DNA of 64,000 bases from Flavobacteriales bacterium (GTDB lineage Bacteria; Bacteroidota; Bacteroidia; Flavobacteriales; BACL11), in the NCBI GenBank assembly GCA_947502765.1, contig CANNBA010000006.1, positions 38,861 through 102,860 of the forward strand. The letters are read 5' to 3'. The notes under the pieces were generated by a model. The model saw only the letters and a program-made list of their open reading frames with translations. It was not told the origin of the DNA and ran no database searches. The position numbers and the translations under genes are program-made. Positions 1 through 64,000 of the stretch are shown in pieces (position 1 is the stretch's first letter; every line of letters starts with the position of its first letter).

Positions 1-1278
1 AAGCCATTTCATAACCTGTTGACATCCAAGGTAATGATAATCCAGACCAACTATTTGAATTAGGGTCCGGCATTTTTAATCCAGCTGGATATGGCAACTC
101 AAGCTCCAAAGGAGTGCTTAAGCCCATTTTATAAATTCTATCAGTAAATTCAGAGGGATTCCCCTTGTAACTATTATTAATAATTGTTGAGATGCCCACA
201 TTTGATGAGATAATAAACGCTTTTTTTATAGATACTCTTCTCAAATTGTGAGGCGAGTCTACCATTACCTTATCATAATATGTTATTCTTCCTCCATGCA
301 GATCAACTGAATCGGTCACTTCAAATTTTCCATCCTCTAATCCAGCAATTACTGATGCCAACTTAAAAGTTGATCCAGGGGCAACATGCTCAGCCATAGC
401 ATAATTAAACCGCTCACTTACTCTATAAAGCGTATCATTTTGAAGTGTATCTTTTTTTAAATTTGCAATTACTTTTATTGCTCCTGTTGCAACCTCCATA
501 AGCACAACACAACCCCATTCAGCATTTTGATTTATCAAAGTTCTTTCTAAAGATTTTTCAGCAACATCCTGCATATCAATATTTATAGTAGTTACTACAT
601 CCTTGCCTGGTTTTGGCATTTTATTACCCTTGGAATCTTGTGAGATCCAAATTCCTTGATCTATTTTTCTTTTAAGATGAGTGCCATCTATGCCTGATAA
701 AATTAAATCATACGCTCTTTCAACTCCAACTGGATTTACTTCTCTATGCTCTCCAATTGTTCTGTGGGCTAATTCTCCAAAAGGAGTCTCTCTATTGGGT
801 CTTTGCTCAGCAATTAAGCCTCCTTTATTCTGATCTAATTTAAGAATGGGAAGCCGCTTTAAGGCAAGTAACTCATTATGATTTACTCTTAACTTGAACC
901 TTACATATCTATTCTTTTTTGATTTTTTTGATATCCGCAAAAACTGCTCGTACTCACTAGCAGTTTTATCTCCAAATAAATCAGAAAGCCCTTTTGAAAG
1001 TGCTACAATATCTCTTTCAAATAACTCATAGTCTATCACACTCATATCAAGATAAACATTGTAAAGAGGCATTGATACTGCTAGTAAAGAGCCGTCATCA
1101 GCCAATATATTTCCTCTAGGAGCCTCTACATTAACAAACTTTGGCTGAGAGTTTGTATTAATTGGGATGTCAAATTGTTGAATTTTTACAATTTGCGCAA
1201 TCAGCCCAAAGGAAATAAGCAGCAAAAATAGGTACAATCCTATTATTCTAAAATTATTATTTTTTGCTTTCTCTTTCA
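1..1278 (-). CDS. ftsI: Penicillin-binding protein 3 / FtsI transpeptidase (N-terminal ~426 codons; the gene runs off the left edge)
   Basis: Absent from the ORF track because there is no stop in the window. Manual minus-strand translation from ATG 1276-1278 gives MKEKAKNNNFRIIGLYLFLLLISFGLIAQ (TM anchor) and stays open to nt 1. It includes APGSTFK (SxxK active-site motif, nt 362-382, in frame). It follows mraZ-rsmH-ftsL as in dcw clusters. Confidence 0.85.
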
Positions 1279-1602
1279 TTATTTTTCAATAATTTCAGCA
1301 GGAGTTAGAGCTGTTTTTAATCCTTGATCTTCAACCAAGATCTCAATAACTGACCTTCTATACATACTCATTAATTCGGATTTTGTGGTAATGGAAGTCA
1401 GTCTTAAATCTGATATTTCTTTTTCTAGTGCAATAGATTTTTTTAGTAGTCCCTCAGCATTAAAAGAGGATCGAATATTTATCAAACCCAAAGCAACTAT
1501 CATCAACAAAAAAGGAATTAATTTTGTGTTACTTTTTTCAGTAATAAATTCGCCCTTTAAAATAGAGCTAAGCGTATTTGAACTATCCTTTTTAGTTGTC
1601 AT
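1279..1602 (-). CDS. FtsL-like small bitopic cell-division protein
   Basis: 107-aa ORF with a single TM helix (LIPFLLMIVALGLINI). It lies between rsmH and ftsI, and its stop abuts the ftsI start. Confidence 0.6.
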   Translation of the reverse strand: MTTKKDSSNTLSSILKGEFITEKSNTKLIPFLLMIVALGLINIRSSFNAEGLLKKSIALEKEISDLRLTSITTKSELMSMYRRSVIEILVEDQGLKTALTPAEIIEK

Positions 1603-2506
1603 TAATTTTTTCTGCTATCCTTAATTTTGCGCTTCTTGCTCTTGAATTTTCTTTAGTCTCAAGATCAGAAGCCACAATCACTTTGCTATTTATTTCTTTT
1701 AATTTTTTTATCGGATTACCAAAAAAATCTTGCTCCATTTTTCCTTCAAAATTTCCTTTTTTCATCAAATTTTTAACTAGCCGATCTTCTAATGAATGAT
1801 AGGATAAAACCACTAATCTTCCCTCAAGATTTAACAATTCCTCAGCACTTAATAGCATTTCTTTAAGAGCTGCGATCTCATCATTAACTTCAATTCTTAT
1901 GGCCTGAAAAACTCTTGCTAAAAACTGATTCCTAAACTTTTCTGGAGACAAATCACGAATTGCATCTATCAACTCAGTTGTAGTATTAATTCTAAAAATC
2001 TCTCTTGCAATTGCAATTTTATTAGCAATTCTTCTTGAATTTCTTAACTCTCCATATTTAAAAAGCACATTGGCCAAATCTTCTTCCGAATAATCATTAA
2101 TTACATCTTTTGCAGATAAATTAGAATTCATATTCATTCTCATATCAAGCTGACCATCAAACCTTGTAGAAAACCCTCTTTCAGCAACATCAAATTGATG
2201 AGAGGACACCCCTAAGTCTGCAAGCAAGCCATCAATTTTTATTACTCCCTCCATTTTTAAAAAATTCTTGAGATGTCTAAAGTTTGCATTTATCAATTTA
2301 AAACTGGGTTGATTAATATCATTAGTCTTGGTACTATCATCTTGATCAAAAGCAAATAATTTTCCCCCATTTAATTTACTCAAGATTGATTTTGAATGTC
2401 CACCGCCCCCAAAAGTGACATCAACATAAATTCCTTCTGGCTTAATTTTCAGCCCCTGTATACATTCGTTTAATAATACCGGATTATGATAGACCATCAG
2501 ATCCAT
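1592..2506 (-). CDS. rsmH: 16S rRNA (cytosine1402-N4)-methyltransferase RsmH
   Basis: 304 aa with YHNPVLLNE near the N-terminus and a DVTFGGGGHS SAM-binding motif. It is immediately downstream of mraZ. The start may be the internal Met at 2497. Confidence 0.95.
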   Translation of the reverse strand: MDLMVYHNPVLLNECIQGLKIKPEGIYVDVTFGGGGHSKSILSKLNGGKLFAFDQDDSTKTNDINQPSFKLINANFRHLKNFLKMEGVIKIDGLLADLGVSSHQFDVAERGFSTRFDGQLDMRMNMNSNLSAKDVINDYSEEDLANVLFKYGELRNSRRIANKIAIAREIFRINTTTELIDAIRDLSPEKFRNQFLARVFQAIRIEVNDEIAALKEMLLSAEELLNLEGRLVVLSYHSLEDRLVKNLMKKGNFEGKMEQDFFGNPIKKLKEINSKVIVASDLETKENSRARSAKLRIAEKINDN

Positions 2507-2960
2507 TTACAGCTTGATTCCCCATCACATCTTCAGCTAGACTTCCAAAATCTTTTAATGTTTCAGAAACAGATGATTCATATCTAGTCTTGTCCCAAAT
2601 CTCAATCATATTCACTGATGATGAAAGCACAATCTCTTTTTCCAAACCAGCAAACGCTAATAAATCTTTTGGTATAAGAAATCTTCCTGAACCATCCACC
2701 TCAACAACTTTCAATCCCGCCATGTAAGATCTGATAAAATCGTTGTTCTTTTTCACAAAACGATTCAGTTTATTTACCTGTCCAACAACCTGATTCCACT
2801 CAATCATAGGATGAATCTCCAAGCACTGGTTAAATACCGATCGCTTTATCACAAAGCCTTCATGAATTACTTTCTGCAACTGCTTTTTAAGTGCATTAGG
2901 AAACATAACTCGCCCTTTAGCATCTGCTTTGCATTCGTATGTTCCTATAATGTTAATCAC
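2484..2960 (-). CDS. mraZ: Transcriptional regulator MraZ
   Basis: 158 aa with duplicated DxxGR-type motifs (DAKGRV, DGSGRF) typical of MraZ. GTG start. First gene of the dcw cluster. Confidence 0.9.
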   Translation of the reverse strand: MINIIGTYECKADAKGRVMFPNALKKQLQKVIHEGFVIKRSVFNQCLEIHPMIEWNQVVGQVNKLNRFVKKNNDFIRSYMAGLKVVEVDGSGRFLIPKDLLAFAGLEKEIVLSSSVNMIEIWDKTRYESSVSETLKDFGSLAEDVMGNQAVNGSDGLS

Positions 2961-3000
2961 TATGTTTTGTTTTAAATCTGGGTGCTAATATACGAATAAA

Positions 3001-3027
3001 CCCCACTTTTCCCCACTCTACCCCACT
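3001..3027 (-). promoter_or_regulatory. Putative MraZ operator: three direct AGTGGGG repeats with exact 10-bp phasing
   Basis: The plus strand reads ccccact at 3001-3007, 3011-3017 and 3021-3027, which is AGTGGGG x3 on the mraZ strand, 41-67 nt upstream of the mraZ start. A degenerate TGTGGGT at 3042-3048 sits 21 nt further upstream. Confidence 0.65.
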
Positions 3028-3133
3028 TTGTTAATAACTTTACCCACATAATTCCATTTATACGCTATTGATTTTGGCCGTTGACATTAATAAATATTTT
3101 CGTTTCTTTGTAATCTAAAATCTACAACTACCT

Positions 3134-3886
3134 ATGATTAAAAAAGAAGGAAAGTTTAAATGGCTAGAAGAAGGTACAGGTGGGAAGCCAATAATTTTAC
3201 TTCATGGTTTAATGGGAGGCATTGATAATTTTGGGGAAATGGTTGATTTCATTTCAGCTGAGTACAAGGTTTATGGACTTGACTTAAAACTTTTTGAAGG
3301 ACGCTTACTAAAAGTTTCCGTCACATCCTTAAGCGATTACCTACATAAGTTTATGAGGCATCTTAATCTTAAAAGCGCTGTCTTAATAGGAAATTCTATG
3401 GGAGGGCATATTGGGTTGATTTTCGCAAAAGAACATCCAGAAATGGTTGATGGCCTTATTCTAACGGGTAGTTCTGGACTTTATGAAAGCGCTATGGGCG
3501 ACTCTTTTCCTAGAAGAGGAGATAAAGACTACATCCGAAAAAAAACTGAAGAAGTATTTTATGATCCAAAAGTAGCTACTGATGAGCTAGTAGATAGTGT
3601 TTTTGAAATTGCAACAAATAGAATCTCTACCCTTAAATTATTAGCTTATGCCAAATCTGCAATAAGACATAATATGGCTGAGGACTTGCCTAATTTGACA
3701 ATGCCAGTATGTTTAATTTGGGGAGCAGAAGACAAGGTAACTCCACCACACGTTGCTGAGGCATTTCATAAATTATTACCAAACTCTGAGCTAAATTGGA
3801 TTTCTTTATGCGGACATGCCCCTATGTGGGAACACCCAAAAAGATTTAGTGAAATTGTACTTCATTTTCTGAAAAACAAATTCTAG
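3134..3886 (+). CDS. Alpha/beta-fold hydrolase
   Basis: 250 aa with an LLHGLMGG oxyanion region, a GNSMGG nucleophile elbow and a late CGH histidine. Confidence 0.8.
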   Translation: MIKKEGKFKWLEEGTGGKPIILLHGLMGGIDNFGEMVDFISAEYKVYGLDLKLFEGRLLKVSVTSLSDYLHKFMRHLNLKSAVLIGNSMGGHIGLIFAKEHPEMVDGLILTGSSGLYESAMGDSFPRRGDKDYIRKKTEEVFYDPKVATDELVDSVFEIATNRISTLKLLAYAKSAIRHNMAEDLPNLTMPVCLIWGAEDKVTPPHVAEAFHKLLPNSELNWISLCGHAPMWEHPKRFSEIVLHFLKNKF

Positions 3887-3893
3887 AAAATTT

Positions 3894-4508
3894 ATGACAA
3901 TTAAAACTGCAGAATTTGTAATTAGCAATACTGATTACAAAAGATGTCCGTCACCACAAATGGCTGAATATGCTTTTATTGGCAGGTCGAATGTTGGAAA
4001 ATCATCTTTAATAAATGCTTTGGTTAACAACAAAAACTTAGCCAAAACATCAGCAAGACCTGGAAAAACACAATTAATAAATCATTTTTTAATAAATAAA
4101 ACATGGTACTTGGTTGACTTGCCAGGATACGGATTTGCGAAAATATCTAAAGAAAAAAGAGCTGAATTTCATGATATGATAAGCGAATATTTATTAAATA
4201 GAACAAACCTTATGTGTCTTTTTGTTTTGATAGACAGCCGTCATAATCCACAAGCAATTGATCAAGAATTCATCCAATGGCTTGCTGAAAACGAAATTCC
4301 TTTTGTGCTGGTTTTTACAAAAACAGATAAACTAGGAAAAACTGTACTTTTGAAAAATATTGAGGAGTATAAATTAGAACTGCTAAAACAGTGGGAGGAA
4401 CTTCCTAAGATATTTATCACCTCAGCAGAAAAGAAAACAGGACTAAGTGAAATTACAACATATATTGAGCAACTGAATCCTCAGTTTAAAGAAATAACTA
4501 CCCCTTAA
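3894..4508 (+). CDS. engB: Ribosome biogenesis GTP-binding protein YihA/EngB
   Basis: 204 aa with GRSNVGKSSLINAL (G1), DLPGYGF (G3) and FTKTDK (G4). Confidence 0.9.
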   Translation: MTIKTAEFVISNTDYKRCPSPQMAEYAFIGRSNVGKSSLINALVNNKNLAKTSARPGKTQLINHFLINKTWYLVDLPGYGFAKISKEKRAEFHDMISEYLLNRTNLMCLFVLIDSRHNPQAIDQEFIQWLAENEIPFVLVFTKTDKLGKTVLLKNIEEYKLELLKQWEELPKIFITSAEKKTGLSEITTYIEQLNPQFKEITTP

Positions 4509-4821
4509 TCTTTGTTTCCTGGGCAAAAAACTCACAATAATCTCTTAAAGCACCTGCAAGCTTATCCTGTCCTGTGGCTTTTTCCAAAGAAGTAGCCATG
4601 GCTATCATTGTTTGATGATACATAATAAACATCTCATGTATAGGCATATCTTTTGTCCATAAATCAATTCGTAAAGTTTCTTTTGTTTTTGCTGCCCAAG
4701 CCGATATCATTAACGCTTTAATATTACCCTCATTTGCAACGCCATCACTTGCATCCATTTTGATGTTTACTGGTAAGTGATTTTCATCCAACTCAACTTC
4801 AAATTTTAAGCTCTTTTTCAT
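4498..4821 (-). CDS. gldC: Gliding motility protein GldC
   Basis: 107 aa with an IDLWTKDM motif as I recall for GldC. It lies directly downstream of a gldB-like gene, as in F. johnsoniae. Confidence 0.75.
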   Translation of the reverse strand: MKKSLKFEVELDENHLPVNIKMDASDGVANEGNIKALMISAWAAKTKETLRIDLWTKDMPIHEMFIMYHQTMIAMATSLEKATGQDKLAGALRDYCEFFAQETKIKG

Positions 4822-4827
4822 TATTTT

Positions 4828-5874
4828 TTATTTAGTTGGTTTGTATTTTGATTGCTGCAAAAAATCCTTTGAATCAGTCAAATACATCAATTCTTCTATA
4901 TCAATTTTATTATTTTCCATGTACTCAGAGACCATTTTATACCCAATAAAATAAGCAACTCTTCCAGGAGCTTCTTTTGGCATTCCTTTTGCAAATGGAG
5001 CATAATTAACGAATGATCTAAATTCACTTTCTTTATTTGAAAAAAGCAAATCCTCCTGAACAAAATATTCCCAAATACTTGCTTCATTTTCTTCTACCCA
5101 AGCCATTTGCTCCCCAGTGAAACGAAACTTGTCTTCTACTGCTAATTCAGGCAACATTTTATCTAAAAAATACATCATTTTTCCTTTATAGATTATTTGT
5201 GACAATAAGTCTCTACCGCCAAGGTATTTTTGAAAATGCTCATTAAACCAGACCTCCATCACATTAGAAGAAATAAATCTTTTTTGCTTTTGAAACCTTA
5301 AATATTCAGGATCTCTTAAATATTGATAAAACTTACTGTTTTCTCCTAAGAAATTTTCTAAACCTATTGCAATATTATTATCATAAGTAACCACTCCATA
5401 ATTAAAGCCTCCAAAAAAAGTAGTTATATCAGGTATAGGATAAGATGGAAAATCGGCAGCAAACTGACCAAAAGCCAACTCTAAATCATTTTGTATAACA
5501 GAGAAATCCGAAAATAAAAGAGCTGTAGAATCGTAAGCTTCACGCAAATCTTTATTTTGAGTAAAAGCTAGTAATTCATTATAATATTGTGCTTTATCCT
5601 TTTGAGATATTTGGAGTATTTGGACTGCAAAAACTTCAGGAAAAGTCCCAAATTCCTTATCCCATTTGTTTGATTTTTCAATAATATTCTTTGTGTTTAT
5701 TGTAAACAACTCCTTTTCAAATCTATTTACTTTTAACGCTACTCTTTCGGCTTTATCAAAAATTCTATTGACTTTTAAAACTTCTTTTTCAACTTTATTT
5801 AAAGATGGTAAAATAAAAATAAGTGCTACAATTAAAATAATGGCCGCCAAAAGAAATAAGACTATTCGTTTCAT
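4828..5874 (-). CDS. gldB: Gliding motility protein GldB-like
   Basis: 348 aa. The size, RF(D/E)K..LF motif and gldB-gldC pairing next to nadE fit GldB. The N-terminus is a hydrophobic anchor without a lipobox Cys. Confidence 0.7.
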   Translation of the reverse strand: MKRIVLFLLAAIILIVALIFILPSLNKVEKEVLKVNRIFDKAERVALKVNRFEKELFTINTKNIIEKSNKWDKEFGTFPEVFAVQILQISQKDKAQYYNELLAFTQNKDLREAYDSTALLFSDFSVIQNDLELAFGQFAADFPSYPIPDITTFFGGFNYGVVTYDNNIAIGLENFLGENSKFYQYLRDPEYLRFQKQKRFISSNVMEVWFNEHFQKYLGGRDLLSQIIYKGKMMYFLDKMLPELAVEDKFRFTGEQMAWVEENEASIWEYFVQEDLLFSNKESEFRSFVNYAPFAKGMPKEAPGRVAYFIGYKMVSEYMENNKIDIEELMYLTDSKDFLQQSKYKPTK

Positions 5875-5899
5875 AGAGCAAAAGTAATAAGTTTTGACT

Positions 5900-5907
5900 T
5901 ACATTTG
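5900..5907 (+). promoter_or_regulatory. Bacteroidota -7 promoter box TACATTTG upstream of nadE
   Basis: Exact TAnnTTTG match with a 9-nt spacer to ATG 5917. It overlaps the TTG that the ORF track used as the start (5905). Confidence 0.5.
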
Positions 5908-5916
5908 CAAACAATT

Positions 5917-6687
5917 ATGCAAACAACAGCCGTAATTACTCACATATCAAATTGGCTTAAAGAGTATGCTAATTCATCCCGTTCTAATGGTTTTGTAATT
6001 GGAATTTCTGGAGGAATTGATTCAGCAGTAGCCTCTGTTTTGGCAGCCAAAACTGGTTTACCTTTAATCTGTTTGGAGATGCCTATTCATCAAAACAAAA
6101 TACAAGTTGAAAGAGGATTAAAACACATTAAGTGGCTCAAAGAAAATTTTTCGAATGTAAGTTCAATGGAGGTGGAACTCACTTCCATTTTTGATGAATT
6201 TATTACAAAACTACCCTCTGACAATAGGAACGAACTCGCCTTAGCAAATACTAGGGCAAGACTAAGGATGACTACTTTATATTATTTTGCTCAGGCCAAT
6301 AACTCTCTTGTTTTAGGAACTGGAAATAAAGTGGAAGATTTTGGAATTGGATTTTTTACAAAATATGGTGATGGCGGAGTAGATATTAGCCCAATTGCTG
6401 ATTTGTTAAAATCTGAAGTTTATGCTCTTGGTAAGGAACTAGGGGTAAATAATGATATTTTAATTGCCTCTCCTACTGATGGGCTCTGGGAAAATGGCAA
6501 AACGGATGAACAGCAGATTGGAGCTACTTACCCAGAATTAGAATGGGCAATGGATTTTAATGGCGATAAAAATTCATTATCAGAAAGGGAGAAAGAAGTA
6601 CTCCAAATTTATACCAAACTTAATCATAAAAACCAACATAAAATGATCAAAATTCCAATTTGCATCATACCTAAACAGCTTAAATAA
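5917..6687 (+). CDS. nadE: Ammonia-dependent NAD+ synthetase
   Basis: GISGGIDSAV PP-loop motif. About 256 aa from ATG 5917. The track start at 5905 is a TTG lying inside the promoter box. Confidence 0.9.
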   Translation: MQTTAVITHISNWLKEYANSSRSNGFVIGISGGIDSAVASVLAAKTGLPLICLEMPIHQNKIQVERGLKHIKWLKENFSNVSSMEVELTSIFDEFITKLPSDNRNELALANTRARLRMTTLYYFAQANNSLVLGTGNKVEDFGIGFFTKYGDGGVDISPIADLLKSEVYALGKELGVNNDILIASPTDGLWENGKTDEQQIGATYPELEWAMDFNGDKNSLSEREKEVLQIYTKLNHKNQHKMIKIPICIIPKQLK

Positions 6688-6785
6688 TTTTTAGCAATAG
6701 TAATTCTGATTGGTAAAAATCAAAACGCACCTAAAAGCGCTTTGGCAAAATAGCGGAGCAAGCGTTTAAATAACTAACCCCCAGT

Positions 6786-8321
6786 TTATTTTTTTAACCT
6801 ACCCTTTACAAAACTTACTATCAAAAGCATAGCGGCAATAAACACAGAAATCCTGCCGATATAATCACCAAAATTTGCATAAAAAGTAGTAGTATTATTT
6901 AAATTTATTGTGGCTTTTAAGCAAACTGCTTCATCCCAATTAGTTTGTTGCAACACCTCTCCTTTAGCATTTATAACACATGAAATACCTGTATTTGCCG
7001 AGCGGACAATGGATTTTCTTTGCTCAATGGCTCTTAATCTGGCATATTGAAAATGTTGCTTATAACCTGCCGTATTTTTCCACCAACCATCATTAGTGAT
7101 TATTGCCAATAAATTTGTTTTACCTAAGTTCATTTCTCCATAAACACTCTCATAACAAATAAGTGGCGAAACCACATTTTCATCAGCTAAAAATGAATTA
7201 AGATAATTTTCACTACCAAGAGAACCACTTGTTCCTCCTAAATTAACAGCCAATTTTGCTAGAGGATCGAGTAAAGCAGGAAAAGGCATCTTTTCCGCCC
7301 CTGGAACTAATTTAGTTTTGTGATACACCTGAACATCTCCGCTATCAGGAATAAAAACTGCAGCATTATATACATCATAAAAGATATTTTCATCTCTTAG
7401 CTCTCTAGCAGTATTTGTTTTCTTATCTGCATGACCAAACATTTTAAAAGTAGTTGCCCCAACCAAAATATTCAAATTAGGAAACTCCCTTTGCAGTTCT
7501 CTAAAAACCCTTACGCTATAACTAACTTCCAACTTATTTTCCCAAATATCTTCTAAAAGTGCGGTTTCAGGCCCAACTAAAAGCTCAGTTTCTTTTGTTA
7601 ACTTTGTTTTTGCCAATGAAATAAAATCATCTAATTGCTCCTCATATCCTTTGCTGAATTTATCAATATATGGATCGACATTGGGCTGCACAATCAATAC
7701 ATTGATGCTTTTTTTATTTTCTTCTTTAAAATTAAAATAGCTATAAAAAGAAATCCCCATTGGAAGCAATAGCACCAATATTGGAAATAAGATTGCTTTC
7801 TTTTTATCCTGTTTTTGATACGCTCTAAATAACAATAGATTTATCAAAATAATCCAAAGAGATCCTCCTAAAAATCCAGTAAACTCATACCACTGAACTA
7901 CTGAAGGTGAATTTGCAAATGCATTTCCTAAAGTAAGCCATGGCCAAGACAAATCCCAATTTAAGTGCAAATATTCCATGGATATCCATAGCACAATAAA
8001 AGAGAAATACCCCAATCTATTTGAAGTTGCCTTTTTTATTTTATGAAAGACCCAAAAAGCTGTTGCCATTAAAGTAGCATTCACAAAAAATGCTGCAATT
8101 GCTCCAAAAAGGGTTGCATGATATACCCAGTAAGTAGTAATAGCATTAAATATAAAAAATGCTAAAAAAGAATACCAAAAAACTTGTTTGCCCTTCTCAG
8201 AGTTTTTCTCTACAATAAACAAAGGAATAAAAGCAATAAAAACCAATGGAAATACTCCAATTGATGGCCAAGAAAATGCCAACAATAATCCACTTAATAA
8301 GGCTAAAAATAATTTATTCAT
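6786..8321 (-). CDS. lnt: Apolipoprotein N-acyltransferase
   Basis: About 511 aa with a multi-TM N-terminal half and a C-terminal CN-hydrolase half (VGPE.., ..CYES.. catalytic Cys context). I chose the start at ATG 8321 (MNKLFLALLSG). Confidence 0.85.
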   Translation of the reverse strand: MNKLFLALLSGLLLAFSWPSIGVFPLVFIAFIPLFIVEKNSEKGKQVFWYSFLAFFIFNAITTYWVYHATLFGAIAAFFVNATLMATAFWVFHKIKKATSNRLGYFSFIVLWISMEYLHLNWDLSWPWLTLGNAFANSPSVVQWYEFTGFLGGSLWIILINLLLFRAYQKQDKKKAILFPILVLLLPMGISFYSYFNFKEENKKSINVLIVQPNVDPYIDKFSKGYEEQLDDFISLAKTKLTKETELLVGPETALLEDIWENKLEVSYSVRVFRELQREFPNLNILVGATTFKMFGHADKKTNTARELRDENIFYDVYNAAVFIPDSGDVQVYHKTKLVPGAEKMPFPALLDPLAKLAVNLGGTSGSLGSENYLNSFLADENVVSPLICYESVYGEMNLGKTNLLAIITNDGWWKNTAGYKQHFQYARLRAIEQRKSIVRSANTGISCVINAKGEVLQQTNWDEAVCLKATINLNNTTTFYANFGDYIGRISVFIAAMLLIVSFVKGRLKK

Positions 8322-8341
8322 ACTCTTTACAAATATTATCA

Positions 8342-8349
8342 TATTTTTG
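8342..8349 (+). promoter_or_regulatory. -7 promoter box TATTTTTG upstream of pssA
   Basis: Exact TAnnTTTG match, only 5 nt (CTCAA) before ATG 8355. Confidence 0.5.
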
Positions 8350-8354
8350 CTCAA

Positions 8355-9077
8355 ATGAATGCAATAAAAAGAAATATCCCAAATTTTATTACTCTAGCAA
8401 ACTTAACTTGTGGTCTGTTTGCCATCATTTTTGCTTTTAAGGGAAACCTAACAACAGCCTCACTTTGTATATTTTTAGGTGCTTTTTTAGATTTTTTTGA
8501 CGGACTTGCAGCGCGACTTTTAAAAATAAGTGGAGAGTTTGGCAAACAACTTGATTCCATGGCTGATATGGTTACTTTTGGAGTAGCTCCAGGTTTTATT
8601 CTTTTTCATTTTATGTTCTACCTAAATAATGATTTGATTTTTCGTCATTCCATGCAAAATAATAGTTTCTTTTTTCCTGCATCATTAGCGCTTTTAATTC
8701 CAATTTTTTCAGCTTACCGTTTGGCTAATTTCAATATTGACTCTAGGCAAACGGATTCATTTATTGGCTTGCCAACGCCTGCATTAGCTATTTTTATTGC
8801 GGCAATTCCTCATATTGATTTTAATAGATTTCCTATGTTTACCGATATGCAATTACTTACAGTGCTTGCAGTAATAATGCCAATACTATTGGTAGTAGAA
8901 ATGCCTTTATTTTCATTAAAATTCAGCAAGAATGAAAGTATTTTGTCTAGAGTAAATATCTTTAGGATTTCACTTATTTTAGCTGCCCTTGTATTATTCT
9001 TGCTATTTGAGTTTGCTGCCATTCCATTTATTGTAATTTTATACCTGATTTTATCACTCTTAAATAATATATTGTAA
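8355..9077 (+). CDS. pssA: CDP-diacylglycerol--serine O-phosphatidyltransferase
   Basis: 240 aa polytopic membrane protein with a CDP-alcohol phosphatidyltransferase motif (DFFDGLAAR ... QLDSMAD). Confidence 0.85.
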   Translation: MNAIKRNIPNFITLANLTCGLFAIIFAFKGNLTTASLCIFLGAFLDFFDGLAARLLKISGEFGKQLDSMADMVTFGVAPGFILFHFMFYLNNDLIFRHSMQNNSFFFPASLALLIPIFSAYRLANFNIDSRQTDSFIGLPTPALAIFIAAIPHIDFNRFPMFTDMQLLTVLAVIMPILLVVEMPLFSLKFSKNESILSRVNIFRISLILAALVLFLLFEFAAIPFIVILYLILSLLNNIL

Positions 9078-9079
9078 TT

Positions 9080-9331
9080 ATGAAGTTCACTGCAGAAATA
9101 GATGTAATGCCACTTAAATCGCTATTAGATCCACAAGGAAAAGCCGTAAGCGCAAGTATGGGAAATGTTGGTTTATCTGAAATTGAAAATGTAAGAATCG
9201 GTAAACATATTACATTAGAAATTGAGGCAGAAAACAAAGAAATAGCTTCAAAAAAAGTTGATGAGGCTTGTAAAAAAATGCTTTGCAATCAAATTATGGA
9301 ATCTTACGAATTTACTATAAAAGCAGTATAA
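9080..9331 (+). CDS. purS: Phosphoribosylformylglycinamidine synthase subunit PurS
   Basis: 83 aa with LDPQGKAV and VRIGKHI motifs typical of PurS. Confidence 0.85.
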   Translation: MKFTAEIDVMPLKSLLDPQGKAVSASMGNVGLSEIENVRIGKHITLEIEAENKEIASKKVDEACKKMLCNQIMESYEFTIKAV

Positions 9332-10057
9332 TTACCTTCTAAGTTCAAAATTCTTACCTAGATATACTTTTCGAACCTGCTCATCTGATGCAAGTTCCTC
9401 TGCAGTACCTTGTTTTAATATTTTTCCTTCAAATAAAAGGTAGGCTCTATCGGTAATATTTAAAGTCTCGTGCACATTATGATCGGTAATCAATATCCCG
9501 ATATTCTTGTTCTTTAATGCAGCAACTATCTCTTGAATATCTTCAACAGCAATAGGATCAACACCAGCAAATGGTTCGTCTAATAATATGAACTTTGGAT
9601 TAGTAGCCAAAGCCCTAGCAATTTCAGTTCTTCTTCTTTCTCCACCTGAAAGTAAACCTCCTTTGTTTTTACGAACTCCTTGCAAGCCAAACTCATTCAA
9701 TAAAGATTCGCATTTTTTATGCCGATCTTCTTTTGACAAATTAGTCATTTCTAATACCGACAAAAGATTGTCCTCAACACTCATTGTTCTAAAAACTGAT
9801 GCTTCTTGAGCTAAATATCCAACCCCCATTTGAGCCCGCTTATACATAGGTAATTTAGTTATGTTTACATCATCTAAATATACATTTCCTCCATGAGGTT
9901 TTACCAAACCAACCATCATGTAAAAAGAGGTAGTTTTTCCTGCTCCATTGGGGCCTAAAAGTCCAACAATTTCTCCTTGTTTTACCTCAACAGAAACACC
10001 ATTAACAACCGCTCTTTTTCCATAGTATTTTACAATATTATCGGCTCTTAAAATCAT
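9332..10057 (-). CDS. lptB: LPS export ABC transporter ATP-binding protein LptB
   Basis: 241 aa with Walker [10 protein letters not shown], signature LSGGERRR and Walker B ILLDEP. YLGKNF near the C-terminus is typical of LptB. Confidence 0.9.
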
Positions 10058-10866
10058 GCTGTATTCTTTTTTTGATTTTTAATAACTCTTGCTGATATTT
10101 TTATGCTTATTTCATAAAGCACAATTAAGGGCAATGATACTAAAATTTGTGAAGTAACATCTGGAGGGGTGATAATAGCTGCCAAAATAAGTATTACCAC
10201 TATTGCGTGTTTACGATAAACGCGCATAAACTCAGGTGTCAGCAAGCCAATCTTAGTTAAGAAATACACCAATATAGGTAACTCAAAAATTATTCCATTT
10301 GCAAAACTAACAGTTGTAACTGTGGATATAAATGAACTTAACGTTATCTGATTAGCAACAGTACTGCTTACTTGATAGGATCCTAAGAAGTTTACCGATA
10401 ATGGAGCAATTACATAATAGCCAAACAAAACACCAAGCAGAAATAAAACAGAACTGAAAAAAACAATTCCTCTTGCCATTGTGCTTTCATTAACATGTAA
10501 AGCCGGGCGAATAAAACGCCAAAACTCCCAAAAAACATATGGAAAAGCTACTATAAAACCTGCAAAAATAGAAGTAGTAACATGAGTAGAAAACTGCCCA
10601 CTCATAGTAATATTCATTAAAGTAAAAGGAGATTCTTTAAGGCAAAGAGCATCTTCTAATCCTAAATATTGAGATATTGCACAAAGAGCTTTATAAGTTG
10701 GGAAGTTAGGGTCTTTAGGACCTAAAAGAATTACATCAAAAACGATATCTTTAAATATAAAGGCAATGATTGCAAAAAATAATACAGCTATAACTGATCG
10801 TATTAAGTGCCATCTGAATATTTCCAAATGATCTAAAAAAGACATTTCTTTGTCCTGATTACTCAT
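10054..10866 (-). CDS. tatC: Twin-arginine translocase subunit TatC
   Basis: 270 aa with six TM segments and an N-terminal [17 protein letters not shown] TatC signature. Confidence 0.9.
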
Positions 10867-11831
10867 TATAGAATCCCCTCTTTTAATAGTTCATGGATAT
10901 GTACAATTCCAACATAAACATCCTTGTCCATCACAATTATTTGGCTAATATTATTGTTTTCCATAATTTGTAATGCATCATAAGCCAAACCATTAACAGC
11001 AATTGTTTTTGGATTTGAACTCATAATATCTTTTGCTGATAAATTGGAGAAAGCAATTCCTTTTTCTAACATTCTTCTCAAATCTCCATCAGTAATAATA
11101 CCTTCTAATTTTTCATTTTTAAGGACAGCTGTAGCTCCTAATCTTTTTTGAGAAATCTCAATAATTACTTCATTAATAGTTGCATTTACATCAACTTTAG
11201 GATTACTGTTATCTGATAAAATATCCGCTAATTTTAAATACAGTCTTTTTCCAAGAGTACCTCCTGGATGAAAACGAGCAAAATCTTTATCCGAAAAATC
11301 TTTACACGCTAATAAACTAACAGCAATAGCATCTCCCATTACAAGTTGAGCCGTAGTGGAGGATGTTGGGGCTAAATTATTTGGACATGCTTCTTTATCC
11401 ACACTTACGTCTAATGTAAAATCAGATTCTTTTGCTAAAAAAGATTTTGGATTTCCTGTTAATGCAATAATCTTATTGCCCATACTTTTAATAAACGGGA
11501 CAAGTACTTTAACCTCAGGGGTATTTCCACTTTTCGAAATACAAATTACCACATCTCCATCTTGAATATTGCCTAAATCGCCATGTATTGCATCAGCAGC
11601 ATGTAGGAAAACAGCTGGTTGTCCTGTAGAATTAAATGTAGCAACCATCTTACTTGCAATATTAGCACTCTTGCCAATCCCAGCAACTATCAGTCGTCCT
11701 TTTGTGTTAATAATCAAATTGATAACACTTACAAAATCATCATTAATACTGCTCTCAAGTTTTGCTATTGCAGCTAATTCTAAAGCAATTGTTTCTTTTG
11801 CAATTTTTTTTATCTCGGATGAGGATTTCAT
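10866..11831 (-). CDS. kpsF: Arabinose-5-phosphate isomerase (KpsF/KdsD; SIS plus tandem CBS domains)
   Basis: SIS motif GIGKSANIA and C-terminal CBS pairs. I chose the start at ATG 11831 (MKSSSEIKK), which removes the overlap with recQ that the longer track ORF creates. Confidence 0.9.
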   Translation of the reverse strand: MKSSSEIKKIAKETIALELAAIAKLESSINDDFVSVINLIINTKGRLIVAGIGKSANIASKMVATFNSTGQPAVFLHAADAIHGDLGNIQDGDVVICISKSGNTPEVKVLVPFIKSMGNKIIALTGNPKSFLAKESDFTLDVSVDKEACPNNLAPTSSTTAQLVMGDAIAVSLLACKDFSDKDFARFHPGGTLGKRLYLKLADILSDNSNPKVDVNATINEVIIEISQKRLGATAVLKNEKLEGIITDGDLRRMLEKGIAFSNLSAKDIMSSNPKTIAVNGLAYDALQIMENNNISQIIVMDKDVYVGIVHIHELLKEGIL

Positions 11832-11867
11832 AAAATAAAATAGTATTTTCGTGTAAAAAACCAAAAA

Positions 11868-11875
11868 CAAAAGTA
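11868..11875 (-). promoter_or_regulatory. -7 promoter box TACTTTTG upstream of kpsF
   Basis: Plus-strand caaaagta is an exact TAnnTTTG on the minus strand, 36 nt upstream of ATG 11831. Confidence 0.5.
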
Positions 11876-11893
11876 TCACATTTTTATAATTTA

Positions 11894-14077
11894 ATGAGCA
11901 TTTCAACACAAACACTACACAAACAACTTAAGGATATCTTTGGCTACAATAGTTTTAGAGCAGACCAAGAAGAAATAATCATGAATCTTCTTGATGGCAA
12001 TGATTCCATGGTAATTATGCCAACTGGAGGAGGAAAATCAATGTGCTATCAATTACCTGCGCTTCTCTCAGAGGGTTGTGCTATTATAGTTTCTCCTTTA
12101 ATAGCACTTATGAAAAATCAAGTTGATGTACTCAGAGGCCATTATAACAATGAGAGTATCGCCCATGTCCTCAACTCATCATTATCAAAAACAGAAACTG
12201 CACAGGTTAAAAAAGATATTACCAGTGGAAAAACCAAACTACTCTATGTCGCTCCTGAATCATTAGTAAAAACTGAGAATACTGATTTCTTTAAAGCTGC
12301 TAAAGTTTCATTCTATGCAATTGATGAGGCTCACTGCATCTCTGAGTGGGGACATGATTTTAGACCAGAATACCGAAAACTTAGGCAAATTATAAATGCT
12401 ATTGGCAAAGCTCCTATTATTGCCCTTACAGCTACTGCAACACCTAAAGTTAGACAAGACATTATAAAAAACCTTCAAATTGATAAAGGAAAATTATTTC
12501 TTGATTCATTTAATAGAAGCAATCTTTTTTATGAAATTCAACCCAAAAAAGATGTTGCCAAGCAAATCATACAGTATATAAACAATCGAAAAGGAGAATC
12601 AGGAGTTATTTACTGCTTAAGCAGAAAAAAAGTAGAAGAAATAGCCGAGATTTTACAAATTAATGGAATAAATGCCTTACCTTATCATGCTGGGCTAGAT
12701 TCAAAAAAGAGAGTTGAGCATCAAGATGCATTTTTAATGGATGATTGTGCTGTAATGGTAGCTACAATTGCTTTTGGTATGGGAATTGATAAACCAGATA
12801 TTAGATTTGTAATACACCATGATATACCTAAAAGTTTAGAAGGGTATTATCAAGAAACTGGAAGGGCTGGAAGAGATGGAGGAAAAGGGGACTTGATTAC
12901 TTTTTATGATTATAAAGACATTGAAAAGTTAGAAAACTTCTTGCAAGGAAAGCCTGTTGCAGAGCAAGAAGTTGGTCGTTTGCTTATTATGGAAACCATC
13001 GCCTTCTCCGAAACCTCTATGTGTAGAAGAAAGTACCTTCTTTATTATTTTGGAGAAGAATTTGATGCTCAAAATTGCAATGAAATGTGTGATAATTGCA
13101 AAAATCCTAAACCAAAAATTGAAGGAAAACAATACGTAAAACTATTATTAGACGCTATTGAAGGTTCACATGAAAGATTCAAGCCAAAAGAATTAGCAAA
13201 AATAATGATGGGAGAAAGCAATTCTCTTATCAAACAAAACATACACCAATTAGAAGATGTTTTTGGTAGTGGGGATGAAAAATCACTAAGCTTTTGGCAT
13301 GCAGTAATTCGTCAGGCCTATGTAAAAAAATTAATCATAAAAGAGATTGAAAGTTACGGTATCGTTAAATTAACTGATGCAGGGCGAGAATTCATGAAAA
13401 CCCCTTATAGTTTTGAAATCATGCTAGATCATGAATATGACGAAACTTCAGAAACAGAATCTGGAGGAGAAAAAGCAGCAGCAGCAGATGAGGTGCTATT
13501 TAATATTCTAAAAGATATAAGAAAGAAATTGGCGAAAGAAATTGGACTTCCTCCAGCAATTATTTTTACTGAACCCTCACTCATTGATATGGCAAATCAC
13601 TATCCAATTAATATGGAAGAAATGTCAAAAATTCAAGGAGTTGGGATTGGAAAAGCCAAAAAATATGGTAAAAACTTTATTGAGGAAATCAGTAAATATG
13701 TTGAAGAAAATGAAATTATAAGACCTCAAGATTTTTCAGTTAGAACTATAGCCAACAAATCCTCAAGTAAAATCTATATCATTCAGTCATTGGACAAAAA
13801 ACTGGCTATTGATGATATTGCAAATGGCAAAGGATTGTCTAGTGATGAATTACTTGAAGAAATGGAAGAAATTGTAGAGGCAGGAACTCGGCTTAATCTT
13901 GATCACATTATATTAGACATGATAGATCAAGAGGAGCGAGAAGAAATTCATAACTTTTTTAAAGAAACTGAAAAGTTTTCATTTGATGAGGCAAGAGTTG
14001 AGTTTGAAGAAAAAGTATTTTCTGATGATGAAATTAGACTTTTAAGAATTGATTTTATTTCTCAAGTAGCGAATTAG
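11894..14077 (+). CDS. recQ: ATP-dependent DNA helicase RecQ
   Basis: 727 aa with MPTGGGKS (motif I), DEAHCISEWGHDFRPEY (DEAH box), a Zn-binding Cys cluster (CRRK..CDNC) and a C-terminal HRDC-like region. Confidence 0.95.
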   Translation: MSISTQTLHKQLKDIFGYNSFRADQEEIIMNLLDGNDSMVIMPTGGGKSMCYQLPALLSEGCAIIVSPLIALMKNQVDVLRGHYNNESIAHVLNSSLSKTETAQVKKDITSGKTKLLYVAPESLVKTENTDFFKAAKVSFYAIDEAHCISEWGHDFRPEYRKLRQIINAIGKAPIIALTATATPKVRQDIIKNLQIDKGKLFLDSFNRSNLFYEIQPKKDVAKQIIQYINNRKGESGVIYCLSRKKVEEIAEILQINGINALPYHAGLDSKKRVEHQDAFLMDDCAVMVATIAFGMGIDKPDIRFVIHHDIPKSLEGYYQETGRAGRDGGKGDLITFYDYKDIEKLENFLQGKPVAEQEVGRLLIMETIAFSETSMCRRKYLLYYFGEEFDAQNCNEMCDNCKNPKPKIEGKQYVKLLLDAIEGSHERFKPKELAKIMMGESNSLIKQNIHQLEDVFGSGDEKSLSFWHAVIRQAYVKKLIIKEIESYGIVKLTDAGREFMKTPYSFEIMLDHEYDETSETESGGEKAAAADEVLFNILKDIRKKLAKEIGLPPAIIFTEPSLIDMANHYPINMEEMSKIQGVGIGKAKKYGKNFIEEISKYVEENEIIRPQDFSVRTIANKSSSKIYIIQSLDKKLAIDDIANGKGLSSDELLEEMEEIVEAGTRLNLDHIILDMIDQEEREEIHNFFKETEKFSFDEARVEFEEKVFSDDEIRLLRIDFISQVAN

Positions 14078-14082
14078 AAGCA

Positions 14083-14598
14083 ATGAAAACTTTAATTTTA
14101 TCAAGTTCCTTATCTAAAAATTCACGCTCCTTTATTCTATGTAATGAAGTTTCAAAAAGCCTCTCAAAAAAAGGTGTTGACTGTACTATTGTAGATGCAA
14201 GATATATTCCAATGCGTCCTAAACACTATGAACTCACTTCTGAAATGGAGGCTTTTGCTGATCAGATAAAAGAAACTGACAACATAATTATTGGCATGGG
14301 AGTCCATTGTTATAGCGTAAATGATTCTTTAAAAATATTATTAGATACGTGTTTTTCAAATGCTACAGCAAAATTCTATGGAATATTATGTGCCGCAGGA
14401 GGAGAGAGAAGTTATTTATCTACTATGCATCTAACTCAAATATGCATGAACGAATGGCGGATGATCCAATTGCCAAGAATAGTCTATGCAACCGGCAAAG
14501 ATTTTAAAGAAGATTGCATCTTATCAACTGAATTATTGGAAAGAATAGCCCTTTTTTCAGAAGAATTCCACTCAATAGGTAATAAATTATTGGCCTAA
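14083..14598 (+). CDS. NAD(P)H-dependent FMN reductase-like oxidoreductase
   Basis: 171 aa flavodoxin-like protein with N-terminal MKTLILSSSLSKNSRS, typical of this family. Confidence 0.6.
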   Translation: MKTLILSSSLSKNSRSFILCNEVSKSLSKKGVDCTIVDARYIPMRPKHYELTSEMEAFADQIKETDNIIIGMGVHCYSVNDSLKILLDTCFSNATAKFYGILCAAGGERSYLSTMHLTQICMNEWRMIQLPRIVYATGKDFKEDCILSTELLERIALFSEEFHSIGNKLLA

Positions 14599-15764
14599 TT
14601 TTTAATAGCTAAATAAGCCATAAGTCCCATCCCAATTTTTAAAGCATTCTCATCAATATCAAAACGAGAAGTATGTAATCCGTATGTAATTCCTTTTGAG
14701 CTATTAGCCGTACCTAAGCGGTAAAAACAAGAAGGAACTTCATTACAATAATATGCAAAATCCTCTGCTGTCATCCTTAGAGAAAGATCAAGTACGTTCT
14801 CTTTCCCCATATATTCTTTAGCATAAGTAATGGCCTTATTTGTTAATGCTTCATCATTATGTAAAGATGGATATCCTCTAAAAACCTGAAAATTGATATC
14901 AAGAGCACATTCTTTGGCAATCTTATTTGCAATTTCTTGCATTTGCAAATGTGCTGAACTTCTAAACTCTTCATCAATGGTTCGGAAAGTTCCTTTTAGC
15001 TCAACTTCATTTGGAATTACATTACAATATCCATTTGCCTCTACAAAACCTATTGCAAAAACAGCAGGAATATTACGATAAGACAAAAAATGATCATCTA
15101 AACAAGTAATTAATTTTGCTGCAGCAATGATAGGACTATTGTAAGTTTCTGGTAGTGCTGCATGGCCACCAAAACCAGTAATAGTTATGTGAATCTCATC
15201 AGCTGACGCCATGTATTTGCCAGGGCAGAAACCAACTTTTCCTACTTCTAAATCAGGGAATACGTGTTGCCCAAACATTTTTTGAACTTTTGGATTCTCC
15301 AAAACTCCTTCCTTTATCATTTGCTGTGCTCCTCCAGGATATTGCTCTTCAGCTGGCTGAAAGATAAATTTTATACTCCCCTCCCATTCTTTGCTTAAAG
15401 CATCTAATATTTTCACAGCACCTAACAAAGAGGCCGTATGAGCATCATGCCCACAAGCATGCATTACTCCTTTATTTTGAGAACAATATTCAACATTATT
15501 CTCTTCAATAATTGGCAAAGCATCAAAATCAGCACGCAAAGCAAGTGTTTTTGAATTTGGATTATTACCTTCCAATAAAACTACTATAGCGGTATCTGCA
15601 ATATTCTCAGTAAAAGGAATTTTCCAACTCTTTAAAATAGATTTTATATAAGCTGAAGTCTCATGTTCCTTAAACGAAAGCTCAGGATTTTTATGAATAT
15701 GCCTTCTAATAGCAACAACATCATCAAAAATATTTTCGGCTAATTCTTTAATCTTTTGTATCAT
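14595..15764 (-). CDS. M20 family amidohydrolase (N-acyl-L-amino-acid amidohydrolase / hippuricase type)
   Basis: 389 aa with IRRHIHKNPELSFKEHETS and ACGHDAHTA metal-binding motifs. Confidence 0.85.
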   Translation of the reverse strand: MIQKIKELAENIFDDVVAIRRHIHKNPELSFKEHETSAYIKSILKSWKIPFTENIADTAIVVLLEGNNPNSKTLALRADFDALPIIEENNVEYCSQNKGVMHACGHDAHTASLLGAVKILDALSKEWEGSIKFIFQPAEEQYPGGAQQMIKEGVLENPKVQKMFGQHVFPDLEVGKVGFCPGKYMASADEIHITITGFGGHAALPETYNSPIIAAAKLITCLDDHFLSYRNIPAVFAIGFVEANGYCNVIPNEVELKGTFRTIDEEFRSSAHLQMQEIANKIAKECALDINFQVFRGYPSLHNDEALTNKAITYAKEYMGKENVLDLSLRMTAEDFAYYCNEVPSCFYRLGTANSSKGITYGLHTSRFDIDENALKIGMGLMAYLAIKN

Positions 15765-15834
15765 TTTGAAAAGCTAAGTTGTATCGCACCTATTTGTATA
15801 AATATTAAACAAAAAAATTAAACTATTTATAGTA

Positions 15835-15842
15835 CAAATGTA
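15835..15842 (-). promoter_or_regulatory. -7 promoter box TACATTTG upstream of the M20 amidohydrolase gene
   Basis: Plus-strand caaatgta is an exact TAnnTTTG on the minus strand, 70 nt upstream of ATG 15764. Confidence 0.4.
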
Positions 15843-15901
15843 AAAAAGGAATTGTCAGTAAAGGCATGCTAAAAGAGATAATTTTATATTACTAATTAAC
15901 A

Positions 15902-15909
15902 TACATTTG
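15902..15909 (+). promoter_or_regulatory. -7 promoter box TACATTTG upstream of the MBL-fold hydrolase gene
   Basis: Exact TAnnTTTG match, 32 nt before ATG 15942, with an A-rich leader. Confidence 0.55.
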
Positions 15910-15941
15910 CAACTCACAAAAAGCAGAAAGCAGAAAAAATC

Positions 15942-16580
15942 ATGAAGATTAAATCCTTTACCTTTAATCCTTTTCAAGAAAATACTTATGTCATTTATGA
16001 TGAAACTAAAGAATGTATCATTATTGACCCTGGATGCTATACTAATGAGGAAAAAAAGATACTGAATCAATTTATAATTAATGAAGAACTAAAACCTGTA
16101 AAACTCATTAATACTCATTGCCATATTGATCATATACTAGGAAATAAATTTACCAGCGAGCAGTGGGACATACAATTATACATGCATAAAGAAGATTTGC
16201 CTCTGCTGGAGAATGCAGCCAAAATTGGAAAAATGTATGATTTGGAAAATTATGAAGGATCTCCTTATCCAAAACATTTTTTAGATCAGGGGGATACACT
16301 TACTTTTGGAAAAAGTAGTTTTGAAATTCTATTTACTCCGGGTCATGCTCCTGGACATATTTGCCTTTACAGCAAAGAAAATAATTTACTTATAGCTGGG
16401 GATCTTATTTTTCAAAGAAGTATAGGGCGTACTGATTTGCCAGGTGGAGATTACGACACTTTAATTCAAAGCATAATTGGCAAACTATTTCCATTGCCCA
16501 ACGAAACACAAATATTTTGTGGACACGGACCTACTACCAATTTAGGATATGAAAAAGAAAACAATCCCTTTTTACAGTAA
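15942..16580 (+). CDS. MBL-fold metallo-hydrolase (glyoxalase II-like)
   Basis: 212 aa with a THCHIDH metal-binding motif and a later GH..GH pair. Confidence 0.85.
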   Translation: MKIKSFTFNPFQENTYVIYDETKECIIIDPGCYTNEEKKILNQFIINEELKPVKLINTHCHIDHILGNKFTSEQWDIQLYMHKEDLPLLENAAKIGKMYDLENYEGSPYPKHFLDQGDTLTFGKSSFEILFTPGHAPGHICLYSKENNLLIAGDLIFQRSIGRTDLPGGDYDTLIQSIIGKLFPLPNETQIFCGHGPTTNLGYEKENNPFLQ

Positions 16581-16608
16581 GAAATAGCTAAGAAATCCCT
16601 TTCTAAAA

Positions 16609-17823
16609 TTATTTTTTTCTTTCATAATCTTTTATCAAAAGAGAATACATAAAAACCCCAAAAGCATACAAAACAGCAGTTATATAAAAAATATGAGCAT
16701 AAGGCAATCCTTCTGCTTTTAAGAATCTAAATATTTGCGAACTGAAAAACCAACTCCCACTCCATATAGCAGCTATAATTGCGCTTAACATTTCTTGATT
16801 TTTTGCTCCTACATAATTCATAGTAAGTTCAGAAGTCATAGGAGCAGCCATATTCATTAAGGGTGTGCGCACCCAATAACACATTATTGCTAAAGGAAGT
16901 CCCCACCAGTAATCCTTAAAAAACTCAGTTGTAGCTAATGCAACTAAAGCGATAACAGCAATCGTTTGAACATAAGTTATTCCTTTTTGGAACCCCAACT
17001 TACTTTTTAAATTAGGCACTAATAATGATAAAATAGCCACTAAAATACTTGCAATTCCTCCTATAACAGCAAATCCTGAAGAATCTATTTGAAAATTATG
17101 AAAGAAAAATAAGTTAATAAATGGAATGGTTAATCCAGCTCCAACTGCAATAATTAAAGTTGGAACAATGGCTTTCATAAGCAAAACCCAATCATAGGAT
17201 TTCCATTGCAAGCGTTCTTTAACAGACTCTACCACATCCACCTTCATTTTTAATACATAATACACTCCTATAAAGCCAAGAATTGATATTCCAAGTAATA
17301 TCTTACCTTCATCAAATTCTCTCATAAATTGACCAGCACCAAAAATGATGAATCCACTAAAAATAGTCCCAAAACTATTAGTGGCGTAGTTTAATGAAAT
17401 AGCATGTGATTGATTTTCAATAATTGTATTGCGCATTAAATAAGGTAAAGAACATACTTGGAATAACGTAAATACAACCCCCCAAAGGATAAATAATGCA
17501 GGCAAATACTGATACCAACCATAGTGCACCAAAAGAATAAGTACAATAGCAACTATTGGGACTCCCAATCCACCTATCATAAAAAAAGGTTTGAGAGGTT
17601 TTCCTTTTATATAAATTCCCAAAGGAAATGCCAATAACATAACCGCTAAAAAACGATAGGAAATAAAATTAGCTATTTCAGGATCAGAAAAACCCTTTTT
17701 TGCCAAATAGATGTTTAAAATTAAGAAAAAAGCGGCACCAATTAATTGAATAAAAAATTCTGCTTTTATCATTAAAAGAACATGTTCTTCTAATTGCAAG
17801 TATCGCTTAATAACTTTTTTCAA
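16609..17823 (-). CDS. MFS transporter
   Basis: 404 aa with about 12 predicted TM helices and no other motif recognised. Confidence 0.7.
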   Translation of the reverse strand: MKKVIKRYLQLEEHVLLMIKAEFFIQLIGAAFFLILNIYLAKKGFSDPEIANFISYRFLAVMLLAFPLGIYIKGKPLKPFFMIGGLGVPIVAIVLILLVHYGWYQYLPALFILWGVVFTLFQVCSLPYLMRNTIIENQSHAISLNYATNSFGTIFSGFIIFGAGQFMREFDEGKILLGISILGFIGVYYVLKMKVDVVESVKERLQWKSYDWVLLMKAIVPTLIIAVGAGLTIPFINLFFFHNFQIDSSGFAVIGGIASILVAILSLLVPNLKSKLGFQKGITYVQTIAVIALVALATTEFFKDYWWGLPLAIMCYWVRTPLMNMAAPMTSELTMNYVGAKNQEMLSAIIAAIWSGSWFFSSQIFRFLKAEGLPYAHIFYITAVLYAFGVFMYSLLIKDYERKK

Positions 17824-17840
17824 ATCAAATCATGTGTCTC

Positions 17841-18149
17841 TTAGAACTCCTCTATCACCTCCATAATAGTGCGAAAGGCAACTGCTTTATCGCCATAACG
17901 GGCTATATGTTTTTGTTGCAACTCAGGAGAGAATTTGATTTGATAGTGATGTAAATCCTTCATGCTGGAGCAGGAGTAAGCAATAGCAAAAGTATTATTA
18001 CTATCCCCCTGGGCAATAACTCGATTTATTTGAGCTTTATTAAAAACGCCACAAGCCATCACCTCAGGAATATGCTCCGTTTTCATCCAATTTAACCAAT
18101 CGGCTTTAATACTTTCTTCAACACTTACAGTAACATTATAAATTATCAT
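17841..18149 (-). CDS. DUF4286 family protein
   Basis: 102 aa. MIIYNVTVSVEESIKADWLNWMKTEHIPEV matches my recollection of the DUF4286 N-terminus. Confidence 0.6.
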   Translation of the reverse strand: MIIYNVTVSVEESIKADWLNWMKTEHIPEVMACGVFNKAQINRVIAQGDSNNTFAIAYSCSSMKDLHHYQIKFSPELQQKHIARYGDKAVAFRTIMEVIEEF

Positions 18150-19951
18150 TACTCGTCTTTTAAATTATTTCCTCTTAAATCTCTGAATCGTTTTCGCGAT
18201 TCTGCAACATAAATACTACTGTTGTGCTCTAATAAAATTTGCTCATATAATTTCATGGCTTTTTCAGAATCTTTTAAAATAGTATCATATATTTTTGCTC
18301 TTTTGTAAAGAGCATCATCAGCCAAAATATCATAACTCCAATCTGCTTCTATTTTTTCATAATTAGCTAAAGCGTCTTCAACTTTTCCATTATTCAAATA
18401 AATAGCTGCCTTTCTCATATAAATTTCATCTGATAATGAATGTCCTGGAAATGCAATTAATACTGAATCGTATTTTAGTATTGCCTCATCATATTTTTGT
18501 TGATAATGAAGCAAATCAGCATTGGCAAAAACGCGCATTGAGATTTCAGTAGTATCTAAATTAAAATTATCAGTTATTAATAATGACAACTCCATTGCAT
18601 TATTAGCAATCAGCTTAGATGTAGATGCTTTCAAAGTTCCCAATTGTGCTTGTGCCCACTGAAAATCACCTTGGTAATAAGATATTTTAGCTATTCTTAA
18701 CTTAGCTTCATGCCCTATAGGATGTTCTTTAAGATCTTTCTCAACTTGAGCGTAATATAACATTGACTCCCAAATATCTCCTTGTAACAATAACACATCC
18801 GCATACTCCATTTTACATTCTGCCAAGTCATAATTATCAATCCCCGGAATTCCCATAGCATCCTGAAGCAAACTCTCAGCAGCTGTTAGATCATGCAAAT
18901 AAAAAGCTTTAAAATGTGCGTAATTAGATAAAAGAATAACAGTCTCCTTTTTTATGCCTAAATCAGTTACTATTTTTTTATACTCTTTATCTAAAATGCT
19001 CACATCCTGATTTTTAATAGTCATACTTTTAGTTAAAGCATATAACTTATTGATATTAGCCTCAACAAAAAGAGGGTTTTGTTTTCCCTTTGCAATCACA
19101 TAATCATAAGCATCTACAGCTAACTCAAAATATTCTTTATCTAAGAAGGACTCTGCTAAATCATACACTGCTTCTCCATCTGAAATTATTCGTTTATCCA
19201 AAGCTTTAGCCTGAATCAATGCCATATTAAACTGATGATTTTGCATAAAAAGCCAAATTAACATTTCTGTGAAATCTGTTCTTTGCTGTTCGACTCTCAC
19301 TTTTAGTAATAATAATTTCTTTACTAACTCATAATTCTTATCACTTTTAATCCCATCATTATCCAAAAATCTTTGGATTTGAGATGTAACCATTTGCTTT
19401 TGTCCAGGATTTCTCTCCATCTCATCTAAATACTCTTTAATCATCAAGTCTACCTCTTCAATTTTTGCGAAAAGTTGTGCTTTTTCCATCCCAAAATTAT
19501 TCTGGGGATTTATTTTTTCAGATAATTTATACAAATCAAGAGCTTTTTGATAGATTTCATGTCTAGTAAAAGTATTGGCTAAATTTATTGTTTGTGAGCG
19601 CTCTCCATCAAATTTTTTGAGAAGTAGCCCGTAAGCAATATCTGCTTTTTTAATATTCCCAGATTTTTCTTGAGCAATTATAACTCCCAATTGATAGTGT
19701 AATTCTTTAGGATATTTTTTAACCAGTTTCTTAGCTAAATCTTCTGCTTGCTTATATTTCTCCAATTTTAAAAGAGAAGTATAGTAAGGCTCGTAATAAG
19801 CTACTGAAAAATGGGAATTCATCAACTCCTCATATAGAGCAATTGCTTTTTCATATTCTCCATTAATATAATACTGATATGCTATTTGCTGATTACTTTG
19901 CTGGGAAAAAGCAAGAGTAGAAATTAGTAAAAATACTACTAGTAAACGCAT
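18149..19951 (-). CDS. Tetratricopeptide-repeat protein (secreted)
   Basis: 600 aa with a signal peptide (LAFSQQ) and many TPR-like A..Y/L..G.Y..A helices. Confidence 0.7.
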   Translation of the reverse strand: MRLLVVFLLISTLAFSQQSNQQIAYQYYINGEYEKAIALYEELMNSHFSVAYYEPYYTSLLKLEKYKQAEDLAKKLVKKYPKELHYQLGVIIAQEKSGNIKKADIAYGLLLKKFDGERSQTINLANTFTRHEIYQKALDLYKLSEKINPQNNFGMEKAQLFAKIEEVDLMIKEYLDEMERNPGQKQMVTSQIQRFLDNDGIKSDKNYELVKKLLLLKVRVEQQRTDFTEMLIWLFMQNHQFNMALIQAKALDKRIISDGEAVYDLAESFLDKEYFELAVDAYDYVIAKGKQNPLFVEANINKLYALTKSMTIKNQDVSILDKEYKKIVTDLGIKKETVILLSNYAHFKAFYLHDLTAAESLLQDAMGIPGIDNYDLAECKMEYADVLLLQGDIWESMLYYAQVEKDLKEHPIGHEAKLRIAKISYYQGDFQWAQAQLGTLKASTSKLIANNAMELSLLITDNFNLDTTEISMRVFANADLLHYQQKYDEAILKYDSVLIAFPGHSLSDEIYMRKAAIYLNNGKVEDALANYEKIEADWSYDILADDALYKRAKIYDTILKDSEKAMKLYEQILLEHNSSIYVAESRKRFRDLRGNNLKDE

Positions 19952-21217
19952 TTATTTTATAATATCAAATCCTGTATAAGGCTGTAATGCCTTTGGTATT
20001 TTTACTCCATCAGGAGTTTGATTGTTCTCAATAAGAGCAGCATAAATTCTTGGCAAAGCTAAAGCACTTCCATTTAAAGTATGACAAAGCTGAGTCTTGC
20101 CATTTTCATCTTTATATCTTAACTTTAATCGATTCGCTTGATAACTTTCAAAATTAGAAACGGAACTTACCTCTAGCCATTTTTCTTGACCCGCTGAATA
20201 TACTTCAAAATCAAAAGTAAGTGAAGAAGTAAAACTTAAATCGCCACCACACAATTGCAATATTCTGTAAGGCAATTCCAATTCATCTAAAATACTGGCA
20301 ACATGATTAACCATAGCATCCAAAGTCTCGTACGATTTTTCAGGATGCTGAATCTGAACAATTTCTACTTTATCAAATTGATGCAATCGATTTAAACCCC
20401 TTACATCTTTACCGTATGAACCTGCTTCACGCCTAAAACAAGGAGTATAGGCCGTACATTTAATTGGGAAATCTTTTACAATTACATCTCTAAAAAAGTT
20501 AGTTACCGGAACCTCAGCTGTTGGTATTAAATATAAATCATCCTCAGTTACATGATACATTTGCCCTTCTTTGTCTGGCAACTGCCCTGTACCAAATCCT
20601 GAAGCTGCATTTACTAAATGAGGAGGCAAATATTCCGTATAACCTGCAGCAATATTTTTATCTAAAAAATAAGCAATTAATGCTCTTTGTAATCTTGCTC
20701 CTTTATTAGTATAAACAGGAAAGCCTGCCCCAGAAATTTTATTTCCTAATTCAAAATCAATTAAACTATACTTAGAAGTTAATTCCCAATGGGGCTTAGC
20801 TCCAGACATTAAAGTAGGAATTTTTCCTGATTCTTTAATTGTTATATTATCAGTATCGGACTTACCTGCATGAACTGAAGAATGTGGAATATTTGGAATT
20901 TGGACTAAAATATTTTGAATCTCGTTTTCTAATTCTGCTTGTTTGTGTTGCAGTGCTTTTGATTCTTCTTTAATACGTGATGATTCTTCTTTCAGAGCAT
21001 TTGCTTCTTGCGACTTACCCCTTTTGTACAGTTCTCCAATTTGGATTGCCAATTGATTTCCTTTAGCTAAAAATTCGTCTGCCTTTTGCTGAGTTGATTT
21101 TCTTTCATCATCTAAAGAAATTACAGCATTGAATAGCTCAGTGGCATCCATATTTTTTACTTTTAATAAAGTAATATAGGCTTCTTTATTATCTCTTATC
21201 TTATTTATATGTAACAT
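19952..21217 (-). CDS. serS: Seryl-tRNA synthetase
   Basis: 421 aa with an N-terminal coiled-coil arm and class II motifs (FRREAGS, GSALALPR). Confidence 0.95.
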   Translation of the reverse strand: MLHINKIRDNKEAYITLLKVKNMDATELFNAVISLDDERKSTQQKADEFLAKGNQLAIQIGELYKRGKSQEANALKEESSRIKEESKALQHKQAELENEIQNILVQIPNIPHSSVHAGKSDTDNITIKESGKIPTLMSGAKPHWELTSKYSLIDFELGNKISGAGFPVYTNKGARLQRALIAYFLDKNIAAGYTEYLPPHLVNAASGFGTGQLPDKEGQMYHVTEDDLYLIPTAEVPVTNFFRDVIVKDFPIKCTAYTPCFRREAGSYGKDVRGLNRLHQFDKVEIVQIQHPEKSYETLDAMVNHVASILDELELPYRILQLCGGDLSFTSSLTFDFEVYSAGQEKWLEVSSVSNFESYQANRLKLRYKDENGKTQLCHTLNGSALALPRIYAALIENNQTPDGVKIPKALQPYTGFDIIK

Positions 21218-21243
21218 CTTCTTATTTTACTTGGAATGAGGAA

Positions 21244-21251
21244 CAAATATA
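21244..21251 (-). promoter_or_regulatory. -7 promoter box TATATTTG upstream of serS
   Basis: Plus-strand caaatata is an exact TAnnTTTG on the minus strand, 26 nt upstream of ATG 21217. Confidence 0.5.
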
Positions 21252-21285
21252 AATAAAAAAACTCCTGATTGCTCAAGAGTTTTTT
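21251..21285 (-). terminator. Rho-independent terminator after rpmA
   Basis: Minus-strand RNA forms an 8-bp stem AACUCUUG/CAGGAGUU (one G-U pair) with a 6-nt loop, followed by UUUUUUAUUU. It lies 25 nt past the rpmA stop. Confidence 0.6.
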
Positions 21286-21309
21286 ATAAAATATAAATTA
21301 CCGCAATCC

Positions 21310-21561
21310 TTAGTTTTCTACTGATACATAGGATCTGTTATTTCTCTTTTTAGTAAATTTTACGGTACCAGCAGCTAGCGCAAATAAGGTATGATCTTTT
21401 CCAATCCCAACATTTTCGCCTGGATTATGTACAGTCCCTCTTTGTCTTACAATAATATTACCTGCAATAATTTCTTGTCCTCCAAAGATTTTAACACCTA
21501 ATCGTTTGCTTTTCGAGTCTCTACCATTTTTCGAACTACCCGCTCCTTTTTTATGTGCCAT
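21310..21561 (-). CDS. rpmA: 50S ribosomal protein L27
   Basis: 83 aa. [16 protein letters not shown] is the canonical L27 N-terminus. Confidence 0.95.
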
Positions 21562-21587
21562 TTTATTAAGTTTTTAAAAGTTCTTAA

Positions 21588-22046
21588 TTATTTATTCTCT
21601 TTTTTAACAGCTGGCTTTTTAGCAGCAGTTTTAGTTACTAGTGCTTTTTCAGCATCTGGCTTTTTAGCTACTGGTGCTTTTTCAACAACTGGTTTAGCTT
21701 CCTTTTTTGGTCCAACTTCTTTTGTTACAGAAGCATTTTCATCAATTTTCAGAATTTCTATTTTAGTTAAATACTGTCTGTGACCATTTTTAACTTTATA
21801 TCCTTTTCTTCTTTTCTTTTTAAAGACAATTACTTTATCGCCTTTGAGGTGCTCAAGTACTTTTGCAGTTACCTTAGCTCCTTTTATAACTGGGGCGCCA
21901 ACATTTATTTTACCAGCATTATCCATCAAAAGAACTTTATCAAAATCAACTTTTGATCCTTCTTTTGCTTCTAATCTGTGTACAAATATCTGTTGATCTT
22001 GTTCAATTTTGAATTGTTGCCCTGATATCTCAACTATTGCGTACAT
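21588..22046 (-). CDS. rplU: 50S ribosomal protein L21 with a Lys/Ala/Pro-rich C-terminal extension
   Basis: MYAIVEISGQQFK is the canonical L21 start. The protein is 152 aa, about 50 aa longer than the ~103-aa core. Confidence 0.9.
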   Translation of the reverse strand: MYAIVEISGQQFKIEQDQQIFVHRLEAKEGSKVDFDKVLLMDNAGKINVGAPVIKGAKVTAKVLEHLKGDKVIVFKKKRRKGYKVKNGHRQYLTKIEILKIDENASVTKEVGPKKEAKPVVEKAPVAKKPDAEKALVTKTAAKKPAVKKENK

Positions 22047-22072
22047 TATTATTTATTTTAAAAAATGGATTG

Positions 22073-22080
22073 CAAAAGTA
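22073..22080 (-). promoter_or_regulatory. -7 promoter box TACTTTTG upstream of rplU-rpmA
   Basis: Plus-strand caaaagta is an exact TAnnTTTG on the minus strand, 26 nt upstream of ATG 22046. Confidence 0.55.
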
Positions 22081-22173
22081 AACAATCTAATAAAACAAAC
22101 AAGAATTTAATTGCTTTTTTTGAATGACTACATTTCTATAAAACATTCTATGCTATTATCTCGTTAAAAAGAC

Positions 22174-22181
22174 TAAATTTG
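22174..22181 (+). promoter_or_regulatory. -7 promoter box TAAATTTG upstream of the M43 protease gene
   Basis: Exact TAnnTTTG match, 21 nt before ATG 22203. It overlaps the TTG (22179) used as the start in the ORF track. Confidence 0.5.
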
Positions 22182-22202
22182 CCTTTGAAAACTAATTTTG
22201 TT

Positions 22203-23321
22203 ATGATAAAAAAAATAGCTACTTTAATACTAATAGCTTCCACTTCTATTAATGCTCAAGAAAGATGCGGAACTGAAGCAATTACCAAGCGTAGGATGGA
22301 AATTTATCCTGAGTACCGAATTGCAAGAGAAAAAGTAAATGTTCAAACTGAACAAAGGATTGGAAATCACCCTAATTATAGTGAAAAAACAATTATCACT
22401 ATTCCAGTTGTAGTACATGTGGTTTGGAATACAAGTGCTCAAAACATCTCTGATGCCCAAATACAATCCCAAATAGATGTACTAAATAAAGATTATAGAA
22501 GAACAAATATTGATGTAATAAACACCCCTAGTGTTTGGCAAGCCATAGCTGCAGATTGTGAAATTGAATTTTGTCTTGCTACAACTGATCCAAACGGACA
22601 GCCAACAACAGGAATTACCCGAACCCAAACTACTCATGGCCCTTTTGGAATGGAAAGCGATATACATACTTCTTCTTTGGGTGGTAAAGATGACTGGCCA
22701 AATGATGATTATTTAAATATTTGGGTGTGTAATATTAGTAGCGGGCTTTTAGGTTATGCAACTCCACCGAGCAATTGGATTGGAGATGGTGATGGGCTTG
22801 TAATTGGATACAAATATTTTGGAACAACTGGGACGCTTTCACCTCCATTTAATAAAGGAAGAACTGCCACGCATGAATTAGGCCACTGGCTCAATTTAGA
22901 TCATCTTTGGGGAGCTTGGGGGAGTTGTGGTAACGATCAAGTTAGTGATACTCCTAAACAAGAAACAGAAAATTATTCATGTCCTGGATTTCCTTTAAAT
23001 ATAAATGCTTGCAGCACAACAAATGCGAATGGCGATATGTTTATGAATTACATGGATTACACCAATGATGCTTGTATGAATCTATTCACTGCCGGGCAGA
23101 AAACAAGAATGCTTGCTGCAATAAATCAGTACAGACCAAATATGCTAAGCCATAATTTATGTAGCGGAACAACAAGTATCTTAGAAACAAAGTCTACAAA
23201 AAAAGAACTTGTAAAAATTATTGATATTTTAGGAAGAGAAACAAACAGACAACATTCAAACACTCCTTTGTTCTATATTTATGATGATGGAAGTGTCGAG
23301 AAAAAGATAATTATTGAATAA
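22203..23321 (+). CDS. M43 (pappalysin/cytophagalysin-like) zinc metalloprotease with a T9SS-type C-terminal sorting tail
   Basis: Signal peptide MIKKIATLILIASTSINAQ and HELGHWLNLDH zinc motif. The C-terminal ~40 aa (IIDILGRE...FYIYDDGSVEKKIIIE) resemble Por-secretion tails. Confidence 0.8.
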   Translation: MIKKIATLILIASTSINAQERCGTEAITKRRMEIYPEYRIAREKVNVQTEQRIGNHPNYSEKTIITIPVVVHVVWNTSAQNISDAQIQSQIDVLNKDYRRTNIDVINTPSVWQAIAADCEIEFCLATTDPNGQPTTGITRTQTTHGPFGMESDIHTSSLGGKDDWPNDDYLNIWVCNISSGLLGYATPPSNWIGDGDGLVIGYKYFGTTGTLSPPFNKGRTATHELGHWLNLDHLWGAWGSCGNDQVSDTPKQETENYSCPGFPLNINACSTTNANGDMFMNYMDYTNDACMNLFTAGQKTRMLAAINQYRPNMLSHNLCSGTTSILETKSTKKELVKIIDILGRETNRQHSNTPLFYIYDDGSVEKKIIIE

Positions 23322-23342
23322 CTAATCTGCTAAATAATAAAA

Positions 23343-23370
23343 AGTTCAACTATGTAGTTGGGCTTTTTTT
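23343..23370 (+). terminator. Rho-independent terminator after the M43 protease gene
   Basis: 9-bp stem AGUUCAACU/AGUUGGGCU (two G-U pairs) with loop AUGU, followed by U7. It overlaps the last codons of the convergent EamA gene. Confidence 0.55.
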
Positions 23371-24228
23371 GTTTACCAAATACACTCCACTTAATATTAT
23401 TACAGAACCAAGTACATGATAACTTGTAATAATCTCTCCATCTAAAACACCCCAAAAAATGGCTACAATTGGAATTAAATAGGTTATTGAGGAAGTAAAA
23501 ATTGCAGAAGAACGGTTAAGTAATCTATTAAAAATTATTGCAGCCATGGAAGTTCCTAATACAGAAAGCAAAGCAATATAACCAAGTGCTTTATAACCAT
23601 CTGGATGAGTATGTAACTGATATAAGAAACTAGTGTTAAAGAGATAAACTGCAGCTATTGGGCCAATAATCAAAAAGGCCAGGGCAGCTATTGAAGCAGG
23701 ATTCAAATCCTGAAGGTATTTTTTAATCACATTAATACTTGTTGCATAAAAAATAGTTGCCAAAACAACCAAAAAAATATAGCCATTAAAAGCAAACCCA
23801 TCTTTAAGAGTACTAAAAGCAAGAAATACAATCCCTAATAAACCCAAGAAAATACCTAAGATATTTGCTTTTGATGGTTTTGCACTAAAAAAATAAACGC
23901 CAAGAATAAGTGTAAATAAAGGCACTATGCCATTCAATGTTCCAACTAAAGAGCTATCTAGCTCTGTTTGAGCCTTTGTAAATAAAAATGCAGGAATTCC
24001 ATTGCCTAAAAATGCCGAAATGACTATAGGGAAATAATGTTTTGGCTTAACAAGCTTAAAAGCTTGTGGCAAAAATGGTGTTAAAGAAACAAAAGCAATA
24101 ACAATCCTTAAAGCGGCAACCTCCATGAAATTAAAAACCTCAAGACCTCTTTTCATTAAAATAAAAGAACTACCCCAAATCAAAGCTAAAAATGCTAATG
24201 ATGCGTAATTCCTTACTGACTTTTCCAT
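23350..24228 (-). CDS. DMT-superfamily (EamA-like) transporter
   Basis: 292 aa with 10 TM helices and two EamA-like halves. Confidence 0.8.
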   Translation of the reverse strand: MEKSVRNYASLAFLALIWGSSFILMKRGLEVFNFMEVAALRIVIAFVSLTPFLPQAFKLVKPKHYFPIVISAFLGNGIPAFLFTKAQTELDSSLVGTLNGIVPLFTLILGVYFFSAKPSKANILGIFLGLLGIVFLAFSTLKDGFAFNGYIFLVVLATIFYATSINVIKKYLQDLNPASIAALAFLIIGPIAAVYLFNTSFLYQLHTHPDGYKALGYIALLSVLGTSMAAIIFNRLLNRSSAIFTSSITYLIPIVAIFWGVLDGEIITSYHVLGSVIILSGVYLVNKKSPTT

Positions 24229-24770
24229 CTAAATGTCTTAATAATATGTTTTACATCATCTTTCAGAAAGTTATTTATAGGCAAAATGGAATCAGTAACT
24301 TCAGTATTAAAATACAAAGCTCCTCTAAAAAAATGATTTACACTATCGGTTAAATAAAATTGAGTTGCGGTTGCTGTAACTCCATCATAATCATAGAGCA
24401 AGCCGTAAACTTTATCCTCATCATTAATATAAACTGATTCCGAAATAGCATCCGCCTGCATATCATGTTTATAGGCAAGGCTTCTGGACTGTTCAATGTG
24501 TTCTGCTAAGTTGCTTTCAATAGGCAGATAGGTAATATGAAGCACTCCATTTTGACCTGGAAACTCAAGATTATAAAAACAATCTTGATCTGTCTTTTTC
24601 AAATTGCTATAAATTGGTTTTTCAAAAGAAAAATTACAATCAACATCAATTTTTTCATATTCTTTATTTGGCAAATCAATTTTAAAAAATGCTCTTGGTT
24701 TTGGAGTATAATTATCCGAACATGCCCCAAAAAATAAAGCAAACAAAAACAGAATGCTAATTCTCATCAA
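24213..24770 (-). CDS. gldD: Gliding motility lipoprotein GldD
   Basis: 185 aa with lipobox FFGAC followed by TPKPRAFFKIDLP as I recall for GldD. It is immediately downstream of gldE. Confidence 0.7.
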   Translation of the reverse strand: MMRISILFLFALFFGACSDNYTPKPRAFFKIDLPNKEYEKIDVDCNFSFEKPIYSNLKKTDQDCFYNLEFPGQNGVLHITYLPIESNLAEHIEQSRSLAYKHDMQADAISESVYINDEDKVYGLLYDYDGVTATATQFYLTDSVNHFFRGALYFNTEVTDSILPINNFLKDDVKHIIKTFRWKSQ

Positions 24771-26064
24771 TAGTCACTTTTAAACGTTTAATTTTCCTCA
24801 AATCAGCAGATTCTACCACGATAGTAAATGGAGTAATTTTATAAACAGTTCCAATCTTTGGAATATTTCCCTCTAACTCTAAAACCAAACCAGCTAAAGT
24901 ATCATACTCTCCTTTTATTTTATCAAAAAAATCTATTTCTGCTTTTGTAATTTTTAAAAAATCATTTAATGATATTTTTCCTTCAAAAATATAATTATGC
25001 TCATCTAATTTCGAATACACATTATCATCAACATCAAACTCATCATTAATTTCTCCTACAATTTCTTCAAGTACATCTTCTAGAGTAACTAATCCTGAAG
25101 TTCCCCCATATTCATCAACTACAATTGCTAAATGATTCTTTTTAGCTTGGAATTCTTTTAATAAATCGTTAAGCATTTTGGTTTCAGGAATAAAATAGGG
25201 TGCTCTGCATAATTTTACCCAATCAAAATCATTTTTTTCATTTAAATAGGGTATCAAATCCTTAATATATAAAATCCCCACTATCTTATCAATCCTCTTT
25301 TCAAAAACAGGTATTCTTGAATAACCAGAACTTATAATAATTTTAAGCACCTGAGTGAAACTAGTCTTTTTATCAATTGCCGAAATAGCAACTCTTGATT
25401 TCATAATTTCCTTTACATCCGTATTTCCAAACTCAACAATTGATCTTAGTATCCTTTTTTCTTCTTCTTTATTTTCGTGGTCGATTATATCAAGAGCTTT
25501 TGAGATTTCCTCAATAGATATTGGTGTTTGTTTTGATACTAACTTCTTATTAATAAAATTTGTGGATGCAAGCAACAAATAACTTAAAGGATATACTGCT
25601 TTTTTCAATGAAATTAATACTTTATTCGTCCTTAATGAGAATGCAACGGCATTATTATTTGCATATACTTTTGGCATTATCTCGCCAAATAATAACAACA
25701 ACCCAGTAATAATTACAACCTGAAATACAAATTCCAAGCTAGATCCTTCTGGAAACCAAATTGCTATAGAAGTGAGATAAGTAAATATCACAACAATTGC
25801 TACATTAATAAAATTGTTTGTAATTAGGATTGTAGCTAAAAGTTCATTGGGATTTTGAAGAAGCTGGCGCGCATTATCATTATCCATTTTTTCCAATTCT
25901 GCTGAAGTTAAAGAAAAATAAGCTACTTCTGATGCCGATACAAATGCTGATGACATTAGCAAAAATACAATCGCTAATAAACTTAACAATATATTTACTC
26001 CAAATGGCTGGAGCTCTATACCACTAAAAATTGACAATAAAACATTGACGGGGACCTCTTCCAA
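24757..26064 (-). CDS. gldE: Gliding motility-associated protein GldE (DUF21-CBS-CorC family)
   Basis: 435 aa with an N-terminal DUF21 TM region, a CBS pair and a CorC/HlyC C-terminal domain. The mutY-ssb-gldE-gldD order matches F. johnsoniae. Confidence 0.8.
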   Translation of the reverse strand: MEEVPVNVLLSIFSGIELQPFGVNILLSLLAIVFLLMSSAFVSASEVAYFSLTSAELEKMDNDNARQLLQNPNELLATILITNNFINVAIVVIFTYLTSIAIWFPEGSSLEFVFQVVIITGLLLLFGEIMPKVYANNNAVAFSLRTNKVLISLKKAVYPLSYLLLASTNFINKKLVSKQTPISIEEISKALDIIDHENKEEEKRILRSIVEFGNTDVKEIMKSRVAISAIDKKTSFTQVLKIIISSGYSRIPVFEKRIDKIVGILYIKDLIPYLNEKNDFDWVKLCRAPYFIPETKMLNDLLKEFQAKKNHLAIVVDEYGGTSGLVTLEDVLEEIVGEINDEFDVDDNVYSKLDEHNYIFEGKISLNDFLKITKAEIDFFDKIKGEYDTLAGLVLELEGNIPKIGTVYKITPFTIVVESADLRKIKRLKVTIDEN

Positions 26065-26080
26065 TTACTTTAAATTTAAA

Positions 26081-26479
26081 TTAAAAGGGCAAGTCATCTT
26101 TTGGGTCTTCTGAATCAGAGTTATGTTCAATCGTACCTTCTGATGATGATTTCCCTCCCAACATAGTCATATTTTCACCCAAAATTTCAGTACTATATCT
26201 TGTAACCCCTTCTTTATCTTCCCACTTTCTAGTTTTTATTTTTCCTTCAACATAGACACTGGCTCCTTTTTTAAGATATTTTTCAGCCACTTCAGCCAAA
26301 CCTCTCCAAAGCACCACATTATGCCATTCTGTTTGGCTTACGCGCTCGCCTTCTTTATTCTTGTAATTCTCTGTTGTTGCTAATGAAAAATTAGCAACAG
26401 CAACACCATTATCTAAATACTTTACTTCAGGATCTTTTCCTAAATTTCCAACTAAAATAACTTTATTTACTCCCGCCAT
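26081..26479 (-). CDS. ssb: Single-stranded DNA-binding protein
   Basis: 132 aa with an [20 protein letters not shown]-fold start and an acidic C-terminal tip DDLPF. Confidence 0.95.
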
Positions 26480-26524
26480 ATCTAATTTTTTTTGAATTAT
26501 ACTTGGAACAAATATACATAATTT

Positions 26525-27568
26525 CTAAATGATATTATGCGCTGCTAAAAATTTGTCGGTAAGTCTTGAAACAGGATAATTCTTAAGTTTTGATTTTTTT
26601 ACAAAAGAATAATTTTCAAACTCAACTTCTTTAACATGTACTGTCCAAAATTGCGCATAAATATGCTGATGTGATAATTTATGAAGAAATCTTTCTGAAA
26701 CTGACTCTATTTTATAATGTTTATTTTTAAAAAAATCAATCCACTCATTAGATGAGATAACTTCTTTCTCAGATTTTTTAGTTGAGTACTCTAAAAAAGG
26801 AAATTCATACAATCCTTTCCAAATTCCCTCATTTCTTTTTCCTAAAATTACACCATCCTCATTTTGTACTAATAGGTAATTTAAAAACCTTTTTTTAATT
26901 TTTAGTTTCTTGTACTTAACTGGAAATTTCTCCATACTATTTGTGTTGTAAGCAACACATTCAGAAATAAAAGGACAGGAATTGCATTTTGGCGACTTAG
27001 GAGTACATTGCAGAGCACCAAATTCCATAATTGCTTGATTGTGCAAAGCAGGATTTTTAGTATCCAATAAATTTTGAGCTAGTAATTGATATTTTTTTTT
27101 GCCTAAAGTGATATCAAAAGGAATCTCAATACCAAAAACTCTACTTAAAACTCTAATAACATTGCCGTCAACAACAGCATATGGCAATCCAAAAGAAAAT
27201 GAAGCGATTGCTCCAGCAGTATAAGTACCTACTCCTTTTAATTTTAAAATATCATTATACGTTTTAGGAAAAATCCCGTTATAATATTGGGAAACATATT
27301 TAGCGCTAAAGTGCAAGTTTCTAGCTCTAGAATAATACCCCAATCCTTGCCATAATTTTAATACTTTATCTTCTTTAGCTTTTGCTAAATCAGTAACTGT
27401 AGGAAATGCTTTAGTAAATTTTAAATAATAAGGTAGGCCTTGTTCAACTCTTGTTTGTTGAAGAATAATTTCAGAAAGCCAAATGAAATAAGGATTATGT
27501 GTATTTCTCCAAGGCAAATCTCTTTTATAAAAAGAGTACCATTGCAACAATATTCCACTAAAATTCAT
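26525..27568 (-). CDS. mutY: A/G-specific adenine DNA glycosylase MutY
   Basis: 347 aa with an HhH-GPD region, an Fe-S cluster loop (C..C..C..C: CTPKSPKCNSCPFISEC) and a NUDIX-like C-terminal domain. Confidence 0.9.
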   Translation of the reverse strand: MNFSGILLQWYSFYKRDLPWRNTHNPYFIWLSEIILQQTRVEQGLPYYLKFTKAFPTVTDLAKAKEDKVLKLWQGLGYYSRARNLHFSAKYVSQYYNGIFPKTYNDILKLKGVGTYTAGAIASFSFGLPYAVVDGNVIRVLSRVFGIEIPFDITLGKKKYQLLAQNLLDTKNPALHNQAIMEFGALQCTPKSPKCNSCPFISECVAYNTNSMEKFPVKYKKLKIKKRFLNYLLVQNEDGVILGKRNEGIWKGLYEFPFLEYSTKKSEKEVISSNEWIDFFKNKHYKIESVSERFLHKLSHQHIYAQFWTVHVKEVEFENYSFVKKSKLKNYPVSRLTDKFLAAHNII

Positions 27569-27640
27569 AACTTACTGATAAATAGTATTGTACAAAAATT
27601 AAAAAATAAACACTACTTGCTGTAGAGCAAATTATTTTAA

Positions 27641-27648
27641 TATATTTG
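27641..27648 (+). promoter_or_regulatory. -7 promoter box TATATTTG upstream of hup
   Basis: Exact TAnnTTTG match. A TTG at 27617-27619 lies 21 nt upstream (candidate -33 element). The box is 43 nt before ATG 27692. Confidence 0.6.
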
Positions 27649-27691
27649 CGGCTCAAAATTAATCAAGAAATTAAAATAATAAAGTAAAGAA

Positions 27692-27976
27692 ATGACAAAA
27701 GCAGAACTTGTTAGTAAAATAGCAGAAAAGACCGGAGTTGAAAAATTAACAACTCTAGCAATAGTAGAATCAATGATGAATGAAATTAAAAAATCTATAT
27801 CAGCAAATGAAGCTGTATTCTTAAGAGGTTTTGGTACCTTCAAAGCAAAAAAGAGAGCTGAAAAAACGGGTAGAAATATAAAGAAAAATACAACTATCAT
27901 TATTCCAGCACATAATATCCCTGCTTTTAAGCCAGCAAAAGTTTTTGTTGAAGAAATAAAAAAGAATTTAAAATAA
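27692..27976 (+). CDS. hup: HU family DNA-binding protein
   Basis: 94 aa with MTKAELVSKIAEKTG and GFGTFKAKKRAEKTGRN (beta-arm) motifs. Confidence 0.9.
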   Translation: MTKAELVSKIAEKTGVEKLTTLAIVESMMNEIKKSISANEAVFLRGFGTFKAKKRAEKTGRNIKKNTTIIIPAHNIPAFKPAKVFVEEIKKNLK

Positions 27977-28007
27977 ACTTTTTTTATAAAAGTTATAAAT
28001 ATAAAGC

Positions 28008-28097
28008 ATGGCAGGAGCTAAAAAAAAGAAAAGATTAAAAATTGCTACTCACAAACGTAAGAAGCGCTCAAGGAAAGATAGACATAAAACTAAATAA
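28008..28097 (+). CDS. Unlisted 29-aa hyper-basic small ORF (candidate bS22/mS38-like ribosomal peptide)
   Basis: Manual translation gives MAGAKKKKRLKIATHKRKKRSRKDRHKTK (18 of 29 residues are K/R, and 20 of 29 are K/R/H) with an A-rich upstream context. It is below the ORF-track length cut-off and sits in the hup-rng intergenic gap. Confidence 0.45.
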   Translation: MAGAKKKKRLKIATHKRKKRSRKDRHKTK

Positions 28098-28135
28098 AAT
28101 TTAGTTTATAACTAGATTTCTTTAACGAAAACGCC

Positions 28136-29671
28136 ATGAAATACGATCTAATAATCGACTCAAGGCCTTCTGAAGTAGTAATTGCTCTTTTACGTGATGA
28201 ACTTCTTATAGAACTTCATAAAGAAAAGCACGATAATAATTTTTCAGTAGGTGATATCTATCTAGGAAAAGTCAAAAAACTGAATCCTGGGCTAAATGCT
28301 GCATTTGTAAGTGTTGGTTATGAAAAAGATGGTTTTTTACATTATTTAGATTTAGGCCAACAATTCAATTGCCTTAAAAAATTTACCAGACAAGCAATTG
28401 ATAACAAACTCAATACTGCATCATTAAAAAATTTTAAAAAGGAAGCAGTCCTTAATAAAAATGGGGTAATTACTGATGCTCTAAAAGGAGGAGATTTAAT
28501 TTTAACTCAAATCTCAAAAGAACCAATTTCTACCAAAGGACCAAGATTAACAACTGAAATCTCAATTGCAGGAAGGTATATGATATTAATTCCTTTCTCT
28601 GATAAAGTCTCCATTTCCCAAAAAATTGAAGATCCTGAAGAGCAGAAAAGATTAAAACAGCTAGTTAGAAGTATAAAGCCCCAAGGGTTTGGAGTGATTA
28701 TTAGAACAGTTGCCATAGGTAAAAAAGTAGCTGAGCTAGATCAAGATTTAAAAAATCTATATAAAAAATGGCAAGGAATTAGCAAAAAACTAAAAGATGC
28801 TGAGCCAAATACCAGAATTCATGGTGAGCTAAACAAAGCATCTGTAATACTTAGAGATTTATTAAATGCAGAATTTAATAGCATTTATGTTAATAATGCT
28901 GAACTTCAAATAGAATTACAAGAATATCTATCAAGCATAGCACCAGACAAAGAAAAGATTGTAAAATTGCATACGAAAAACACACCAATCTTTCAAGAGT
29001 TTAATGTTACCAAACAAATAAAAGGGGCGTTTGGCAAAAATGTAACCATGAAAAAAGGAACCTATCTTGTTATTGAACATACGGAAGCTTTACACGTTAT
29101 TGATGTCAATAGCGGCAAGAAAGTAGATGCAAAAAAAGACCAAGAAGAAAATGCTATTGCTGTAAATCTTGAGGCTGCTGAAGAAGTAGCAAGACAATTA
29201 CGCCTTAGAGACATGGGAGGAATCATTGTTGTTGATTTCATTGATATGAAACAAGAGAAAAACAGAATCCTCTTAACCGAAAAATTGAAAGAGGCAATGA
29301 AGACAGACAAGGCAAAGCACAATATACTTCCTCCTACAAAATTTGGTCTAGTACAAATAACTAGACAAAGAGTTAGGCCTGAAATGAATATCGATACTCA
29401 GGAAAATTGTCCAATGTGTTCTGGAAATGGAAAAATAGAATCTAGCTTACTATTAATTGATCAAATAGAGACAAAAATTCATAATCTAAGCGAAAGTGAA
29501 AAAGACATGATTCACATTTCCACACATCCATTTGTCGCTTCTTACATCAACAAAAAAGAGGGATGGTTTTCATCTTCTATCAGCAAAGAGTGGAGCAGGA
29601 AATTCGGAAGAAAAATACTTGTTACTGGAGATGAAAGACTTCATCTTTTACAATACTTAGTAGTAAAATAG
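28136..29671 (+). CDS. rng: Ribonuclease E/G family protein (RNase G)
   Basis: 511 aa with an S1 domain (VGDIYLGKVKKLNPGLNAAFV), a catalytic region (VIDVNSGK, IVVDFIDM) and a Zn-link CPMCSGNG. Confidence 0.9.
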   Translation: MKYDLIIDSRPSEVVIALLRDELLIELHKEKHDNNFSVGDIYLGKVKKLNPGLNAAFVSVGYEKDGFLHYLDLGQQFNCLKKFTRQAIDNKLNTASLKNFKKEAVLNKNGVITDALKGGDLILTQISKEPISTKGPRLTTEISIAGRYMILIPFSDKVSISQKIEDPEEQKRLKQLVRSIKPQGFGVIIRTVAIGKKVAELDQDLKNLYKKWQGISKKLKDAEPNTRIHGELNKASVILRDLLNAEFNSIYVNNAELQIELQEYLSSIAPDKEKIVKLHTKNTPIFQEFNVTKQIKGAFGKNVTMKKGTYLVIEHTEALHVIDVNSGKKVDAKKDQEENAIAVNLEAAEEVARQLRLRDMGGIIVVDFIDMKQEKNRILLTEKLKEAMKTDKAKHNILPPTKFGLVQITRQRVRPEMNIDTQENCPMCSGNGKIESSLLLIDQIETKIHNLSESEKDMIHISTHPFVASYINKKEGWFSSSISKEWSRKFGRKILVTGDERLHLLQYLVVK

Positions 29672-29672
29672 C

Positions 29673-30947
29673 CTAATTTCTTTCAGCAGTTACTATCCTT
29701 TTATACCAAATTATTAGTGGTATAACTACTAATAACATCATTACTAAGCCTACTAAATATCCAAATCTGATATTACTCTCTATTTGAAAAAATGGCAATG
29801 TAAAAATGCCTATCAATAACATTCTTACAACAATATTTAAAGTATTGAAAACAGAATTTGTTCTGCCAATCAAGTTATTAGGAACGTGATTAAAAAGATA
29901 GGTGGTTCTCAATATTCGAACACCAGCATTAGTAATTCCTATCAGAAAATTACCCAAAAAGAATAGCCACAAAATATCATAAATAGCCATCAGATAGAAA
30001 GCGAATGAGGCCACTATCATTAGAATTATTACTCCAATAACAGTATTCATTTTTTTAAACAACCTTAAAATCATCAAACCTGAAAACATAGCTCCAAATG
30101 CATAGTAAATTTCAGCAGAAGCAAAAACATTACCATCCATCTCTAAAAAATTATTTACATAAGAAGGTAATAGAACATGAATCTCTACAAGTGCAAAAGC
30201 AAAAAGCATATAAGATGCTAAACCAAAAACAAAAATAATAGGATAATCTTGTAAATATTTAAAACCACCTTTTAATCTCTCAAACAGCCCTTCAGTATGC
30301 CTTTTATCTTTTGAAATGGGAGTATATTTCATGTACATGAAAATAAAAATTACAACTAAATAAGTTATTGCATCCATTAAAAAAACCTCATGTATATCCC
30401 AAGCTTTAATATCAAATGGCAAGTTAAAATTTAAACCAGCTATTTCCAATCTGTTATTTTTCGTTCCTGTAAGCAATAAAGCTGCAAAAGCACCTGCCAA
30501 AACAGAAGTTGCCTGCTCCTGAACTTCAATATAAGAATTTAGTTTTCCGTAATTTTTGGGCTCAGTAATTTCTTGTCCAAAAGCATATAGATTAGGAAAA
30601 TGAATATTGTAGTTAAATATAGTGATTCCAAAAACTAAAATCACTAAAAAATCAGTTAAGGGAGCTATTTGAAAACCATATAAAGCTATACTCCCAATAC
30701 TTAGCCCGCACACTATATTAATCACAATAAATAGATTTTTTCTAGAGTACCTATCAATTAAGGTGCCAGCATAAATCCCCCAAAAAAGTGTTAAAAAAGT
30801 AATAATCAGGTATGAATTTGCAAAAAAGTCTGGTCGAGAAACAATTTTGACAAAATACCAGGGTATGGCCACCATACTTATGCCTTGGGCAATCCCCGAA
30901 ATAATATTTGCTAAAAAAAGAAGGGAAATTGCTTGTCTATTTTTCAC
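29673..30947 (-). CDS. MFS transporter
   Basis: 424 aa with about 12 TM helices and a DRYSRK loop between TM2 and TM3, typical of MFS. Confidence 0.75.
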   Translation of the reverse strand: MKNRQAISLLFLANIISGIAQGISMVAIPWYFVKIVSRPDFFANSYLIITFLTLFWGIYAGTLIDRYSRKNLFIVINIVCGLSIGSIALYGFQIAPLTDFLVILVFGITIFNYNIHFPNLYAFGQEITEPKNYGKLNSYIEVQEQATSVLAGAFAALLLTGTKNNRLEIAGLNFNLPFDIKAWDIHEVFLMDAITYLVVIFIFMYMKYTPISKDKRHTEGLFERLKGGFKYLQDYPIIFVFGLASYMLFAFALVEIHVLLPSYVNNFLEMDGNVFASAEIYYAFGAMFSGLMILRLFKKMNTVIGVIILMIVASFAFYLMAIYDILWLFFLGNFLIGITNAGVRILRTTYLFNHVPNNLIGRTNSVFNTLNIVVRMLLIGIFTLPFFQIESNIRFGYLVGLVMMLLVVIPLIIWYKRIVTAERN

Positions 30948-30980
30948 TGAGGCAAAAGTAGTATTTAAATTGAGAAATTG

Positions 30981-30988
30981 TATTTTTG
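30981..30988 (+). promoter_or_regulatory. -7 promoter box TATTTTTG abutting the recX start
   Basis: Exact TAnnTTTG match followed by AGTG and then ATG 30993. Confidence 0.45.
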
Positions 30989-30992
30989 AGTG

Positions 30993-31466
30993 ATGCCCAA
31001 TAAAAGAGTTTACGATATTAAAATTGCTATTGAACGGCTAAGAAATTATTGCGCATTGCAAGATAAATGTCAATGGGATGTAATCCAAAAAATGCAAGAA
31101 TGTGGTTTGCTTAAAATTTCCCAAGATCATATCTTAGAGCTACTTATTGAGGAAAAATATGTTGATGAAGAGCGATATTCACGCTCATTTTGTAGAGGCA
31201 AATTCAGAATAAAAAAATGGGGGAAAATAAAAATAACTAACGAACTGAAAAAAAAATACATTTCTGAAGTATGCATAACTAAAGGACTTGAAGAAATTAA
31301 CGATTCTGAATATCAAGAAGAATTAGACAAACAATATCATAAAAAGAACGAGACCCTAAAAGAAAAAAATAAGTTCATAAAAAAGAAAAAAATAGCTGTC
31401 TATTTAATATCTAAAGGTTATGAAAGTAATTTGGTTTGGGATAAGTTAAGAGAGTTAAAAGAATAA
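30993..31466 (+). CDS. recX: Recombination regulator RecX
   Basis: 157 aa from ATG 30993, made of repeated three-helix units. AIERLRNYCALQDKCQWDVIQKM resembles the RecX N-terminal repeat. Confidence 0.7.
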   Translation: MPNKRVYDIKIAIERLRNYCALQDKCQWDVIQKMQECGLLKISQDHILELLIEEKYVDEERYSRSFCRGKFRIKKWGKIKITNELKKKYISEVCITKGLEEINDSEYQEELDKQYHKKNETLKEKNKFIKKKKIAVYLISKGYESNLVWDKLRELKE

Positions 31467-31467
31467 G

Positions 31468-31475
31468 TATTTTTG
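31468..31475 (+). promoter_or_regulatory. -7 promoter box TATTTTTG abutting the prfB start
   Basis: Exact TAnnTTTG match followed by CAAT and then ATG 31480. Confidence 0.45.
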
Positions 31476-31479
31476 CAAT

Positions 31480-32556
31480 ATGGTAACAAAAGAGCACTTA
31501 AAAACTTTAGTATCTAGACGTGATGAATTGTATAAATTCCTTAACATTTTAACTAAACAAACACAAGCCGATTCTCTTGAAAAAACCACACAATCAGCAG
31601 ATTTTTGGGAAAAGTCAAAAGAAGCAGAAGTAATTTTAAAACAATTAAGTGCTCTTAAAATCTGGTTAAACGCTTACAATTTAGTTACACATAATATAGA
31701 TGAGCTTCAGGTGCTACTTGAACTTAGTGCAGAAGAAAACGAACTTGAATTACAATTAAAAGCTACAATTACATCAATTGAAGATTTAGAGTTTAAAAAT
31801 ATGCTTAGCGCTGAGGAAGATAATTTATCAGCAGTTATGATGATAACCCCAGGAGCGGGAGGCACTGAAAGCCAAGATTGGGCAGAAATGATTATGCGAA
31901 TGTATCTGATGTGGGGCGAAAAAAACCACTACAAGATAAAAACCCTAGATGTTCAAAAGGCTGAGCCAGTTGGGATTAAATCAATAACATTAGAGTTTGA
32001 AGGCGATTTTGCTTTTGGTCATTTAAAAGGTGAAAATGGAGTTCATAGATTAGTTAGAATATCCCCATTTGATTCCAATGCTAAACGCCATACTTCATTT
32101 GCATCAGTATTTGTTTATCCTTTGGCTGATGATAGTATTGAAATCATTATAGACTCTTCTGATATTAGCTGGGATACTTTCAGATCTAGTGGTCCTGGGG
32201 GGCAAGGTGTAAACAAAACCGAATCGGCTGTTAGATTAAAACATGCCCCAACAGGAATTACAATTGAAAATTCAGAATCAAGATCTCAATTAGAAAATAA
32301 AGCAAAAGCAATACAGCTATTAAAGTCACAGCTTTATGAATTAGAAATACGAAAAATACAAGCGGAAAAAGACAAACTTAATAAAACTAAGAAAAAAATA
32401 GAATGGGGATCTCAAATAAGAAATTATGTACTTCACCCCTATAAAATGGTAAAAGATTTAAGGACAAATCATGAAAGCTCAAACCCTAATGCTGTTTTAG
32501 ATGGAGAAATAAACCCTTTCATCAAATCATATTTGATGGAATTTGGCCAAAAATAA
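31480..32556 (+). CDS. prfB: Peptide chain release factor 2, uninterrupted (no +1 frameshift site)
   Basis: 358 aa in a single frame carrying the SPF tripeptide (RISPFDS) and GGQ (SGPGGQGVNKTES). Confidence 0.95.
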   Translation: MVTKEHLKTLVSRRDELYKFLNILTKQTQADSLEKTTQSADFWEKSKEAEVILKQLSALKIWLNAYNLVTHNIDELQVLLELSAEENELELQLKATITSIEDLEFKNMLSAEEDNLSAVMMITPGAGGTESQDWAEMIMRMYLMWGEKNHYKIKTLDVQKAEPVGIKSITLEFEGDFAFGHLKGENGVHRLVRISPFDSNAKRHTSFASVFVYPLADDSIEIIIDSSDISWDTFRSSGPGGQGVNKTESAVRLKHAPTGITIENSESRSQLENKAKAIQLLKSQLYELEIRKIQAEKDKLNKTKKKIEWGSQIRNYVLHPYKMVKDLRTNHESSNPNAVLDGEINPFIKSYLMEFGQK

Positions 32557-32620
32557 AAAGCAATTGTGAAAATTAAAAAAGAATTAATAGAAAAGCAGAT
32601 ATCCAGAGAATGGACTAGAT

Positions 32621-32764
32621 TTATTTAGGAATTTGATCATTGTTCAATTTTCCTTCCTTATACCAAACATAAATAAAATATGGAATAATACTTGAAAGAA
32701 AAAGAAGACACCAAAAAGCCATTAAAAAAACAAAAACAAAGATTAAAAAGCCTAGAAATTTCAT
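32621..32764 (-). CDS. Unlisted 47-aa hydrophobic small ORF (possible small membrane protein)
   Basis: Manual translation gives MKFLGFLIFVFVFLMAFWCLLFLSSIIPYFIYVWYKEGKLNNDQIPK. It has a near-consensus box TTTCTTTG 19 nt upstream. No family recognised. Confidence 0.3.
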   Translation of the reverse strand: MKFLGFLIFVFVFLMAFWCLLFLSSIIPYFIYVWYKEGKLNNDQIPK

Positions 32765-32770
32765 AATTAG

Positions 32771-32778
32771 TAATTTTG
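32771..32778 (+). promoter_or_regulatory. -7 promoter box TAATTTTG upstream of fumC
   Basis: Exact TAnnTTTG match, 43 nt before ATG 32822, with an A-rich leader. Confidence 0.55.
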
Positions 32779-32821
32779 CACAAAGAAACAACAAGAAAAA
32801 AGAATATCAAAACATTTTAAG

Positions 32822-34216
32822 ATGAAATATAGAATTGAAAAAGATACTATGGGGGAAGTAAAAGTTCCTGCAGATAAATACTGGGGAGCACAAACCCAGA
32901 GAAGTAGAAATAACTTCAAAATAGGTTGTGAAGCAAGTATGCCTATAGAAATCATTTATGGTTTCGCTTATTTAAAAAAGGCAGCAGCTCATACTAATTG
33001 TGAGTTAGGAGTTCTTTCATCAGAAAAAAGAGATCTAATCTCACAAGTTTGTGATGAAATATTAGCAGGGAAACATGATGACCAATTTCCTTTAGTTATT
33101 TGGCAAACTGGTAGTGGTACCCAAAGTAATATGAATTTAAATGAAGTAATTGCTAGCAGAGCCCATGTAATTAATGGAGGGACTTTACAAGATGCTAAAA
33201 AAACAATCCATCCAAATGATGATGTAAATAAATCACAAAGCTCTAACGATACTTTTCCAACAGGGATGCATATTGCAGCTTACAAAATGATAGTGGAAAC
33301 AACAATTCCTGGAGTAACACAACTAAGAGATACTCTTGCTTCAAAATCAAAAAAATTTATGAATGTTGTAAAAATTGGGAGAACACATTTGATGGATGCT
33401 ACCCCTTTAACTTTAGGGCAAGAATTTTCAGGATATGTTTCTCAATTAGATCACGGCTTAAAAGCATTAAAAAATACTTTAGCTCATCTATCAGAATTAG
33501 CTCTTGGAGGCACTGCAGTTGGCACAGGAATAAATACCCCTAAAGGATATGCTGAGTTAGTGGCAAAATATATTACTGACTTCACAGAACTTCCTTTTAT
33601 TACGGCAGAAAACAAATTTGAAGCATTGGCTGCTCATGATGCAATTGTTGAAAGTCATGGAGCTTTAAAACAAGTAGCCGTTTCTTTAAATAAAATTGCT
33701 AATGACATCCGAATGTTAGCCTCAGGACCAAGAAGTGGAATTGGAGAAATTTTTATTCCTGAAAACGAACCAGGCTCTTCTATTATGCCAGGCAAAGTAA
33801 ACCCAACACAAGCTGAGGCAATGACTATGGTTTGCGCACAAGTTATTGGAAATGATGTTGCAATATCAGTTGGTGGTATGCAAGGGCATTATGAATTAAA
33901 TGTGTTTAAGCCAGTAATGGCTGCCAACTTCTTACAATCAGCTAGATTAATTGGTGACGCTTGTATATCTTTTGATATAAATTGCGCTATCGGAATTGAA
34001 CCAAATTACGAGAACCTAAAAAAGAATTTAGACAATTCTTTAATGCTAGTTACTGCTCTAAACACCAAAATTGGTTATGAAAAAGCAGCCAAAATTGCTA
34101 AAACTGCTCACCAAAATGGAACAACCCTAAAAGAGGAGAGCATTAATTTAGGTTACCTCACTCTTGAAGAATTTGATACTTGGGTAAAACCAGAAGATAT
34201 GTGTGGAAATCTTTAA
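32822..34216 (+). CDS. fumC: Class II fumarate hydratase
   Basis: 464 aa with the [13 protein letters not shown] signature and the [10 protein letters not shown] motif. Confidence 0.95.
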
Positions 34217-34279
34217 ACTTATTTAAACAAAAAAAAGGATACAAAAATTGCACCCTCTTTTTTAAATTAATTAAATGAT

Positions 34280-34420
34280 CTAGAAGTTCCAATAATACCC
34301 AACTCCTATTGAGCCTTATCCAGTTCCGCTTAAGTACATATTATAATTAATTGATCTAATAATTATAGCCTACTTTAACAACAGGAGCACTGAGGAAGTT
34401 ATCTGTACTTATTCTTATAC
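34280..34420 (-). pseudogene. Possible decayed 3' remnant of an outer-membrane beta-barrel gene
   Basis: The minus-strand frame reads ..YLSGTG*GSIGVGYYWNF*, a terminal aromatic beta-strand signature, preceded in another frame by LGIRISTDNFLSAPVVKVGYNY*. It is broken by stops and has no start. Confidence 0.25.
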
Positions 34421-34540
34421 CCAATAAATATCTGAACCATCAACAGAATCTTCATTGCAAATATCTAAATGCAAACCAGCATTGATTAATAAAGAGCATT
34501 CTATTATTTGTATAGAGCAAAATACCAACAAAATAAAAAT

Positions 34541-34570
34541 CGAGACATAGTTCTCGCTCTTTTTTTATAG
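34541..34570 (-). terminator. Weak hairpin terminator candidate after the 334-aa gene
   Basis: 5-bp stem CGAGA/UCUCG with a 6-nt loop. It has a U-rich run on the minus strand (AUUUUUAUUUU) and a T-run on the plus strand. It lies 40-70 nt beyond the stop at 34610. Confidence 0.35.
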
Positions 34571-34609
34571 AATATTTCTATAAAAAATAGCTATTTTATC
34601 AAAGCCATC

Positions 34610-35614
34610 TTACTTCTTGTTCTTCTCCGCAGCTTTCTTATCTTCTTTTGCCTTCTTCTCCGCAGCTTTCTTATCTTCTTTTGCCTTCTTCTCCGCTGCT
34701 TTCTTATCTAAACTCTTCTGTTTCTCAATAGCTTTCCTAACATCAGATCGGTCATTACTTAATTTACCCTTTTTCTTCAAATCTTTTTCTACCAAAATTT
34801 GATTAGTTAATTCCTTCTCTGATGCCATAAGGATTAAAAGCTTTGAAGATTCGCTAATTTTAGATGTTTCTGGTTTAGCTGATTTTGCTTCTTCTAAATC
34901 AGTAGGCTTATTTACTGTAACTGAAGTTTGTATTGTAGCAGTTGATTCTTCCTTTTTAACTTTTGTTGCTTCTGCTTTTGCTTTTACTTCTGCTGCTGCC
35001 TTTTCTTCTTCTTTTGCTTTTGCTGCTGCCTTTGCTTCTGCTTTAGCTTCTGCTTTAGCTTCTGCTGCTGCTTTTGATTCTGCTTTTGCTACAGCTTTAT
35101 CTGATTCAGTTTTTTCTTTAGCTATTTCTACTAAATCAGTTTTTGAATCTGGTGCAATCAGAACTCTACAATCCTTACAATCAATATTCTTGTTATGCAT
35201 TAACATTGTATTCTCCCATTTATATGCTTCTTTTGCGCTCTGCTTGCCTGATTCAGTATAATATGAGGTTAATGTTCTATTAGAGTCAAAAATCATAAAT
35301 AATGAAGAAGGTTTATCGTAATACACCTCTCCCTGATTCATATTAGACTGATAATATATTTGAGCTACATTATTTCTAATATACTTATGCTTGTAACGAT
35401 ACTCTAAAATTAACTCTCCATTTTCTAAGTTCTGGTAAATATCAAATGGCTCAATTCCTAATTCTGAATTAACTTGAGCAGGAGTCATTCCTAACTCAAT
35501 ATTATATATCTTCTCAATAGTTGTAAAATATTCAATACTAATTTTATCTTGAGCAGATAAACTCATAGATAATAAAAGAATACCTGTAATTATAAAGTTT
35601 TTATTTTTTTTCAT
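34610..35614 (-). CDS. Secreted protein: BamE/SmpA-like small domain plus a long Lys/Ala/Glu low-complexity tail with an 11-aa tandem repeat
   Basis: 334 aa with signal peptide MKKNKNFIITGILLLSMSLSAQ and an ELGMTPAQVNSELG.P motif. The tail contains AKAEAKAEAKAAAKAKEEEK and a C-terminal (KKAKEDKKAAE)x2.7 repeat. No family recognised. Confidence 0.7.
   Translation of the reverse strand: MKKNKNFIITGILLLSMSLSAQDKISIEYFTTIEKIYNIELGMTPAQVNSELGIEPFDIYQNLENGELILEYRYKHKYIRNNVAQIYYQSNMNQGEVYYDKPSSLFMIFDSNRTLTSYYTESGKQSAKEAYKWENTMLMHNKNIDCKDCRVLIAPDSKTDLVEIAKEKTESDKAVAKAESKAAAEAKAEAKAEAKAAAKAKEEEKAAAEVKAKAEATKVKKEESTATIQTSVTVNKPTDLEEAKSAKPETSKISESSKLLILMASEKELTNQILVEKDLKKKGKLSNDRSDVRKAIEKQKSLDKKAAEKKAKEDKKAAEKKAKEDKKAAEKNKK
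34621..34709 (-). repeat. 33-bp tandem repeat, 2.7 copies (two perfect copies and a partial copy with one mismatch)
   Basis: tcttctccgcagctttcttatcttcttttgcct occurs at 34621-34653 and 34654-34686. A 23-nt partial copy at 34687-34709 carries one a>t change. The repeat encodes KKAKEDKKAAE units at the C-terminus of the 334-aa protein. Confidence 0.9.
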
Positions 35615-35620
35615 TTTTTC

Positions 35621-36211
35621 TTATTTATCGTTAATTTCAATAGTCCCTGAAGTTCCTACTTTTAACTCTATACCTATCTTACCTTTTAAGTCTAGAACGT
35701 CACATAAAGTACAATCTTTTGCTTCTTTATTATTATTTTCTTTTTCAATCTTTCTTTCCATTTTAATGCATGGCTCTCCTATACACAAAGTTGAAGAATA
35801 ATTAGAATTTACAACATAGTAGTACTTTTCTGTATCACAAGGACAGTATGAACAAGTATTATCTTCTTCAGTTGCTTTTGAGTTATAATTCCAAGCCAGT
35901 TTATCTGTACATCCTTTAATTACAACTGGTAACGATGGGTCAGGAATACATTGTGGCTCACAATTTCTTATTGGGTCATAGCTAGCATTTAAAATTTCTC
36001 CACACGGGCAATATTTACAAAGAGTTCTGTCATCAATATCAGCATCAGCATTGTAATTTTTTGCTTCTGAATCAATACATCCTGTTATTAATGGTTTTTC
36101 ACTATAGGAACATGTCCCTGATTCTTGTGTTGCCTGAGGATTGAAATTATTAGCCTTTCCCTTATGCCAAGATGGCCTTCCTTGATATTTTGGATCAGTT
36201 CCATCATCCAT
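35621..36211 (-). CDS. Cys-rich repeat protein, downstream segment (no signal peptide of its own; in frame with ORF 36392-36856)
   Basis: 196-aa track ORF with 20 Cys and repeats GCIDSEAKNYNADADIDDRTLCKYCPC and GCTDKLAWNYNSKATEEDNTCSYCPC. The frame stays open upstream for 60 more codons, to the TGA at 36392-36394. Confidence 0.6.
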   Translation of the reverse strand: MDDGTDPKYQGRPSWHKGKANNFNPQATQESGTCSYSEKPLITGCIDSEAKNYNADADIDDRTLCKYCPCGEILNASYDPIRNCEPQCIPDPSLPVVIKGCTDKLAWNYNSKATEEDNTCSYCPCDTEKYYYVVNSNYSSTLCIGEPCIKMERKIEKENNNKEAKDCTLCDVLDLKGKIGIELKVGTSGTIEINDK

Positions 36212-36391
36212 GCACCCAGTACAAACAAGATAATTCTCTTGAGTTTTACAAGATATTGAATTTTCTATGCAAAGAATGTCACGTGCTTTATATTTTGTAT
36301 TATCATTAATTATATTCTCAAGTTTACCATCTCTATAATATAGAAGAACTTGTTTATTTGCATCATCAGATGATTCAAACTTTGCTATTCC

Positions 36392-36856
36392 TCACTTTAA
36401 CGCAAATTCTGTATATATATCTTTTGCATTTATTTCTTGCATTAGTTTTCTATAATAGTGTTCATGAATTTCACAATTATCTTTTTGGTGATATATCTCA
36501 TATGGATAACTAGATAAAATAGCCCTCACCTGATCCTTGGTAAGTCCTTTTTGCAATTTAGCAAGAGCTGATACACTGACAAAAGTTTTTATAATTTTTT
36601 TATCATATGTACAGTTTCCGTTATCCTTTGTTGCACTTTTCTGATAGTTTATAGCTTCTTTATCCATACAGCCTAAGACTACAGGAGGGTATGTACAGCA
36701 AGAGTAATCTTTACCTCCTTTAACTTTCTTACAGTCATATTTAGCATCAGGATCATAATTAAGCCCTACATTATCCAAACAAGCAGGAGTTCCACAGCTA
36801 TAAAAGACACTCATAACTATAATTAAGCGAATTGAGGAATAAAATACTTTTTTCAT
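36392..36856 (-). CDS. Cys-rich lipoprotein, upstream segment (ends at an in-frame TGA inside a BamE-like domain)
   Basis: 154 aa with a lipoprotein signal (MSVFYSC), repeats ACLDNVGLNYDPDAKYDC and GCMDKEAINYQKSATKDNGNCTY, then GLTKDQVRAILSSYP, which is homologous to the domain of the 334-aa neighbour. Confidence 0.65.
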   Translation of the reverse strand: MKKVFYSSIRLIIVMSVFYSCGTPACLDNVGLNYDPDAKYDCKKVKGGKDYSCCTYPPVVLGCMDKEAINYQKSATKDNGNCTYDKKIIKTFVSVSALAKLQKGLTKDQVRAILSSYPYEIYHQKDNCEIHEHYYRKLMQEINAKDIYTEFALK

Positions 36857-36894
36857 ATTATTAATATTAATTATTTTTATTTTAGAGAAAAACT

Positions 36895-36996
36895 CTATTC
36901 AGGAGAATCTTCTTTAGCTGCTTTTTCTTTAGCTGCTTTTTCTTTATCTGCGATAGCTTGAGCTTTCAAATCAGATGTTAATCTTGTTTGTTCCAT
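36895..36996 (-). CDS. Unlisted 33-aa small ORF with a KEKAA repeat
   Basis: Manual translation gives MEQTRLTSDLKAQAIADKEKAAKEKAAKEDSPE. It has an A-rich leader (ACAAAAAAAAAGGGAAA ATG) and ends 38 nt upstream of the Cys-rich lipoprotein gene on the same strand. Confidence 0.3.
   Translation of the reverse strand: MEQTRLTSDLKAQAIADKEKAAKEKAAKEDSPE
36911..36951 (-). repeat. 15-bp tandem repeat, about 2.7 copies
   Basis: tctttagctgctttt occurs at 36911-36925 and 36926-36940, with a partial diverged copy at 36941-36951. The repeat encodes the KEKAA units. Confidence 0.85.
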
Positions 36997-37155
36997 TTTC
37001 CCTTTTTTTTTGTAGGTGCAATACATAAACTTAATTTAAAAAAGAGCCCATATTCCAAAAAAAAATTCTTATCTAGTTTTTATAGAAAAAATGTTACGGA
37101 TATAGATTTTAGAGTGTCTGTTATAAACAAATTTTTGTTAATTTCTTTGTTTGGT

Positions 37156-38232
37156 TTATGACAAATTAATTTTTAGGTCCGCAACAAATTGTTTTATTTG
37201 TTGTTCATTTTCTTTTTTGCAGATAAGTAAAGTTCCTTCATTTTCTACAACTATATAACCATTCATCCCCTGCATTACAACTACCTTATCATTTGGAACT
37301 TTAATAATGTTATCCGTTGAATCATAAAGCATCACTTTGTTTCCTTGCACCGCATTTCTATTCTCATCAAGATCAAGATGCGCATACAAAGACCCCCAAG
37401 TGCCTAAATCGCTCCACCCAAGATCTGTAGGATAAACATATACATTTTCTGATTTTTCCATGATTCCATAATCAAGAGATATATTTTTACAGCCAGGAAA
37501 AACTCTATCAATAAATTCCGTTTCTTTACTGGTATTATAAAATTGTTTGCCTTGTTCAAAAACATCATACATATCACGCAATTGTTTGCGAAAAGCTAAT
37601 GTTATGGATTTAGCACTCCAAACAAACATCCCAGAATTCCATAAAAAATCGCCACTATCTAAAAAATTAAGAGCCAACTCCTGATTTGGTTTCTCAGTAA
37701 AAGTTTTAACCTTTCTTATTCTTTGGTGATTGTCTAATTTCTCAGGTGTAAATTGAATATACCCATAGCCTGTATCGGGCCTTGAAGGAGTGATCCCAAG
37801 AGTTAATAAAATATCATTCTTAGCAACTACTTCCAAACAATCATTAGCCACTCTTACAAATTCATCTTCTTTAAGAATTATATGATCAGATGCGGCAATG
37901 ATCATATTGGCATTCTCATTCATACTCTGAATTTTAAAAGCGGCATACGCAACACAAGGAGCAGTATTTCTCATAGCGGGTTCGCAAAGAATATTACTTT
38001 CAATGACATTTGGCAATTGTTCTAAACACAGGTCTTTATAATTTTTATTGGTTACAATTAATATGTTTTCTTTAGGGCAAACTCTTTGTAAACGATTAAA
38101 TGTTTGCTGAATTAGAGTTTCTCCTGTACCTAATATATCTAGAAATTGTTTGGGGAAAGTAACTTTGCTCATGGGCCAAAACCTTGAGCCTATTCCTCCT
38201 GCCATTATTACGGCATAATTATTTTTATTCAT
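37156..38232 (-). CDS. Mannose-1-phosphate guanylyltransferase (GDP-mannose pyrophosphorylase)
   Basis: AVIMAGGIGSRFWPMSK..PKQFL nucleotidyltransferase motif. About 358 aa from ATG 38232; the track start at 38238 is a TTG. Confidence 0.9.
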   Translation of the reverse strand: MNKNNYAVIMAGGIGSRFWPMSKVTFPKQFLDILGTGETLIQQTFNRLQRVCPKENILIVTNKNYKDLCLEQLPNVIESNILCEPAMRNTAPCVAYAAFKIQSMNENANMIIAASDHIILKEDEFVRVANDCLEVVAKNDILLTLGITPSRPDTGYGYIQFTPEKLDNHQRIRKVKTFTEKPNQELALNFLDSGDFLWNSGMFVWSAKSITLAFRKQLRDMYDVFEQGKQFYNTSKETEFIDRVFPGCKNISLDYGIMEKSENVYVYPTDLGWSDLGTWGSLYAHLDLDENRNAVQGNKVMLYDSTDNIIKVPNDKVVVMQGMNGYIVVENEGTLLICKKENEQQIKQFVADLKINLS

Positions 38233-38291
38233 CTTCAACTATCTTTCTCAAAAAAAATTGGCCGCTAAAATACAATAATTAAAACTATAAT

Positions 38292-38879
38292 TTATTGCCC
38301 CTTAATGACTTCCGCAAAAGAATGAAATAAATAGGTCTTATTTGTTTTGTGCTCGATACATTTATATCTTTTTCTGATTTTTTCACCTTTGACAAAGATT
38401 TTTCCATTAGCAATTTTAAACGAATCTCCAACTGCTAAATCTGATATAGTAACAGATGGTAATTGATCGTATTTTTTTAATACTCTAACCAATTCCAAAT
38501 CGGCAAAAGTGGATGCTTTTGGACTTATCATATGACGGCTTAATACTTTTAATATATCATCTGGAAAATAATCAGGAGTTAGAAAATTAAGCATTAAGGA
38601 TTTAAATGTTAATTGCCAACTTTTAGCATGTGGTTTTAGCCTGTTTTGATATTTCTTAAAAACAAAAGCATGCGCTAACTCGTGAGTTAATGTAATCAAA
38701 AATGAATACTTATTCAAATTATTATTTACCGTAATACTCATCTGATTGCTTCTAACTTTAAAATCTCCCAATTTGGTTTTTCTTGGAGCTAAAATTTTAA
38801 CAGTCACCTTGAGCTCATCAACCCAACATTGCAATAATTTATTGCTTTTTTCAGGTACAAATGAATAAAAAATACTCAT
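38292..38879 (-). CDS. SprT-like zinc-metalloprotease domain protein
   Basis: 195 aa with a THELAHAF (HExxH) motif in an SprT-like context. Confidence 0.65.
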   Translation of the reverse strand: MSIFYSFVPEKSNKLLQCWVDELKVTVKILAPRKTKLGDFKVRSNQMSITVNNNLNKYSFLITLTHELAHAFVFKKYQNRLKPHAKSWQLTFKSLMLNFLTPDYFPDDILKVLSRHMISPKASTFADLELVRVLKKYDQLPSVTISDLAVGDSFKIANGKIFVKGEKIRKRYKCIEHKTNKTYLFHSFAEVIKGQ

Positions 38880-40957
38880 TAACTAAGTAATTGAAATGCC
38901 AAAAGACTAGATAAGTAAGCCATTACGCCCATATATAAAAACTGAATTACAGGCCATTTCCAATGTTTGGTCTCACGATAAACAATGGCGACTGTACTCA
39001 TGCACTGCATGGCAAATGCGTAAAAAAGCATCAATGAAATACCTACTGCTGGTGTGAAAAATGCTTTTCCGGTTTCTGGATTTTTTAAATCTGCAAGTCG
39101 TGTTTGAATGGATTGAATGTCATTATCTCCTACACTATATATAGTTGACATAGTACCAACAAAAACCTCACGAGCTGCAAAAGAAGTAATTAATGAAATG
39201 CCTATTTTCCAGTCAAAACCTAGTGGCTTTATAGCTGGCTCAATTACTTTACCAATAATTCCTGCATAAGAAGCTTCTAATTTATCAGCGGCAATATGAG
39301 TTTCTGAATCTGCTTTACCAGCCCATTCTTGTTCAATTTTTTCAAATTTATCTCCTGGAGCAAATGAGGATAAAAACCATAATACTATGGATATTGCAAT
39401 AATAATTTTACCGGCATCAAACAAAAAAACTTTTACTTTTTCAACAATAGTGTAAGCAACCGTTTTCCAATCTGGAATTTTATAAGAAGGCAGCTCCATT
39501 ATATAGTAAGATCGTTCTTGTGATTTAATAATAAATTTCAATAGAAAAGCTATTGCTATTGCCGCCACAAATCCAATCAGATAAAAAGCCATCATAACCA
39601 GGCCTTGTAAGTTAAATCCAAAATAATCTTCAGAGGGTATAATAAGTGCAATAATTAAGGTGTAAACGGGCAAACGAGCTGAACAACTCATAAGTGGAGT
39701 TACCATTATTGTTATAATTCTTTCCTTCCATGATGAAATAGTACGAGCCGACATAATAGCCGGAACCGCACAAGCTGCTCCACTAAGTAGTGGAATAATT
39801 GATCTTCCATTAAGTCCAACTCCTCTTAGTAATTTATCAGTAATAAAACTCACACGGGCCATATAACCAGTATCTTCCAAAAAGGCAACAAAAGCAAACA
39901 AGAAAGCAATTTGAGGAACAAAAATTAAAATTCCTCCAAGCCCAGCAAGAATGCCATTTACAATTAAATCATTTAATAGCCCTTGAGGCAAAGCATTTGC
40001 TGTGAACTTTTGCAAATCAACAAAGAGACCATCAATCAGCTCCATTGGGTAGGCCGACCAAGAAAAAACTGCTTGAAAAAGTAAAAATAACACTCCTAAA
40101 AAAACTACATACCCCCAAAAAGGATGTATTAAAATATCATCAATCTTTTTAGTAAACATATATTTTCCAATAGGCTTTCCTTGTTTTACTGTGGCTTTAA
40201 TGACTTTATCAATCTGAGCGTATCGATTGACAGTTTCTTTAGCTTGTGCTCTTTCAGGAATAATTTCTTCTTTTTTACAAAGTTGATTTAATGCACATCT
40301 ATTATTTGTCTCTCCACTTAACTTTTGCTTACAAAGAGCCATAAATGAGGCATAATCATTTTCTATTCCTCTAATTTTGTTGGCTTGCTCAATTACCCCT
40401 TTGAATAATTTTGTGATTTCTAGAAATGGAAAATTTGGCTTTTTTTCAATTGAATGAATGATTGTTTTTTTCAAAGTATCAAGTCCTTTTCCTTTTCGGG
40501 CATTTATTGCAACAACAGCAATTCCTAGCTCTTGCGAGAGTAAATTTACATCAACAATTATTCCTTTTTTAGTGGCAATATCAACCATATTAAGAGCCAA
40601 TACAACCTCCATATTCAAATCAATAATTTGAGTAAGCAAAAAGATGGATCGTCTTAAATTGGAAGCATCAGCAACAACTACCGTGATATCCGGATAATCT
40701 ATATTCTCATTATTGCACAATACTTGTTGTGCCACTTCCTCATCCATTGATTTTGGAAATAAGGAGTAAGTCCCTGGTAAATCAATAACTTCTGCTTTAA
40801 ACTCTTCTGATAAGTTTGCTTTTCCACTTTTTTTCTCAACAGTAATGCCTGGATAATTTCCAACTTTTTGCTTAAGCCCTGTGAGTGCATTAAAAAGAGT
40901 TGTTTTTCCGGAATTAGGATTTCCAGCAAGTGCTATTTTAATTGACTTTTTACTCAT
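38879..40957 (-). CDS. feoB: Ferrous iron transporter FeoB
   Basis: 692 aa with an N-terminal G-domain (GNPNSGKTTLFNALTG, DLPGTYS, NMVD) followed by a polytopic permease. Confidence 0.95.
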   Translation of the reverse strand: MSKKSIKIALAGNPNSGKTTLFNALTGLKQKVGNYPGITVEKKSGKANLSEEFKAEVIDLPGTYSLFPKSMDEEVAQQVLCNNENIDYPDITVVVADASNLRRSIFLLTQIIDLNMEVVLALNMVDIATKKGIIVDVNLLSQELGIAVVAINARKGKGLDTLKKTIIHSIEKKPNFPFLEITKLFKGVIEQANKIRGIENDYASFMALCKQKLSGETNNRCALNQLCKKEEIIPERAQAKETVNRYAQIDKVIKATVKQGKPIGKYMFTKKIDDILIHPFWGYVVFLGVLFLLFQAVFSWSAYPMELIDGLFVDLQKFTANALPQGLLNDLIVNGILAGLGGILIFVPQIAFLFAFVAFLEDTGYMARVSFITDKLLRGVGLNGRSIIPLLSGAACAVPAIMSARTISSWKERIITIMVTPLMSCSARLPVYTLIIALIIPSEDYFGFNLQGLVMMAFYLIGFVAAIAIAFLLKFIIKSQERSYYIMELPSYKIPDWKTVAYTIVEKVKVFLFDAGKIIIAISIVLWFLSSFAPGDKFEKIEQEWAGKADSETHIAADKLEASYAGIIGKVIEPAIKPLGFDWKIGISLITSFAAREVFVGTMSTIYSVGDNDIQSIQTRLADLKNPETGKAFFTPAVGISLMLFYAFAMQCMSTVAIVYRETKHWKWPVIQFLYMGVMAYLSSLLAFQLLS

Positions 40958-41183
40958 TTACCAGTAACTTAACAGCAATACTTCTTGCATCTTCTTTTCT
41001 GATACTTAATATATAAGAGGAAATGAGTATTGCAATAGGTCCTCCAAAAGGAGCTTTGCGAACCACTTCAAATTGTTCGCCAGGAGTACAGCCCATTTCT
41101 AACAATTTCTGTTCCAAACTATTATCATAAATTTGAACCATTTCTCCTTTTGAACCAATAGATAATTCCGCTAAATTTTGCAT
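40950..41183 (-). CDS. feoA: Ferrous iron transport protein FeoA
   Basis: About 77 aa from ATG 41183, an SH3-like FeoA domain (GEMVQI..LLEMGCTPGEQFEVV). It overlaps the feoB start. Confidence 0.85.
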   Translation of the reverse strand: MQNLAELSIGSKGEMVQIYDNSLEQKLLEMGCTPGEQFEVVRKAPFGGPIAILISSYILSIRKEDARSIAVKLLVNE

Positions 41184-41186
41184 GTG

Positions 41187-41194
41187 CAAATATA
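41187..41194 (-). promoter_or_regulatory. -7 promoter box TATATTTG abutting the feoA start
   Basis: Plus-strand caaatata is an exact TAnnTTTG on the minus strand, followed by CAC and then ATG 41183. It overlaps the TTG (41189) used by the ORF track. Confidence 0.5.
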
Positions 41195-41228
41195 GCTATT
41201 TAGAATAAATCTAAAGTAAGCTAGCTAT

Positions 41229-41354
41229 TTATTTAATAGTATTGTGTGCTGAAAAATTAGGACAAGTATTGCACCCTTTTTTCTTTGAAACCCCGCAAGA
41301 AGAAAGTACAAACAAAGCAATAATCAATAAAAGATGATACTTTTGTATTCTCAT
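41229..41354 (-). CDS. Unlisted 41-aa lipoprotein small ORF with a CxxC motif, upstream of feoAB
   Basis: Manual translation gives MRIQKYHLLLIIALFVLSSCGVSKKKGCNTCPNFSAHNTIK. The lipobox is VLSS-C, giving a mature 22-aa peptide with CNTC. It has its own exact promoter box 8 nt upstream. Confidence 0.45.
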   Translation of the reverse strand: MRIQKYHLLLIIALFVLSSCGVSKKKGCNTCPNFSAHNTIK

Positions 41355-41362
41355 AATAAATA

Positions 41363-41370
41363 CAAAGTTA
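41363..41370 (-). promoter_or_regulatory. -7 promoter box TAACTTTG upstream of the 41-aa lipoprotein small ORF
   Basis: Plus-strand caaagtta is an exact TAnnTTTG on the minus strand, with an 8-nt spacer to ATG 41354. Confidence 0.45.
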
Positions 41371-41392
41371 ATTAAATTATTATTTTTATCAG

Positions 41393-42133
41393 ATGTTAAA
41401 ACTATTAAAACACTTTGGGCTTTACTTCATAATGATGAAAAAAGTGATGAGTATGCCTGAAAAGTGGAGTGCATTTAGGAGTCAATTAGTATTAGAATTG
41501 GAAAAAGTAGGCATAAACTCAATTGGCATTGTAATATTTATTTCATTTTTTGTAGGGGGTGTTGTTAGCATACAGACAGCATTAAACCTAGAAAGTCCTT
41601 TACTTCCTAAATACTTAATTGGTTTGGCTAGTAGAGATTCTTTAATTTTGGAATTCTCCCCTACTATGATTTCATTAATTCTAGCCGGAAAAGTAGGTTC
41701 TAGTATCGCATCAGAAATTGGAAGTATGCGCGTAAGCGAACAAATTGATGCTTTAGAAATAATGGGTGTAAACTCAACCTCCTTTTTAATACTACCTAAA
41801 ATAATTGCTTCTCTTTTCTTTTTTCCTTTTTTAGTAATTTTAAGTATGGGAATTGGAATGATAGGTGCTTGGGTTGGGGCACTATCCGTTGACATAACAA
41901 CTACTGAATTTCTTTCTGGACTGAGATATGAATTCAGATCATACTATATAACATATGCTATTGTAAAAACTATATTCTTTGCATTTATAGTTTCGTCAAT
42001 ATCCTCTTATTTTGGCTATCATGTAAAAGGAGGATCAATTGCTGTAGGCAAATCAAGCACAGATGCAGTAGTATATAGCAGTATTGTTATTCTTGTTTTC
42101 AACTTTATTTTAACCAAACTTATTTTAGCATGA
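41393..42133 (+). CDS. MlaE-family ABC transporter permease
   Basis: 246 aa with five or six TM helices. GSSIASEIGSMRVSEQIDALEIMG is the characteristic MlaE/Ttg2B motif. Confidence 0.85.
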   Translation: MLKLLKHFGLYFIMMKKVMSMPEKWSAFRSQLVLELEKVGINSIGIVIFISFFVGGVVSIQTALNLESPLLPKYLIGLASRDSLILEFSPTMISLILAGKVGSSIASEIGSMRVSEQIDALEIMGVNSTSFLILPKIIASLFFFPFLVILSMGIGMIGAWVGALSVDITTTEFLSGLRYEFRSYYITYAIVKTIFFAFIVSSISSYFGYHVKGGSIAVGKSSTDAVVYSSIVILVFNFILTKLILA

Positions 42134-42882
42134 TAGAAATAAAGAATATTGAAAAAAAATTTGGAGATAATCATGTCCTAAAAAATGTAAGTTTTACTTT
42201 CGAACAAGGCAAGACGAATCTCATCATTGGGGAAAGTGGGTCGGGAAAAACAACGCTTATTAAAATTTTAGTAGGACTGCACCAAAAAGATCAAGGGACT
42301 GTGTTGTTTAACGGAGAGGATATACATCAAATGAGCACCAAAGAAACAAGAAAATTCCGACAAGAAATAGGAATGCTTTTTCAGGGAGGCGCTCTTTATG
42401 ATTATATGACAGTAGAGGAAAATATCATGTTTCCGCTAACTATGTTTACCGACAAAACAGAAGCTGAGATGCTAGAAAGAGTTAATTTTTGTTTAAAAAG
42501 AGTGAACCTTGAAGGCAAAAATAATTTAATGCCCTCAGAGCTGAGTGGAGGAATGAAAAAAAGAGTAGCGATTGCTAGGGCAATTGTTATGCAGCCAAAG
42601 TATCTTTTTTGTGATGAGCCAAACTCAGGTCTTGACCCAAAGACCGCTATTGTAATAGATGATTTAATACAAGAAATCACTGAGGAATACAATATCACTA
42701 CTATTGTAAATACACATGATATGAACTCTGTAATACAAATTGGAACAAATATTGCATTTATTCATAAAGGAGAAATGTGGTGGAAAGGAAGTAAAGAAGA
42801 CCTTATTAACTCCAACAATAAAGAACTCCTAGATTTTGTATTTGCATCCGAACTTTTTAAAAGATTAAAGAAATCATCATGA
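42130..42882 (+). CDS. ABC transporter ATP-binding protein (MlaF-like)
   Basis: 250 aa with Walker A GESGSGKTT, signature LSGGMKKR and Walker B LFCDEP. Its ATGA overlaps the permease gene stop. Confidence 0.85.
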   Translation: MIEIKNIEKKFGDNHVLKNVSFTFEQGKTNLIIGESGSGKTTLIKILVGLHQKDQGTVLFNGEDIHQMSTKETRKFRQEIGMLFQGGALYDYMTVEENIMFPLTMFTDKTEAEMLERVNFCLKRVNLEGKNNLMPSELSGGMKKRVAIARAIVMQPKYLFCDEPNSGLDPKTAIVIDDLIQEITEEYNITTIVNTHDMNSVIQIGTNIAFIHKGEMWWKGSKEDLINSNNKELLDFVFASELFKRLKKSS

Positions 42883-43631
42883 AAGATGTAAGGGCAAAAA
42901 AACACCTTGGTCAGCACTTTTTAAATGATTCAAGGATTGCTTTTGACATCACTGATTTATTAAGTAAGAACGCGAAAAATGTAGTTGAGATTGGCCCAGG
43001 CATGGGAGTGCTTACCCAATTTCTAGTAAAAAAAGATTACACAACTCAAGTTGTAGAAATTGACTCAGAAAGTGTCTTTTACCTCCGATTAAATTATCCA
43101 AATCTTAATATCTATGAAGGAGATTTTTTACAATTAGACCTTAAAAAAAAGTATCCTTTTAATTTCTCATTAATTGGAAATTTCCCATATAACATATCTT
43201 CTCAAATATTATTTAAAGCCTTTGAAAATAGAGATCAAATAGCTGAAATAATAGGCATGTTTCAAAAAGAGGTAGCGGAAAGAATCGTGTGCAAAAAAGG
43301 AAAACAAAGAGGAATTCTATCCGTTTTCTTACAAGCATTTTATGATATAGAATACTGTTTTACAGTTAATGAAGATGTATTTATTCCTCCTCCAAAAGTA
43401 AAGTCAGGAGTCATAAAATTATTAAGAAATAATAGAAAAGAACTGTCTGTAGATGAAAATAAATTTAAGCAAATTGTTAAAGCAGCATTTAATCAGAGAA
43501 GAAAAACGTTACGTAATGCCTTAAAACCTTTAACATTAATACATGAAAAAGAAATTGCAGATTTACTACCTTTACGAGCGGAACAATTATCAGTTGATGA
43601 TTTTATAAACCTTACGAATCATGTCGAATAA
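42879..43631 (+). CDS. rsmA: 16S rRNA (adenine1518/1519-N6)-dimethyltransferase RsmA/KsgA
   Basis: 250 aa with KHLGQHFL, EIGPGMG (SAM-binding) and NFPYNISS motifs. Confidence 0.9.
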   Translation: MKDVRAKKHLGQHFLNDSRIAFDITDLLSKNAKNVVEIGPGMGVLTQFLVKKDYTTQVVEIDSESVFYLRLNYPNLNIYEGDFLQLDLKKKYPFNFSLIGNFPYNISSQILFKAFENRDQIAEIIGMFQKEVAERIVCKKGKQRGILSVFLQAFYDIEYCFTVNEDVFIPPPKVKSGVIKLLRNNRKELSVDENKFKQIVKAAFNQRRKTLRNALKPLTLIHEKEIADLLPLRAEQLSVDDFINLTNHVE

Positions 43632-44973
43632 AATAGACATAAATAGCGCCTATATTGAAGAAGTAACAGCTCTAATTGAGAATAAAAACTCATCAAAATT
43701 AATCGAAATAATTGCTGAGCTTCATGTTGCAGATATTGCTGAAATCATTAAAGATTTATCTGATCAAAACGCTAAATATTTTTACCATTTAATTACTGAT
43801 GAAGAGGAGTCGGCAGCTATACTTATCGAACTTGAAGATGATACTAGAGAAAATTTACTTCAAGATTTATCAGCAAAAGAAATTGCAGAAGAAGTAATTG
43901 AAAATCTAGCAACTGATGATGCGGCAGATTTGATGGGAGAGTTATCAGAAGATAAAAAAAATGAAGTACTTTCACATATTGAGGATTTAGAACACGCAAG
44001 TGATATTAGTGATCTATTAAGTTACCCAGAAGATACAGCTGGTGGTCTTATGGCAAAAGAGTTAATAAAAGTAAACGAAAACTGGAATACCGTTCAATGT
44101 CTTAAAGAAATGCGCAAGCAGGCCGATAATGTAAAAACAGTTTTTACTATATATGTAGTTGATGATAACGACAAGCTTCTTGGACTAATGTCACTTAGAA
44201 GATTGCTACTTACTGAAAGAGCAACTGCAATTAAAGAAATCATGTTTACTGACATTATTTCTGTAAAAGCAACTGAAGAGAATGAGAATGTTGCAAATAT
44301 GATGCAAAAATATGATTTAGTTGTCCTGCCAGTTGTGGATGATTCAGGAAGGCTTCTTGGCAGGATAACCATTGATGATGTTATGGATGTTGCTAAAGAA
44401 GAAGCGGAGAAAGATTATCAAATGGCAAGTGGTATATCGGAAGATGTTGAAAGTAGCGATAGCATATGGGAACTCACAAGAGCCCGACTTCCATGGCTAC
44501 TAATTGGAATGATAGGTGGACTGTTTGGAGCAAAAGTAATAGGGATATTTGATTTAGAAAAAAACTTTGAATTGGCTTTTTTTATTCCACTTATTGCTGC
44601 TATGGGCGGTAATGTTGGGATACAATCTGCCGCTATAGTAGTACAAGGTTTAGCAAATGATTCATTAAAAATGGAGAATATCTTTCAAAAATTACTAAAA
44701 GAGTTAGGAGTAGGACTATTAAACGGAATTATCTGTTCGGTAATCATATTGGGAGCTACATTTGCATTAGGATATAGCATGGAACTTAGCCTAACTGTAA
44801 GTATTTCATTATTAGCAGTAATAGTTTTTGCAGCCTTATTCGGAACATTTATACCCCTTACATTAGAAAAATACAATATTGATCCTGCGCTTGCAACTGG
44901 TCCCTTTATAACCACAGTAAATGATGTACTAGGGCTATTTATCTATTTCTGGATCGGGCAAGCAATACTCTAA
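43621..44973 (+). CDS. mgtE: Magnesium transporter MgtE
   Basis: 450 aa with an acidic N-domain, a CBS pair and a TM domain containing GGNVGIQSAA. Confidence 0.95.
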   Translation: MSNKIDINSAYIEEVTALIENKNSSKLIEIIAELHVADIAEIIKDLSDQNAKYFYHLITDEEESAAILIELEDDTRENLLQDLSAKEIAEEVIENLATDDAADLMGELSEDKKNEVLSHIEDLEHASDISDLLSYPEDTAGGLMAKELIKVNENWNTVQCLKEMRKQADNVKTVFTIYVVDDNDKLLGLMSLRRLLLTERATAIKEIMFTDIISVKATEENENVANMMQKYDLVVLPVVDDSGRLLGRITIDDVMDVAKEEAEKDYQMASGISEDVESSDSIWELTRARLPWLLIGMIGGLFGAKVIGIFDLEKNFELAFFIPLIAAMGGNVGIQSAAIVVQGLANDSLKMENIFQKLLKELGVGLLNGIICSVIILGATFALGYSMELSLTVSISLLAVIVFAALFGTFIPLTLEKYNIDPALATGPFITTVNDVLGLFIYFWIGQAIL

Positions 44974-44974
44974 A

Positions 44975-45904
44975 ATGAAAATCCTCTTTATTGATACAGT
45001 ACACCCTCTTTTAAAACAAGAGCTAGAGAAATATCATCATCATTGTGATACTGCTTACAATAAGAAAAAAGCAGAAATTGAAGAAACTATTCATAACTAT
45101 GATGGTATTATTATAAGAAGTAAATTTAATATTGACCAGCAATTTATAGCCAAAGCATTTAACTTAAAATTTATTGCACGAGCAGGAAGTGGTTTGGAAA
45201 ATATTGATGTAGCTTATGCCCAAAGCAAAAAAATTAAATGCTACAATGCAGCTGCAGGCAACAGACAAGCAGTAGCAGAACATGCCCTTGGGATGCTTCT
45301 TTCTTTATTCAATAATTTAAAGAATTGTGATACTGAAGTAAGACAGGGTAAATGGAACAGAGAATCAAATAGAGGAATAGAACTCTCTGGAAAAACAGTA
45401 GCAATTATTGGCTATGGTAATAATGGTTCGGCTTTTGCTGAAATTCTAAAAGGATTTGGAGTACGTATTTTAGCCTATGACAAATACCTCAATAACTACT
45501 CTTATCAAAGCAGTATGGAAATCATCTATAAAGAATCAGATATCCTTAGTTTACACATACCGCTAACAGAAGAAACTACATATTTGGTTAATGATAATTT
45601 TATAAATAATTTTCAAAAGAAATTTTACTTAATAAATACTGCAAGGGGAAAATGTGTAAATACAAAAGATCTAGTCTCTGCTTTAGAAAGTGGTAAAATT
45701 AAAGGCGCCTGTTTGGATGTTTTGGAATACGAAAATACCTCTTTTGAAAACTTAAGTAAAGATAGAATCACAATCGATATGAAATACCTAATCGATTCTG
45801 ATAAAACTATCCTAACACCTCATATAGCAGGGTGGACTCTAGAAAGCAATATTAAAATAAGTGAAATTTTACTCCAAAAGATTATTTCTGATTTTGGGCA
45901 ATAA
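44975..45904 (+). CDS. D-isomer-specific 2-hydroxyacid dehydrogenase (phosphoglycerate dehydrogenase-like)
   Basis: 309 aa with NAD-binding GYGNNG, and the catalytic context ARG and PHIAGWT. Confidence 0.85.
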   Translation: MKILFIDTVHPLLKQELEKYHHHCDTAYNKKKAEIEETIHNYDGIIIRSKFNIDQQFIAKAFNLKFIARAGSGLENIDVAYAQSKKIKCYNAAAGNRQAVAEHALGMLLSLFNNLKNCDTEVRQGKWNRESNRGIELSGKTVAIIGYGNNGSAFAEILKGFGVRILAYDKYLNNYSYQSSMEIIYKESDILSLHIPLTEETTYLVNDNFINNFQKKFYLINTARGKCVNTKDLVSALESGKIKGACLDVLEYENTSFENLSKDRITIDMKYLIDSDKTILTPHIAGWTLESNIKISEILLQKIISDFGQ

Positions 45905-47660
45905 GAATTGAAATCTCCACTCCCATTTTTCTCATGCGTTCTGAAGCATCATTTAAGGAATTTGTTACTGATTCTTTCGCATCAACAAAAGTGTCTCCAA
46001 TAGAATTAAACATCCCTTTATAGTAATTGATCCCTTCATTCATATTTTCAGCAAAAGCAGTTAACTTTTTTTCAGATGCCTTATCCCAATTATTTTTATG
46101 TTCTTCAATCTTTTCTGAAAAAAACTTAAGATACATTCCTAATTCGTTGACAAACATATTAGGTCGATCAGCGCGCACTACACCTTTTAAATCATTATAA
46201 ATATGATGTGCCATTTCAGATAAAGACAGTTCTTTAGAAAAATAGGCCATATTAGGACCTGGACAAATAGACACTCCTTTACTCTCTCTATTCTCAAATC
46301 CGTAATTAATATCTGCAGTTGCCGCCAAACCCATACACAAGCAGGTTTTCTCAGTAATCTTATCCGAAATACCTTGCTCTTGAATTTTGTTTTTTTGAAA
46401 AAGTCGAGAAGCCGTACATACCCCTTGGGTTCCATACTCATTACTTAATGCCAAAAATTTTCTAGGACATGGACTACCTGGATTACCTTCTTCAATCTTC
46501 TGAAACCTTTCAATATCTTTAGATGAATTTCTTAAAGTATTAAATGGCACTCCAAGAGGTGATATATTGCTTAAATACAAATCCTTTTCTTTGGCTTCTT
46601 GTAATTGTTTTCTTGTATCCTTATCTACTGTTGTTGCTTCTGTTACTAACAAAAAAGGAGTTCCCCAACCAACAGTATCTAAATTATAATGATTGATTAA
46701 AAAATTATGTTCCTCAGCTGTACCTACACCACCTTGAGCTGTAATTTTTACAGCCAATGTTTCATTCGGAAGTATTCTCGCACTTGATTCTAAAGCTGAT
46801 TTACAAACAGCAAAAGTGTCATCAATTAACTCTTGTCTTCTATCTCTAAATTCTGCTAAAATTGGCCCCATCAAATAACCATCAGTAGCAAAAGTATGGC
46901 CTCCACAATTTAAACCTGACTCAATACGATATTCAGAAACCCAAAGTCCTTTTTTAGCTAAAAATTTACCTTGAATAACAGCCGATCTATAATCAGATAC
47001 CTTAAGTATTATTTTCTTTTTTATATACCCATTTTCATCTGGAAAGAAATCATCAAACTGAGCAATATAACCGTACAATCTCGGATTCATGCCGGCTGAA
47101 AAAATAACTGAAGATGCTAAATCGGAATTAGCATATCCCCTTAATCCCGCATGAGCATCATTGTATTCTGAAGGCAATTCTTCTTTTTTAAAGTAATTTG
47201 TTTTATCAACTTTTGTCATGATATTTACATCAATACTTCCCATTGATAAATTTTCCTTTAACCAAGAGGACAAATCCTCAAAACTAAATGACTTTTCAAT
47301 GAATCTATTGAATTCTTTCTTTACCTCACTACTGTCAGGTAGCATTATAAAGTACTTTTTTACTTCTTCAAATTTATCTTTCGTTGCAGAAGTAAACTCC
47401 TCAAATTTTGCTGAGGTAACTTTGTTTACCATATTAAGATAAGAAGTAATTCTATCTGCACGGTAATCTTTTGTATCATTCTTTATCTCATTATAAGATA
47501 AATTATGTAAGCCACTATAATATTTTCTTAAGCGCTCTAGCAATACATCATCAGCCAAGGCAATTACAGTATTTATGCCATAATGAGCAACCTTTAAGGC
47601 TGAGTCAGCTGTAAAAGCTGTTCCCATTACAGGTATATGAAAGGTATGTACTGAAGACAT
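45882..47660 (-). CDS. Uncharacterised 592-aa protein; possible NMO/FabK-like FMN TIM barrel with a Cys-rich C-terminal region
   Basis: A long intact ORF with its own promoter box. ESGLNCGGH and QGGVGTAEE..VGWGTPFL loosely resemble the EAGGH and GG..GT.F motifs of nitronate monooxygenase/FabK. Cys residues occur at SPCP, VCT, CLC and ICP in the last third of the protein. Confidence 0.55.
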   Translation of the reverse strand: MSSVHTFHIPVMGTAFTADSALKVAHYGINTVIALADDVLLERLRKYYSGLHNLSYNEIKNDTKDYRADRITSYLNMVNKVTSAKFEEFTSATKDKFEEVKKYFIMLPDSSEVKKEFNRFIEKSFSFEDLSSWLKENLSMGSIDVNIMTKVDKTNYFKKEELPSEYNDAHAGLRGYANSDLASSVIFSAGMNPRLYGYIAQFDDFFPDENGYIKKKIILKVSDYRSAVIQGKFLAKKGLWVSEYRIESGLNCGGHTFATDGYLMGPILAEFRDRRQELIDDTFAVCKSALESSARILPNETLAVKITAQGGVGTAEEHNFLINHYNLDTVGWGTPFLLVTEATTVDKDTRKQLQEAKEKDLYLSNISPLGVPFNTLRNSSKDIERFQKIEEGNPGSPCPRKFLALSNEYGTQGVCTASRLFQKNKIQEQGISDKITEKTCLCMGLAATADINYGFENRESKGVSICPGPNMAYFSKELSLSEMAHHIYNDLKGVVRADRPNMFVNELGMYLKFFSEKIEEHKNNWDKASEKKLTAFAENMNEGINYYKGMFNSIGDTFVDAKESVTNSLNDASERMRKMGVEISILIAQNQK

Positions 47661-47682
47661 ATTATTTTAAAAAATAATGGTG

Positions 47683-47690
47683 CAAATATA
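47683..47690 (-). promoter_or_regulatory. -7 promoter box TATATTTG upstream of the 592-aa gene
   Basis: Plus-strand caaatata is an exact TAnnTTTG on the minus strand, 22 nt upstream of ATG 47660. Confidence 0.5.
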
Positions 47691-47773
47691 TATTAAATTA
47701 AGAAAAGAAATATAATATATTTTAAACATAAATATCAATTATAAAGTAGAAAGCTGAATCAAGTTGAAAAAAA

Positions 47774-48484
47774 TCAACTATAAGATTTTTGACTACTTTT
47801 AAAGTACTCAAAAGTCCAAATAACAGTAAGTAATATTTCAAAAGAATACACAAAATCTTCAATAGGGATATTAAACACTCTAAATCCTATAATATGAGAT
47901 TCATTATAAATTACAACTGCTTGATCAGTAAAGCTACCTGTTAACAATCCATTAATTAAAATAAATGGCATTAATGAAACAAAGTACATTAATAAAAAAT
48001 TATTCCACCATTTTGGTTTAACATAAAATACAAGCAACATGCTAAATCCACTAATAATAAAATAACAGCTAGTGTAAATCCTGGGGAAGAATATTATTGC
48101 AAGAAAAAAAAGAATAATAGCTGCAAAAAGAGCAAACTTATAGTGCAGAATAATAGGGGGAGGAATTTTAAAGAAATATTTTAATACTTTATATATGAAT
48201 AAAGAAGAAAATGGAATTATTACAAAAAATAACCATTCCTCAATAGGTAAATTAAAAACCAAAATTCCGTAAATAAGTTCATTGTTAAACCTCCATACTC
48301 CAATATTAGTAAAAATAATATCAAGTGGGATATGTATGGACATCATTACAAAAATAGCAGGAAGTAAATATATCCATGATTTATAAAATTGTATTCTTTT
48401 CTCAAAGCTCTGCAACAGAGGATAACTACAAGCAATTGCCAAGATAGTAAAATAACAATAGTTACTATTAAATAAGTCCATCAT
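47774..48484 (-). CDS. Lycopene cyclase domain protein (fused CrtYc/CrtYd type)
   Basis: 236 aa polytopic protein with two copies of the PIEE/PIED motif (NLPIEEWLFF, NIPIEDFVYSF). Confidence 0.8.
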   Translation of the reverse strand: MMDLFNSNYCYFTILAIACSYPLLQSFEKRIQFYKSWIYLLPAIFVMMSIHIPLDIIFTNIGVWRFNNELIYGILVFNLPIEEWLFFVIIPFSSLFIYKVLKYFFKIPPPIILHYKFALFAAIILFFLAIIFFPRIYTSCYFIISGFSMLLVFYVKPKWWNNFLLMYFVSLMPFILINGLLTGSFTDQAVVIYNESHIIGFRVFNIPIEDFVYSFEILLTVIWTFEYFKSSQKSYS

Positions 48485-49109
48485 TAAAATACTGAATAAT
48501 AAAAAAGGTTAGTTGGGAAAAAAGTAAAGCAAAAGACAACTTTGGATTTAGTGTTACCTTAGAGATCATAATTAAAAACTGAATAAATAGTGAAATACCA
48601 AACCAGGCAATATAGTTTTGAAGTGGTATTTCATCTGTACTCCAATGCCAAAAATCTAAAATACTAGCTATTGGCTCAATAATATAATCTGTAAAAACCA
48701 TAAGAAAAGATGCAACCAAAACAATTAAATATTTTTTTCTAAAAAGATATGATGATATACCAAAGCATGCAAGAGAAAGGCTCGCCCAATTTACTCCAAT
48801 AATTATTGGAGTTCCGAATATTTTATAACCCAATGATTCTCCGTAAGTATAGCTTCCAAAAATAAACTTATAATTTACTCCTATTATTTCAACCATTAAT
48901 CCAATTGAAAAAATAAGAACAATCAACTTTAGAAAATTCATTGTTAAATTATTGTTGGCCCAATAAAATAGAAGTAATAATAACAATAAATTATATGAAG
49001 AAAATCGTAAAATAAACTGTTGAAAATCAGAATAAAATAATGCAAAAGATCCAATAATATTAAGAAAAAACATTGCAGATATCGCTATCGTAATTTTATT
49101 TTTTTTCAT
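48468..49109 (-). CDS. Carotenoid biosynthesis membrane protein (DUF422 / CruF-like putative 1',2'-hydratase)
   Basis: 213 aa polytopic protein located between crtD-like and cyclase genes, with overlapping stops and starts. Size and topology fit the family. Confidence 0.55.
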   Translation of the reverse strand: MKKNKITIAISAMFFLNIIGSFALFYSDFQQFILRFSSYNLLLLLLLFYWANNNLTMNFLKLIVLIFSIGLMVEIIGVNYKFIFGSYTYGESLGYKIFGTPIIIGVNWASLSLACFGISSYLFRKKYLIVLVASFLMVFTDYIIEPIASILDFWHWSTDEIPLQNYIAWFGISLFIQFLIMISKVTLNPKLSFALLFSQLTFFIIQYFNDGLI

Positions 49110-50586
49110 AATCAGAATAAATTAATTCATCTACGATTTTAGCGGAAGATAAAACTAAAGGTATGCCTCCTCCTGGGTGTACACTGCCTCCACAGAAATA
49201 TAAGCCTTTTATATTTTTTGAGAAATTAGGATGTCTAAAAAAAGCAGACATCCTAGTATTTGATGAAGTTCCATAAAGCGCACCTTTAAATGAATGAGTA
49301 TCAGCTTCAATATTCCTTGGATCAACTACTCTTTCGAATAAAATATTATCTTCAATGTTACAATTTAATACTCTATTAATTTTACTTATAATTTCTTTTC
49401 TTGATTTTAAAATTAGCTTATCCCAATCTTGATTGTTGTTGTGGGGAACATTAATCATAACAAACCAGTTTTCTGATTGTTTTGGAGCATCAGATTTAAT
49501 CCTCTTAGATGTTATATTAATATAAACTGTAGGATCAGAATAGATTTCATTTCCCCCGCGAATACATTCGAATTCTTCCTTATAGTTTTTTGAGAATAAA
49601 ATATTATGGATTTGCAGCTGCTTAAAGACCTTAGTAATACCCCAATAAAAAATTATAGCAGATGAGGATCTTGGCTGGTCCTTCTTATAATTTAAACGAA
49701 ATTGCTTAGCCAATAATTTATTATATACAAAATAGATATCAGTATTACAGACTACAATATCAGCAGCAATAAAAGCATCTTTAATTGCTAGGCCTTCAAT
49801 TTTACCATTACTAACTTTAATTTGATCTACAAAGGAATTGAAATTAAACTTGACTCCTAACTCTAATGCCAGTTTATATAAAGATTTAGGTATTGTGCTC
49901 ATACCTTTATCAGCAAAAAATGCTCCTCTATTAAACTCTAAATTTGAAATACTATTCAATACTGCTGGCGCTAAGTAAGGATCTGACCCATTGTATGTTG
50001 CGAATCTATTAAAGATTTGGACTATTTTCTTATCAAAAAACTTCTTACTATTAATTCTATCCATAGAAGAAAAAAGATTCAACCATGGGATTTTTAAGGC
50101 AGATAAAAAAACTTTAACTGAGAAATACGTTTTAAGTTTATGAAGTGATTTTTCTAAAAATAAATGACTTGTAGTTTTAAAAATAAATGCATTTTTTCTT
50201 AAATATTTTATTGTATCTTTTTTTGGAATATTTGAAATTTTAAATATTTCTTCAGAAAATAATTTTGCATCAGAAAATCCTCTAATAATAACTCCATCAT
50301 CATAAAAATACCTACAACTTTCATTGATCCTAGAATAACTAAAATAATCTTTTGGATTCTTTCCTGCCAGATAAAAAAGCTCATCAATTTTTTCTGGCAT
50401 TGTTAGTAAGGAAGGCCCCTTATCAAAACGAAATCCAGATACTGAAAATTCATCAGCCTTGCCACCTGGATAACAATTAGACTCAAAGACTTGCACTTCA
50501 TGACCTTTAACGGCTAGTCTTACAGCAATTGCAAGCCCACCAATACCTGATCCTATAACTGATATTTTTTTTTTTGATTGTTCCAA
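49096..50586 (-). CDS. crtD: Phytoene desaturase family protein, CrtD-like (1-hydroxycarotenoid 3,4-desaturase)
   Basis: 496 aa with an N-terminal FAD fold ISVIGSGIGGLAIAVRL..E and a C-terminal GGSVHPGGGIP motif of the CrtI/CrtD family. Confidence 0.7.
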   Translation of the reverse strand: MEQSKKKISVIGSGIGGLAIAVRLAVKGHEVQVFESNCYPGGKADEFSVSGFRFDKGPSLLTMPEKIDELFYLAGKNPKDYFSYSRINESCRYFYDDGVIIRGFSDAKLFSEEIFKISNIPKKDTIKYLRKNAFIFKTTSHLFLEKSLHKLKTYFSVKVFLSALKIPWLNLFSSMDRINSKKFFDKKIVQIFNRFATYNGSDPYLAPAVLNSISNLEFNRGAFFADKGMSTIPKSLYKLALELGVKFNFNSFVDQIKVSNGKIEGLAIKDAFIAADIVVCNTDIYFVYNKLLAKQFRLNYKKDQPRSSSAIIFYWGITKVFKQLQIHNILFSKNYKEEFECIRGGNEIYSDPTVYINITSKRIKSDAPKQSENWFVMINVPHNNNQDWDKLILKSRKEIISKINRVLNCNIEDNILFERVVDPRNIEADTHSFKGALYGTSSNTRMSAFFRHPNFSKNIKGLYFCGGSVHPGGGIPLVLSSAKIVDELIYSDYEKK

Positions 50587-50596
50587 AATAAATAAA

Positions 50597-51847
50597 TTAC
50601 TCTTTTACAACTAACTGTAATGTATTCCTTGATCTTTGTTCAAGTATAACTTCCCTTTGTTTTAAAAAATCAAAAGTAGAATCTTTAGCATAATGTCTTA
50701 TTGTGCAAAGACTTAGATTCTTATTGTAATATACTTCAAAATCATCCTGTAAATCAGCAATTAGTGCAGGAATCTTATGTTTATCATCATCAACACAAAG
50801 AGAAAAAGATACAGCAGAATTTTGCATCATATTTACGCTAACTCCATGCTTTGCTAACAAAGCAAATATTTTACTCATATGAGTTTCCACAATAAATGAT
50901 AAAGATGTATCAGAAATAGATATTAAAATCTGATTTTCTTTTATAATACAAGACGGAATTTCAGCAAAAGTAGTAACGCCTTCTGCAATTTGAGATCCTT
51001 TACTTTTAGGATTTAAAAACGACTTTATAAACAAAGGAATCTGTTTCTTTTTAAGCGGTTGTATTGTTTTAGGGTGTATCACTTTTGCTCCATAATAAGC
51101 CAACTCAATAGCCTCATCAAAAGATATTTTTTCTAACAATTGAGAATGCTCAAAATGTTTAGGATCTGCATTCATCATTCCAGCTACATCTTTCCAAATT
51201 ACTACCTCTTTTGCTTCTAAGGAAAAAGCTAATATTGCTGCAGAAAAATCACTTCCTTCTCTTCCCAATGTAGTGGTAAAATTCTCTGAAGTGCATCCTA
51301 AAAAACCCTGTGTGATACAATGTTTTTCTTTTATCTGATTTTTTATACAAGTAGTTGTTGTTTCCCAATCCACTTTTGCATTTCTATATGTATTGTCAGT
51401 TTTAATTAAATCACGAGCATCTAATAAAGAATTTTCAAATCCAATTTGGTCCAAATAAGCACTCATTATTTTAGAAGACAAAAATTCCCCTATCGAAACA
51501 ATTTGATCGTAATCATAGGCATAATTTTGATTAGGTTCATCTTCTAAAACCCATTCAATTTCAACAAACAAATTATTTATTTCATCAAAAATGGCATGCT
51601 TTTCATCAAATAATTGATTTAAAATATTGGTATGAAAATCTTTTACTTTTTGTAAGGCAATAAAAGGATCGGCATTTTTTTGAACATAAGATTCTACTAC
51701 AACCTCAAGCATATTAGTAACTTTGCCCATGGCTGAGAAAACAATCACCAATTTATCATTAGAATAAGAATTTAAAATATTCCCAACATTAATGATGTTT
51801 TCGGCATCTTTTATTGATGCTCCTCCAAATTTGAAAACTGTATACAT
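50597..51847 (-). CDS. lysC: Aspartate kinase
   Basis: 416 aa with the VFKFGGASI amino-acid-kinase start and C-terminal ACT-like repeats. Confidence 0.9.
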   Translation of the reverse strand: MYTVFKFGGASIKDAENIINVGNILNSYSNDKLVIVFSAMGKVTNMLEVVVESYVQKNADPFIALQKVKDFHTNILNQLFDEKHAIFDEINNLFVEIEWVLEDEPNQNYAYDYDQIVSIGEFLSSKIMSAYLDQIGFENSLLDARDLIKTDNTYRNAKVDWETTTTCIKNQIKEKHCITQGFLGCTSENFTTTLGREGSDFSAAILAFSLEAKEVVIWKDVAGMMNADPKHFEHSQLLEKISFDEAIELAYYGAKVIHPKTIQPLKKKQIPLFIKSFLNPKSKGSQIAEGVTTFAEIPSCIIKENQILISISDTSLSFIVETHMSKIFALLAKHGVSVNMMQNSAVSFSLCVDDDKHKIPALIADLQDDFEVYYNKNLSLCTIRHYAKDSTFDFLKQREVILEQRSRNTLQLVVKE

Positions 51848-51936
51848 CTAATGCTAAAAAATTAACTGCAAAGTAAAGGTTATTTTCTCATCAAATACTT
51901 CAAATTTTTAGATATTTGCAACACTAAATAACCCAA

Positions 51937-53127
51937 ATGAAGATTGCCTTTTTAACCTCTGGAGGAATAGCCCCTTGTTTATCAGCAGCAATAGGCAGAT
52001 TGACGGAAAACTACTTAAGAGATTACCCTAATGCAGAAATTATTGGCTACTTAAATGGATACAAAGGGCTTCTTTTAGGAAATTCAATTTCTTTCCCAAA
52101 ATCACTTTTTGGAAGCACGGATAAGTTTTATCAATTTGGGGGATCTCCTATTGGTAATAGTAGAGTAAAGCTAACTAATATTGAGGACTGTATTAAAAAC
52201 GGTCATGTTGCCAAAGGCGAAATCCCATTAGAAGTTGCAGCCAATCAATTAGTAAAAGATGGAGTAACAATTTTGCACACAATAGGTGGAGATGACACCA
52301 ATATAACAGCAGCAGATTTATCTTTTTATCTAAAAGAAAACAATTATAATTTAACAGTAGTTGGTTTGCCAAAAACAGTTGACAATGATGTGTATCCTAT
52401 CGCTCAAACTCTAGGCGCATGGACGGCTGCAGAACAAGGCGCAATATTCTTCGAAAATATAGTAAATGAAAATACTACCTCTGACAGGCAATTAATTATA
52501 CATGAAGTAATGGGTAGGAATTGCGGATGGCTTACTGCTGCCACTGCATTGGAATACCGAAAAAGATTAAACAAGATCCATTTTATGCCTGAGATAGGAC
52601 TTTCAAAAGAAAAATGGGATATACATTGTGTGTTATTGCCTGAACAAGAAATTTCATTTGACAAAGAATGCGAACGACTTAATAAGGTAATGGATAAGTA
52701 CGATTGTGTAAATGTTTTTTTAAGTGAAGGCGCTGGCATGGATGTCATTATTAAAGATGCTGAAAAATTAGGAGAGCCTATATTGCGTGATGCATTCGGG
52801 CATGTACGATTAGATGAACTAAATCCTGGAAAGTGGTTTGCAAAACAATTTGGAAAAAGACTAAATGCTCATAAAATATTAGTTCAAAAAAGCGGTTACT
52901 TTGGAAGGTCATCAAAAGCAAACAAAGCAGATTTAGAGCTTATACTTGAAGTAGCTGATTATGCCGTAAAAAGTGCAATAGAAGGTAAAAATGGTGTAAT
53001 TGGATGGGATGAAGATAATAAAAACAAATTATCTTGTATTGATTTTAACAGAATAAAAGGGGGGAAACCTTTTGATACATCATTAGATTGGTATAAAAAA
53101 ATGATGAACGAAATTCAATCCATCTAA
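51937..53127 (+). CDS. pfp: Pyrophosphate-dependent 6-phosphofructokinase (diphosphate--fructose-6-phosphate 1-phosphotransferase)
   Basis: 396 aa with TSGGIAPCLS. It has IGGDDT (Asp where ATP-dependent PFKs have Gly) and LPKTVDND (Lys where ATP-dependent PFKs have Gly). Confidence 0.85.
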   Translation: MKIAFLTSGGIAPCLSAAIGRLTENYLRDYPNAEIIGYLNGYKGLLLGNSISFPKSLFGSTDKFYQFGGSPIGNSRVKLTNIEDCIKNGHVAKGEIPLEVAANQLVKDGVTILHTIGGDDTNITAADLSFYLKENNYNLTVVGLPKTVDNDVYPIAQTLGAWTAAEQGAIFFENIVNENTTSDRQLIIHEVMGRNCGWLTAATALEYRKRLNKIHFMPEIGLSKEKWDIHCVLLPEQEISFDKECERLNKVMDKYDCVNVFLSEGAGMDVIIKDAEKLGEPILRDAFGHVRLDELNPGKWFAKQFGKRLNAHKILVQKSGYFGRSSKANKADLELILEVADYAVKSAIEGKNGVIGWDEDNKNKLSCIDFNRIKGGKPFDTSLDWYKKMMNEIQSI

Positions 53128-56100
53128 TTGACATTACAAGCTCCATTATTAACATATTTTGGGGAGCCAAAGCAAACTGAGGCAATTAAAACTGCATTAG
53201 AAAAAACCCAAGCAAAAATTCAACTTACAGGATTAATTGGTTCATCATTTTCTCTTACAGCAAGCGCAGTAGTTAGAGAAAGTAACAGCCCACATCTTTT
53301 TATTTTTAGAGACAAAGAAGAAGCATCATACTTTATTAATGATCTCGAGAATCTACTTAACAATGAAGTATTCTTTTTTCCAGCCTCATACAGGAGAGCT
53401 TATCAGGTTGAAGAAACTGACAATGCCAACATTCTTTTAAGAATAGAGGTATTAAACAAACTGAATCAAAAAAGAAATCCAATCATTATTACTTATTCTG
53501 AAGCATTATCAGAAAAAGTAGTAAGTAGAAAAGAGCTAAAAAAACATACTATTGGATTAAAAATTGCTGATAAAATTGAGATTGATGACTTGGAAGAAAT
53601 GCTACTACACCTCAACTTTGAAAAAGTTGATTTTGTAATTGCAGCTGGCCAATATTCAATTAGAGGTGGCATTTTAGATGTCTATTCTTTTGCAGATGAA
53701 TATCCATTTAGATTGGAGTTTTTTGACACTGAAATTGAAAGCATCAGAACTTTCGATATTAATACTCAGCTATCAATTAATGCCGAGAATAAAATCACCA
53801 TTATCCCAAATACTAAGGCAAAAAAAAGCTTAGACGCCCAAGTTAGCGTGCTGGAATACCTTCCAAAAAACTCAATTATATGGGCAAAAGATATCGCCTA
53901 TACTAAAGGCATTCTTGATGATTATTTTAAAAGAGCAAATGAGGAACATAAAAGAATAGAGGAAAGCACAATACAACCCTTGAGCCCTAAAAATTTATTT
54001 ACAAATGGCTATGAATTTACCTCTGAGTTGGAAAATTTCTCAATTATTGAAACTCATCAACAAAGCTTTTTTAAGTCAGATGAAAAAATTGAAATCAATA
54101 CGACCTCACTAACTAAAATAAATAAGCAATTTGACTTATTAAAAGAGGATTTAAAAAAGAATCAGCAAGAAGGGTTGCAAAATATCATCCTATGCTCTTC
54201 AGATGAACAAGAAGAAAGATTCAATGCCATATTTAAACATTCGGATGAAGCATTAATCTACCAATGCATTTTGTTTTCATTGCATGCCGGTTTTATTGAT
54301 TACACCAATAAGCAAGCCATCTACACTGATCATGAGATTTTTGACAGACATCATAAATTTAAATCAAAAACAAAATTTATTGATAACCAAGCGATAACTA
54401 TAAAACAGCTTAACTCTTTAGAAATTGGTGATTTTGTAACTCATATCGATCATGGAATTGGAAGGTTTGAGGGGCTACACAAAATTGAGAATCACGGAAA
54501 GTATCAAGAAGTAATAAAACTTACTTATAAAGAAGGCGATATTCTTTATATCAGCATACATTCCTTGCATAAAATCGCAAAATATTCTGGAAAAGAAGGA
54601 CTAGAACCAAAAATAAACCAATTAGGCTCTCCAATTTGGAAAAACGCTAAGGAAAAAACCAAAACAAAAGTCAAGCAAATTGCTTTTAACCTTATACAGC
54701 TTTACGCCAAACGAAAACTCAAAAAAGGATTTGCATACAGCCCTGACACCTATTTGCAACACGAACTAGAAGCCTCATTTATGTATGAAGACACTACTGA
54801 TCAAAGTAAAGCAACAGCTGACATAAAAGCAGATATGGAAAATGAAATGCCAATGGATCGATTAATTTGTGGAGATGTAGGTTTTGGAAAAACAGAAGTA
54901 GCAATACGAGCAGCATTTAAGGCCGTAGCCGATAATAAGCAGGTGGCTGTTTTAGTCCCAACTACTATTTTAGCATTACAACACTATAAAACATTTAAAA
55001 AAAGGTTTAAACACTTGCCTTGCACTGTAGATTATATCAACCGATTTAAAACTTTAAAAGAACAAAAAGAAACACTTACAAAATTAGCAAGAGGTGGAAT
55101 TGACATCCTTATTGGGACGCATAGAATTGTAGGTAAAGATGTAAAATTTTTGGATTTGGGACTACTGATAATTGATGAAGAGCAAAAATTTGGAGTAAAT
55201 ATAAAAGACAAACTAAAACTCTTTAAGGAAAATATTGACACCCTTACTCTAAGCGCTACTCCTATCCCCAGAACATTACAATTTTCACTTTTAGGAGCAA
55301 GAGATTTATCAGTAATCAATACCCCACCACCCAATAGACAATCAATAGAGACTACTATTATTGGAATGCATCAAGAAACAATACGAGATGCTATAAGTTA
55401 TGAAATTTCTCGTAATGGACAAGTTTATTTTGTACATAACCGTATCGAAAACATTAAGGAAGTAGCCGGTTTATTACAAAGGCTTTGCCCTGATGCTAAA
55501 ATAAAAGTAGGTCATGGGCAAATGGATGGTAAAAAATTGGAAGAACTGATAATTGACTTTATGGAAGGAGATTTTGATGTATTGGTGTCCACCACAATTA
55601 TTGAAAATGGAGTTGACATCCCAAATGTTAATACTATAATTATAAATAACGCTCAAACTTTCGGACTGAGTGATTTACATCAAATGAGAGGACGGGTTGG
55701 CAGGAGTAATAAAAAAGCATTTTGTTATTTAATAAGCCCGCCTCTACATCAATTATCTGAAGAAAGCCGAAAGAGATTAATTGCTCTGGAACAGTTTTCT
55801 ACTCTTGGAAGTGGTTTTAAAATTGCCATGCGTGATTTAGACATTAGGGGTGCTGGCGATTTATTAGGTGCCGATCAGTCAGGATTTATTAATGATATTG
55901 GTTTTGAAACCTATCAAAAAATATTAAATGAAGCAATTGAAGAATTGAAAAGAGAAAAATTCCAAGATCTTTTTGAAGATGAAAAAGAGCAGTTCTATGT
56001 AAAAGATTGCCAACTAGATACTGACTTAGAAATACTAATTCCAGACACTTATGTAAGTAATATTAGTGAGAGGCTAAACCTTTATAAAGAGCTTAATAAT

Positions 56101-56460
56101 TTCACTAAAGAAGAAGAAATTACTGCTTTTATTGAAAGGCTAAACGATAGATTTGGCAATGTTCCTTCAACAATTTCTGATCTTTGTGATGCCCTTAGAT
56201 TAAGATGGCTAGCAAAACAAATTGGGTTTGAGCGTATCATCTTAAAAAACGACAGTATGCGTTCTTATTTTCCTTCACAAGCATATTCAAATTATTATAA
56301 CTCTGATTACTTCAAACTTGCATTAGAGTTTTTAAAACGAAATTTTAATAACTGTGAAATGATAGAAAAAAAAGGAAAACTATCTATGAGAGTAAAAAAC
56401 ATTCACTCCATTAAAGATGCTTTAAATACTTGCCAAGAAATTACCAAAGCGCCCTCTTAA
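53128..56460 (+). CDS. mfd: Transcription-repair coupling factor Mfd
   Basis: 1110 aa with a UvrB-homology N-terminus, an RNAP-interaction region (GDFVTHIDHGIGRF), a helicase core (GDVGFGKTEVA, DEEQKFG) and a TRG motif. Confidence 0.95.
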   Translation: MTLQAPLLTYFGEPKQTEAIKTALEKTQAKIQLTGLIGSSFSLTASAVVRESNSPHLFIFRDKEEASYFINDLENLLNNEVFFFPASYRRAYQVEETDNANILLRIEVLNKLNQKRNPIIITYSEALSEKVVSRKELKKHTIGLKIADKIEIDDLEEMLLHLNFEKVDFVIAAGQYSIRGGILDVYSFADEYPFRLEFFDTEIESIRTFDINTQLSINAENKITIIPNTKAKKSLDAQVSVLEYLPKNSIIWAKDIAYTKGILDDYFKRANEEHKRIEESTIQPLSPKNLFTNGYEFTSELENFSIIETHQQSFFKSDEKIEINTTSLTKINKQFDLLKEDLKKNQQEGLQNIILCSSDEQEERFNAIFKHSDEALIYQCILFSLHAGFIDYTNKQAIYTDHEIFDRHHKFKSKTKFIDNQAITIKQLNSLEIGDFVTHIDHGIGRFEGLHKIENHGKYQEVIKLTYKEGDILYISIHSLHKIAKYSGKEGLEPKINQLGSPIWKNAKEKTKTKVKQIAFNLIQLYAKRKLKKGFAYSPDTYLQHELEASFMYEDTTDQSKATADIKADMENEMPMDRLICGDVGFGKTEVAIRAAFKAVADNKQVAVLVPTTILALQHYKTFKKRFKHLPCTVDYINRFKTLKEQKETLTKLARGGIDILIGTHRIVGKDVKFLDLGLLIIDEEQKFGVNIKDKLKLFKENIDTLTLSATPIPRTLQFSLLGARDLSVINTPPPNRQSIETTIIGMHQETIRDAISYEISRNGQVYFVHNRIENIKEVAGLLQRLCPDAKIKVGHGQMDGKKLEELIIDFMEGDFDVLVSTTIIENGVDIPNVNTIIINNAQTFGLSDLHQMRGRVGRSNKKAFCYLISPPLHQLSEESRKRLIALEQFSTLGSGFKIAMRDLDIRGAGDLLGADQSGFINDIGFETYQKILNEAIEELKREKFQDLFEDEKEQFYVKDCQLDTDLEILIPDTYVSNISERLNLYKELNNFTKEEEITAFIERLNDRFGNVPSTISDLCDALRLRWLAKQIGFERIILKNDSMRSYFPSQAYSNYYNSDYFKLALEFLKRNFNNCEMIEKKGKLSMRVKNIHSIKDALNTCQEITKAPS

Positions 56461-56564
56461 TCAACAATAAAAACAACTTATTAACAATCTTTTTTTTTAG
56501 CTGCATTTCATTTAATCATCTTTTAAGATTTAAGTAAAATTGCATAAGGTCTTAAAAAAGAAAA

Positions 56565-58088
56565 ATGCCCCAAAAAAGAACAATAAAAAACGCTCTAATT
56601 TCTGTTTTTCACAAAGATGGATTAGCTCCAATTGTAAAAAAATTGAACGAATTAGGGGTAACTATATATTCCACAGGAGGTACGCAAAATTTTATTGAAG
56701 AGCAGGCAATAAGTGTAAATCGTATTGAAGACCTTACTACTTACCCCTCTATTTTAGGTGGCCGTGTAAAAACTTTACATCCCAATGTATTTGGTGGTAT
56801 TTTATCAAGACGAGAAATACAAGCTGATATAGAACAGTTAGAGCAATACAACATTCCAGAATTTGATTTAGTAATTGTTGATCTCTATCCCTTTGAAAAA
56901 ACAGTCGCAGCAGCAGCCTCTGAGCAAGACATCATTGAAAAAATAGATATCGGTGGGATTTCATTAATTCGAGCTGGTGCTAAAAACTTTAAAGATGTTT
57001 TGGTTGTTTCAGAAATGAGTCAATATCCTGAAATTTTAGAATTATTAAATCTTAATGGCGCCAGTACAACTATAGCGGAAAGAATGAAATTTGCAGCTAA
57101 TGCATTTGATGTTTCTTCTCATTATGACACTGCTATTTTCAATTACTTTCAAAGCGATAATACTGCAGTATTCAAAAAAAGTATTCGTAAAGCAAAAGCC
57201 TTGCGCTATGGAGAAAATCCTCATCAATCAGGATCTTTTTATGGAAATCTAGATGATATGTTTACTCAGCTAAATGGAAAGGAACTTTCTTATAATAATC
57301 TCTTAGATATTGATGCAGCTGTAAATTTAATTTCAGAATTTGATGAAACTACTTTTGCAGTTTTGAAACACAATAACGCTTGTGGCTTGGCTTGCCGACC
57401 AAAACTTATTGATGCATGGAAAGATGCCTTAGCTGGAGACCCAACATCAGCATTTGGAGGAGTACTCATCACCAATAAAGAAGTAGATTTAGAAACTGCA
57501 GAAGAAATAAATAAACTCTTTTATGAAGTATTAATTGCCCCATCATTTGCAAATGATGCCTTAGCACTTTTAAAAGCAACAAAAAAAAGAGTACTGCTAC
57601 AACAGAATAAAGTTATATTACCAAAAATACAATTCCGAACTGTATTAAATGGGGTATTACAGCAAGAAAAAGATTTAAAAAAAGATACCATTGCTGATAT
57701 GAAAACAGTAACAAAAATAGCACCAACTAATGAGCAGCTCACCGATTTGGTTTTTGCATCAAAGATCTGTAAACACACCAAATCAAATACCATTGTATTT
57801 GCAAAACGAAAGCAATTATTAGCAAGTGGTATAGGGCAAACATCAAGAGTGGACGCATTAAAACAAGGAGTAGATAAAGCTGCTATTTTTGGATTTAATT
57901 TAAATGGAAGCGTTATGGCATCAGACGCTTTTTTTCCTTTTGCTGATTGTGTAGAATTAGCAGGAAATGCAGGAATAAAAGCGGTAATACAGCCTGGGGG
58001 CTCAATAAAAGATCAATTGTCTATCGATTATTGCAACACTAAAAATATGGCAATGGTACTAACAGGAACAAGACATTTTAAACATTAA
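56565..58088 (+). CDS. purH: Bifunctional AICAR transformylase / IMP cyclohydrolase
   Basis: 507 aa with ALISVFHKDG (MGS-like domain), GRVKTLHP, and the C-terminal end GTRHFKH. Confidence 0.95.
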   Translation: MPQKRTIKNALISVFHKDGLAPIVKKLNELGVTIYSTGGTQNFIEEQAISVNRIEDLTTYPSILGGRVKTLHPNVFGGILSRREIQADIEQLEQYNIPEFDLVIVDLYPFEKTVAAAASEQDIIEKIDIGGISLIRAGAKNFKDVLVVSEMSQYPEILELLNLNGASTTIAERMKFAANAFDVSSHYDTAIFNYFQSDNTAVFKKSIRKAKALRYGENPHQSGSFYGNLDDMFTQLNGKELSYNNLLDIDAAVNLISEFDETTFAVLKHNNACGLACRPKLIDAWKDALAGDPTSAFGGVLITNKEVDLETAEEINKLFYEVLIAPSFANDALALLKATKKRVLLQQNKVILPKIQFRTVLNGVLQQEKDLKKDTIADMKTVTKIAPTNEQLTDLVFASKICKHTKSNTIVFAKRKQLLASGIGQTSRVDALKQGVDKAAIFGFNLNGSVMASDAFFPFADCVELAGNAGIKAVIQPGGSIKDQLSIDYCNTKNMAMVLTGTRHFKH

Positions 58089-58099
58089 AAATAAAAATT

Positions 58100-59122
58100 A
58101 TGGGATTTTTTGACTTTATGCAAGAGGCAATTGCTATTGATTTAGGAACTGCAAACACATTAATTATTCACAACGACAAAGTTGTTGTAGATGAACCATC
58201 AATTGTTGCTAGGAATATTAGGACCGGAGAAGTAGTTGCTATCGGCAAGAGAGCTCAACAAATGCACGGGAAAACTCATAAAGAAATAGAAACTTTACGA
58301 CCACTAAAAGATGGAGTAATTGCTGATTTCCAAGCATCTGAACAGATGATAAGAGGGTTTATTAAGATGCTAAACATTAAAAGCAGCATCTTTGCCCCAT
58401 CATTAAAAATGGTTGTTTGTATTCCATCAGGAGTAACTGAAGTAGAAAAAAGGGCCGTAATTGATTCAGCAGAACATGCAGGAGCAAAAGATGTTTGGCT
58501 AATATATGAGCCAATGGCTGCAGCAATTGGTATTGGCATTGATGTATTAGAACCAAAAGGAAATATGGTGATTGATATAGGTGGAGGGACAACTGAGATT
58601 GCCGTAATTTCATTAGGAGGTATTGTTTGTGACAAATCCATCAGAGTTGCTGGAGATAAATTAACTGCTGACATTCAGCATTATATGATAACAAGACACA
58701 ATATTGCTATTGGTGATATTATGGCCGAACAAATTAAAATTCATTGTGGATCGGCACTTACAGAATTAGAGGATCCACCACCAAACTATGCTGTACACGG
58801 TAGAGATTTAATGAGCGGAATACCAAAAGAAATAATTGTAACCTACAAAGAAATTGCAGGTGCATTAAATAACTCGATTGAACAAATTGAGGAAGCTATA
58901 ATGAGTGCCTTATTTAATACTCCCCCAGCATTATCTGCAGATATTTTTAATGAAGGGTTGTATTTAACCGGAGGAGGATCAATGCTTAGAGGTCTTGACA
59001 AAAGGATTTCTACAAAAACTAAATTACCAGTATATGTTGCTGAAGACCCTTTAAGAGCTGTAGCTAGAGGAACTGGCATTGCTCTTAAAAACACAGACAA
59101 GTATACATTCTTAATGCGATAG
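58100..59122 (+). CDS. mreB: Rod shape-determining protein MreB
   Basis: 340 aa with actin-fold motifs IDLGTANT, DIGGGTTE and LTGGGS. Confidence 0.95.
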   Translation: MGFFDFMQEAIAIDLGTANTLIIHNDKVVVDEPSIVARNIRTGEVVAIGKRAQQMHGKTHKEIETLRPLKDGVIADFQASEQMIRGFIKMLNIKSSIFAPSLKMVVCIPSGVTEVEKRAVIDSAEHAGAKDVWLIYEPMAAAIGIGIDVLEPKGNMVIDIGGGTTEIAVISLGGIVCDKSIRVAGDKLTADIQHYMITRHNIAIGDIMAEQIKIHCGSALTELEDPPPNYAVHGRDLMSGIPKEIIVTYKEIAGALNNSIEQIEEAIMSALFNTPPALSADIFNEGLYLTGGGSMLRGLDKRISTKTKLPVYVAEDPLRAVARGTGIALKNTDKYTFLMR

Positions 59123-59134
59123 TAAACAGTATTA

Positions 59135-59947
59135 ATGCATAATCTTTTACGATTTATAAAACTAAATCAGTTTCTATTATTATTTATCTTAATAGAGGGA
59201 TTGTCTGTTATCTTACTGCTTCAAAATAATAGTTATCAAGCTAATCGCACAATAAAATTTAGCATGCAATATACTAGCGCTTTTTATAATTATGCGAATT
59301 CTTTCTCTGATTACCTAGCACTAAAAGAAACAAATGATTATCTGATAGCAGAAAATGCCAAGCTACATGGATTAGTGCAAAATAATGAGTATTTTATTGA
59401 TTCAACCTTGTTTCAAGATAAAAACTTTAACTACATAGCGGCCAAAATCATAAATAATTCCGTAAAAAAACGTAATAATTTTATCACTCTAAATAAGGGG
59501 AGTAAAAATGGAATAAAAGAGGGAATGGGTGTTGTTTCAAATCAAGGAGCTATTGGTATTGTACACTCGGTAAGTGAAAATTACGCATTAGTTATGTCAC
59601 TTCTACATCATAAATCTGCCATTGGGATTTTCTTGAAGAAAAACAGCCATACTGGAATTTTAACATGGGAAGGATTTGATTATAGAACTGCCACAATTAG
59701 CGATTTACCAACACATATACCTCTTTATGTTGGTGATACAATAATCACTAATAGTTACAGTAATATATACCCTGAAGGGGTAACTATTGGAACTATAGTT
59801 GATTTTAAAAAAAATGAGGATGGTTTTTATACTATTAATGTGAATTTATTTGAAGATTTTAATAATTTTAGATACGTATATGTAATTCATTCTAAAGAAT
59901 CGGAAGAACAAAAACTACTTGAAAAAATAATAACTCAAAATGAATAA
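59135..59947 (+). CDS. mreC: Rod shape-determining protein MreC
   Basis: 270 aa with an N-terminal TM helix, a coiled coil (LIAENAKL) and beta-rich domains. It lies between mreB and mreD. Confidence 0.85.
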   Translation: MHNLLRFIKLNQFLLLFILIEGLSVILLLQNNSYQANRTIKFSMQYTSAFYNYANSFSDYLALKETNDYLIAENAKLHGLVQNNEYFIDSTLFQDKNFNYIAAKIINNSVKKRNNFITLNKGSKNGIKEGMGVVSNQGAIGIVHSVSENYALVMSLLHHKSAIGIFLKKNSHTGILTWEGFDYRTATISDLPTHIPLYVGDTIITNSYSNIYPEGVTIGTIVDFKKNEDGFYTINVNLFEDFNNFRYVYVIHSKESEEQKLLEKIITQNE

Positions 59948-60443
59948 GTACTACGCAAAATATCTTTGGTTACTACCATTATTCTTTTTACTGCAAGTAT
60001 TAGTTCTAAATGAAATTCTCTTTTTAACTTATATAAATCCTTATCTTTACTTAGCTCTAATTATAAGTTTGCCTTCTAAAACATCAAAATGGTTTCTACT
60101 AGTTTATGCTTTTATAATAGGGTTTTTTATCGATCTTTTTGGTGGCAGCTTAGGGTTTCACTCAACCGCAGCCGTTTTTATTGCTTTTATTAAGCCTGCT
60201 ATTTCAAAAATTACAATCCCTCTTAATGTCTTAGGAGATACTGACGAAATAACTTTGAATAAAGTTGGCAGTAAATCCTTTATTGTATTCTCATTACTGA
60301 TGATTCTAATACATAATACCATCTTATTTAGTTTAGAACACCTTCATTTTAATTTTCATATTTTAATCAAAATAATAGCGAGTAGTCTAGTTACATTAGT
60401 CCTTGTATTAATTTTAGAGGTCTTTAAGTCTTCTAAAAAATGA
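59940..60443 (+). CDS. mreD: Rod shape-determining protein MreD
   Basis: 167 aa with about five TM helices. It lies between mreC and mrdA and overlaps both neighbours. Confidence 0.7.
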   Translation: MNKYYAKYLWLLPLFFLLQVLVLNEILFLTYINPYLYLALIISLPSKTSKWFLLVYAFIIGFFIDLFGGSLGFHSTAAVFIAFIKPAISKITIPLNVLGDTDEITLNKVGSKSFIVFSLLMILIHNTILFSLEHLHFNFHILIKIIASSLVTLVLVLILEVFKSSKK

Positions 60444-62260
60444 TAAAATTCAAAAACCGATATGAGATAGTTGCTGGAATTATGCTACTAATTACAATTA
60501 TCTTTTTATCGAAACTATTTTACATACAAGTAGTGAATGACAACTACAAATTCTCTGCAAACAATAATGCATTGCGCTATGATGTACAGCAAGCCGTTAG
60601 AGGATTAATTTATGACAGAGATAGCAATCTGATTGTTGCTAATGTTCCTGCTTACGATTTAATGATAATTCCAAGAGAGTTAAAAGACAAAAAAATGGAT
60701 ACTCTTAAATTTTGTAACCTTGTTGAAATTACAAAAGAAACATTTATTGAAACCTACAAAAAGGCGGCAGAATATTCAACATATAAAGAAAGTGTATTTA
60801 TAAAACACCTTAGCAAAGAAAGCGCGAGTACTCTAGGAGAGAGTTTATATGAATTCCCAGGTTTTTATTTACAAAAACTTACTATGCGTGAGTATCCAAC
60901 CAACGCAGCCACGCATGTAATTGGATATTTAGGTGAAGTTAATTTACAAAAAACGGAAGAAGATAATTTTTATATTAAGGGAGATTTAACGGGAATGAGT
61001 GGGGTTGAAGCTGCTTATGAAGACAAGTTAAGAGGCGCTAAAGGAATGGCTATAAAGCTTGTTGATGTCCACAATAGAGATCAAGGAAAATTTCAAGAAG
61101 GAAAGTTTGATACCTCATCTATTGCTGGCAGTAGCCTAATTACAACTATTGATATTAAATTACAAGCATATGGCGAAGAGCTTATGAAAAATAAAATGGG
61201 AGCAATTGTAGCAATTGAGCCTTCCTCAGGAGAAATTCTAGCTTTAGTATCAGCTCCAACCTACAATCCTAATTTGTTAATCGGAAGAAAAAGATCAGAG
61301 AACTATAAAGTCCTTGCAGAAGATAAAAACAAACCACTTTTTAATAGGGCAATACAAGGAGCGTATCCACCTGGATCTACCTTTAAACTTATAAATGGGT
61401 TAATCGCTCTTCAAGAAGGAGCTATTACAGTAGATCAAAATTTTAGCTGTGCAGGAGAAAATGGCTATTTTTATGGAAAAAATAATAATGTTGGTTGTCA
61501 TCCACATCAAACCCCTGTAAGTCTTATAAAAGGAGTTGAAATTTCATGTAACGCCTATTTTTGTGCTATTTACAACAAATACTTTAACAAGTTTAAGTCC
61601 ACTATTGAAGCTTACGATACTTGGAATAAGCATCTTACTAGTTTTGGAATTGGTAATTATATGAATAATGACTTTATTACTGGATCGCCTGGATTTCTTC
61701 CAAAATCATCTTATTTTGAAAAACTATACAACAGCGGTTGGAATGTTAATACAATCATCTCTATGGCTATTGGTCAAGGAGAGTTATTACTCACTCCAAT
61801 ACAAATGGCTAACATGACTGCCATACTTGCAAATAGAGGATTTTACTACACTCCTCATATTGTAAAGCATATTTCAGGGCAAAAAGCAATTGATAACAAT
61901 TTTACAAAAAAGAAATATTGCACTATTGAACCAAAAAATTTTACTCCAATTATTGAAGGAATGAGACAAGTAATTGAAAGTGGGACTGGTCAAAAAGCAA
62001 AAATTCCTGGAATTGAAATTTGCGGAAAAACAGGTACTGCCCAAAATCCTCATGTTGAGGATCATTCTATTTTTATTGCTTTTGCCCCAATGCACAATCC
62101 AAAGATTGCTATTGCAGTTTATGTTGAAAATGGAGGATGGGGAGCTACTTGGGCTGTTCCAATTGCATCATTAATGATAGAAAAATATCTAAATGACACC
62201 ATTACAAATACAGTCCAAGAAGCCTTTATATTAAATGGAAATTTAATAGCAAAAGAATGA
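60440..62260 (+). CDS. mrdA: Penicillin-binding protein 2
   Basis: 606 aa with a TM anchor and the motifs SxxK (PGSTFK), SxN (SCN) and KTG (GKTGTA). Confidence 0.9.
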   Translation: MIKFKNRYEIVAGIMLLITIIFLSKLFYIQVVNDNYKFSANNNALRYDVQQAVRGLIYDRDSNLIVANVPAYDLMIIPRELKDKKMDTLKFCNLVEITKETFIETYKKAAEYSTYKESVFIKHLSKESASTLGESLYEFPGFYLQKLTMREYPTNAATHVIGYLGEVNLQKTEEDNFYIKGDLTGMSGVEAAYEDKLRGAKGMAIKLVDVHNRDQGKFQEGKFDTSSIAGSSLITTIDIKLQAYGEELMKNKMGAIVAIEPSSGEILALVSAPTYNPNLLIGRKRSENYKVLAEDKNKPLFNRAIQGAYPPGSTFKLINGLIALQEGAITVDQNFSCAGENGYFYGKNNNVGCHPHQTPVSLIKGVEISCNAYFCAIYNKYFNKFKSTIEAYDTWNKHLTSFGIGNYMNNDFITGSPGFLPKSSYFEKLYNSGWNVNTIISMAIGQGELLLTPIQMANMTAILANRGFYYTPHIVKHISGQKAIDNNFTKKKYCTIEPKNFTPIIEGMRQVIESGTGQKAKIPGIEICGKTGTAQNPHVEDHSIFIAFAPMHNPKIAIAVYVENGGWGATWAVPIASLMIEKYLNDTITNTVQEAFILNGNLIAKE

Positions 62261-63519
62261 GAATAGCAAAAAATATTTTTGACAATATTGATAAAATAAG
62301 CATTTTATTTTATGTATTGCTCGTATGCTTAGGATGGATAAGTATTTATGCTTCACAATATAATGACGACACCTCTTTTGCTCTTGATCTTACATCAAGA
62401 TATGGGAAGCAATTTCTTTTTATTATTGTTGCATTCTTTTGTGCTTTTTTAACCTTAATCATTGATTGGAAATTTTTCTATTCTCTGTCTTACGTTTTTT
62501 ACATTTGTATTATTCTGCTGCTGATTGGCGTACTCTTTAAAGGAAGTGTAACTGGAGGATCTATGTCCTGGTTCGAACTAGGTTCATTTAAATTTCAACC
62601 TTCAGAATTTGCCAAATTTACAACTGGACTTGCACTGGCTAAATATTATAACAATATTCATTTTAAAACAATTTCCTTACTAGATAAACTTAAAACTTAT
62701 GGAATAATACTACTTCCATTTCTGCTTATTGTTTTGCAAAATGACTTAGGTACTGCTCTAGTTTTTACTGCTTTTGTACTCGTTCTTTATCGTGAAGGTT
62801 TATCAGGAAATATTTTGATTTTTGGAATTATAATTGGTATTCTTTTTTTACTGACATTATTAGTAGAAAAATTACTGTTAACAAGTGTCTTTGGAGGAAT
62901 TATACTACTACTAATAATATTGTTGCGAAAAAAAAAGAAAGAGATTATTGTTCTGATAAGTATATTTATTATTTCCACTTCATTTATTTTTAGTGTTAAT
63001 TATATCTTTAATGAAATATTGGCTCCTCACCAAAAAACAAGAATTAATGTTTTGTTAGGCAAAGAAATTGACCCTCAAGGAGCGGGTTACAACTTAATAC
63101 AATCTAAAATTGCAATTGGAAGTGGGGGTTTTTTTGGAAAAGGGTTTTTAAAAGGAACTCAAACGCGATTTGATTTTGTGCCTGAACAAAGTACAGATTT
63201 TATTTTCTGTACTATTGGAGAGGAATGGGGATTTTTAGGTAGTCTTTTTTTTATGATTTTATATATTGGATTGCTTTTGCGAGTCCTTTTTTTAGCTGAA
63301 AGGCAAAAAAACAATTTCAGTAGAATCTACGGCTATAGTGTTGCAACTATCCTTTTTATGCACTTTTGTATTAATATAGGTATGACAATTGGATTACTTC
63401 CTGTAATTGGAATTCCTTTACCATTTATTAGTTATGGAGGGTCCTCTTTAGTTGGATTTACGATCTTACTTTTTATTTTTTTAAACCTAGATTCTTACCG
63501 CCTACAGATTTTAAGATAA
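62257..63519 (+). CDS. rodA: Rod shape-determining protein RodA (SEDS family)
   Basis: 420 aa polytopic protein with FQPSEFAK and PE..TDFIF SEDS motifs. It lies immediately after mrdA. Confidence 0.9.
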   Translation: MRIAKNIFDNIDKISILFYVLLVCLGWISIYASQYNDDTSFALDLTSRYGKQFLFIIVAFFCAFLTLIIDWKFFYSLSYVFYICIILLLIGVLFKGSVTGGSMSWFELGSFKFQPSEFAKFTTGLALAKYYNNIHFKTISLLDKLKTYGIILLPFLLIVLQNDLGTALVFTAFVLVLYREGLSGNILIFGIIIGILFLLTLLVEKLLLTSVFGGIILLLIILLRKKKKEIIVLISIFIISTSFIFSVNYIFNEILAPHQKTRINVLLGKEIDPQGAGYNLIQSKIAIGSGGFFGKGFLKGTQTRFDFVPEQSTDFIFCTIGEEWGFLGSLFFMILYIGLLLRVLFLAERQKNNFSRIYGYSVATILFMHFCINIGMTIGLLPVIGIPLPFISYGGSSLVGFTILLFIFLNLDSYRLQILR

Positions 63520-63550
63520 AAAAAGCCCATCATTTCTGATGAGCTTTTTT
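63518..63550. terminator. Bidirectional rho-independent terminator between the convergent rodA and PpiD-like genes
   Basis: Stem AGCCCAUCA/UGAUGAGCU pairs 8 of 9 positions (the mismatch becomes G-U on the minus strand) with loop UUUC. It is flanked by A7 and T6. Confidence 0.8.
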
Positions 63551-63566
63551 AAATTTCATATTTTTC

Positions 63567-64000
63567 TTAATAAAAATCTACTCTATTATCTTGCACATCA
63601 GCAGCTTTTTTTAATGCATTGTATGATGCATTATTTGCATAAGAACTTGCCTGTGTTTGCATATTTAATTTTTGTACCCCAAAATCTGCTTGTGATGTTG
63701 CCTTATCAATAGCAGTAACTTGAACAACATAGACCCCATTTCTACCTGAAATAGGAGATGAAACGGCACCTACCTTATTTGCAAAAATACCACCAACTAA
63801 TTCTGGCTCATAGCCAATGCCTTCTAGGTTTAAATTTGCAAATGTAGTTTTTTGACCACTCACAACTGAAATGTCATTTGCGCTAGCAATTGAAGCTAAA
63901 TCAGAAGTTTTAATGCTTTTTGAAATTTTTGAAGCTTTCTTTTCTTTTATGACCAAAGCGGTAATTTGTTCTTTGATGTCCTCTAATTCTGGGACTCCTT
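63567..64000 (-). CDS. PpiD/SurA-like peptidyl-prolyl isomerase (C-terminal part only; the gene continues beyond the right edge)
   Basis: The frame is open from nt 64000 to the stop at 63567; the track 'M' at 63956 is an internal TTG codon. The C-terminal ...AADVQDNRVDFY resembles the tail I recall for Bacteroidota PpiD-like proteins. Confidence 0.6.
   Translation of the reverse strand, partial: GVPELEDIKEQITALVIKEKKASKISKSIKTSDLASIASANDISVVSGQKTTFANLNLEGIGYEPELVGGIFANKVGAVSSPISGRNGVYVVQVTAIDKATSQADFGVQKLNMQTQASSYANNASYNALKKAADVQDNRVDFY

Follow-up and report, generated by a model that had tools for sequence, protein, structure and literature searches.

An eroded outer-membrane gene cassette between fumC and manC in an uncultured marine Flavobacteriales bacterium

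The region between fumC and manC in the DNA analysed here (a single stretch of 64,000 nucleotides, hereafter the window) is an eroded copy of an outer-membrane gene cassette that is conserved in uncultured marine Flavobacteriales. Intact, the cassette comprises a small OMP_b-brl barrel of the 8-strand type, the C-terminus of which runs into a Lys-rich tail; a lipoprotein combining a BamE-like domain with Cys repeats of the disulfide type; and, just downstream of it, a BamE-like paralogue with either a fused beta-barrel or a Lys-rich helical tail at its end. In the window, the locus is mostly a gene wreck and not a working new surface system, and only the 334-aa protein (p334) is still intact among the cassette genes. 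The full reading, an eroded cassette whose intact form would serve as a barrel-docked periplasmic tether or scaffold, is given a probability of about 0.5.

Lesions of the fumC-manC locus

fumC lies at 32822-34216 on the plus strand and manC at 37156-38238 on the minus strand, and the remains of the cassette occupy the minus strand between both. ORF analysis confirmed the minus-strand frames initially annotated there, namely a small ORF and frames of 154 aa (36392-36856), 196 aa (35621-36211) and 334 aa (34610-35614), together with the intergenic gaps of 38 nt and 6 nt within the set. The features of the locus are as follows.

34283..34516, minus: decayed C-terminal beta-barrel remnant of protein 2, with four in-frame stops (tblastn to P0057)
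34541..34556, no strand assigned: hairpin resembling a terminator in either direction, in the interval where p334 and fumC converge (consensus match only)
34610..35614, minus: protein 2 (p334), intact (ORF; AlphaFold2; Foldseek; BLASTP paralogy)
34613..35137, minus: tail of p334 made of Lys/Ala/Glu repeats, with predicted helices and a length that varies between alleles (TRF, AlphaFold2, allele comparison)
35240..35533, minus: BamE/SmpA_OmlA-like (BLIP-like fold) domain of p334 (BLASTP, AlphaFold2, Foldseek, hhalign)
35621..36856, minus: lipoprotein pseudogene, one 411-codon frame (frame translation; intact homologues P0001-P0011)
36302..36595, minus: central BamE-like domain of the lipoprotein (aa ~88-185), interrupted by a stop (Pfam, BLASTP, model and Foldseek)
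36392..36394, minus: premature TGA, codon 155, inside the BamE-like domain (GGA, Gly, in intact alleles)
36895..36996, minus: 33-codon small ORF, a deletion scar (comparison with relatives carrying the OMP gene)
36964..36991, minus: junction of the ~700-nt deletion that took out the barrel gene (blastn breakpoints and alignment)

The lipoprotein gene had been described as split and 410 aa long. The split stands, but the frame has 411 codons and is broken by a single in-frame TGA with no frameshift; an intact relative of 98% identity (P0001) has Gly, encoded by GGA, at the position of codon 155, and the same TGA allele is present in relatives L024-L028. The encoded protein runs from a lipobox (...VFYS-C21) through Cys-bounded units to the central BamE-like domain, further Cys repeats and a YCPC region, and its AlphaFold2 model is of moderate confidence (mean pLDDT 62.8). 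The Cys-bounded units (pattern GC.D..A.NYN..A..DDGSC.Y) are confined to this protein among those of the locus, as had been noted before. Units of this kind, about 24 aa in length, are also seen in large T9SS-type secreted proteins and before a polysaccharide deacetylase.

Read-through or recoding of the TGA, or a role for the lipoprotein halves and the 33-aa peptide as separate products, would leave the locus fully functional. The allele is common enough to have been assembled from several samples, the frame downstream of the stop is otherwise clean, and a GGA to TGA change at a Gly codon is found in a second lineage (L037). However, TGA serves as a normal stop codon in this genome, 6 of the 51 window genes ending in it; here it cuts a folded domain and leaves a downstream piece of 196 aa without a signal peptide. 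The position of codon 155 is occupied in relatives by Gly, Ser, Asn, Glu, Thr or Asp and never by Cys, which argues against selenocysteine, and the pseudogene differs from the intact allele by 6 non-synonymous and 4 synonymous changes. Independent nonsense or frameshift lesions are present in L037, L067, L073, L082 and L083; because these include GAA to TAA in a third lineage (L083) and frameshifts in others, the pattern is one of loss and not of recoding, and a fully functional locus is very improbable.

The second lesion lies at the small ORF (43 aa if its start is taken at 37026). Relatives of 95-99% identity carry an OMP gene of ~255 aa at this position, and 27 nt in the window stand against 731 nt in L002. 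The small ORF, in which Tandem Repeats Finder detects a 15-nt unit, derives its last ~22 codons from the terminal part of the (KEKAAQE)n tail of that OMP_b-brl gene; for its first ~30 nt, no source was identifiable. The barrel assignment holds for the OMP of L002 (PF13505, 33.3 bits; cut-off 28.7) and of L012 (PF13505, E 7.5e-19); a Pfam match, signal peptide and terminal strand ending in an aromatic residue are found together in relatives only. No barrel remnant similar to the deleted OMP occurs elsewhere in the window.

The split and the missing gene might also be put down to assembly or sequencing. The region is rich in tandem repeats, which can collapse in assemblies, and N-runs interrupt the OMP tail of some related contigs. 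Such an artefact has next to no probability, since independent metagenome contigs show the TGA allele and the small ORF again, without change: five samples and two assembly sources yielded contigs with the identical TGA and scar sequence, the scar being the same in 5 contigs, and the deletion covers the non-repetitive barrel, not repeats alone.

The third lesion concerns p334. This protein starts with a signal peptide that has no lipobox (aa 1-22); its BamE-like domain spans aa ~28-140, and a tail rich in Lys, Ala and Glu takes up aa ~160-334. Downstream of its stop and in the same frame lies the remnant at 34283-34516, which ends in ...GSIGVGYYWNF and a stop codon. By tblastn, it matches residues 240-329, the last 90, of P0057, a protein made of a BamE-like domain plus a barrel (E 3.6e-8 in the 393-nt flank, 1.6e-7 in a wider search). 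The decayed beta-barrel-like fragments reported initially in this flank are therefore real. Intact barrels are fused to protein 2 in L029 and L072-L093, that of P0120 matching OMP_b-brl_2 (PF13568) at E 1e-27. p334 has thus lost a C-terminal barrel, in an older event that is common to its close relatives.

The BamE-like domain of p334 is 100% identical in nucleotide sequence to that of relatives L001-L006, as against about 97% for the flanking genes and only 87-91% for the tail. Because this domain is 100% identical across populations, it may still be doing something on its own. The AlphaFold2 model places the domain at pLDDT 84-95 and predicts long helices at 160-218, 255-281 and 290-333. Alleles are 299, 323, 334, 335, 344 or 348 aa long, and Tandem Repeats Finder resolves repeats of a 33-nt unit at 34620-34709 and of 12/18-nt units at 34966-35098 in the tail. 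Lys/Ala/Glu tails had been proposed as a module common to p334 and the small ORF; both have such tails, of like composition, but the repeat units differ, and a common origin is not borne out.

The cassette in related genomes

All 48 of the metagenome loci with enough upstream sequence to be informative have the lipoprotein gene immediately upstream of the second one, and the pair is also adjacent in L007-L023. Tight co-occurrence of the genes is thus borne out. The OMP gene itself is found upstream in 14 of the 27 loci with room for it, and downstream instead in L012 and L060 (OMP_b-brl, E 3e-19). Of 55 complete protein 2 genes, 20 encode a fused barrel; several loci carry both an upstream OMP and a fused barrel, and the pair is without a recognisable barrel nearby in L048, L053, L055 and L057. 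The tails vary as well, with (KEKAAQE)n, (KKVAAP)n and (KAKEKQAAKDK)n repeats on different subunits, and a terminal Lys is present in 61 of 144 non-barrel family members versus 11 of 51 window genes. A gene for a SPOR-domain protein adjoins the pair in L014, a weak link to peptidoglycan.

The initial annotation had taken the region for an accessory islet and for the best candidate for an undescribed cell-surface system. Intact versions occupy the same sprT-manC / fumC-prfB position in six relatives (L029, L074, L076, L079, L080 and L087; fumC 76-89% identical), a result that goes part of the way to the conservation at this position which was to count against the initial reading. Because these lie at the same manC/fumC site, the locus is an old, eroding one and not an acquired islet. 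The suggestion of gene turnover at the site was sound, given the deleted OMP gene and the decayed barrel remnant. The gene set as annotated, with its 33-aa deletion scar and a lipoprotein bearing a nonsense codon in its folded domain, is no working system. It also lacked the main partner, the small outer-membrane beta-barrel, which was overlooked because it is deleted or decayed in this genome.

Fold, family and cellular location

Residues 23-147 of p334 and 86-205 of the lipoprotein align at 24% identity (BLASTP, E 1e-7), and from sequence the shared domain is a case of real paralogy, more than a motif. Foldseek searches with both models returned almost exclusively OsmE, BamE, BLIP (also BLIP-I and BLP) and TpgA-N (9vnj_B) as top matches, the best being 5wam_A, the BamE of N. 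gonorrhoeae, for the lipoprotein (E 4e-4) and 4dm5_D (E 7.9e-3), with target TM-scores of 0.5-0.6. These models and matches, of modest E-value, point to a two-layer fold like that of BamE, OsmE and BLIP, and they agree with the initial assignment of a BamE/SmpA-like domain to both large proteins. An alignment of 133 members against E. coli BamE gave a probability of 88.5% in hhalign (E 2.7e-6) over just 49 columns, covering the lipobox and first helix motif, and a PDB profile search reached BamE at E 0.14. Nothing in Pfam or NCBIfam passed threshold for the window proteins. Against PF04355 (gathering score 23.2 bits), the window lipoprotein scores 15 bits (E 0.022) at profile positions 2-25 only, p334 has no match, and relatives reach 17.9-20 bits; 12 of the 133 family members match at E<=0.01 (best E 2.5e-4), and 9 of the 133 show weak DUF3192 matches. 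The absence of a named family noted initially thus holds: structure prediction with fold and profile searches yields a BamE/OsmE/BLIP-like fold but no curated family. With about 339 cluster representatives among 1.84 billion proteins, this is an undescribed, little-known family.

A lipobox-like N-terminus is present in 151 of 180 family proteins; p334 is an exception, with an ordinary signal peptide (..SLSAQ/D). Even-stranded barrels have both termini in the periplasm. Surface lipoproteins of Bacteroidota are marked by two acidic residues after the lipidated Cys (PMC12578637). This motif is absent in 149 of the 151 lipobox-bearing members, the other 2 having an LES-like motif, and the window lipoprotein has no acidic residue in its C-GTPACL sequence. 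Since the surface-export signal is missing, the lipoproteins probably face the periplasm, as judged from sequence.

The same evidence bears on the initial proposal of a cell-surface system, in which a tethered disulfide-rich binding module and a charged spacer would lie outside the cell. The occurrence of the ~24-aa Cys-bounded units in T9SS-type secreted proteins means that they could be a binding module, and surface lipoproteins are common in Bacteroidota (PMC12611786). The proposal nevertheless deserves very little credence: apart from the missing acidic signal, the T9SS C-terminal domain is absent, as had been observed (no Pfam match even at E<=1; C-termini ...EINDK and ...EKNKK), and two of the three components are broken here. 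To our knowledge, BamE-fold lipoproteins of known location are periplasmic.

Proposed function and known systems

The locus has suffered three lesions in this genome: loss and decay of the protein 2 barrel, the older event; deletion of the barrel gene upstream, with the 33-codon scar left behind; and a GGA to TGA change within the folded domain of the lipoprotein. In the intact cassette, BamE-fold domains would dock on the periplasmic face of a partner barrel, lipid anchors would hold the docked domains at the outer membrane, and the Lys-rich, largely helical tails would extend into the periplasm in the direction of peptidoglycan or of the inner membrane, the whole assembly acting as an envelope tether or spacer. 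The p334 tail, with about 130 helical residues in the model, would measure roughly 19 nm if extended. Gene adjacency and fusion are what suggest the association of BamE-like domain and barrel, and a common target for tails of differing repeat type is assumed. BamE docks on BamA. TpgA-N, likewise a BamE-fold domain, attaches to the AtaA barrel, and TpgA and AtaA share an operon (PMC12523085). Recurrent erosion in these streamlined genomes would follow from a dispensable function.

A bolder form of this proposal is unlikely: an unrecognised tethering system in which small barrels are capped on their periplasmic side by the BamE-fold lipoprotein pair, while helical tails ending in Lys link outer membrane and peptidoglycan, through electrostatic attraction or an Lpp-like cross-link, and set the width of the periplasm; or else a cassette that supplies the BamE function 'missing' from a phylum said to be without it. 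If true, recurrent loss of the cassette would mark ongoing envelope simplification in streamlined ocean bacteria.

Alternatively, the pair could be the functional BamE of this lineage, as accessory lipoproteins of BAM that aid the folding of barrels, including neighbouring or fused ones. The best structural matches are BamE chains in BAM complexes, the hhalign result points the same way, and BamE is dispensable in E. coli too. Bacteroidota reportedly have no BamE homologues (PMC12578637), so the niche could be open. We nonetheless hold this to be rather improbable. The family is narrow and repeatedly pseudogenised, the Pfam BamE model is never passed, and no bamA or bamD occurs in any of the ~90 loci examined. 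BAM complexes purified from Bacteroidota contain other subunits, BamG, H, M and P, or BamG to BamK (PMC12611786, PMC12578637).

The pair might instead be an inhibitor like BLIP, two single-domain proteins that together mimic the tandem protein and bind and hold in check an enzyme of the periplasm, for instance a hydrolase of peptidoglycan or a protein of the penicillin-binding type. The top fold matches include BLIP, BLIP-I and BLP, the paralogous domains are always co-encoded, and the superfamily (PepSY, DUF2874, BLIP, SmpA_OmlA, DUF3192) has been proposed to work by binding partner domains (PMC2954215). However, no conserved candidate target enzyme lies beside the pair in the loci examined, and an inhibitor would leave the recurrent fusion to or adjacency with beta-barrels and the Lys-rich tails unexplained, so that its probability is low.

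The tether or scaffold reading can be set against known systems. BamE/SmpA_OmlA proteins (PF04355), including OsmE, provide the top fold matches for both window proteins and likewise have a small periplasmic domain of helices on an antiparallel sheet, placed after an N-terminal lipobox and a 'GMT..qV...LG.P' motif. Unlike them, the present family scores below the Pfam cut-off and over the first ~25 profile positions only, has a longer domain (about 100-115 aa), takes the form of two paralogues encoded together, carries Cys repeats, Lys-rich tails or a fused barrel as extensions, and is without a bamA/bamD link. The BLIP-like superfamily (BLIP, DUF3192, PepSY, DUF2874; PMC2954215), whose member families are periplasmic partner-binding modules, is matched at the level of fold (BLIP, BLIP-I, BLP), whereas the present proteins have one domain per chain and not a tandem, no known enzyme partner, and an outer-membrane anchor.

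The tails recall other envelope proteins. OmpA-type proteins combine a barrel with a periplasmic extension, and TolA domain II and Lpp form periplasm-spanning Lys/Ala/Glu helices. Similarly, the PF13505 barrel in the OMP of relatives continues at its C-terminus into a periplasmic extension, the tails are predicted to form helices rich in Lys, Ala and Glu, and a final Lys, as in Lpp, is common among family members, a suggestive feature, with peptidoglycan attachment putative. Unlike in these proteins, the tails consist of simple repeats whose unit varies, and no OmpA_C, TolA or LPP domain is matched by cassette proteins in Pfam or NCBIfam.

The TpgA-AtaA system of Acinetobacter sp. Tol 5 (PDB 9VNJ; PMC12523085) also places a BamE-fold domain in one operon with an outer-membrane barrel. 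TpgA-N binds the periplasmic face of that barrel, as is inferred for the present family, and a second module is directed toward peptidoglycan, as proposed here. In TpgA, this module is a peptidoglycan-binding OmpA_C domain, whereas the present family has a low-complexity Lys-rich tail and the TpgA-type combination of SmpA/OmlA-like and OmpA_C domains is found in no cassette protein; the AtaA barrel is a 12-strand trimeric autotransporter, in contrast to a small barrel of the OMP_b-brl type. What the cassette has in common with TpgA is operon logic and fold only.

A disrupted gene set between fumC and manC

The minus-strand open reading frames (ORFs) of this locus lie between fumC and the gene for GDP-mannose pyrophosphorylase (manC), and were placed by an ORF scan as follows:

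32822-34216, plus strand: fumC, the flank on one side of the ORF set
34610-35614, minus strand: 334-aa ORF (p334, also termed protein 2)
35621-36211, minus strand: 196-aa ORF
36392-36856, minus strand: 154-aa ORF
36895-36996, minus strand: small ORF of 33 aa (43 aa with a start at 37026)
37156-38238, minus strand: manC, the flank on the other side

These coordinates bear out the gaps of 38 and 6 nt originally described within the set, whose G+C content (25-35%) is not distinct from that of the remaining window. An Rfam scan of 34000-37400 (E ≤ 1) found no RNA, a sigma-70 scan was no better than with shuffles (19 sites against 15.8 expected), and a search for the Bacteroidota promoter motif TTG...TAnnTTTG gave no match.

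Translated in one frame, 35621-36856 forms a continuous 411 codons with a single internal TGA at codon 155, and the "split" of this lipoprotein gene is therefore a nonsense codon rather than a frameshift. A word-indexed search returned 11 full relatives, all metagenomic, the closest of which (P0001; 98% identical, 411 aa) is intact and carries Gly (GGA) at codon 155. Alignment of the lipoprotein with its relatives reveals a lipobox with its Cys, four to five units that are bounded by Cys and follow the pattern GC.D..A.NYN..A..DDGSC.Y, a central domain of ~100 aa, and a YCPC...C...C region followed by a conserved DC.LCD end. The stop falls inside the central domain, and the downstream 196-aa ORF uses an internal Met as its start, without a signal peptide. 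Across the stop codon, the gene differs from the intact allele by 4 synonymous and 6 non-synonymous changes, for which dN/dS is uninformative. Recoding of the TGA, as selenocysteine or under code 25, was rejected: TGA is an ordinary stop that ends 6 of the 51 window genes, the codon-155 position is never Cys in relatives, and TAA is found in another lineage.

The small ORF is a deletion scar. Six related loci, 95-99% identical to the window (L001-L006), carry in order manC, a gene of ~255 aa, a 411-aa lipoprotein, a 344-348-aa protein, a gap and fumC. The additional gene, here the upstream OMP, encodes a barrel of the OMP_b-brl type (PF13505; 33.3 bits, cut-off 28.7), and in relatives its C-terminus runs into a tail of (KEKAAQE)n repeats that finishes ...KEKAAKEDSPE. 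A stretch of 731 nt in L002 is reduced to 27 nt in the window, and it is the end of this tail that supplies the last ~22 codons of the 33-aa ORF. When the relatives' OMP was searched against the entire window by tblastn, no trace of the barrel turned up. The 33-codon scar ORF opens with ~30 nt (36964-36996; GAACAAACAAGATTAACATCTGATTTGAAAG) that match nothing in any related locus and look like filler DNA at the deletion junction. Because the identical scar and identical TGA recur in contigs from several independent samples, both lesions are real alleles in a natural population.

Between populations bearing the TGA and those bearing the intact allele (the window against L001-L006), the lipoprotein gene is 99.1% and p334's N-terminal domain 100% identical, whereas manC (97.0%), fumC (96.6%) and the repeat tail (87-91%) are less so. 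The cassette core (34610-36856) is thus far less diverged than its housekeeping flanks, which suggests a recent recombination tract or sweep over the cassette, followed by very recent lesions. Cassette genes are also broken independently in other lineages, with GGA to TGA at codon 218 in L037 (844-2055), GAA to TAA at codon 136 in L083 (696-1517), and frameshifts in L067, L073 and L082, some of which could be assembly errors. All three nonsense mutations, including that of the window, are G to T at codon position 1, with GGA to TGA occurring twice and GAA to TAA once.

The BamE-like fold and the barrel of protein 2

The 334-aa protein comprises a signal peptide without a lipobox, an N-terminal domain and a Lys/Ala/Glu tail. 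Its N-domain shares 24% identity over 128 aa (E 1e-7) with the central domain of the lipoprotein and is, judged by sequence, a true paralogue of it. AlphaFold2, with a 20-sequence alignment, modelled the N-domain at pLDDT 84-95 and predicted the tail as long helices (160-218, 255-281 and 290-333). The top Foldseek matches of p334 in the PDB were OsmE, BamE, BtiO, BLIP-like proteins and TpgA-N; the lipoprotein model, with a mean pLDDT of 62.8, matched Neisseria gonorrhoeae BamE (E 4e-4), then BLIP, BamE and TpgA-N. The "BamE/SmpA-like" designation of the initial annotation is therefore right at the level of the fold in predicted models. By the Pfam criterion the shared domain falls outside the BamE family: the sole Pfam match of the window lipoprotein is to BamE at E 0.022, below threshold and over profile positions 2-25 only. 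In hhalign, the family gave 88.5% probability against Escherichia coli BamE, over the lipobox and first helix motif only. The statement that no named family is present holds, as the window proteins matched nothing above threshold in Pfam or NCBIfam.

These fold matches frame two rival readings of the pair. One is an accessory role in the BAM complex; in Bacteroidota, two structural studies describe BAM complexes without BamE (PMC12611786, PMC12578637), and the phylum is said to lack BamE homologues (PMC12578637). The other is a BLIP-like inhibitor. A type VI secretion (T6SS) immunity role, prompted by the weak BtiO match, was rejected, there being no T6SS genes nearby.

In a word-indexed search, p334 alone retrieved only two identical fragments, and an alignment of locus-derived relatives was needed. 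A full HMMER search with the protein-2 profile, covering 1.84 billion cluster representatives, recovered 339 proteins at E ≤ 1e-3, of which 166 reached E ≤ 1e-10. In none of the 133 members scanned did the shared domain pass a Pfam family; at the C-terminus, some have an OMP_b-brl or OMP_b-brl_2 barrel (P0120, E 1e-27), and a beta-signal-like aromatic last residue occurs in 14 of 30 members of at least 280 aa. One member, P0057 (329 aa), has an N-domain 34% identical to that of p334, and its last 90 residues match window positions 34283-34516 (tblastn, E 3.6e-8) in the frame of p334, with four stops. The "decayed beta-barrel-like fragments" noted earlier in this flank correspond to the cut-off barrel of protein 2; by this match, the remnant is assigned to a protein-2-fused barrel and not to the upstream OMP. 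The Lys/Ala/Glu tail of p334 now lies where the first half of the barrel stood, and the flank contains a second and older wreck.

Other members differ at their C-termini. Four (P0055, P0058, P0064 and P0073) join a lipobox and BamE-like domain at the N-terminus to a hydrophobic, transmembrane-like helix at the C-terminus, an odd topology for an outer-membrane lipoprotein. Across the family (P0014-P0182), 61 of 144 non-barrel members (42%) have Lys as their final residue, these being related rather than independent sequences; the share of Lys in the 20 residues before it is 14%, and a terminal Lys is encoded by 22% of window genes. This terminal residue is reminiscent of the C-terminal Lys of Lpp.

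Conservation and plasticity of the cassette

The TARA contig of P0057 (L029) reads sprT, manC, a 281-aa lipoprotein, P0057 and fumC, the last 79% identical to that of the window, and so occupies the same site. In L087 the intact cassette lies at the position that it has in the window, reading feoB-sprT-manC-OMP-lipoprotein-protein 2 with barrel-fumC-prfB (fumC 89% identical). The locus is therefore old, conserved in the lineage and not acquired, contrary to the accessory islet first proposed. In other lineages the cassette lies between ruvX and uvrA. Two junctions thus exist for one cassette, sprT-manC/fumC-prfB and ruvX/uvrA (L033-L045, L084-L086, L087, L088), with L088 a hybrid (ruvX-cassette-fumC); the edges of the cassette seem to fall at breakpoints of rearrangement.

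Among GTDB representatives, matches to the lipoprotein family were confined to MAGs of uncultured Flavobacteriales, Cryomorphaceae, Schleiferiaceae, Crocinitomicaceae and "Sphingobacteriia" (best match 49% identical), and the paralogue always follows the lipoprotein gene. A metagenome scan with a four-sequence alignment (A6) added 64 marine loci. The lipoprotein gene is directly upstream of protein 2 in 48 of the 48 metagenome loci with room, confirming the expected co-occurrence of the two; the OMP lies upstream in 14 of 27 with room, protein 2 carries a fused barrel in 20 of 55, and several loci have both. Lys-rich tails shift among all three cassette proteins between lineages, with differing repeat units. 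Cassette content is unusually plastic despite the lineage-conserved locus.

Several further elements were observed around the pair. The ~24-aa Cys-bounded unit of the lipoprotein, matched by no Pfam model, behaves as a mobile mini-module: P0012 has at least eight tandem copies, P0013 carries it N-terminal to a polysaccharide deacetylase (PF01522), and it recurs in large secreted-type proteins near the cassette (L085 3-2339; L017 460-1074). In a sub-clade with a short protein 2 (179-188 aa) lacking a barrel, the pair is adjoined by a multi-pass membrane protein of 172-286 aa without a Pfam match (L011 4979-5836, L057 4601-5461, L048 4602-5126). The gene directly after the pair in a Schleiferiaceae MAG (L014 7354-8259) encodes a peptidoglycan-binding domain of the SPOR family (22.6 bits, cut-off 21); the similarly placed gene of L015 has no Pfam match, and a SPOR link, confirmed by Pfam in L014 only, was rejected.

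Orientation and likeness to known systems

Surface lipoproteins of Bacteroidota follow a rule of two acidic residues after the lipidated Cys (PMC12578637). The initial annotation put forward, as speculation, a cell-surface system, and surface binding stands as an unlikely rival reading; the window lipoprotein has the sequence C-GTPACL, the rule is satisfied by just 2 of the 151 family members that bear a lipobox, and a Pfam scan of the window proteins found no T9SS C-terminal domain, which together speak against it. Even-stranded barrels have both termini in the periplasm, and the OMP tail would then be periplasmic too. Most likely, the system resides at the outer membrane, on its inner face. 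Overall, the initial observations were confirmed and extended, and their interpretation was partly supported.

The constant element would consist of two paired BamE-fold domains kept at the outer membrane, for which the small barrel, adjacent or fused, would be the recurrent partner by a Rosetta-stone type of argument. The analysis shows a BamE-fold family that neither Pfam nor NCBIfam contains. It is restricted to uncultured Flavobacteriales and related Bacteroidota, and small outer-membrane barrels consistently accompany it or are fused to it. Its proteins represent, at family level, a new variant among BamE- and BLIP-like proteins, present here as a wreck, and the value of the window locus is chiefly as a pointer to the intact cassette elsewhere. 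For annotation, what had looked like a small ORF, a split gene and an odd flank proved to be three decay stages of one cassette, caught in natural populations.

The closest worked example of a barrel-docked BamE-fold domain is TpgA-AtaA, in which the BamE-fold N-domain of TpgA attaches to the barrel of AtaA, a protein from the same operon, and another TpgA domain binds peptidoglycan (PMC12523085). Given this precedent and the recurrent barrel partner, the favoured reading, by analogy, is that the cassette would form a barrel-docked periplasmic tether or spacer. If characterised, it could reveal an outer-membrane-to-wall connection in these Lpp-less bacteria, and would be the second example, after TpgA-AtaA, of BamE-fold domains as dedicated barrel partners.

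Follow-up and report, generated by a model that had tools for sequence, protein, structure and literature searches.

Ordinary nonsense pseudogenes and segregating loss-of-function alleles of bacteria are created by a one-base change to a stop codon, have intact close relatives and are restricted to particular strains. The locus described here, a Cys-rich lipoprotein gene split by an in-frame TGA on the minus strand of a 64,000-nt stretch of DNA (hereafter the window), shares all of these traits, and its downstream frame is still open because the nonsense event is recent. It departs from ordinary nonsense pseudogenes in two respects, namely that the same gene was hit twice independently within one wild population of 99.9% identity and that an apparent same-codon repair (TCA) co-occurs with the stops. 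Among cell-surface genes, a related situation has been described for phage resistance in Flavobacterium psychrophilum. That study (PMC9804748) reports resistance mutations in surface and gliding-motility genes, mostly nonsense or frameshift, as well as mutation reversal that restores function; the mutants were selected in the laboratory with known phages, and the genes concerned were known ones (gldK, gldM, sprA and others). Both cases involve Flavobacteriia and genes of the cell surface, whereas the present gene is uncharacterised and known from metagenome assemblies, and the resemblance to phage resistance is a lead only.

Two further groups of genes invite comparison. Bacterial selenoprotein genes such as fdhF likewise contain an in-frame UGA closely trailed by a hairpin; in contrast to these, the present locus has no Cys or Sec at this site in its orthologues, its hairpin is insignificant and unconserved, and its UGA is strain-specific. 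Lipoproteins of the BamE/SmpA_OmlA/OsmE/BLIP fold may resemble the predicted product in their alpha-alpha-beta-beta-beta layout and in being outer-membrane lipoproteins, and BamE gave the best PDB fold matches, obtained with a low-confidence model (pLDDT 63). In the present protein, however, the domain is embedded between Cys-rich repeats that BamE lacks, and its Pfam score remains below the cutoff. The resemblance implies no functional link to BAM.

One reading frame and its predicted product

Translation of positions 35621-36856 of the minus strand yielded 411 codons and the terminal stop, with TGA at codon 155 as the single internal stop (Table 1). The original prediction, made from the sequence of the window, had proposed that two ORFs in one frame (36392-36856, 154 aa, and 35621-36211, 196 aa) are connected by 60 stop-free codons, and that the TGA at 36392-36394 is the sole interruption of a 411-codon frame. 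Both ORFs were confirmed, the bridging codons were exact on retranslation, and the TGA proved to be the only interruption. In line with the same prediction, a copy of the Cys-rich repeat straddles the annotated ATG at 36211 (GC-x-D...C-x-Y at residues 214-251), and the stop lies within a domain in common with the neighbouring gene: residues 85-177 aligned with residues 23-122 of the adjacent 334-aa protein (25% identity, pairwise E = 2e-5). That the two ORFs are halves of one gene, as had been argued, is further borne out by full-length homologues and by 18 distant orthologues, each of which is one ORF. The claim that the downstream half lacks a signal peptide but has 20 Cys was correct in its first part only, since 19 Cys were counted in everything after the TGA, with 15 in the 196-aa ORF.

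After the TGA, the ATG at 36211 is the first start codon, 60 codons past the stop. This ATG encodes the M of a GCMD repeat motif and is replaced by T or K in several orthologues, and no leader sequence was seen in the 196-aa ORF. Given such a distant start, an unconserved Met and the missing leader of a Cys-rich product, the downstream piece is predicted to be unable to act as a gene of its own.

Table 1. Positions in the window of the interrupted gene, its parts and its neighbours.
Feature	Position	Strand	Basis or remark
Whole interrupted gene, 411 codons, predicted Cys-rich outer-membrane lipoprotein	35621..36856	minus	full-length 411-aa homologues at 98% identity
Predicted lipoprotein signal peptide, ending in putatively lipidated Cys21 (MKKVFYSSIRLIIVMSVFYSC)	36794..36856	minus	judged by eye
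Central BamE/SmpA_OmlA-like domain, about residues 85-185	36302..36604	minus	sub-threshold Pfam score, paralogy, AF2/Foldseek
Codon 140, CAA in the window; site of an independent CAA-to-TAA nonsense change in sister strains	36437..36439	minus	TAA in L016-L025
Codon 155, TGA; nonsense codon by G-to-T change from GGA (Gly)	36392..36394	minus	codons of relatives
AU-rich hairpin, starting 12 nt after the TGA	36357..36379	minus	judged a chance feature of coding sequence
Downstream 196-aa ORF, predicted untranslated remainder and no independent gene	35621..36211	minus	Met not conserved, no leader
Partner gene, 334 aa, with signal peptide, paralogous BamE-like domain and Lys/Glu/Ala-rich repeat tail	34610..35614	minus	pairwise paralogy
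33-aa ORF in place of the upstream OMP beta-barrel gene	36895..36996	minus	keeps only the KEKAAKEDSPE tail

A basic and hydrophobic leader ending in Cys was recognised by eye in the window gene and in all 18 orthologues, and this lipobox predicts that the gene product is a bacterial lipoprotein. Behind the leader come two Cys-rich repeats (GCxDxxAxNYNxxAxxDDGSCxY), which a central alpha/beta domain separates from three further repeats, and the protein closes with a conserved CPCDT...DCxLCD tail. As an extracellular module the repeat is very common: at E ≤0.001 it was detected in 13,477 proteins, some of which have dozens of copies. Searches of Pfam and NCBIfam assigned no family above threshold to the lipoprotein; the Pfam BamE profile (PF04355) scored 15 bits, below its cutoff of 23.2 bits, and covered only profile positions 2-25. 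When a low-confidence AF2 model (pLDDT 63) was compared with known structures by Foldseek, BamE, OsmE and BLIP ranked first, the top PDB match for this model being BamE 5wam (E = 4e-4, TM 0.51-0.57 relative to the target). In the same model, with its pLDDT of 63, both nonsense sites known from the population precede the last three predicted beta-strands of the central domain.

The sense codon of relatives and the nature of the TGA

A scan of one genome per GTDB species detected the family in 17 species, 16 of them labelled Flavobacteriales. In each of these, and in all 18 distant orthologues compared, the gene is one uninterrupted ORF (319-403 aa) whose leader ends in Cys. The nearest GTDB species was 48% identical, and the window's own species was not among the scan matches. 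At the position aligned to codon 155, the distant orthologues had AAT, ACN, GAY, GAR, AAA, TCG or AGT (N, T, D, S, K or E), always a sense codon; in 19 orthologues the residue at this site was G, S, N, T, D, K or E, and neither Cys nor TGA was observed. In the protein alignment, the stop column contained G, S, N, E, T or D, followed by an invariant Gly156.

Searching 5.8 billion proteins with the fused sequence identified as the closest homologue a 411-aa protein of 98% identity (P0001), followed by matches of 70%, 58%, 57%, 49% and lower. A TGA, too, would appear as Gly in a protein called under table 25; we therefore inspected the DNA encoding P0001, in the form of ten metagenome contigs (L001-L010) from several samples and three sources that were aligned codon by codon with the window. 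Codon 155 was GGA in all ten, with the gene being 99.1% identical (10-12 differences per 1236 nt). At the DNA level, the Gly of P0001 is therefore encoded by GGA and is not a TGA read under table 25.

The TGA allele itself was also recovered elsewhere. An exact look-up of the 154-aa product returned five other assemblies, comprising three ENA analyses and the Logan runs ERR3719140 and ERR5863116. Four of the five retrieved contigs contained the TGA (L011, L013-L015), while the fifth contig runs only as far as the first base of this codon. The TGA contigs were 99.9-100% identical to the window over 2.8-12.5 kb, and some differed from it at linked sites; they are therefore not copies of one sequence. 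A recent nonsense mutation had been ranked first among the explanations offered originally, and GGA in 99%-identical relatives together with a sense codon in 18 distant orthologues supports this choice. We conclude, with a probability of about 0.9, that the TGA is a genuine single G-to-T nonsense change of GGA, a predicted loss-of-function allele that segregates in a wild, uncultured, low-GC Flavobacteriales population.

How the stop would affect the product can be outlined from the predicted architecture. Translation would end at codon 155 and leave a 154-residue lipoprotein fragment, whose BamE-like domain would lack its last three beta-strands and which would presumably be misfolded. The cell would also go without the C-terminal 256 residues, which comprise three Cys-rich repeats as well as the conserved CPCDT...DCxLCD tail, since the next start lies 60 codons further on, is unconserved and has no signal peptide. 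The truncated product would probably be non-functional, and the allele would thus be a loss-of-function allele of a gene that is otherwise conserved across the order as part of a two-gene unit.

Indeed, a homologue of the 334-aa partner directly follows the lipoprotein gene in 17 of the 17 GTDB species examined, and lipoprotein and partner therefore form an old, conserved unit. In the window, the partner gene begins 6 nt past the normal stop of the lipoprotein gene, and polarity may lower its expression. On the upstream side, relatives have an OMP_b-brl gene of 253-258 aa; it was seen in L001-L004, whereas the window and L008 lack it. A connection between loss of this gene and the stop was considered and rejected, since the link is not tight: L008 is without the OMP gene, yet its lipoprotein gene is intact. 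As an aside on the neighbourhood, an apparent break in the neighbouring gene in contig L017 corresponds to a 100-N scaffold gap.

Stop and sense alleles within the population

A 139-aa product (P0018) of the same protein cluster was read on 16 contigs, including those of the NCBI MAGs GCA_947445705.1 and GCA_947443765.1. Ten retrieved contigs encoding it (L016-L025) had TAA at codon 140, and nine of the ten had GGA at codon 155; otherwise, they were identical to the window background (strains 99.8-100% identical). One of them, the MAG contig L022, carried both stops, TAA at codon 140 and TGA at codon 155. We read this as at least two independent knock-outs of the gene. A third allele encodes an intact 411-aa protein (P0022) on the window's exact background, with Ser at position 155, and was present in two contigs (L043 and L044) that have TCA at this codon and are otherwise identical to the window. 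A lone fresh pseudogene is hence too narrow a description of the TGA, which is a segregating allele with a sibling stop and an apparent revertant.

A single base change leads from TGA to TCA, whereas two are needed from GGA, and the rare linked SNPs 37047A and 37331A of the TCA contigs recur in TGA contigs alone. By parsimony, both observations point to a change from TGA to TCA, and the TCA allele is probably a same-codon repair of the stop. Exact look-up of the window background with Gly, Ala, Trp, Cys, Arg or Leu at position 155 returned no record; because no intact Gly155 allele was found on the window's exact background, we infer the CAA/GGA ancestor. The shortest history would start from this ancestor, with CAA at codon 140 and GGA at codon 155. 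One branch would have gained TAA at codon 140, and the other TGA at codon 155, after which some descendants of the latter would have changed TGA to TCA and thereby reopened the frame. The double stop of L022 could reflect recombination or continuing decay, and plain relaxed selection fits as well.

Within the clade of approximately 99.9% identity, the gene contains five variable sites, all of them nonsense or missense and none synonymous. Neither feoB (2.1 kb) nor sprT had variable sites in the same clade. Under full neutrality, 6.3% of point mutations in the lipoprotein gene would be nonsense. The neutral probability of at least two nonsense changes among four forward changes is about 0.02, calculated post hoc on five sites; that of one among five changes restoring sense at the stop codon is about 0.01, and that of two stops within 15 codons about 0.08, both again post hoc and from a small sample. 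Small and post hoc as they are, these values lead us to lean towards selection for inactivation, followed by restoration, over simple decay.

Neutral decay is less likely but nevertheless a real possibility; here the lineage would no longer need the gene, perhaps because the upstream OMP beta-barrel gene was lost, and disabling mutations would simply gather. The OMP gene is deleted in the window's clade, all five polymorphisms of the lipoprotein gene are non-synonymous or nonsense, L022 carries both stops, and the assembled contigs retrieved from the window's clade had broken alleles more often than intact ones (15 versus 2 contigs). The two broken alleles were reported as read on 7 and 16 contigs, and a scan of JGI metagenome contigs for the allele patterns gave a single match, an intact allele. 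Against decay, L008 keeps an intact lipoprotein gene without the OMP gene, the excess of nonsense changes is nominally above the neutral prediction (P about 0.02), and no frameshifts or further stops have accumulated downstream. Moreover, what separates the sole intact allele on this background from the stop is a single base of the stop codon itself (P about 0.01), suggesting that selection favoured restoration.

If these deviations from neutrality reflect selection, inactivation would have been favoured and not merely tolerated, and an agent that targets the cell surface, such as phage, is plausible. The uncharacterised gene pair, which encodes the Cys-rich, BamE-like lipoprotein and the partner paralogous to it, is a probable target of strong, changing selection. 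More specifically, and as a tentative and still doubtful proposal, point mutation may switch this conserved outer-membrane lipoprotein gene off (TAA at codon 140, TGA at codon 155) and on again (TGA-to-TCA pseudo-reversion) under fluctuating surface selection in wild, presumed brackish or marine, Flavobacteriales, a selection most plausibly exerted by phage that use the protein or its complex as a receptor. Candidate roles of the lipoprotein/partner unit in this uncultured lineage are those of phage receptor or surface antigen. Such on/off switching, if true, would be a natural counterpart, visible in metagenome assemblies, of the reversible resistance mutations of Flavobacterium in the laboratory. 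As a type of event this is ordinary; what makes it of some interest is the population pattern of two stops and a likely repair.

Adaptive gene fission, by which an N-terminal lipoprotein of 154 aa (or 139 aa) and a Cys-rich protein starting at ATG 36211 would both be useful, is very improbable. Both stops fall within 15 codons of each other (chance about 0.08) and leave the same N-terminal module and the 196-aa ORF. However, they cut the BamE-like fold in its middle and not between domains; the presumed start is embedded in a repeat motif and corresponds to T or K in several orthologues, the 196-aa product would have no signal peptide despite its 15 Cys, none of the 18 distant orthologues is split, and the same background also has an intact TCA allele. 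A diversity-generating retroelement or local hypermutation was likewise rejected as the source of the alleles, as the changes are C/T, G/A, G/T and G/C and thus not adenine-specific, and no second copy of 36341-36480 that could serve as template was present in the window.

The hairpin, recoding and sequence error

The hairpin noted in the original prediction was confirmed: its arms are 10 nt long with one mismatch, its loop is 3 nt, and it begins at the proposed distance from the UGA, but the suggested role as a SECIS or readthrough-stimulating element did not hold up, since the structure is weak and unconserved. Its minimum free energy corresponded to a z-score of -1.89, and equal folding was obtained in 10 of 200 shuffles. 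Equivalent hairpins occurred 59 times in the 64-kb window, or about 0.9 per kb, compared to about 29 in shuffled sequence. Furthermore, the hairpin sits in a 3-codon insertion that is absent from 17 of the 18 distant orthologues, and in the sole distant orthologue with the insertion (L045) the inner stem is broken without compensating changes. Rfam gave no match for the hairpin region or the whole window. We judge the hairpin to be a chance feature of coding sequence.

Programmed recoding, in which the UGA would be read as selenocysteine or by hairpin-aided readthrough so that the full-length protein is made, had been ranked third and is extremely improbable. It would draw on the hairpin 12 nt past the UGA, on a downstream frame that is still fully open, and on UGA being the leakiest stop codon. 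These points are outweighed by the strain specificity of the TGA, by a site that is never Cys but Gly in 99%-identical relatives and N, T, D, S, K or E in distant ones, and by a hairpin that is weak, common, confined to a lineage-specific 3-aa insertion and without its inner stem in L045. In addition, sister strains have TAA, no recoding codon, 15 codons upstream, and restoration of the ORF apparently needed the change from TGA to TCA. On these sequence data, a selenoprotein is rejected because the UGA never aligns with Cys or Sec, no conserved SECIS was found and Rfam gave no match; tRNA genes, including that for tRNA-Sec, were absent from the 64-kb window. Programmed readthrough is rejected because the stop is not conserved among orthologues and sister strains carry the upstream TAA instead. 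An alternative genetic code (tables 4 and 25) fails as well: TGA is a normal terminator that ends 9 of the 57 long ORFs in the window, the window contains no split gene other than this one, and the Gly of relatives is GGA.

A sequencing or assembly error, the explanation originally ranked second, by which the true base would be G (GGA) and the gene intact in this genome, is just as remote, for although the GGA of the closest intact relatives is only one base off and the source is probably a MAG, since all related records are MAG or metagenome contigs, the identical TGA recurs in five further assemblies from different read sets, including two Logan assemblies of unrelated accession series, some of these TGA assemblies differ from the window at other linked sites, and a G-to-T change at a non-homopolymer position is atypical for systematic error. 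In annotation, positions 35621-36856 should be entered as one disrupted gene instead of a pair of hypothetical proteins, and claims of a selenoprotein or of readthrough should be avoided. Low-level near-cognate readthrough of the UGA may make the allele leaky rather than null.

Divergence of the lipoprotein locus and its flanks

Comparing the clade of the window with the intact clade, i.e. the metagenome contigs with an unbroken Cys-rich lipoprotein gene (GGA at codon 155), showed that the lipoprotein gene (35621-36856) is 99.1% identical between the two, with 4 synonymous differences, while identity in the flanking genes was 96.1% for sprT and 96.6% for fumC, the latter with 28 synonymous differences. 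Several of the 411-aa lipoprotein variants moreover combined the diagnostic residues as mosaics. Because the lipoprotein gene is more alike than sprT and fumC, and because mosaic 411-aa variants occur, these sequence comparisons suggest that the lipoprotein locus has recently recombined or undergone a gene-specific sweep. In contig L022 (NCBI GCA_947445705.1, CANFDZ010000060.1), the lipoprotein gene combines a TAA at codon 140, the substitution E141K, and a TGA at codon 155 on one contig; this double stop arose by recombination or through a second hit, or else represents a mixed-strain consensus.

Features compared between relatives (window positions unless stated)
Feature	Position	Strand	Remark
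Partner gene	34610-35614	-	length differs between close relatives
33-aa ORF	36895-36996	-	inside 36857-37155, upstream of lipoprotein gene
Lipoprotein gene of L022	2417-3652 of that contig		

Variation around the lipoprotein gene

In relatives L001-L004, an OMP beta-barrel gene (Pfam OMP_b-brl) is placed between manC and the lipoprotein gene, and its product carries an (EKAAQ/K)n tail, whose repeat variation accounts for the lengths of 253, 256, and 258 aa. The window and L008, an intact-clade contig, have the 33-aa ORF alone at this site, and only a KEKAAKEDSPE tail is common to both proteins. An OMP gene is also found upstream in L026, the 48% orthologue. The OMP barrel upstream of the lipoprotein gene is a presence/absence polymorphism. 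The partner gene encodes products of 323, 334, 335, 344, and 348 aa in close relatives, as the copy number of its Lys/Glu/Ala-rich repeats (AEAK and AAEKKAKEDKK units) changes.

Further 5' of the operon, 6 variable sites fall within ~40 nt (37011-37047) in strains that are ~99.9% identical, and this stretch, which may be a variable promoter region, distinguished the haplotypes of contigs with the stop at codon 155 (TATGTATTGCA, TGA-type) from those with the stop at codon 140 (TATATAATGCA, TAA-type). The TGA-type contig L013 is 1 base shorter here, by an A9 run. A lipoprotein and partner gene pair of Flavobacteriales type was also present on L041 (CAYONT010000047.1), a contig from a MAG labelled 'uncultured Comamonadaceae bacterium', a label that likely reflects binning contamination or mislabelling.

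Cys repeat and window-wide features

Searching Pfam with the lipoprotein of the window returned no family above threshold. The ~25-residue Cys repeat GCxDxxAxNYNxxAxxDDGSCxY was found in 13,477 proteins at E ≤ 0.001 in the representative search (matches P0028-P0177), including giants of up to 6618 aa and with up to 60 matched stretches. Across the whole 64-kb window (1-64000), no tRNA genes were detected, nor did any Rfam family reach its gathering score, and the long ORFs end in TAA (39), TGA (9), or TAG (9).
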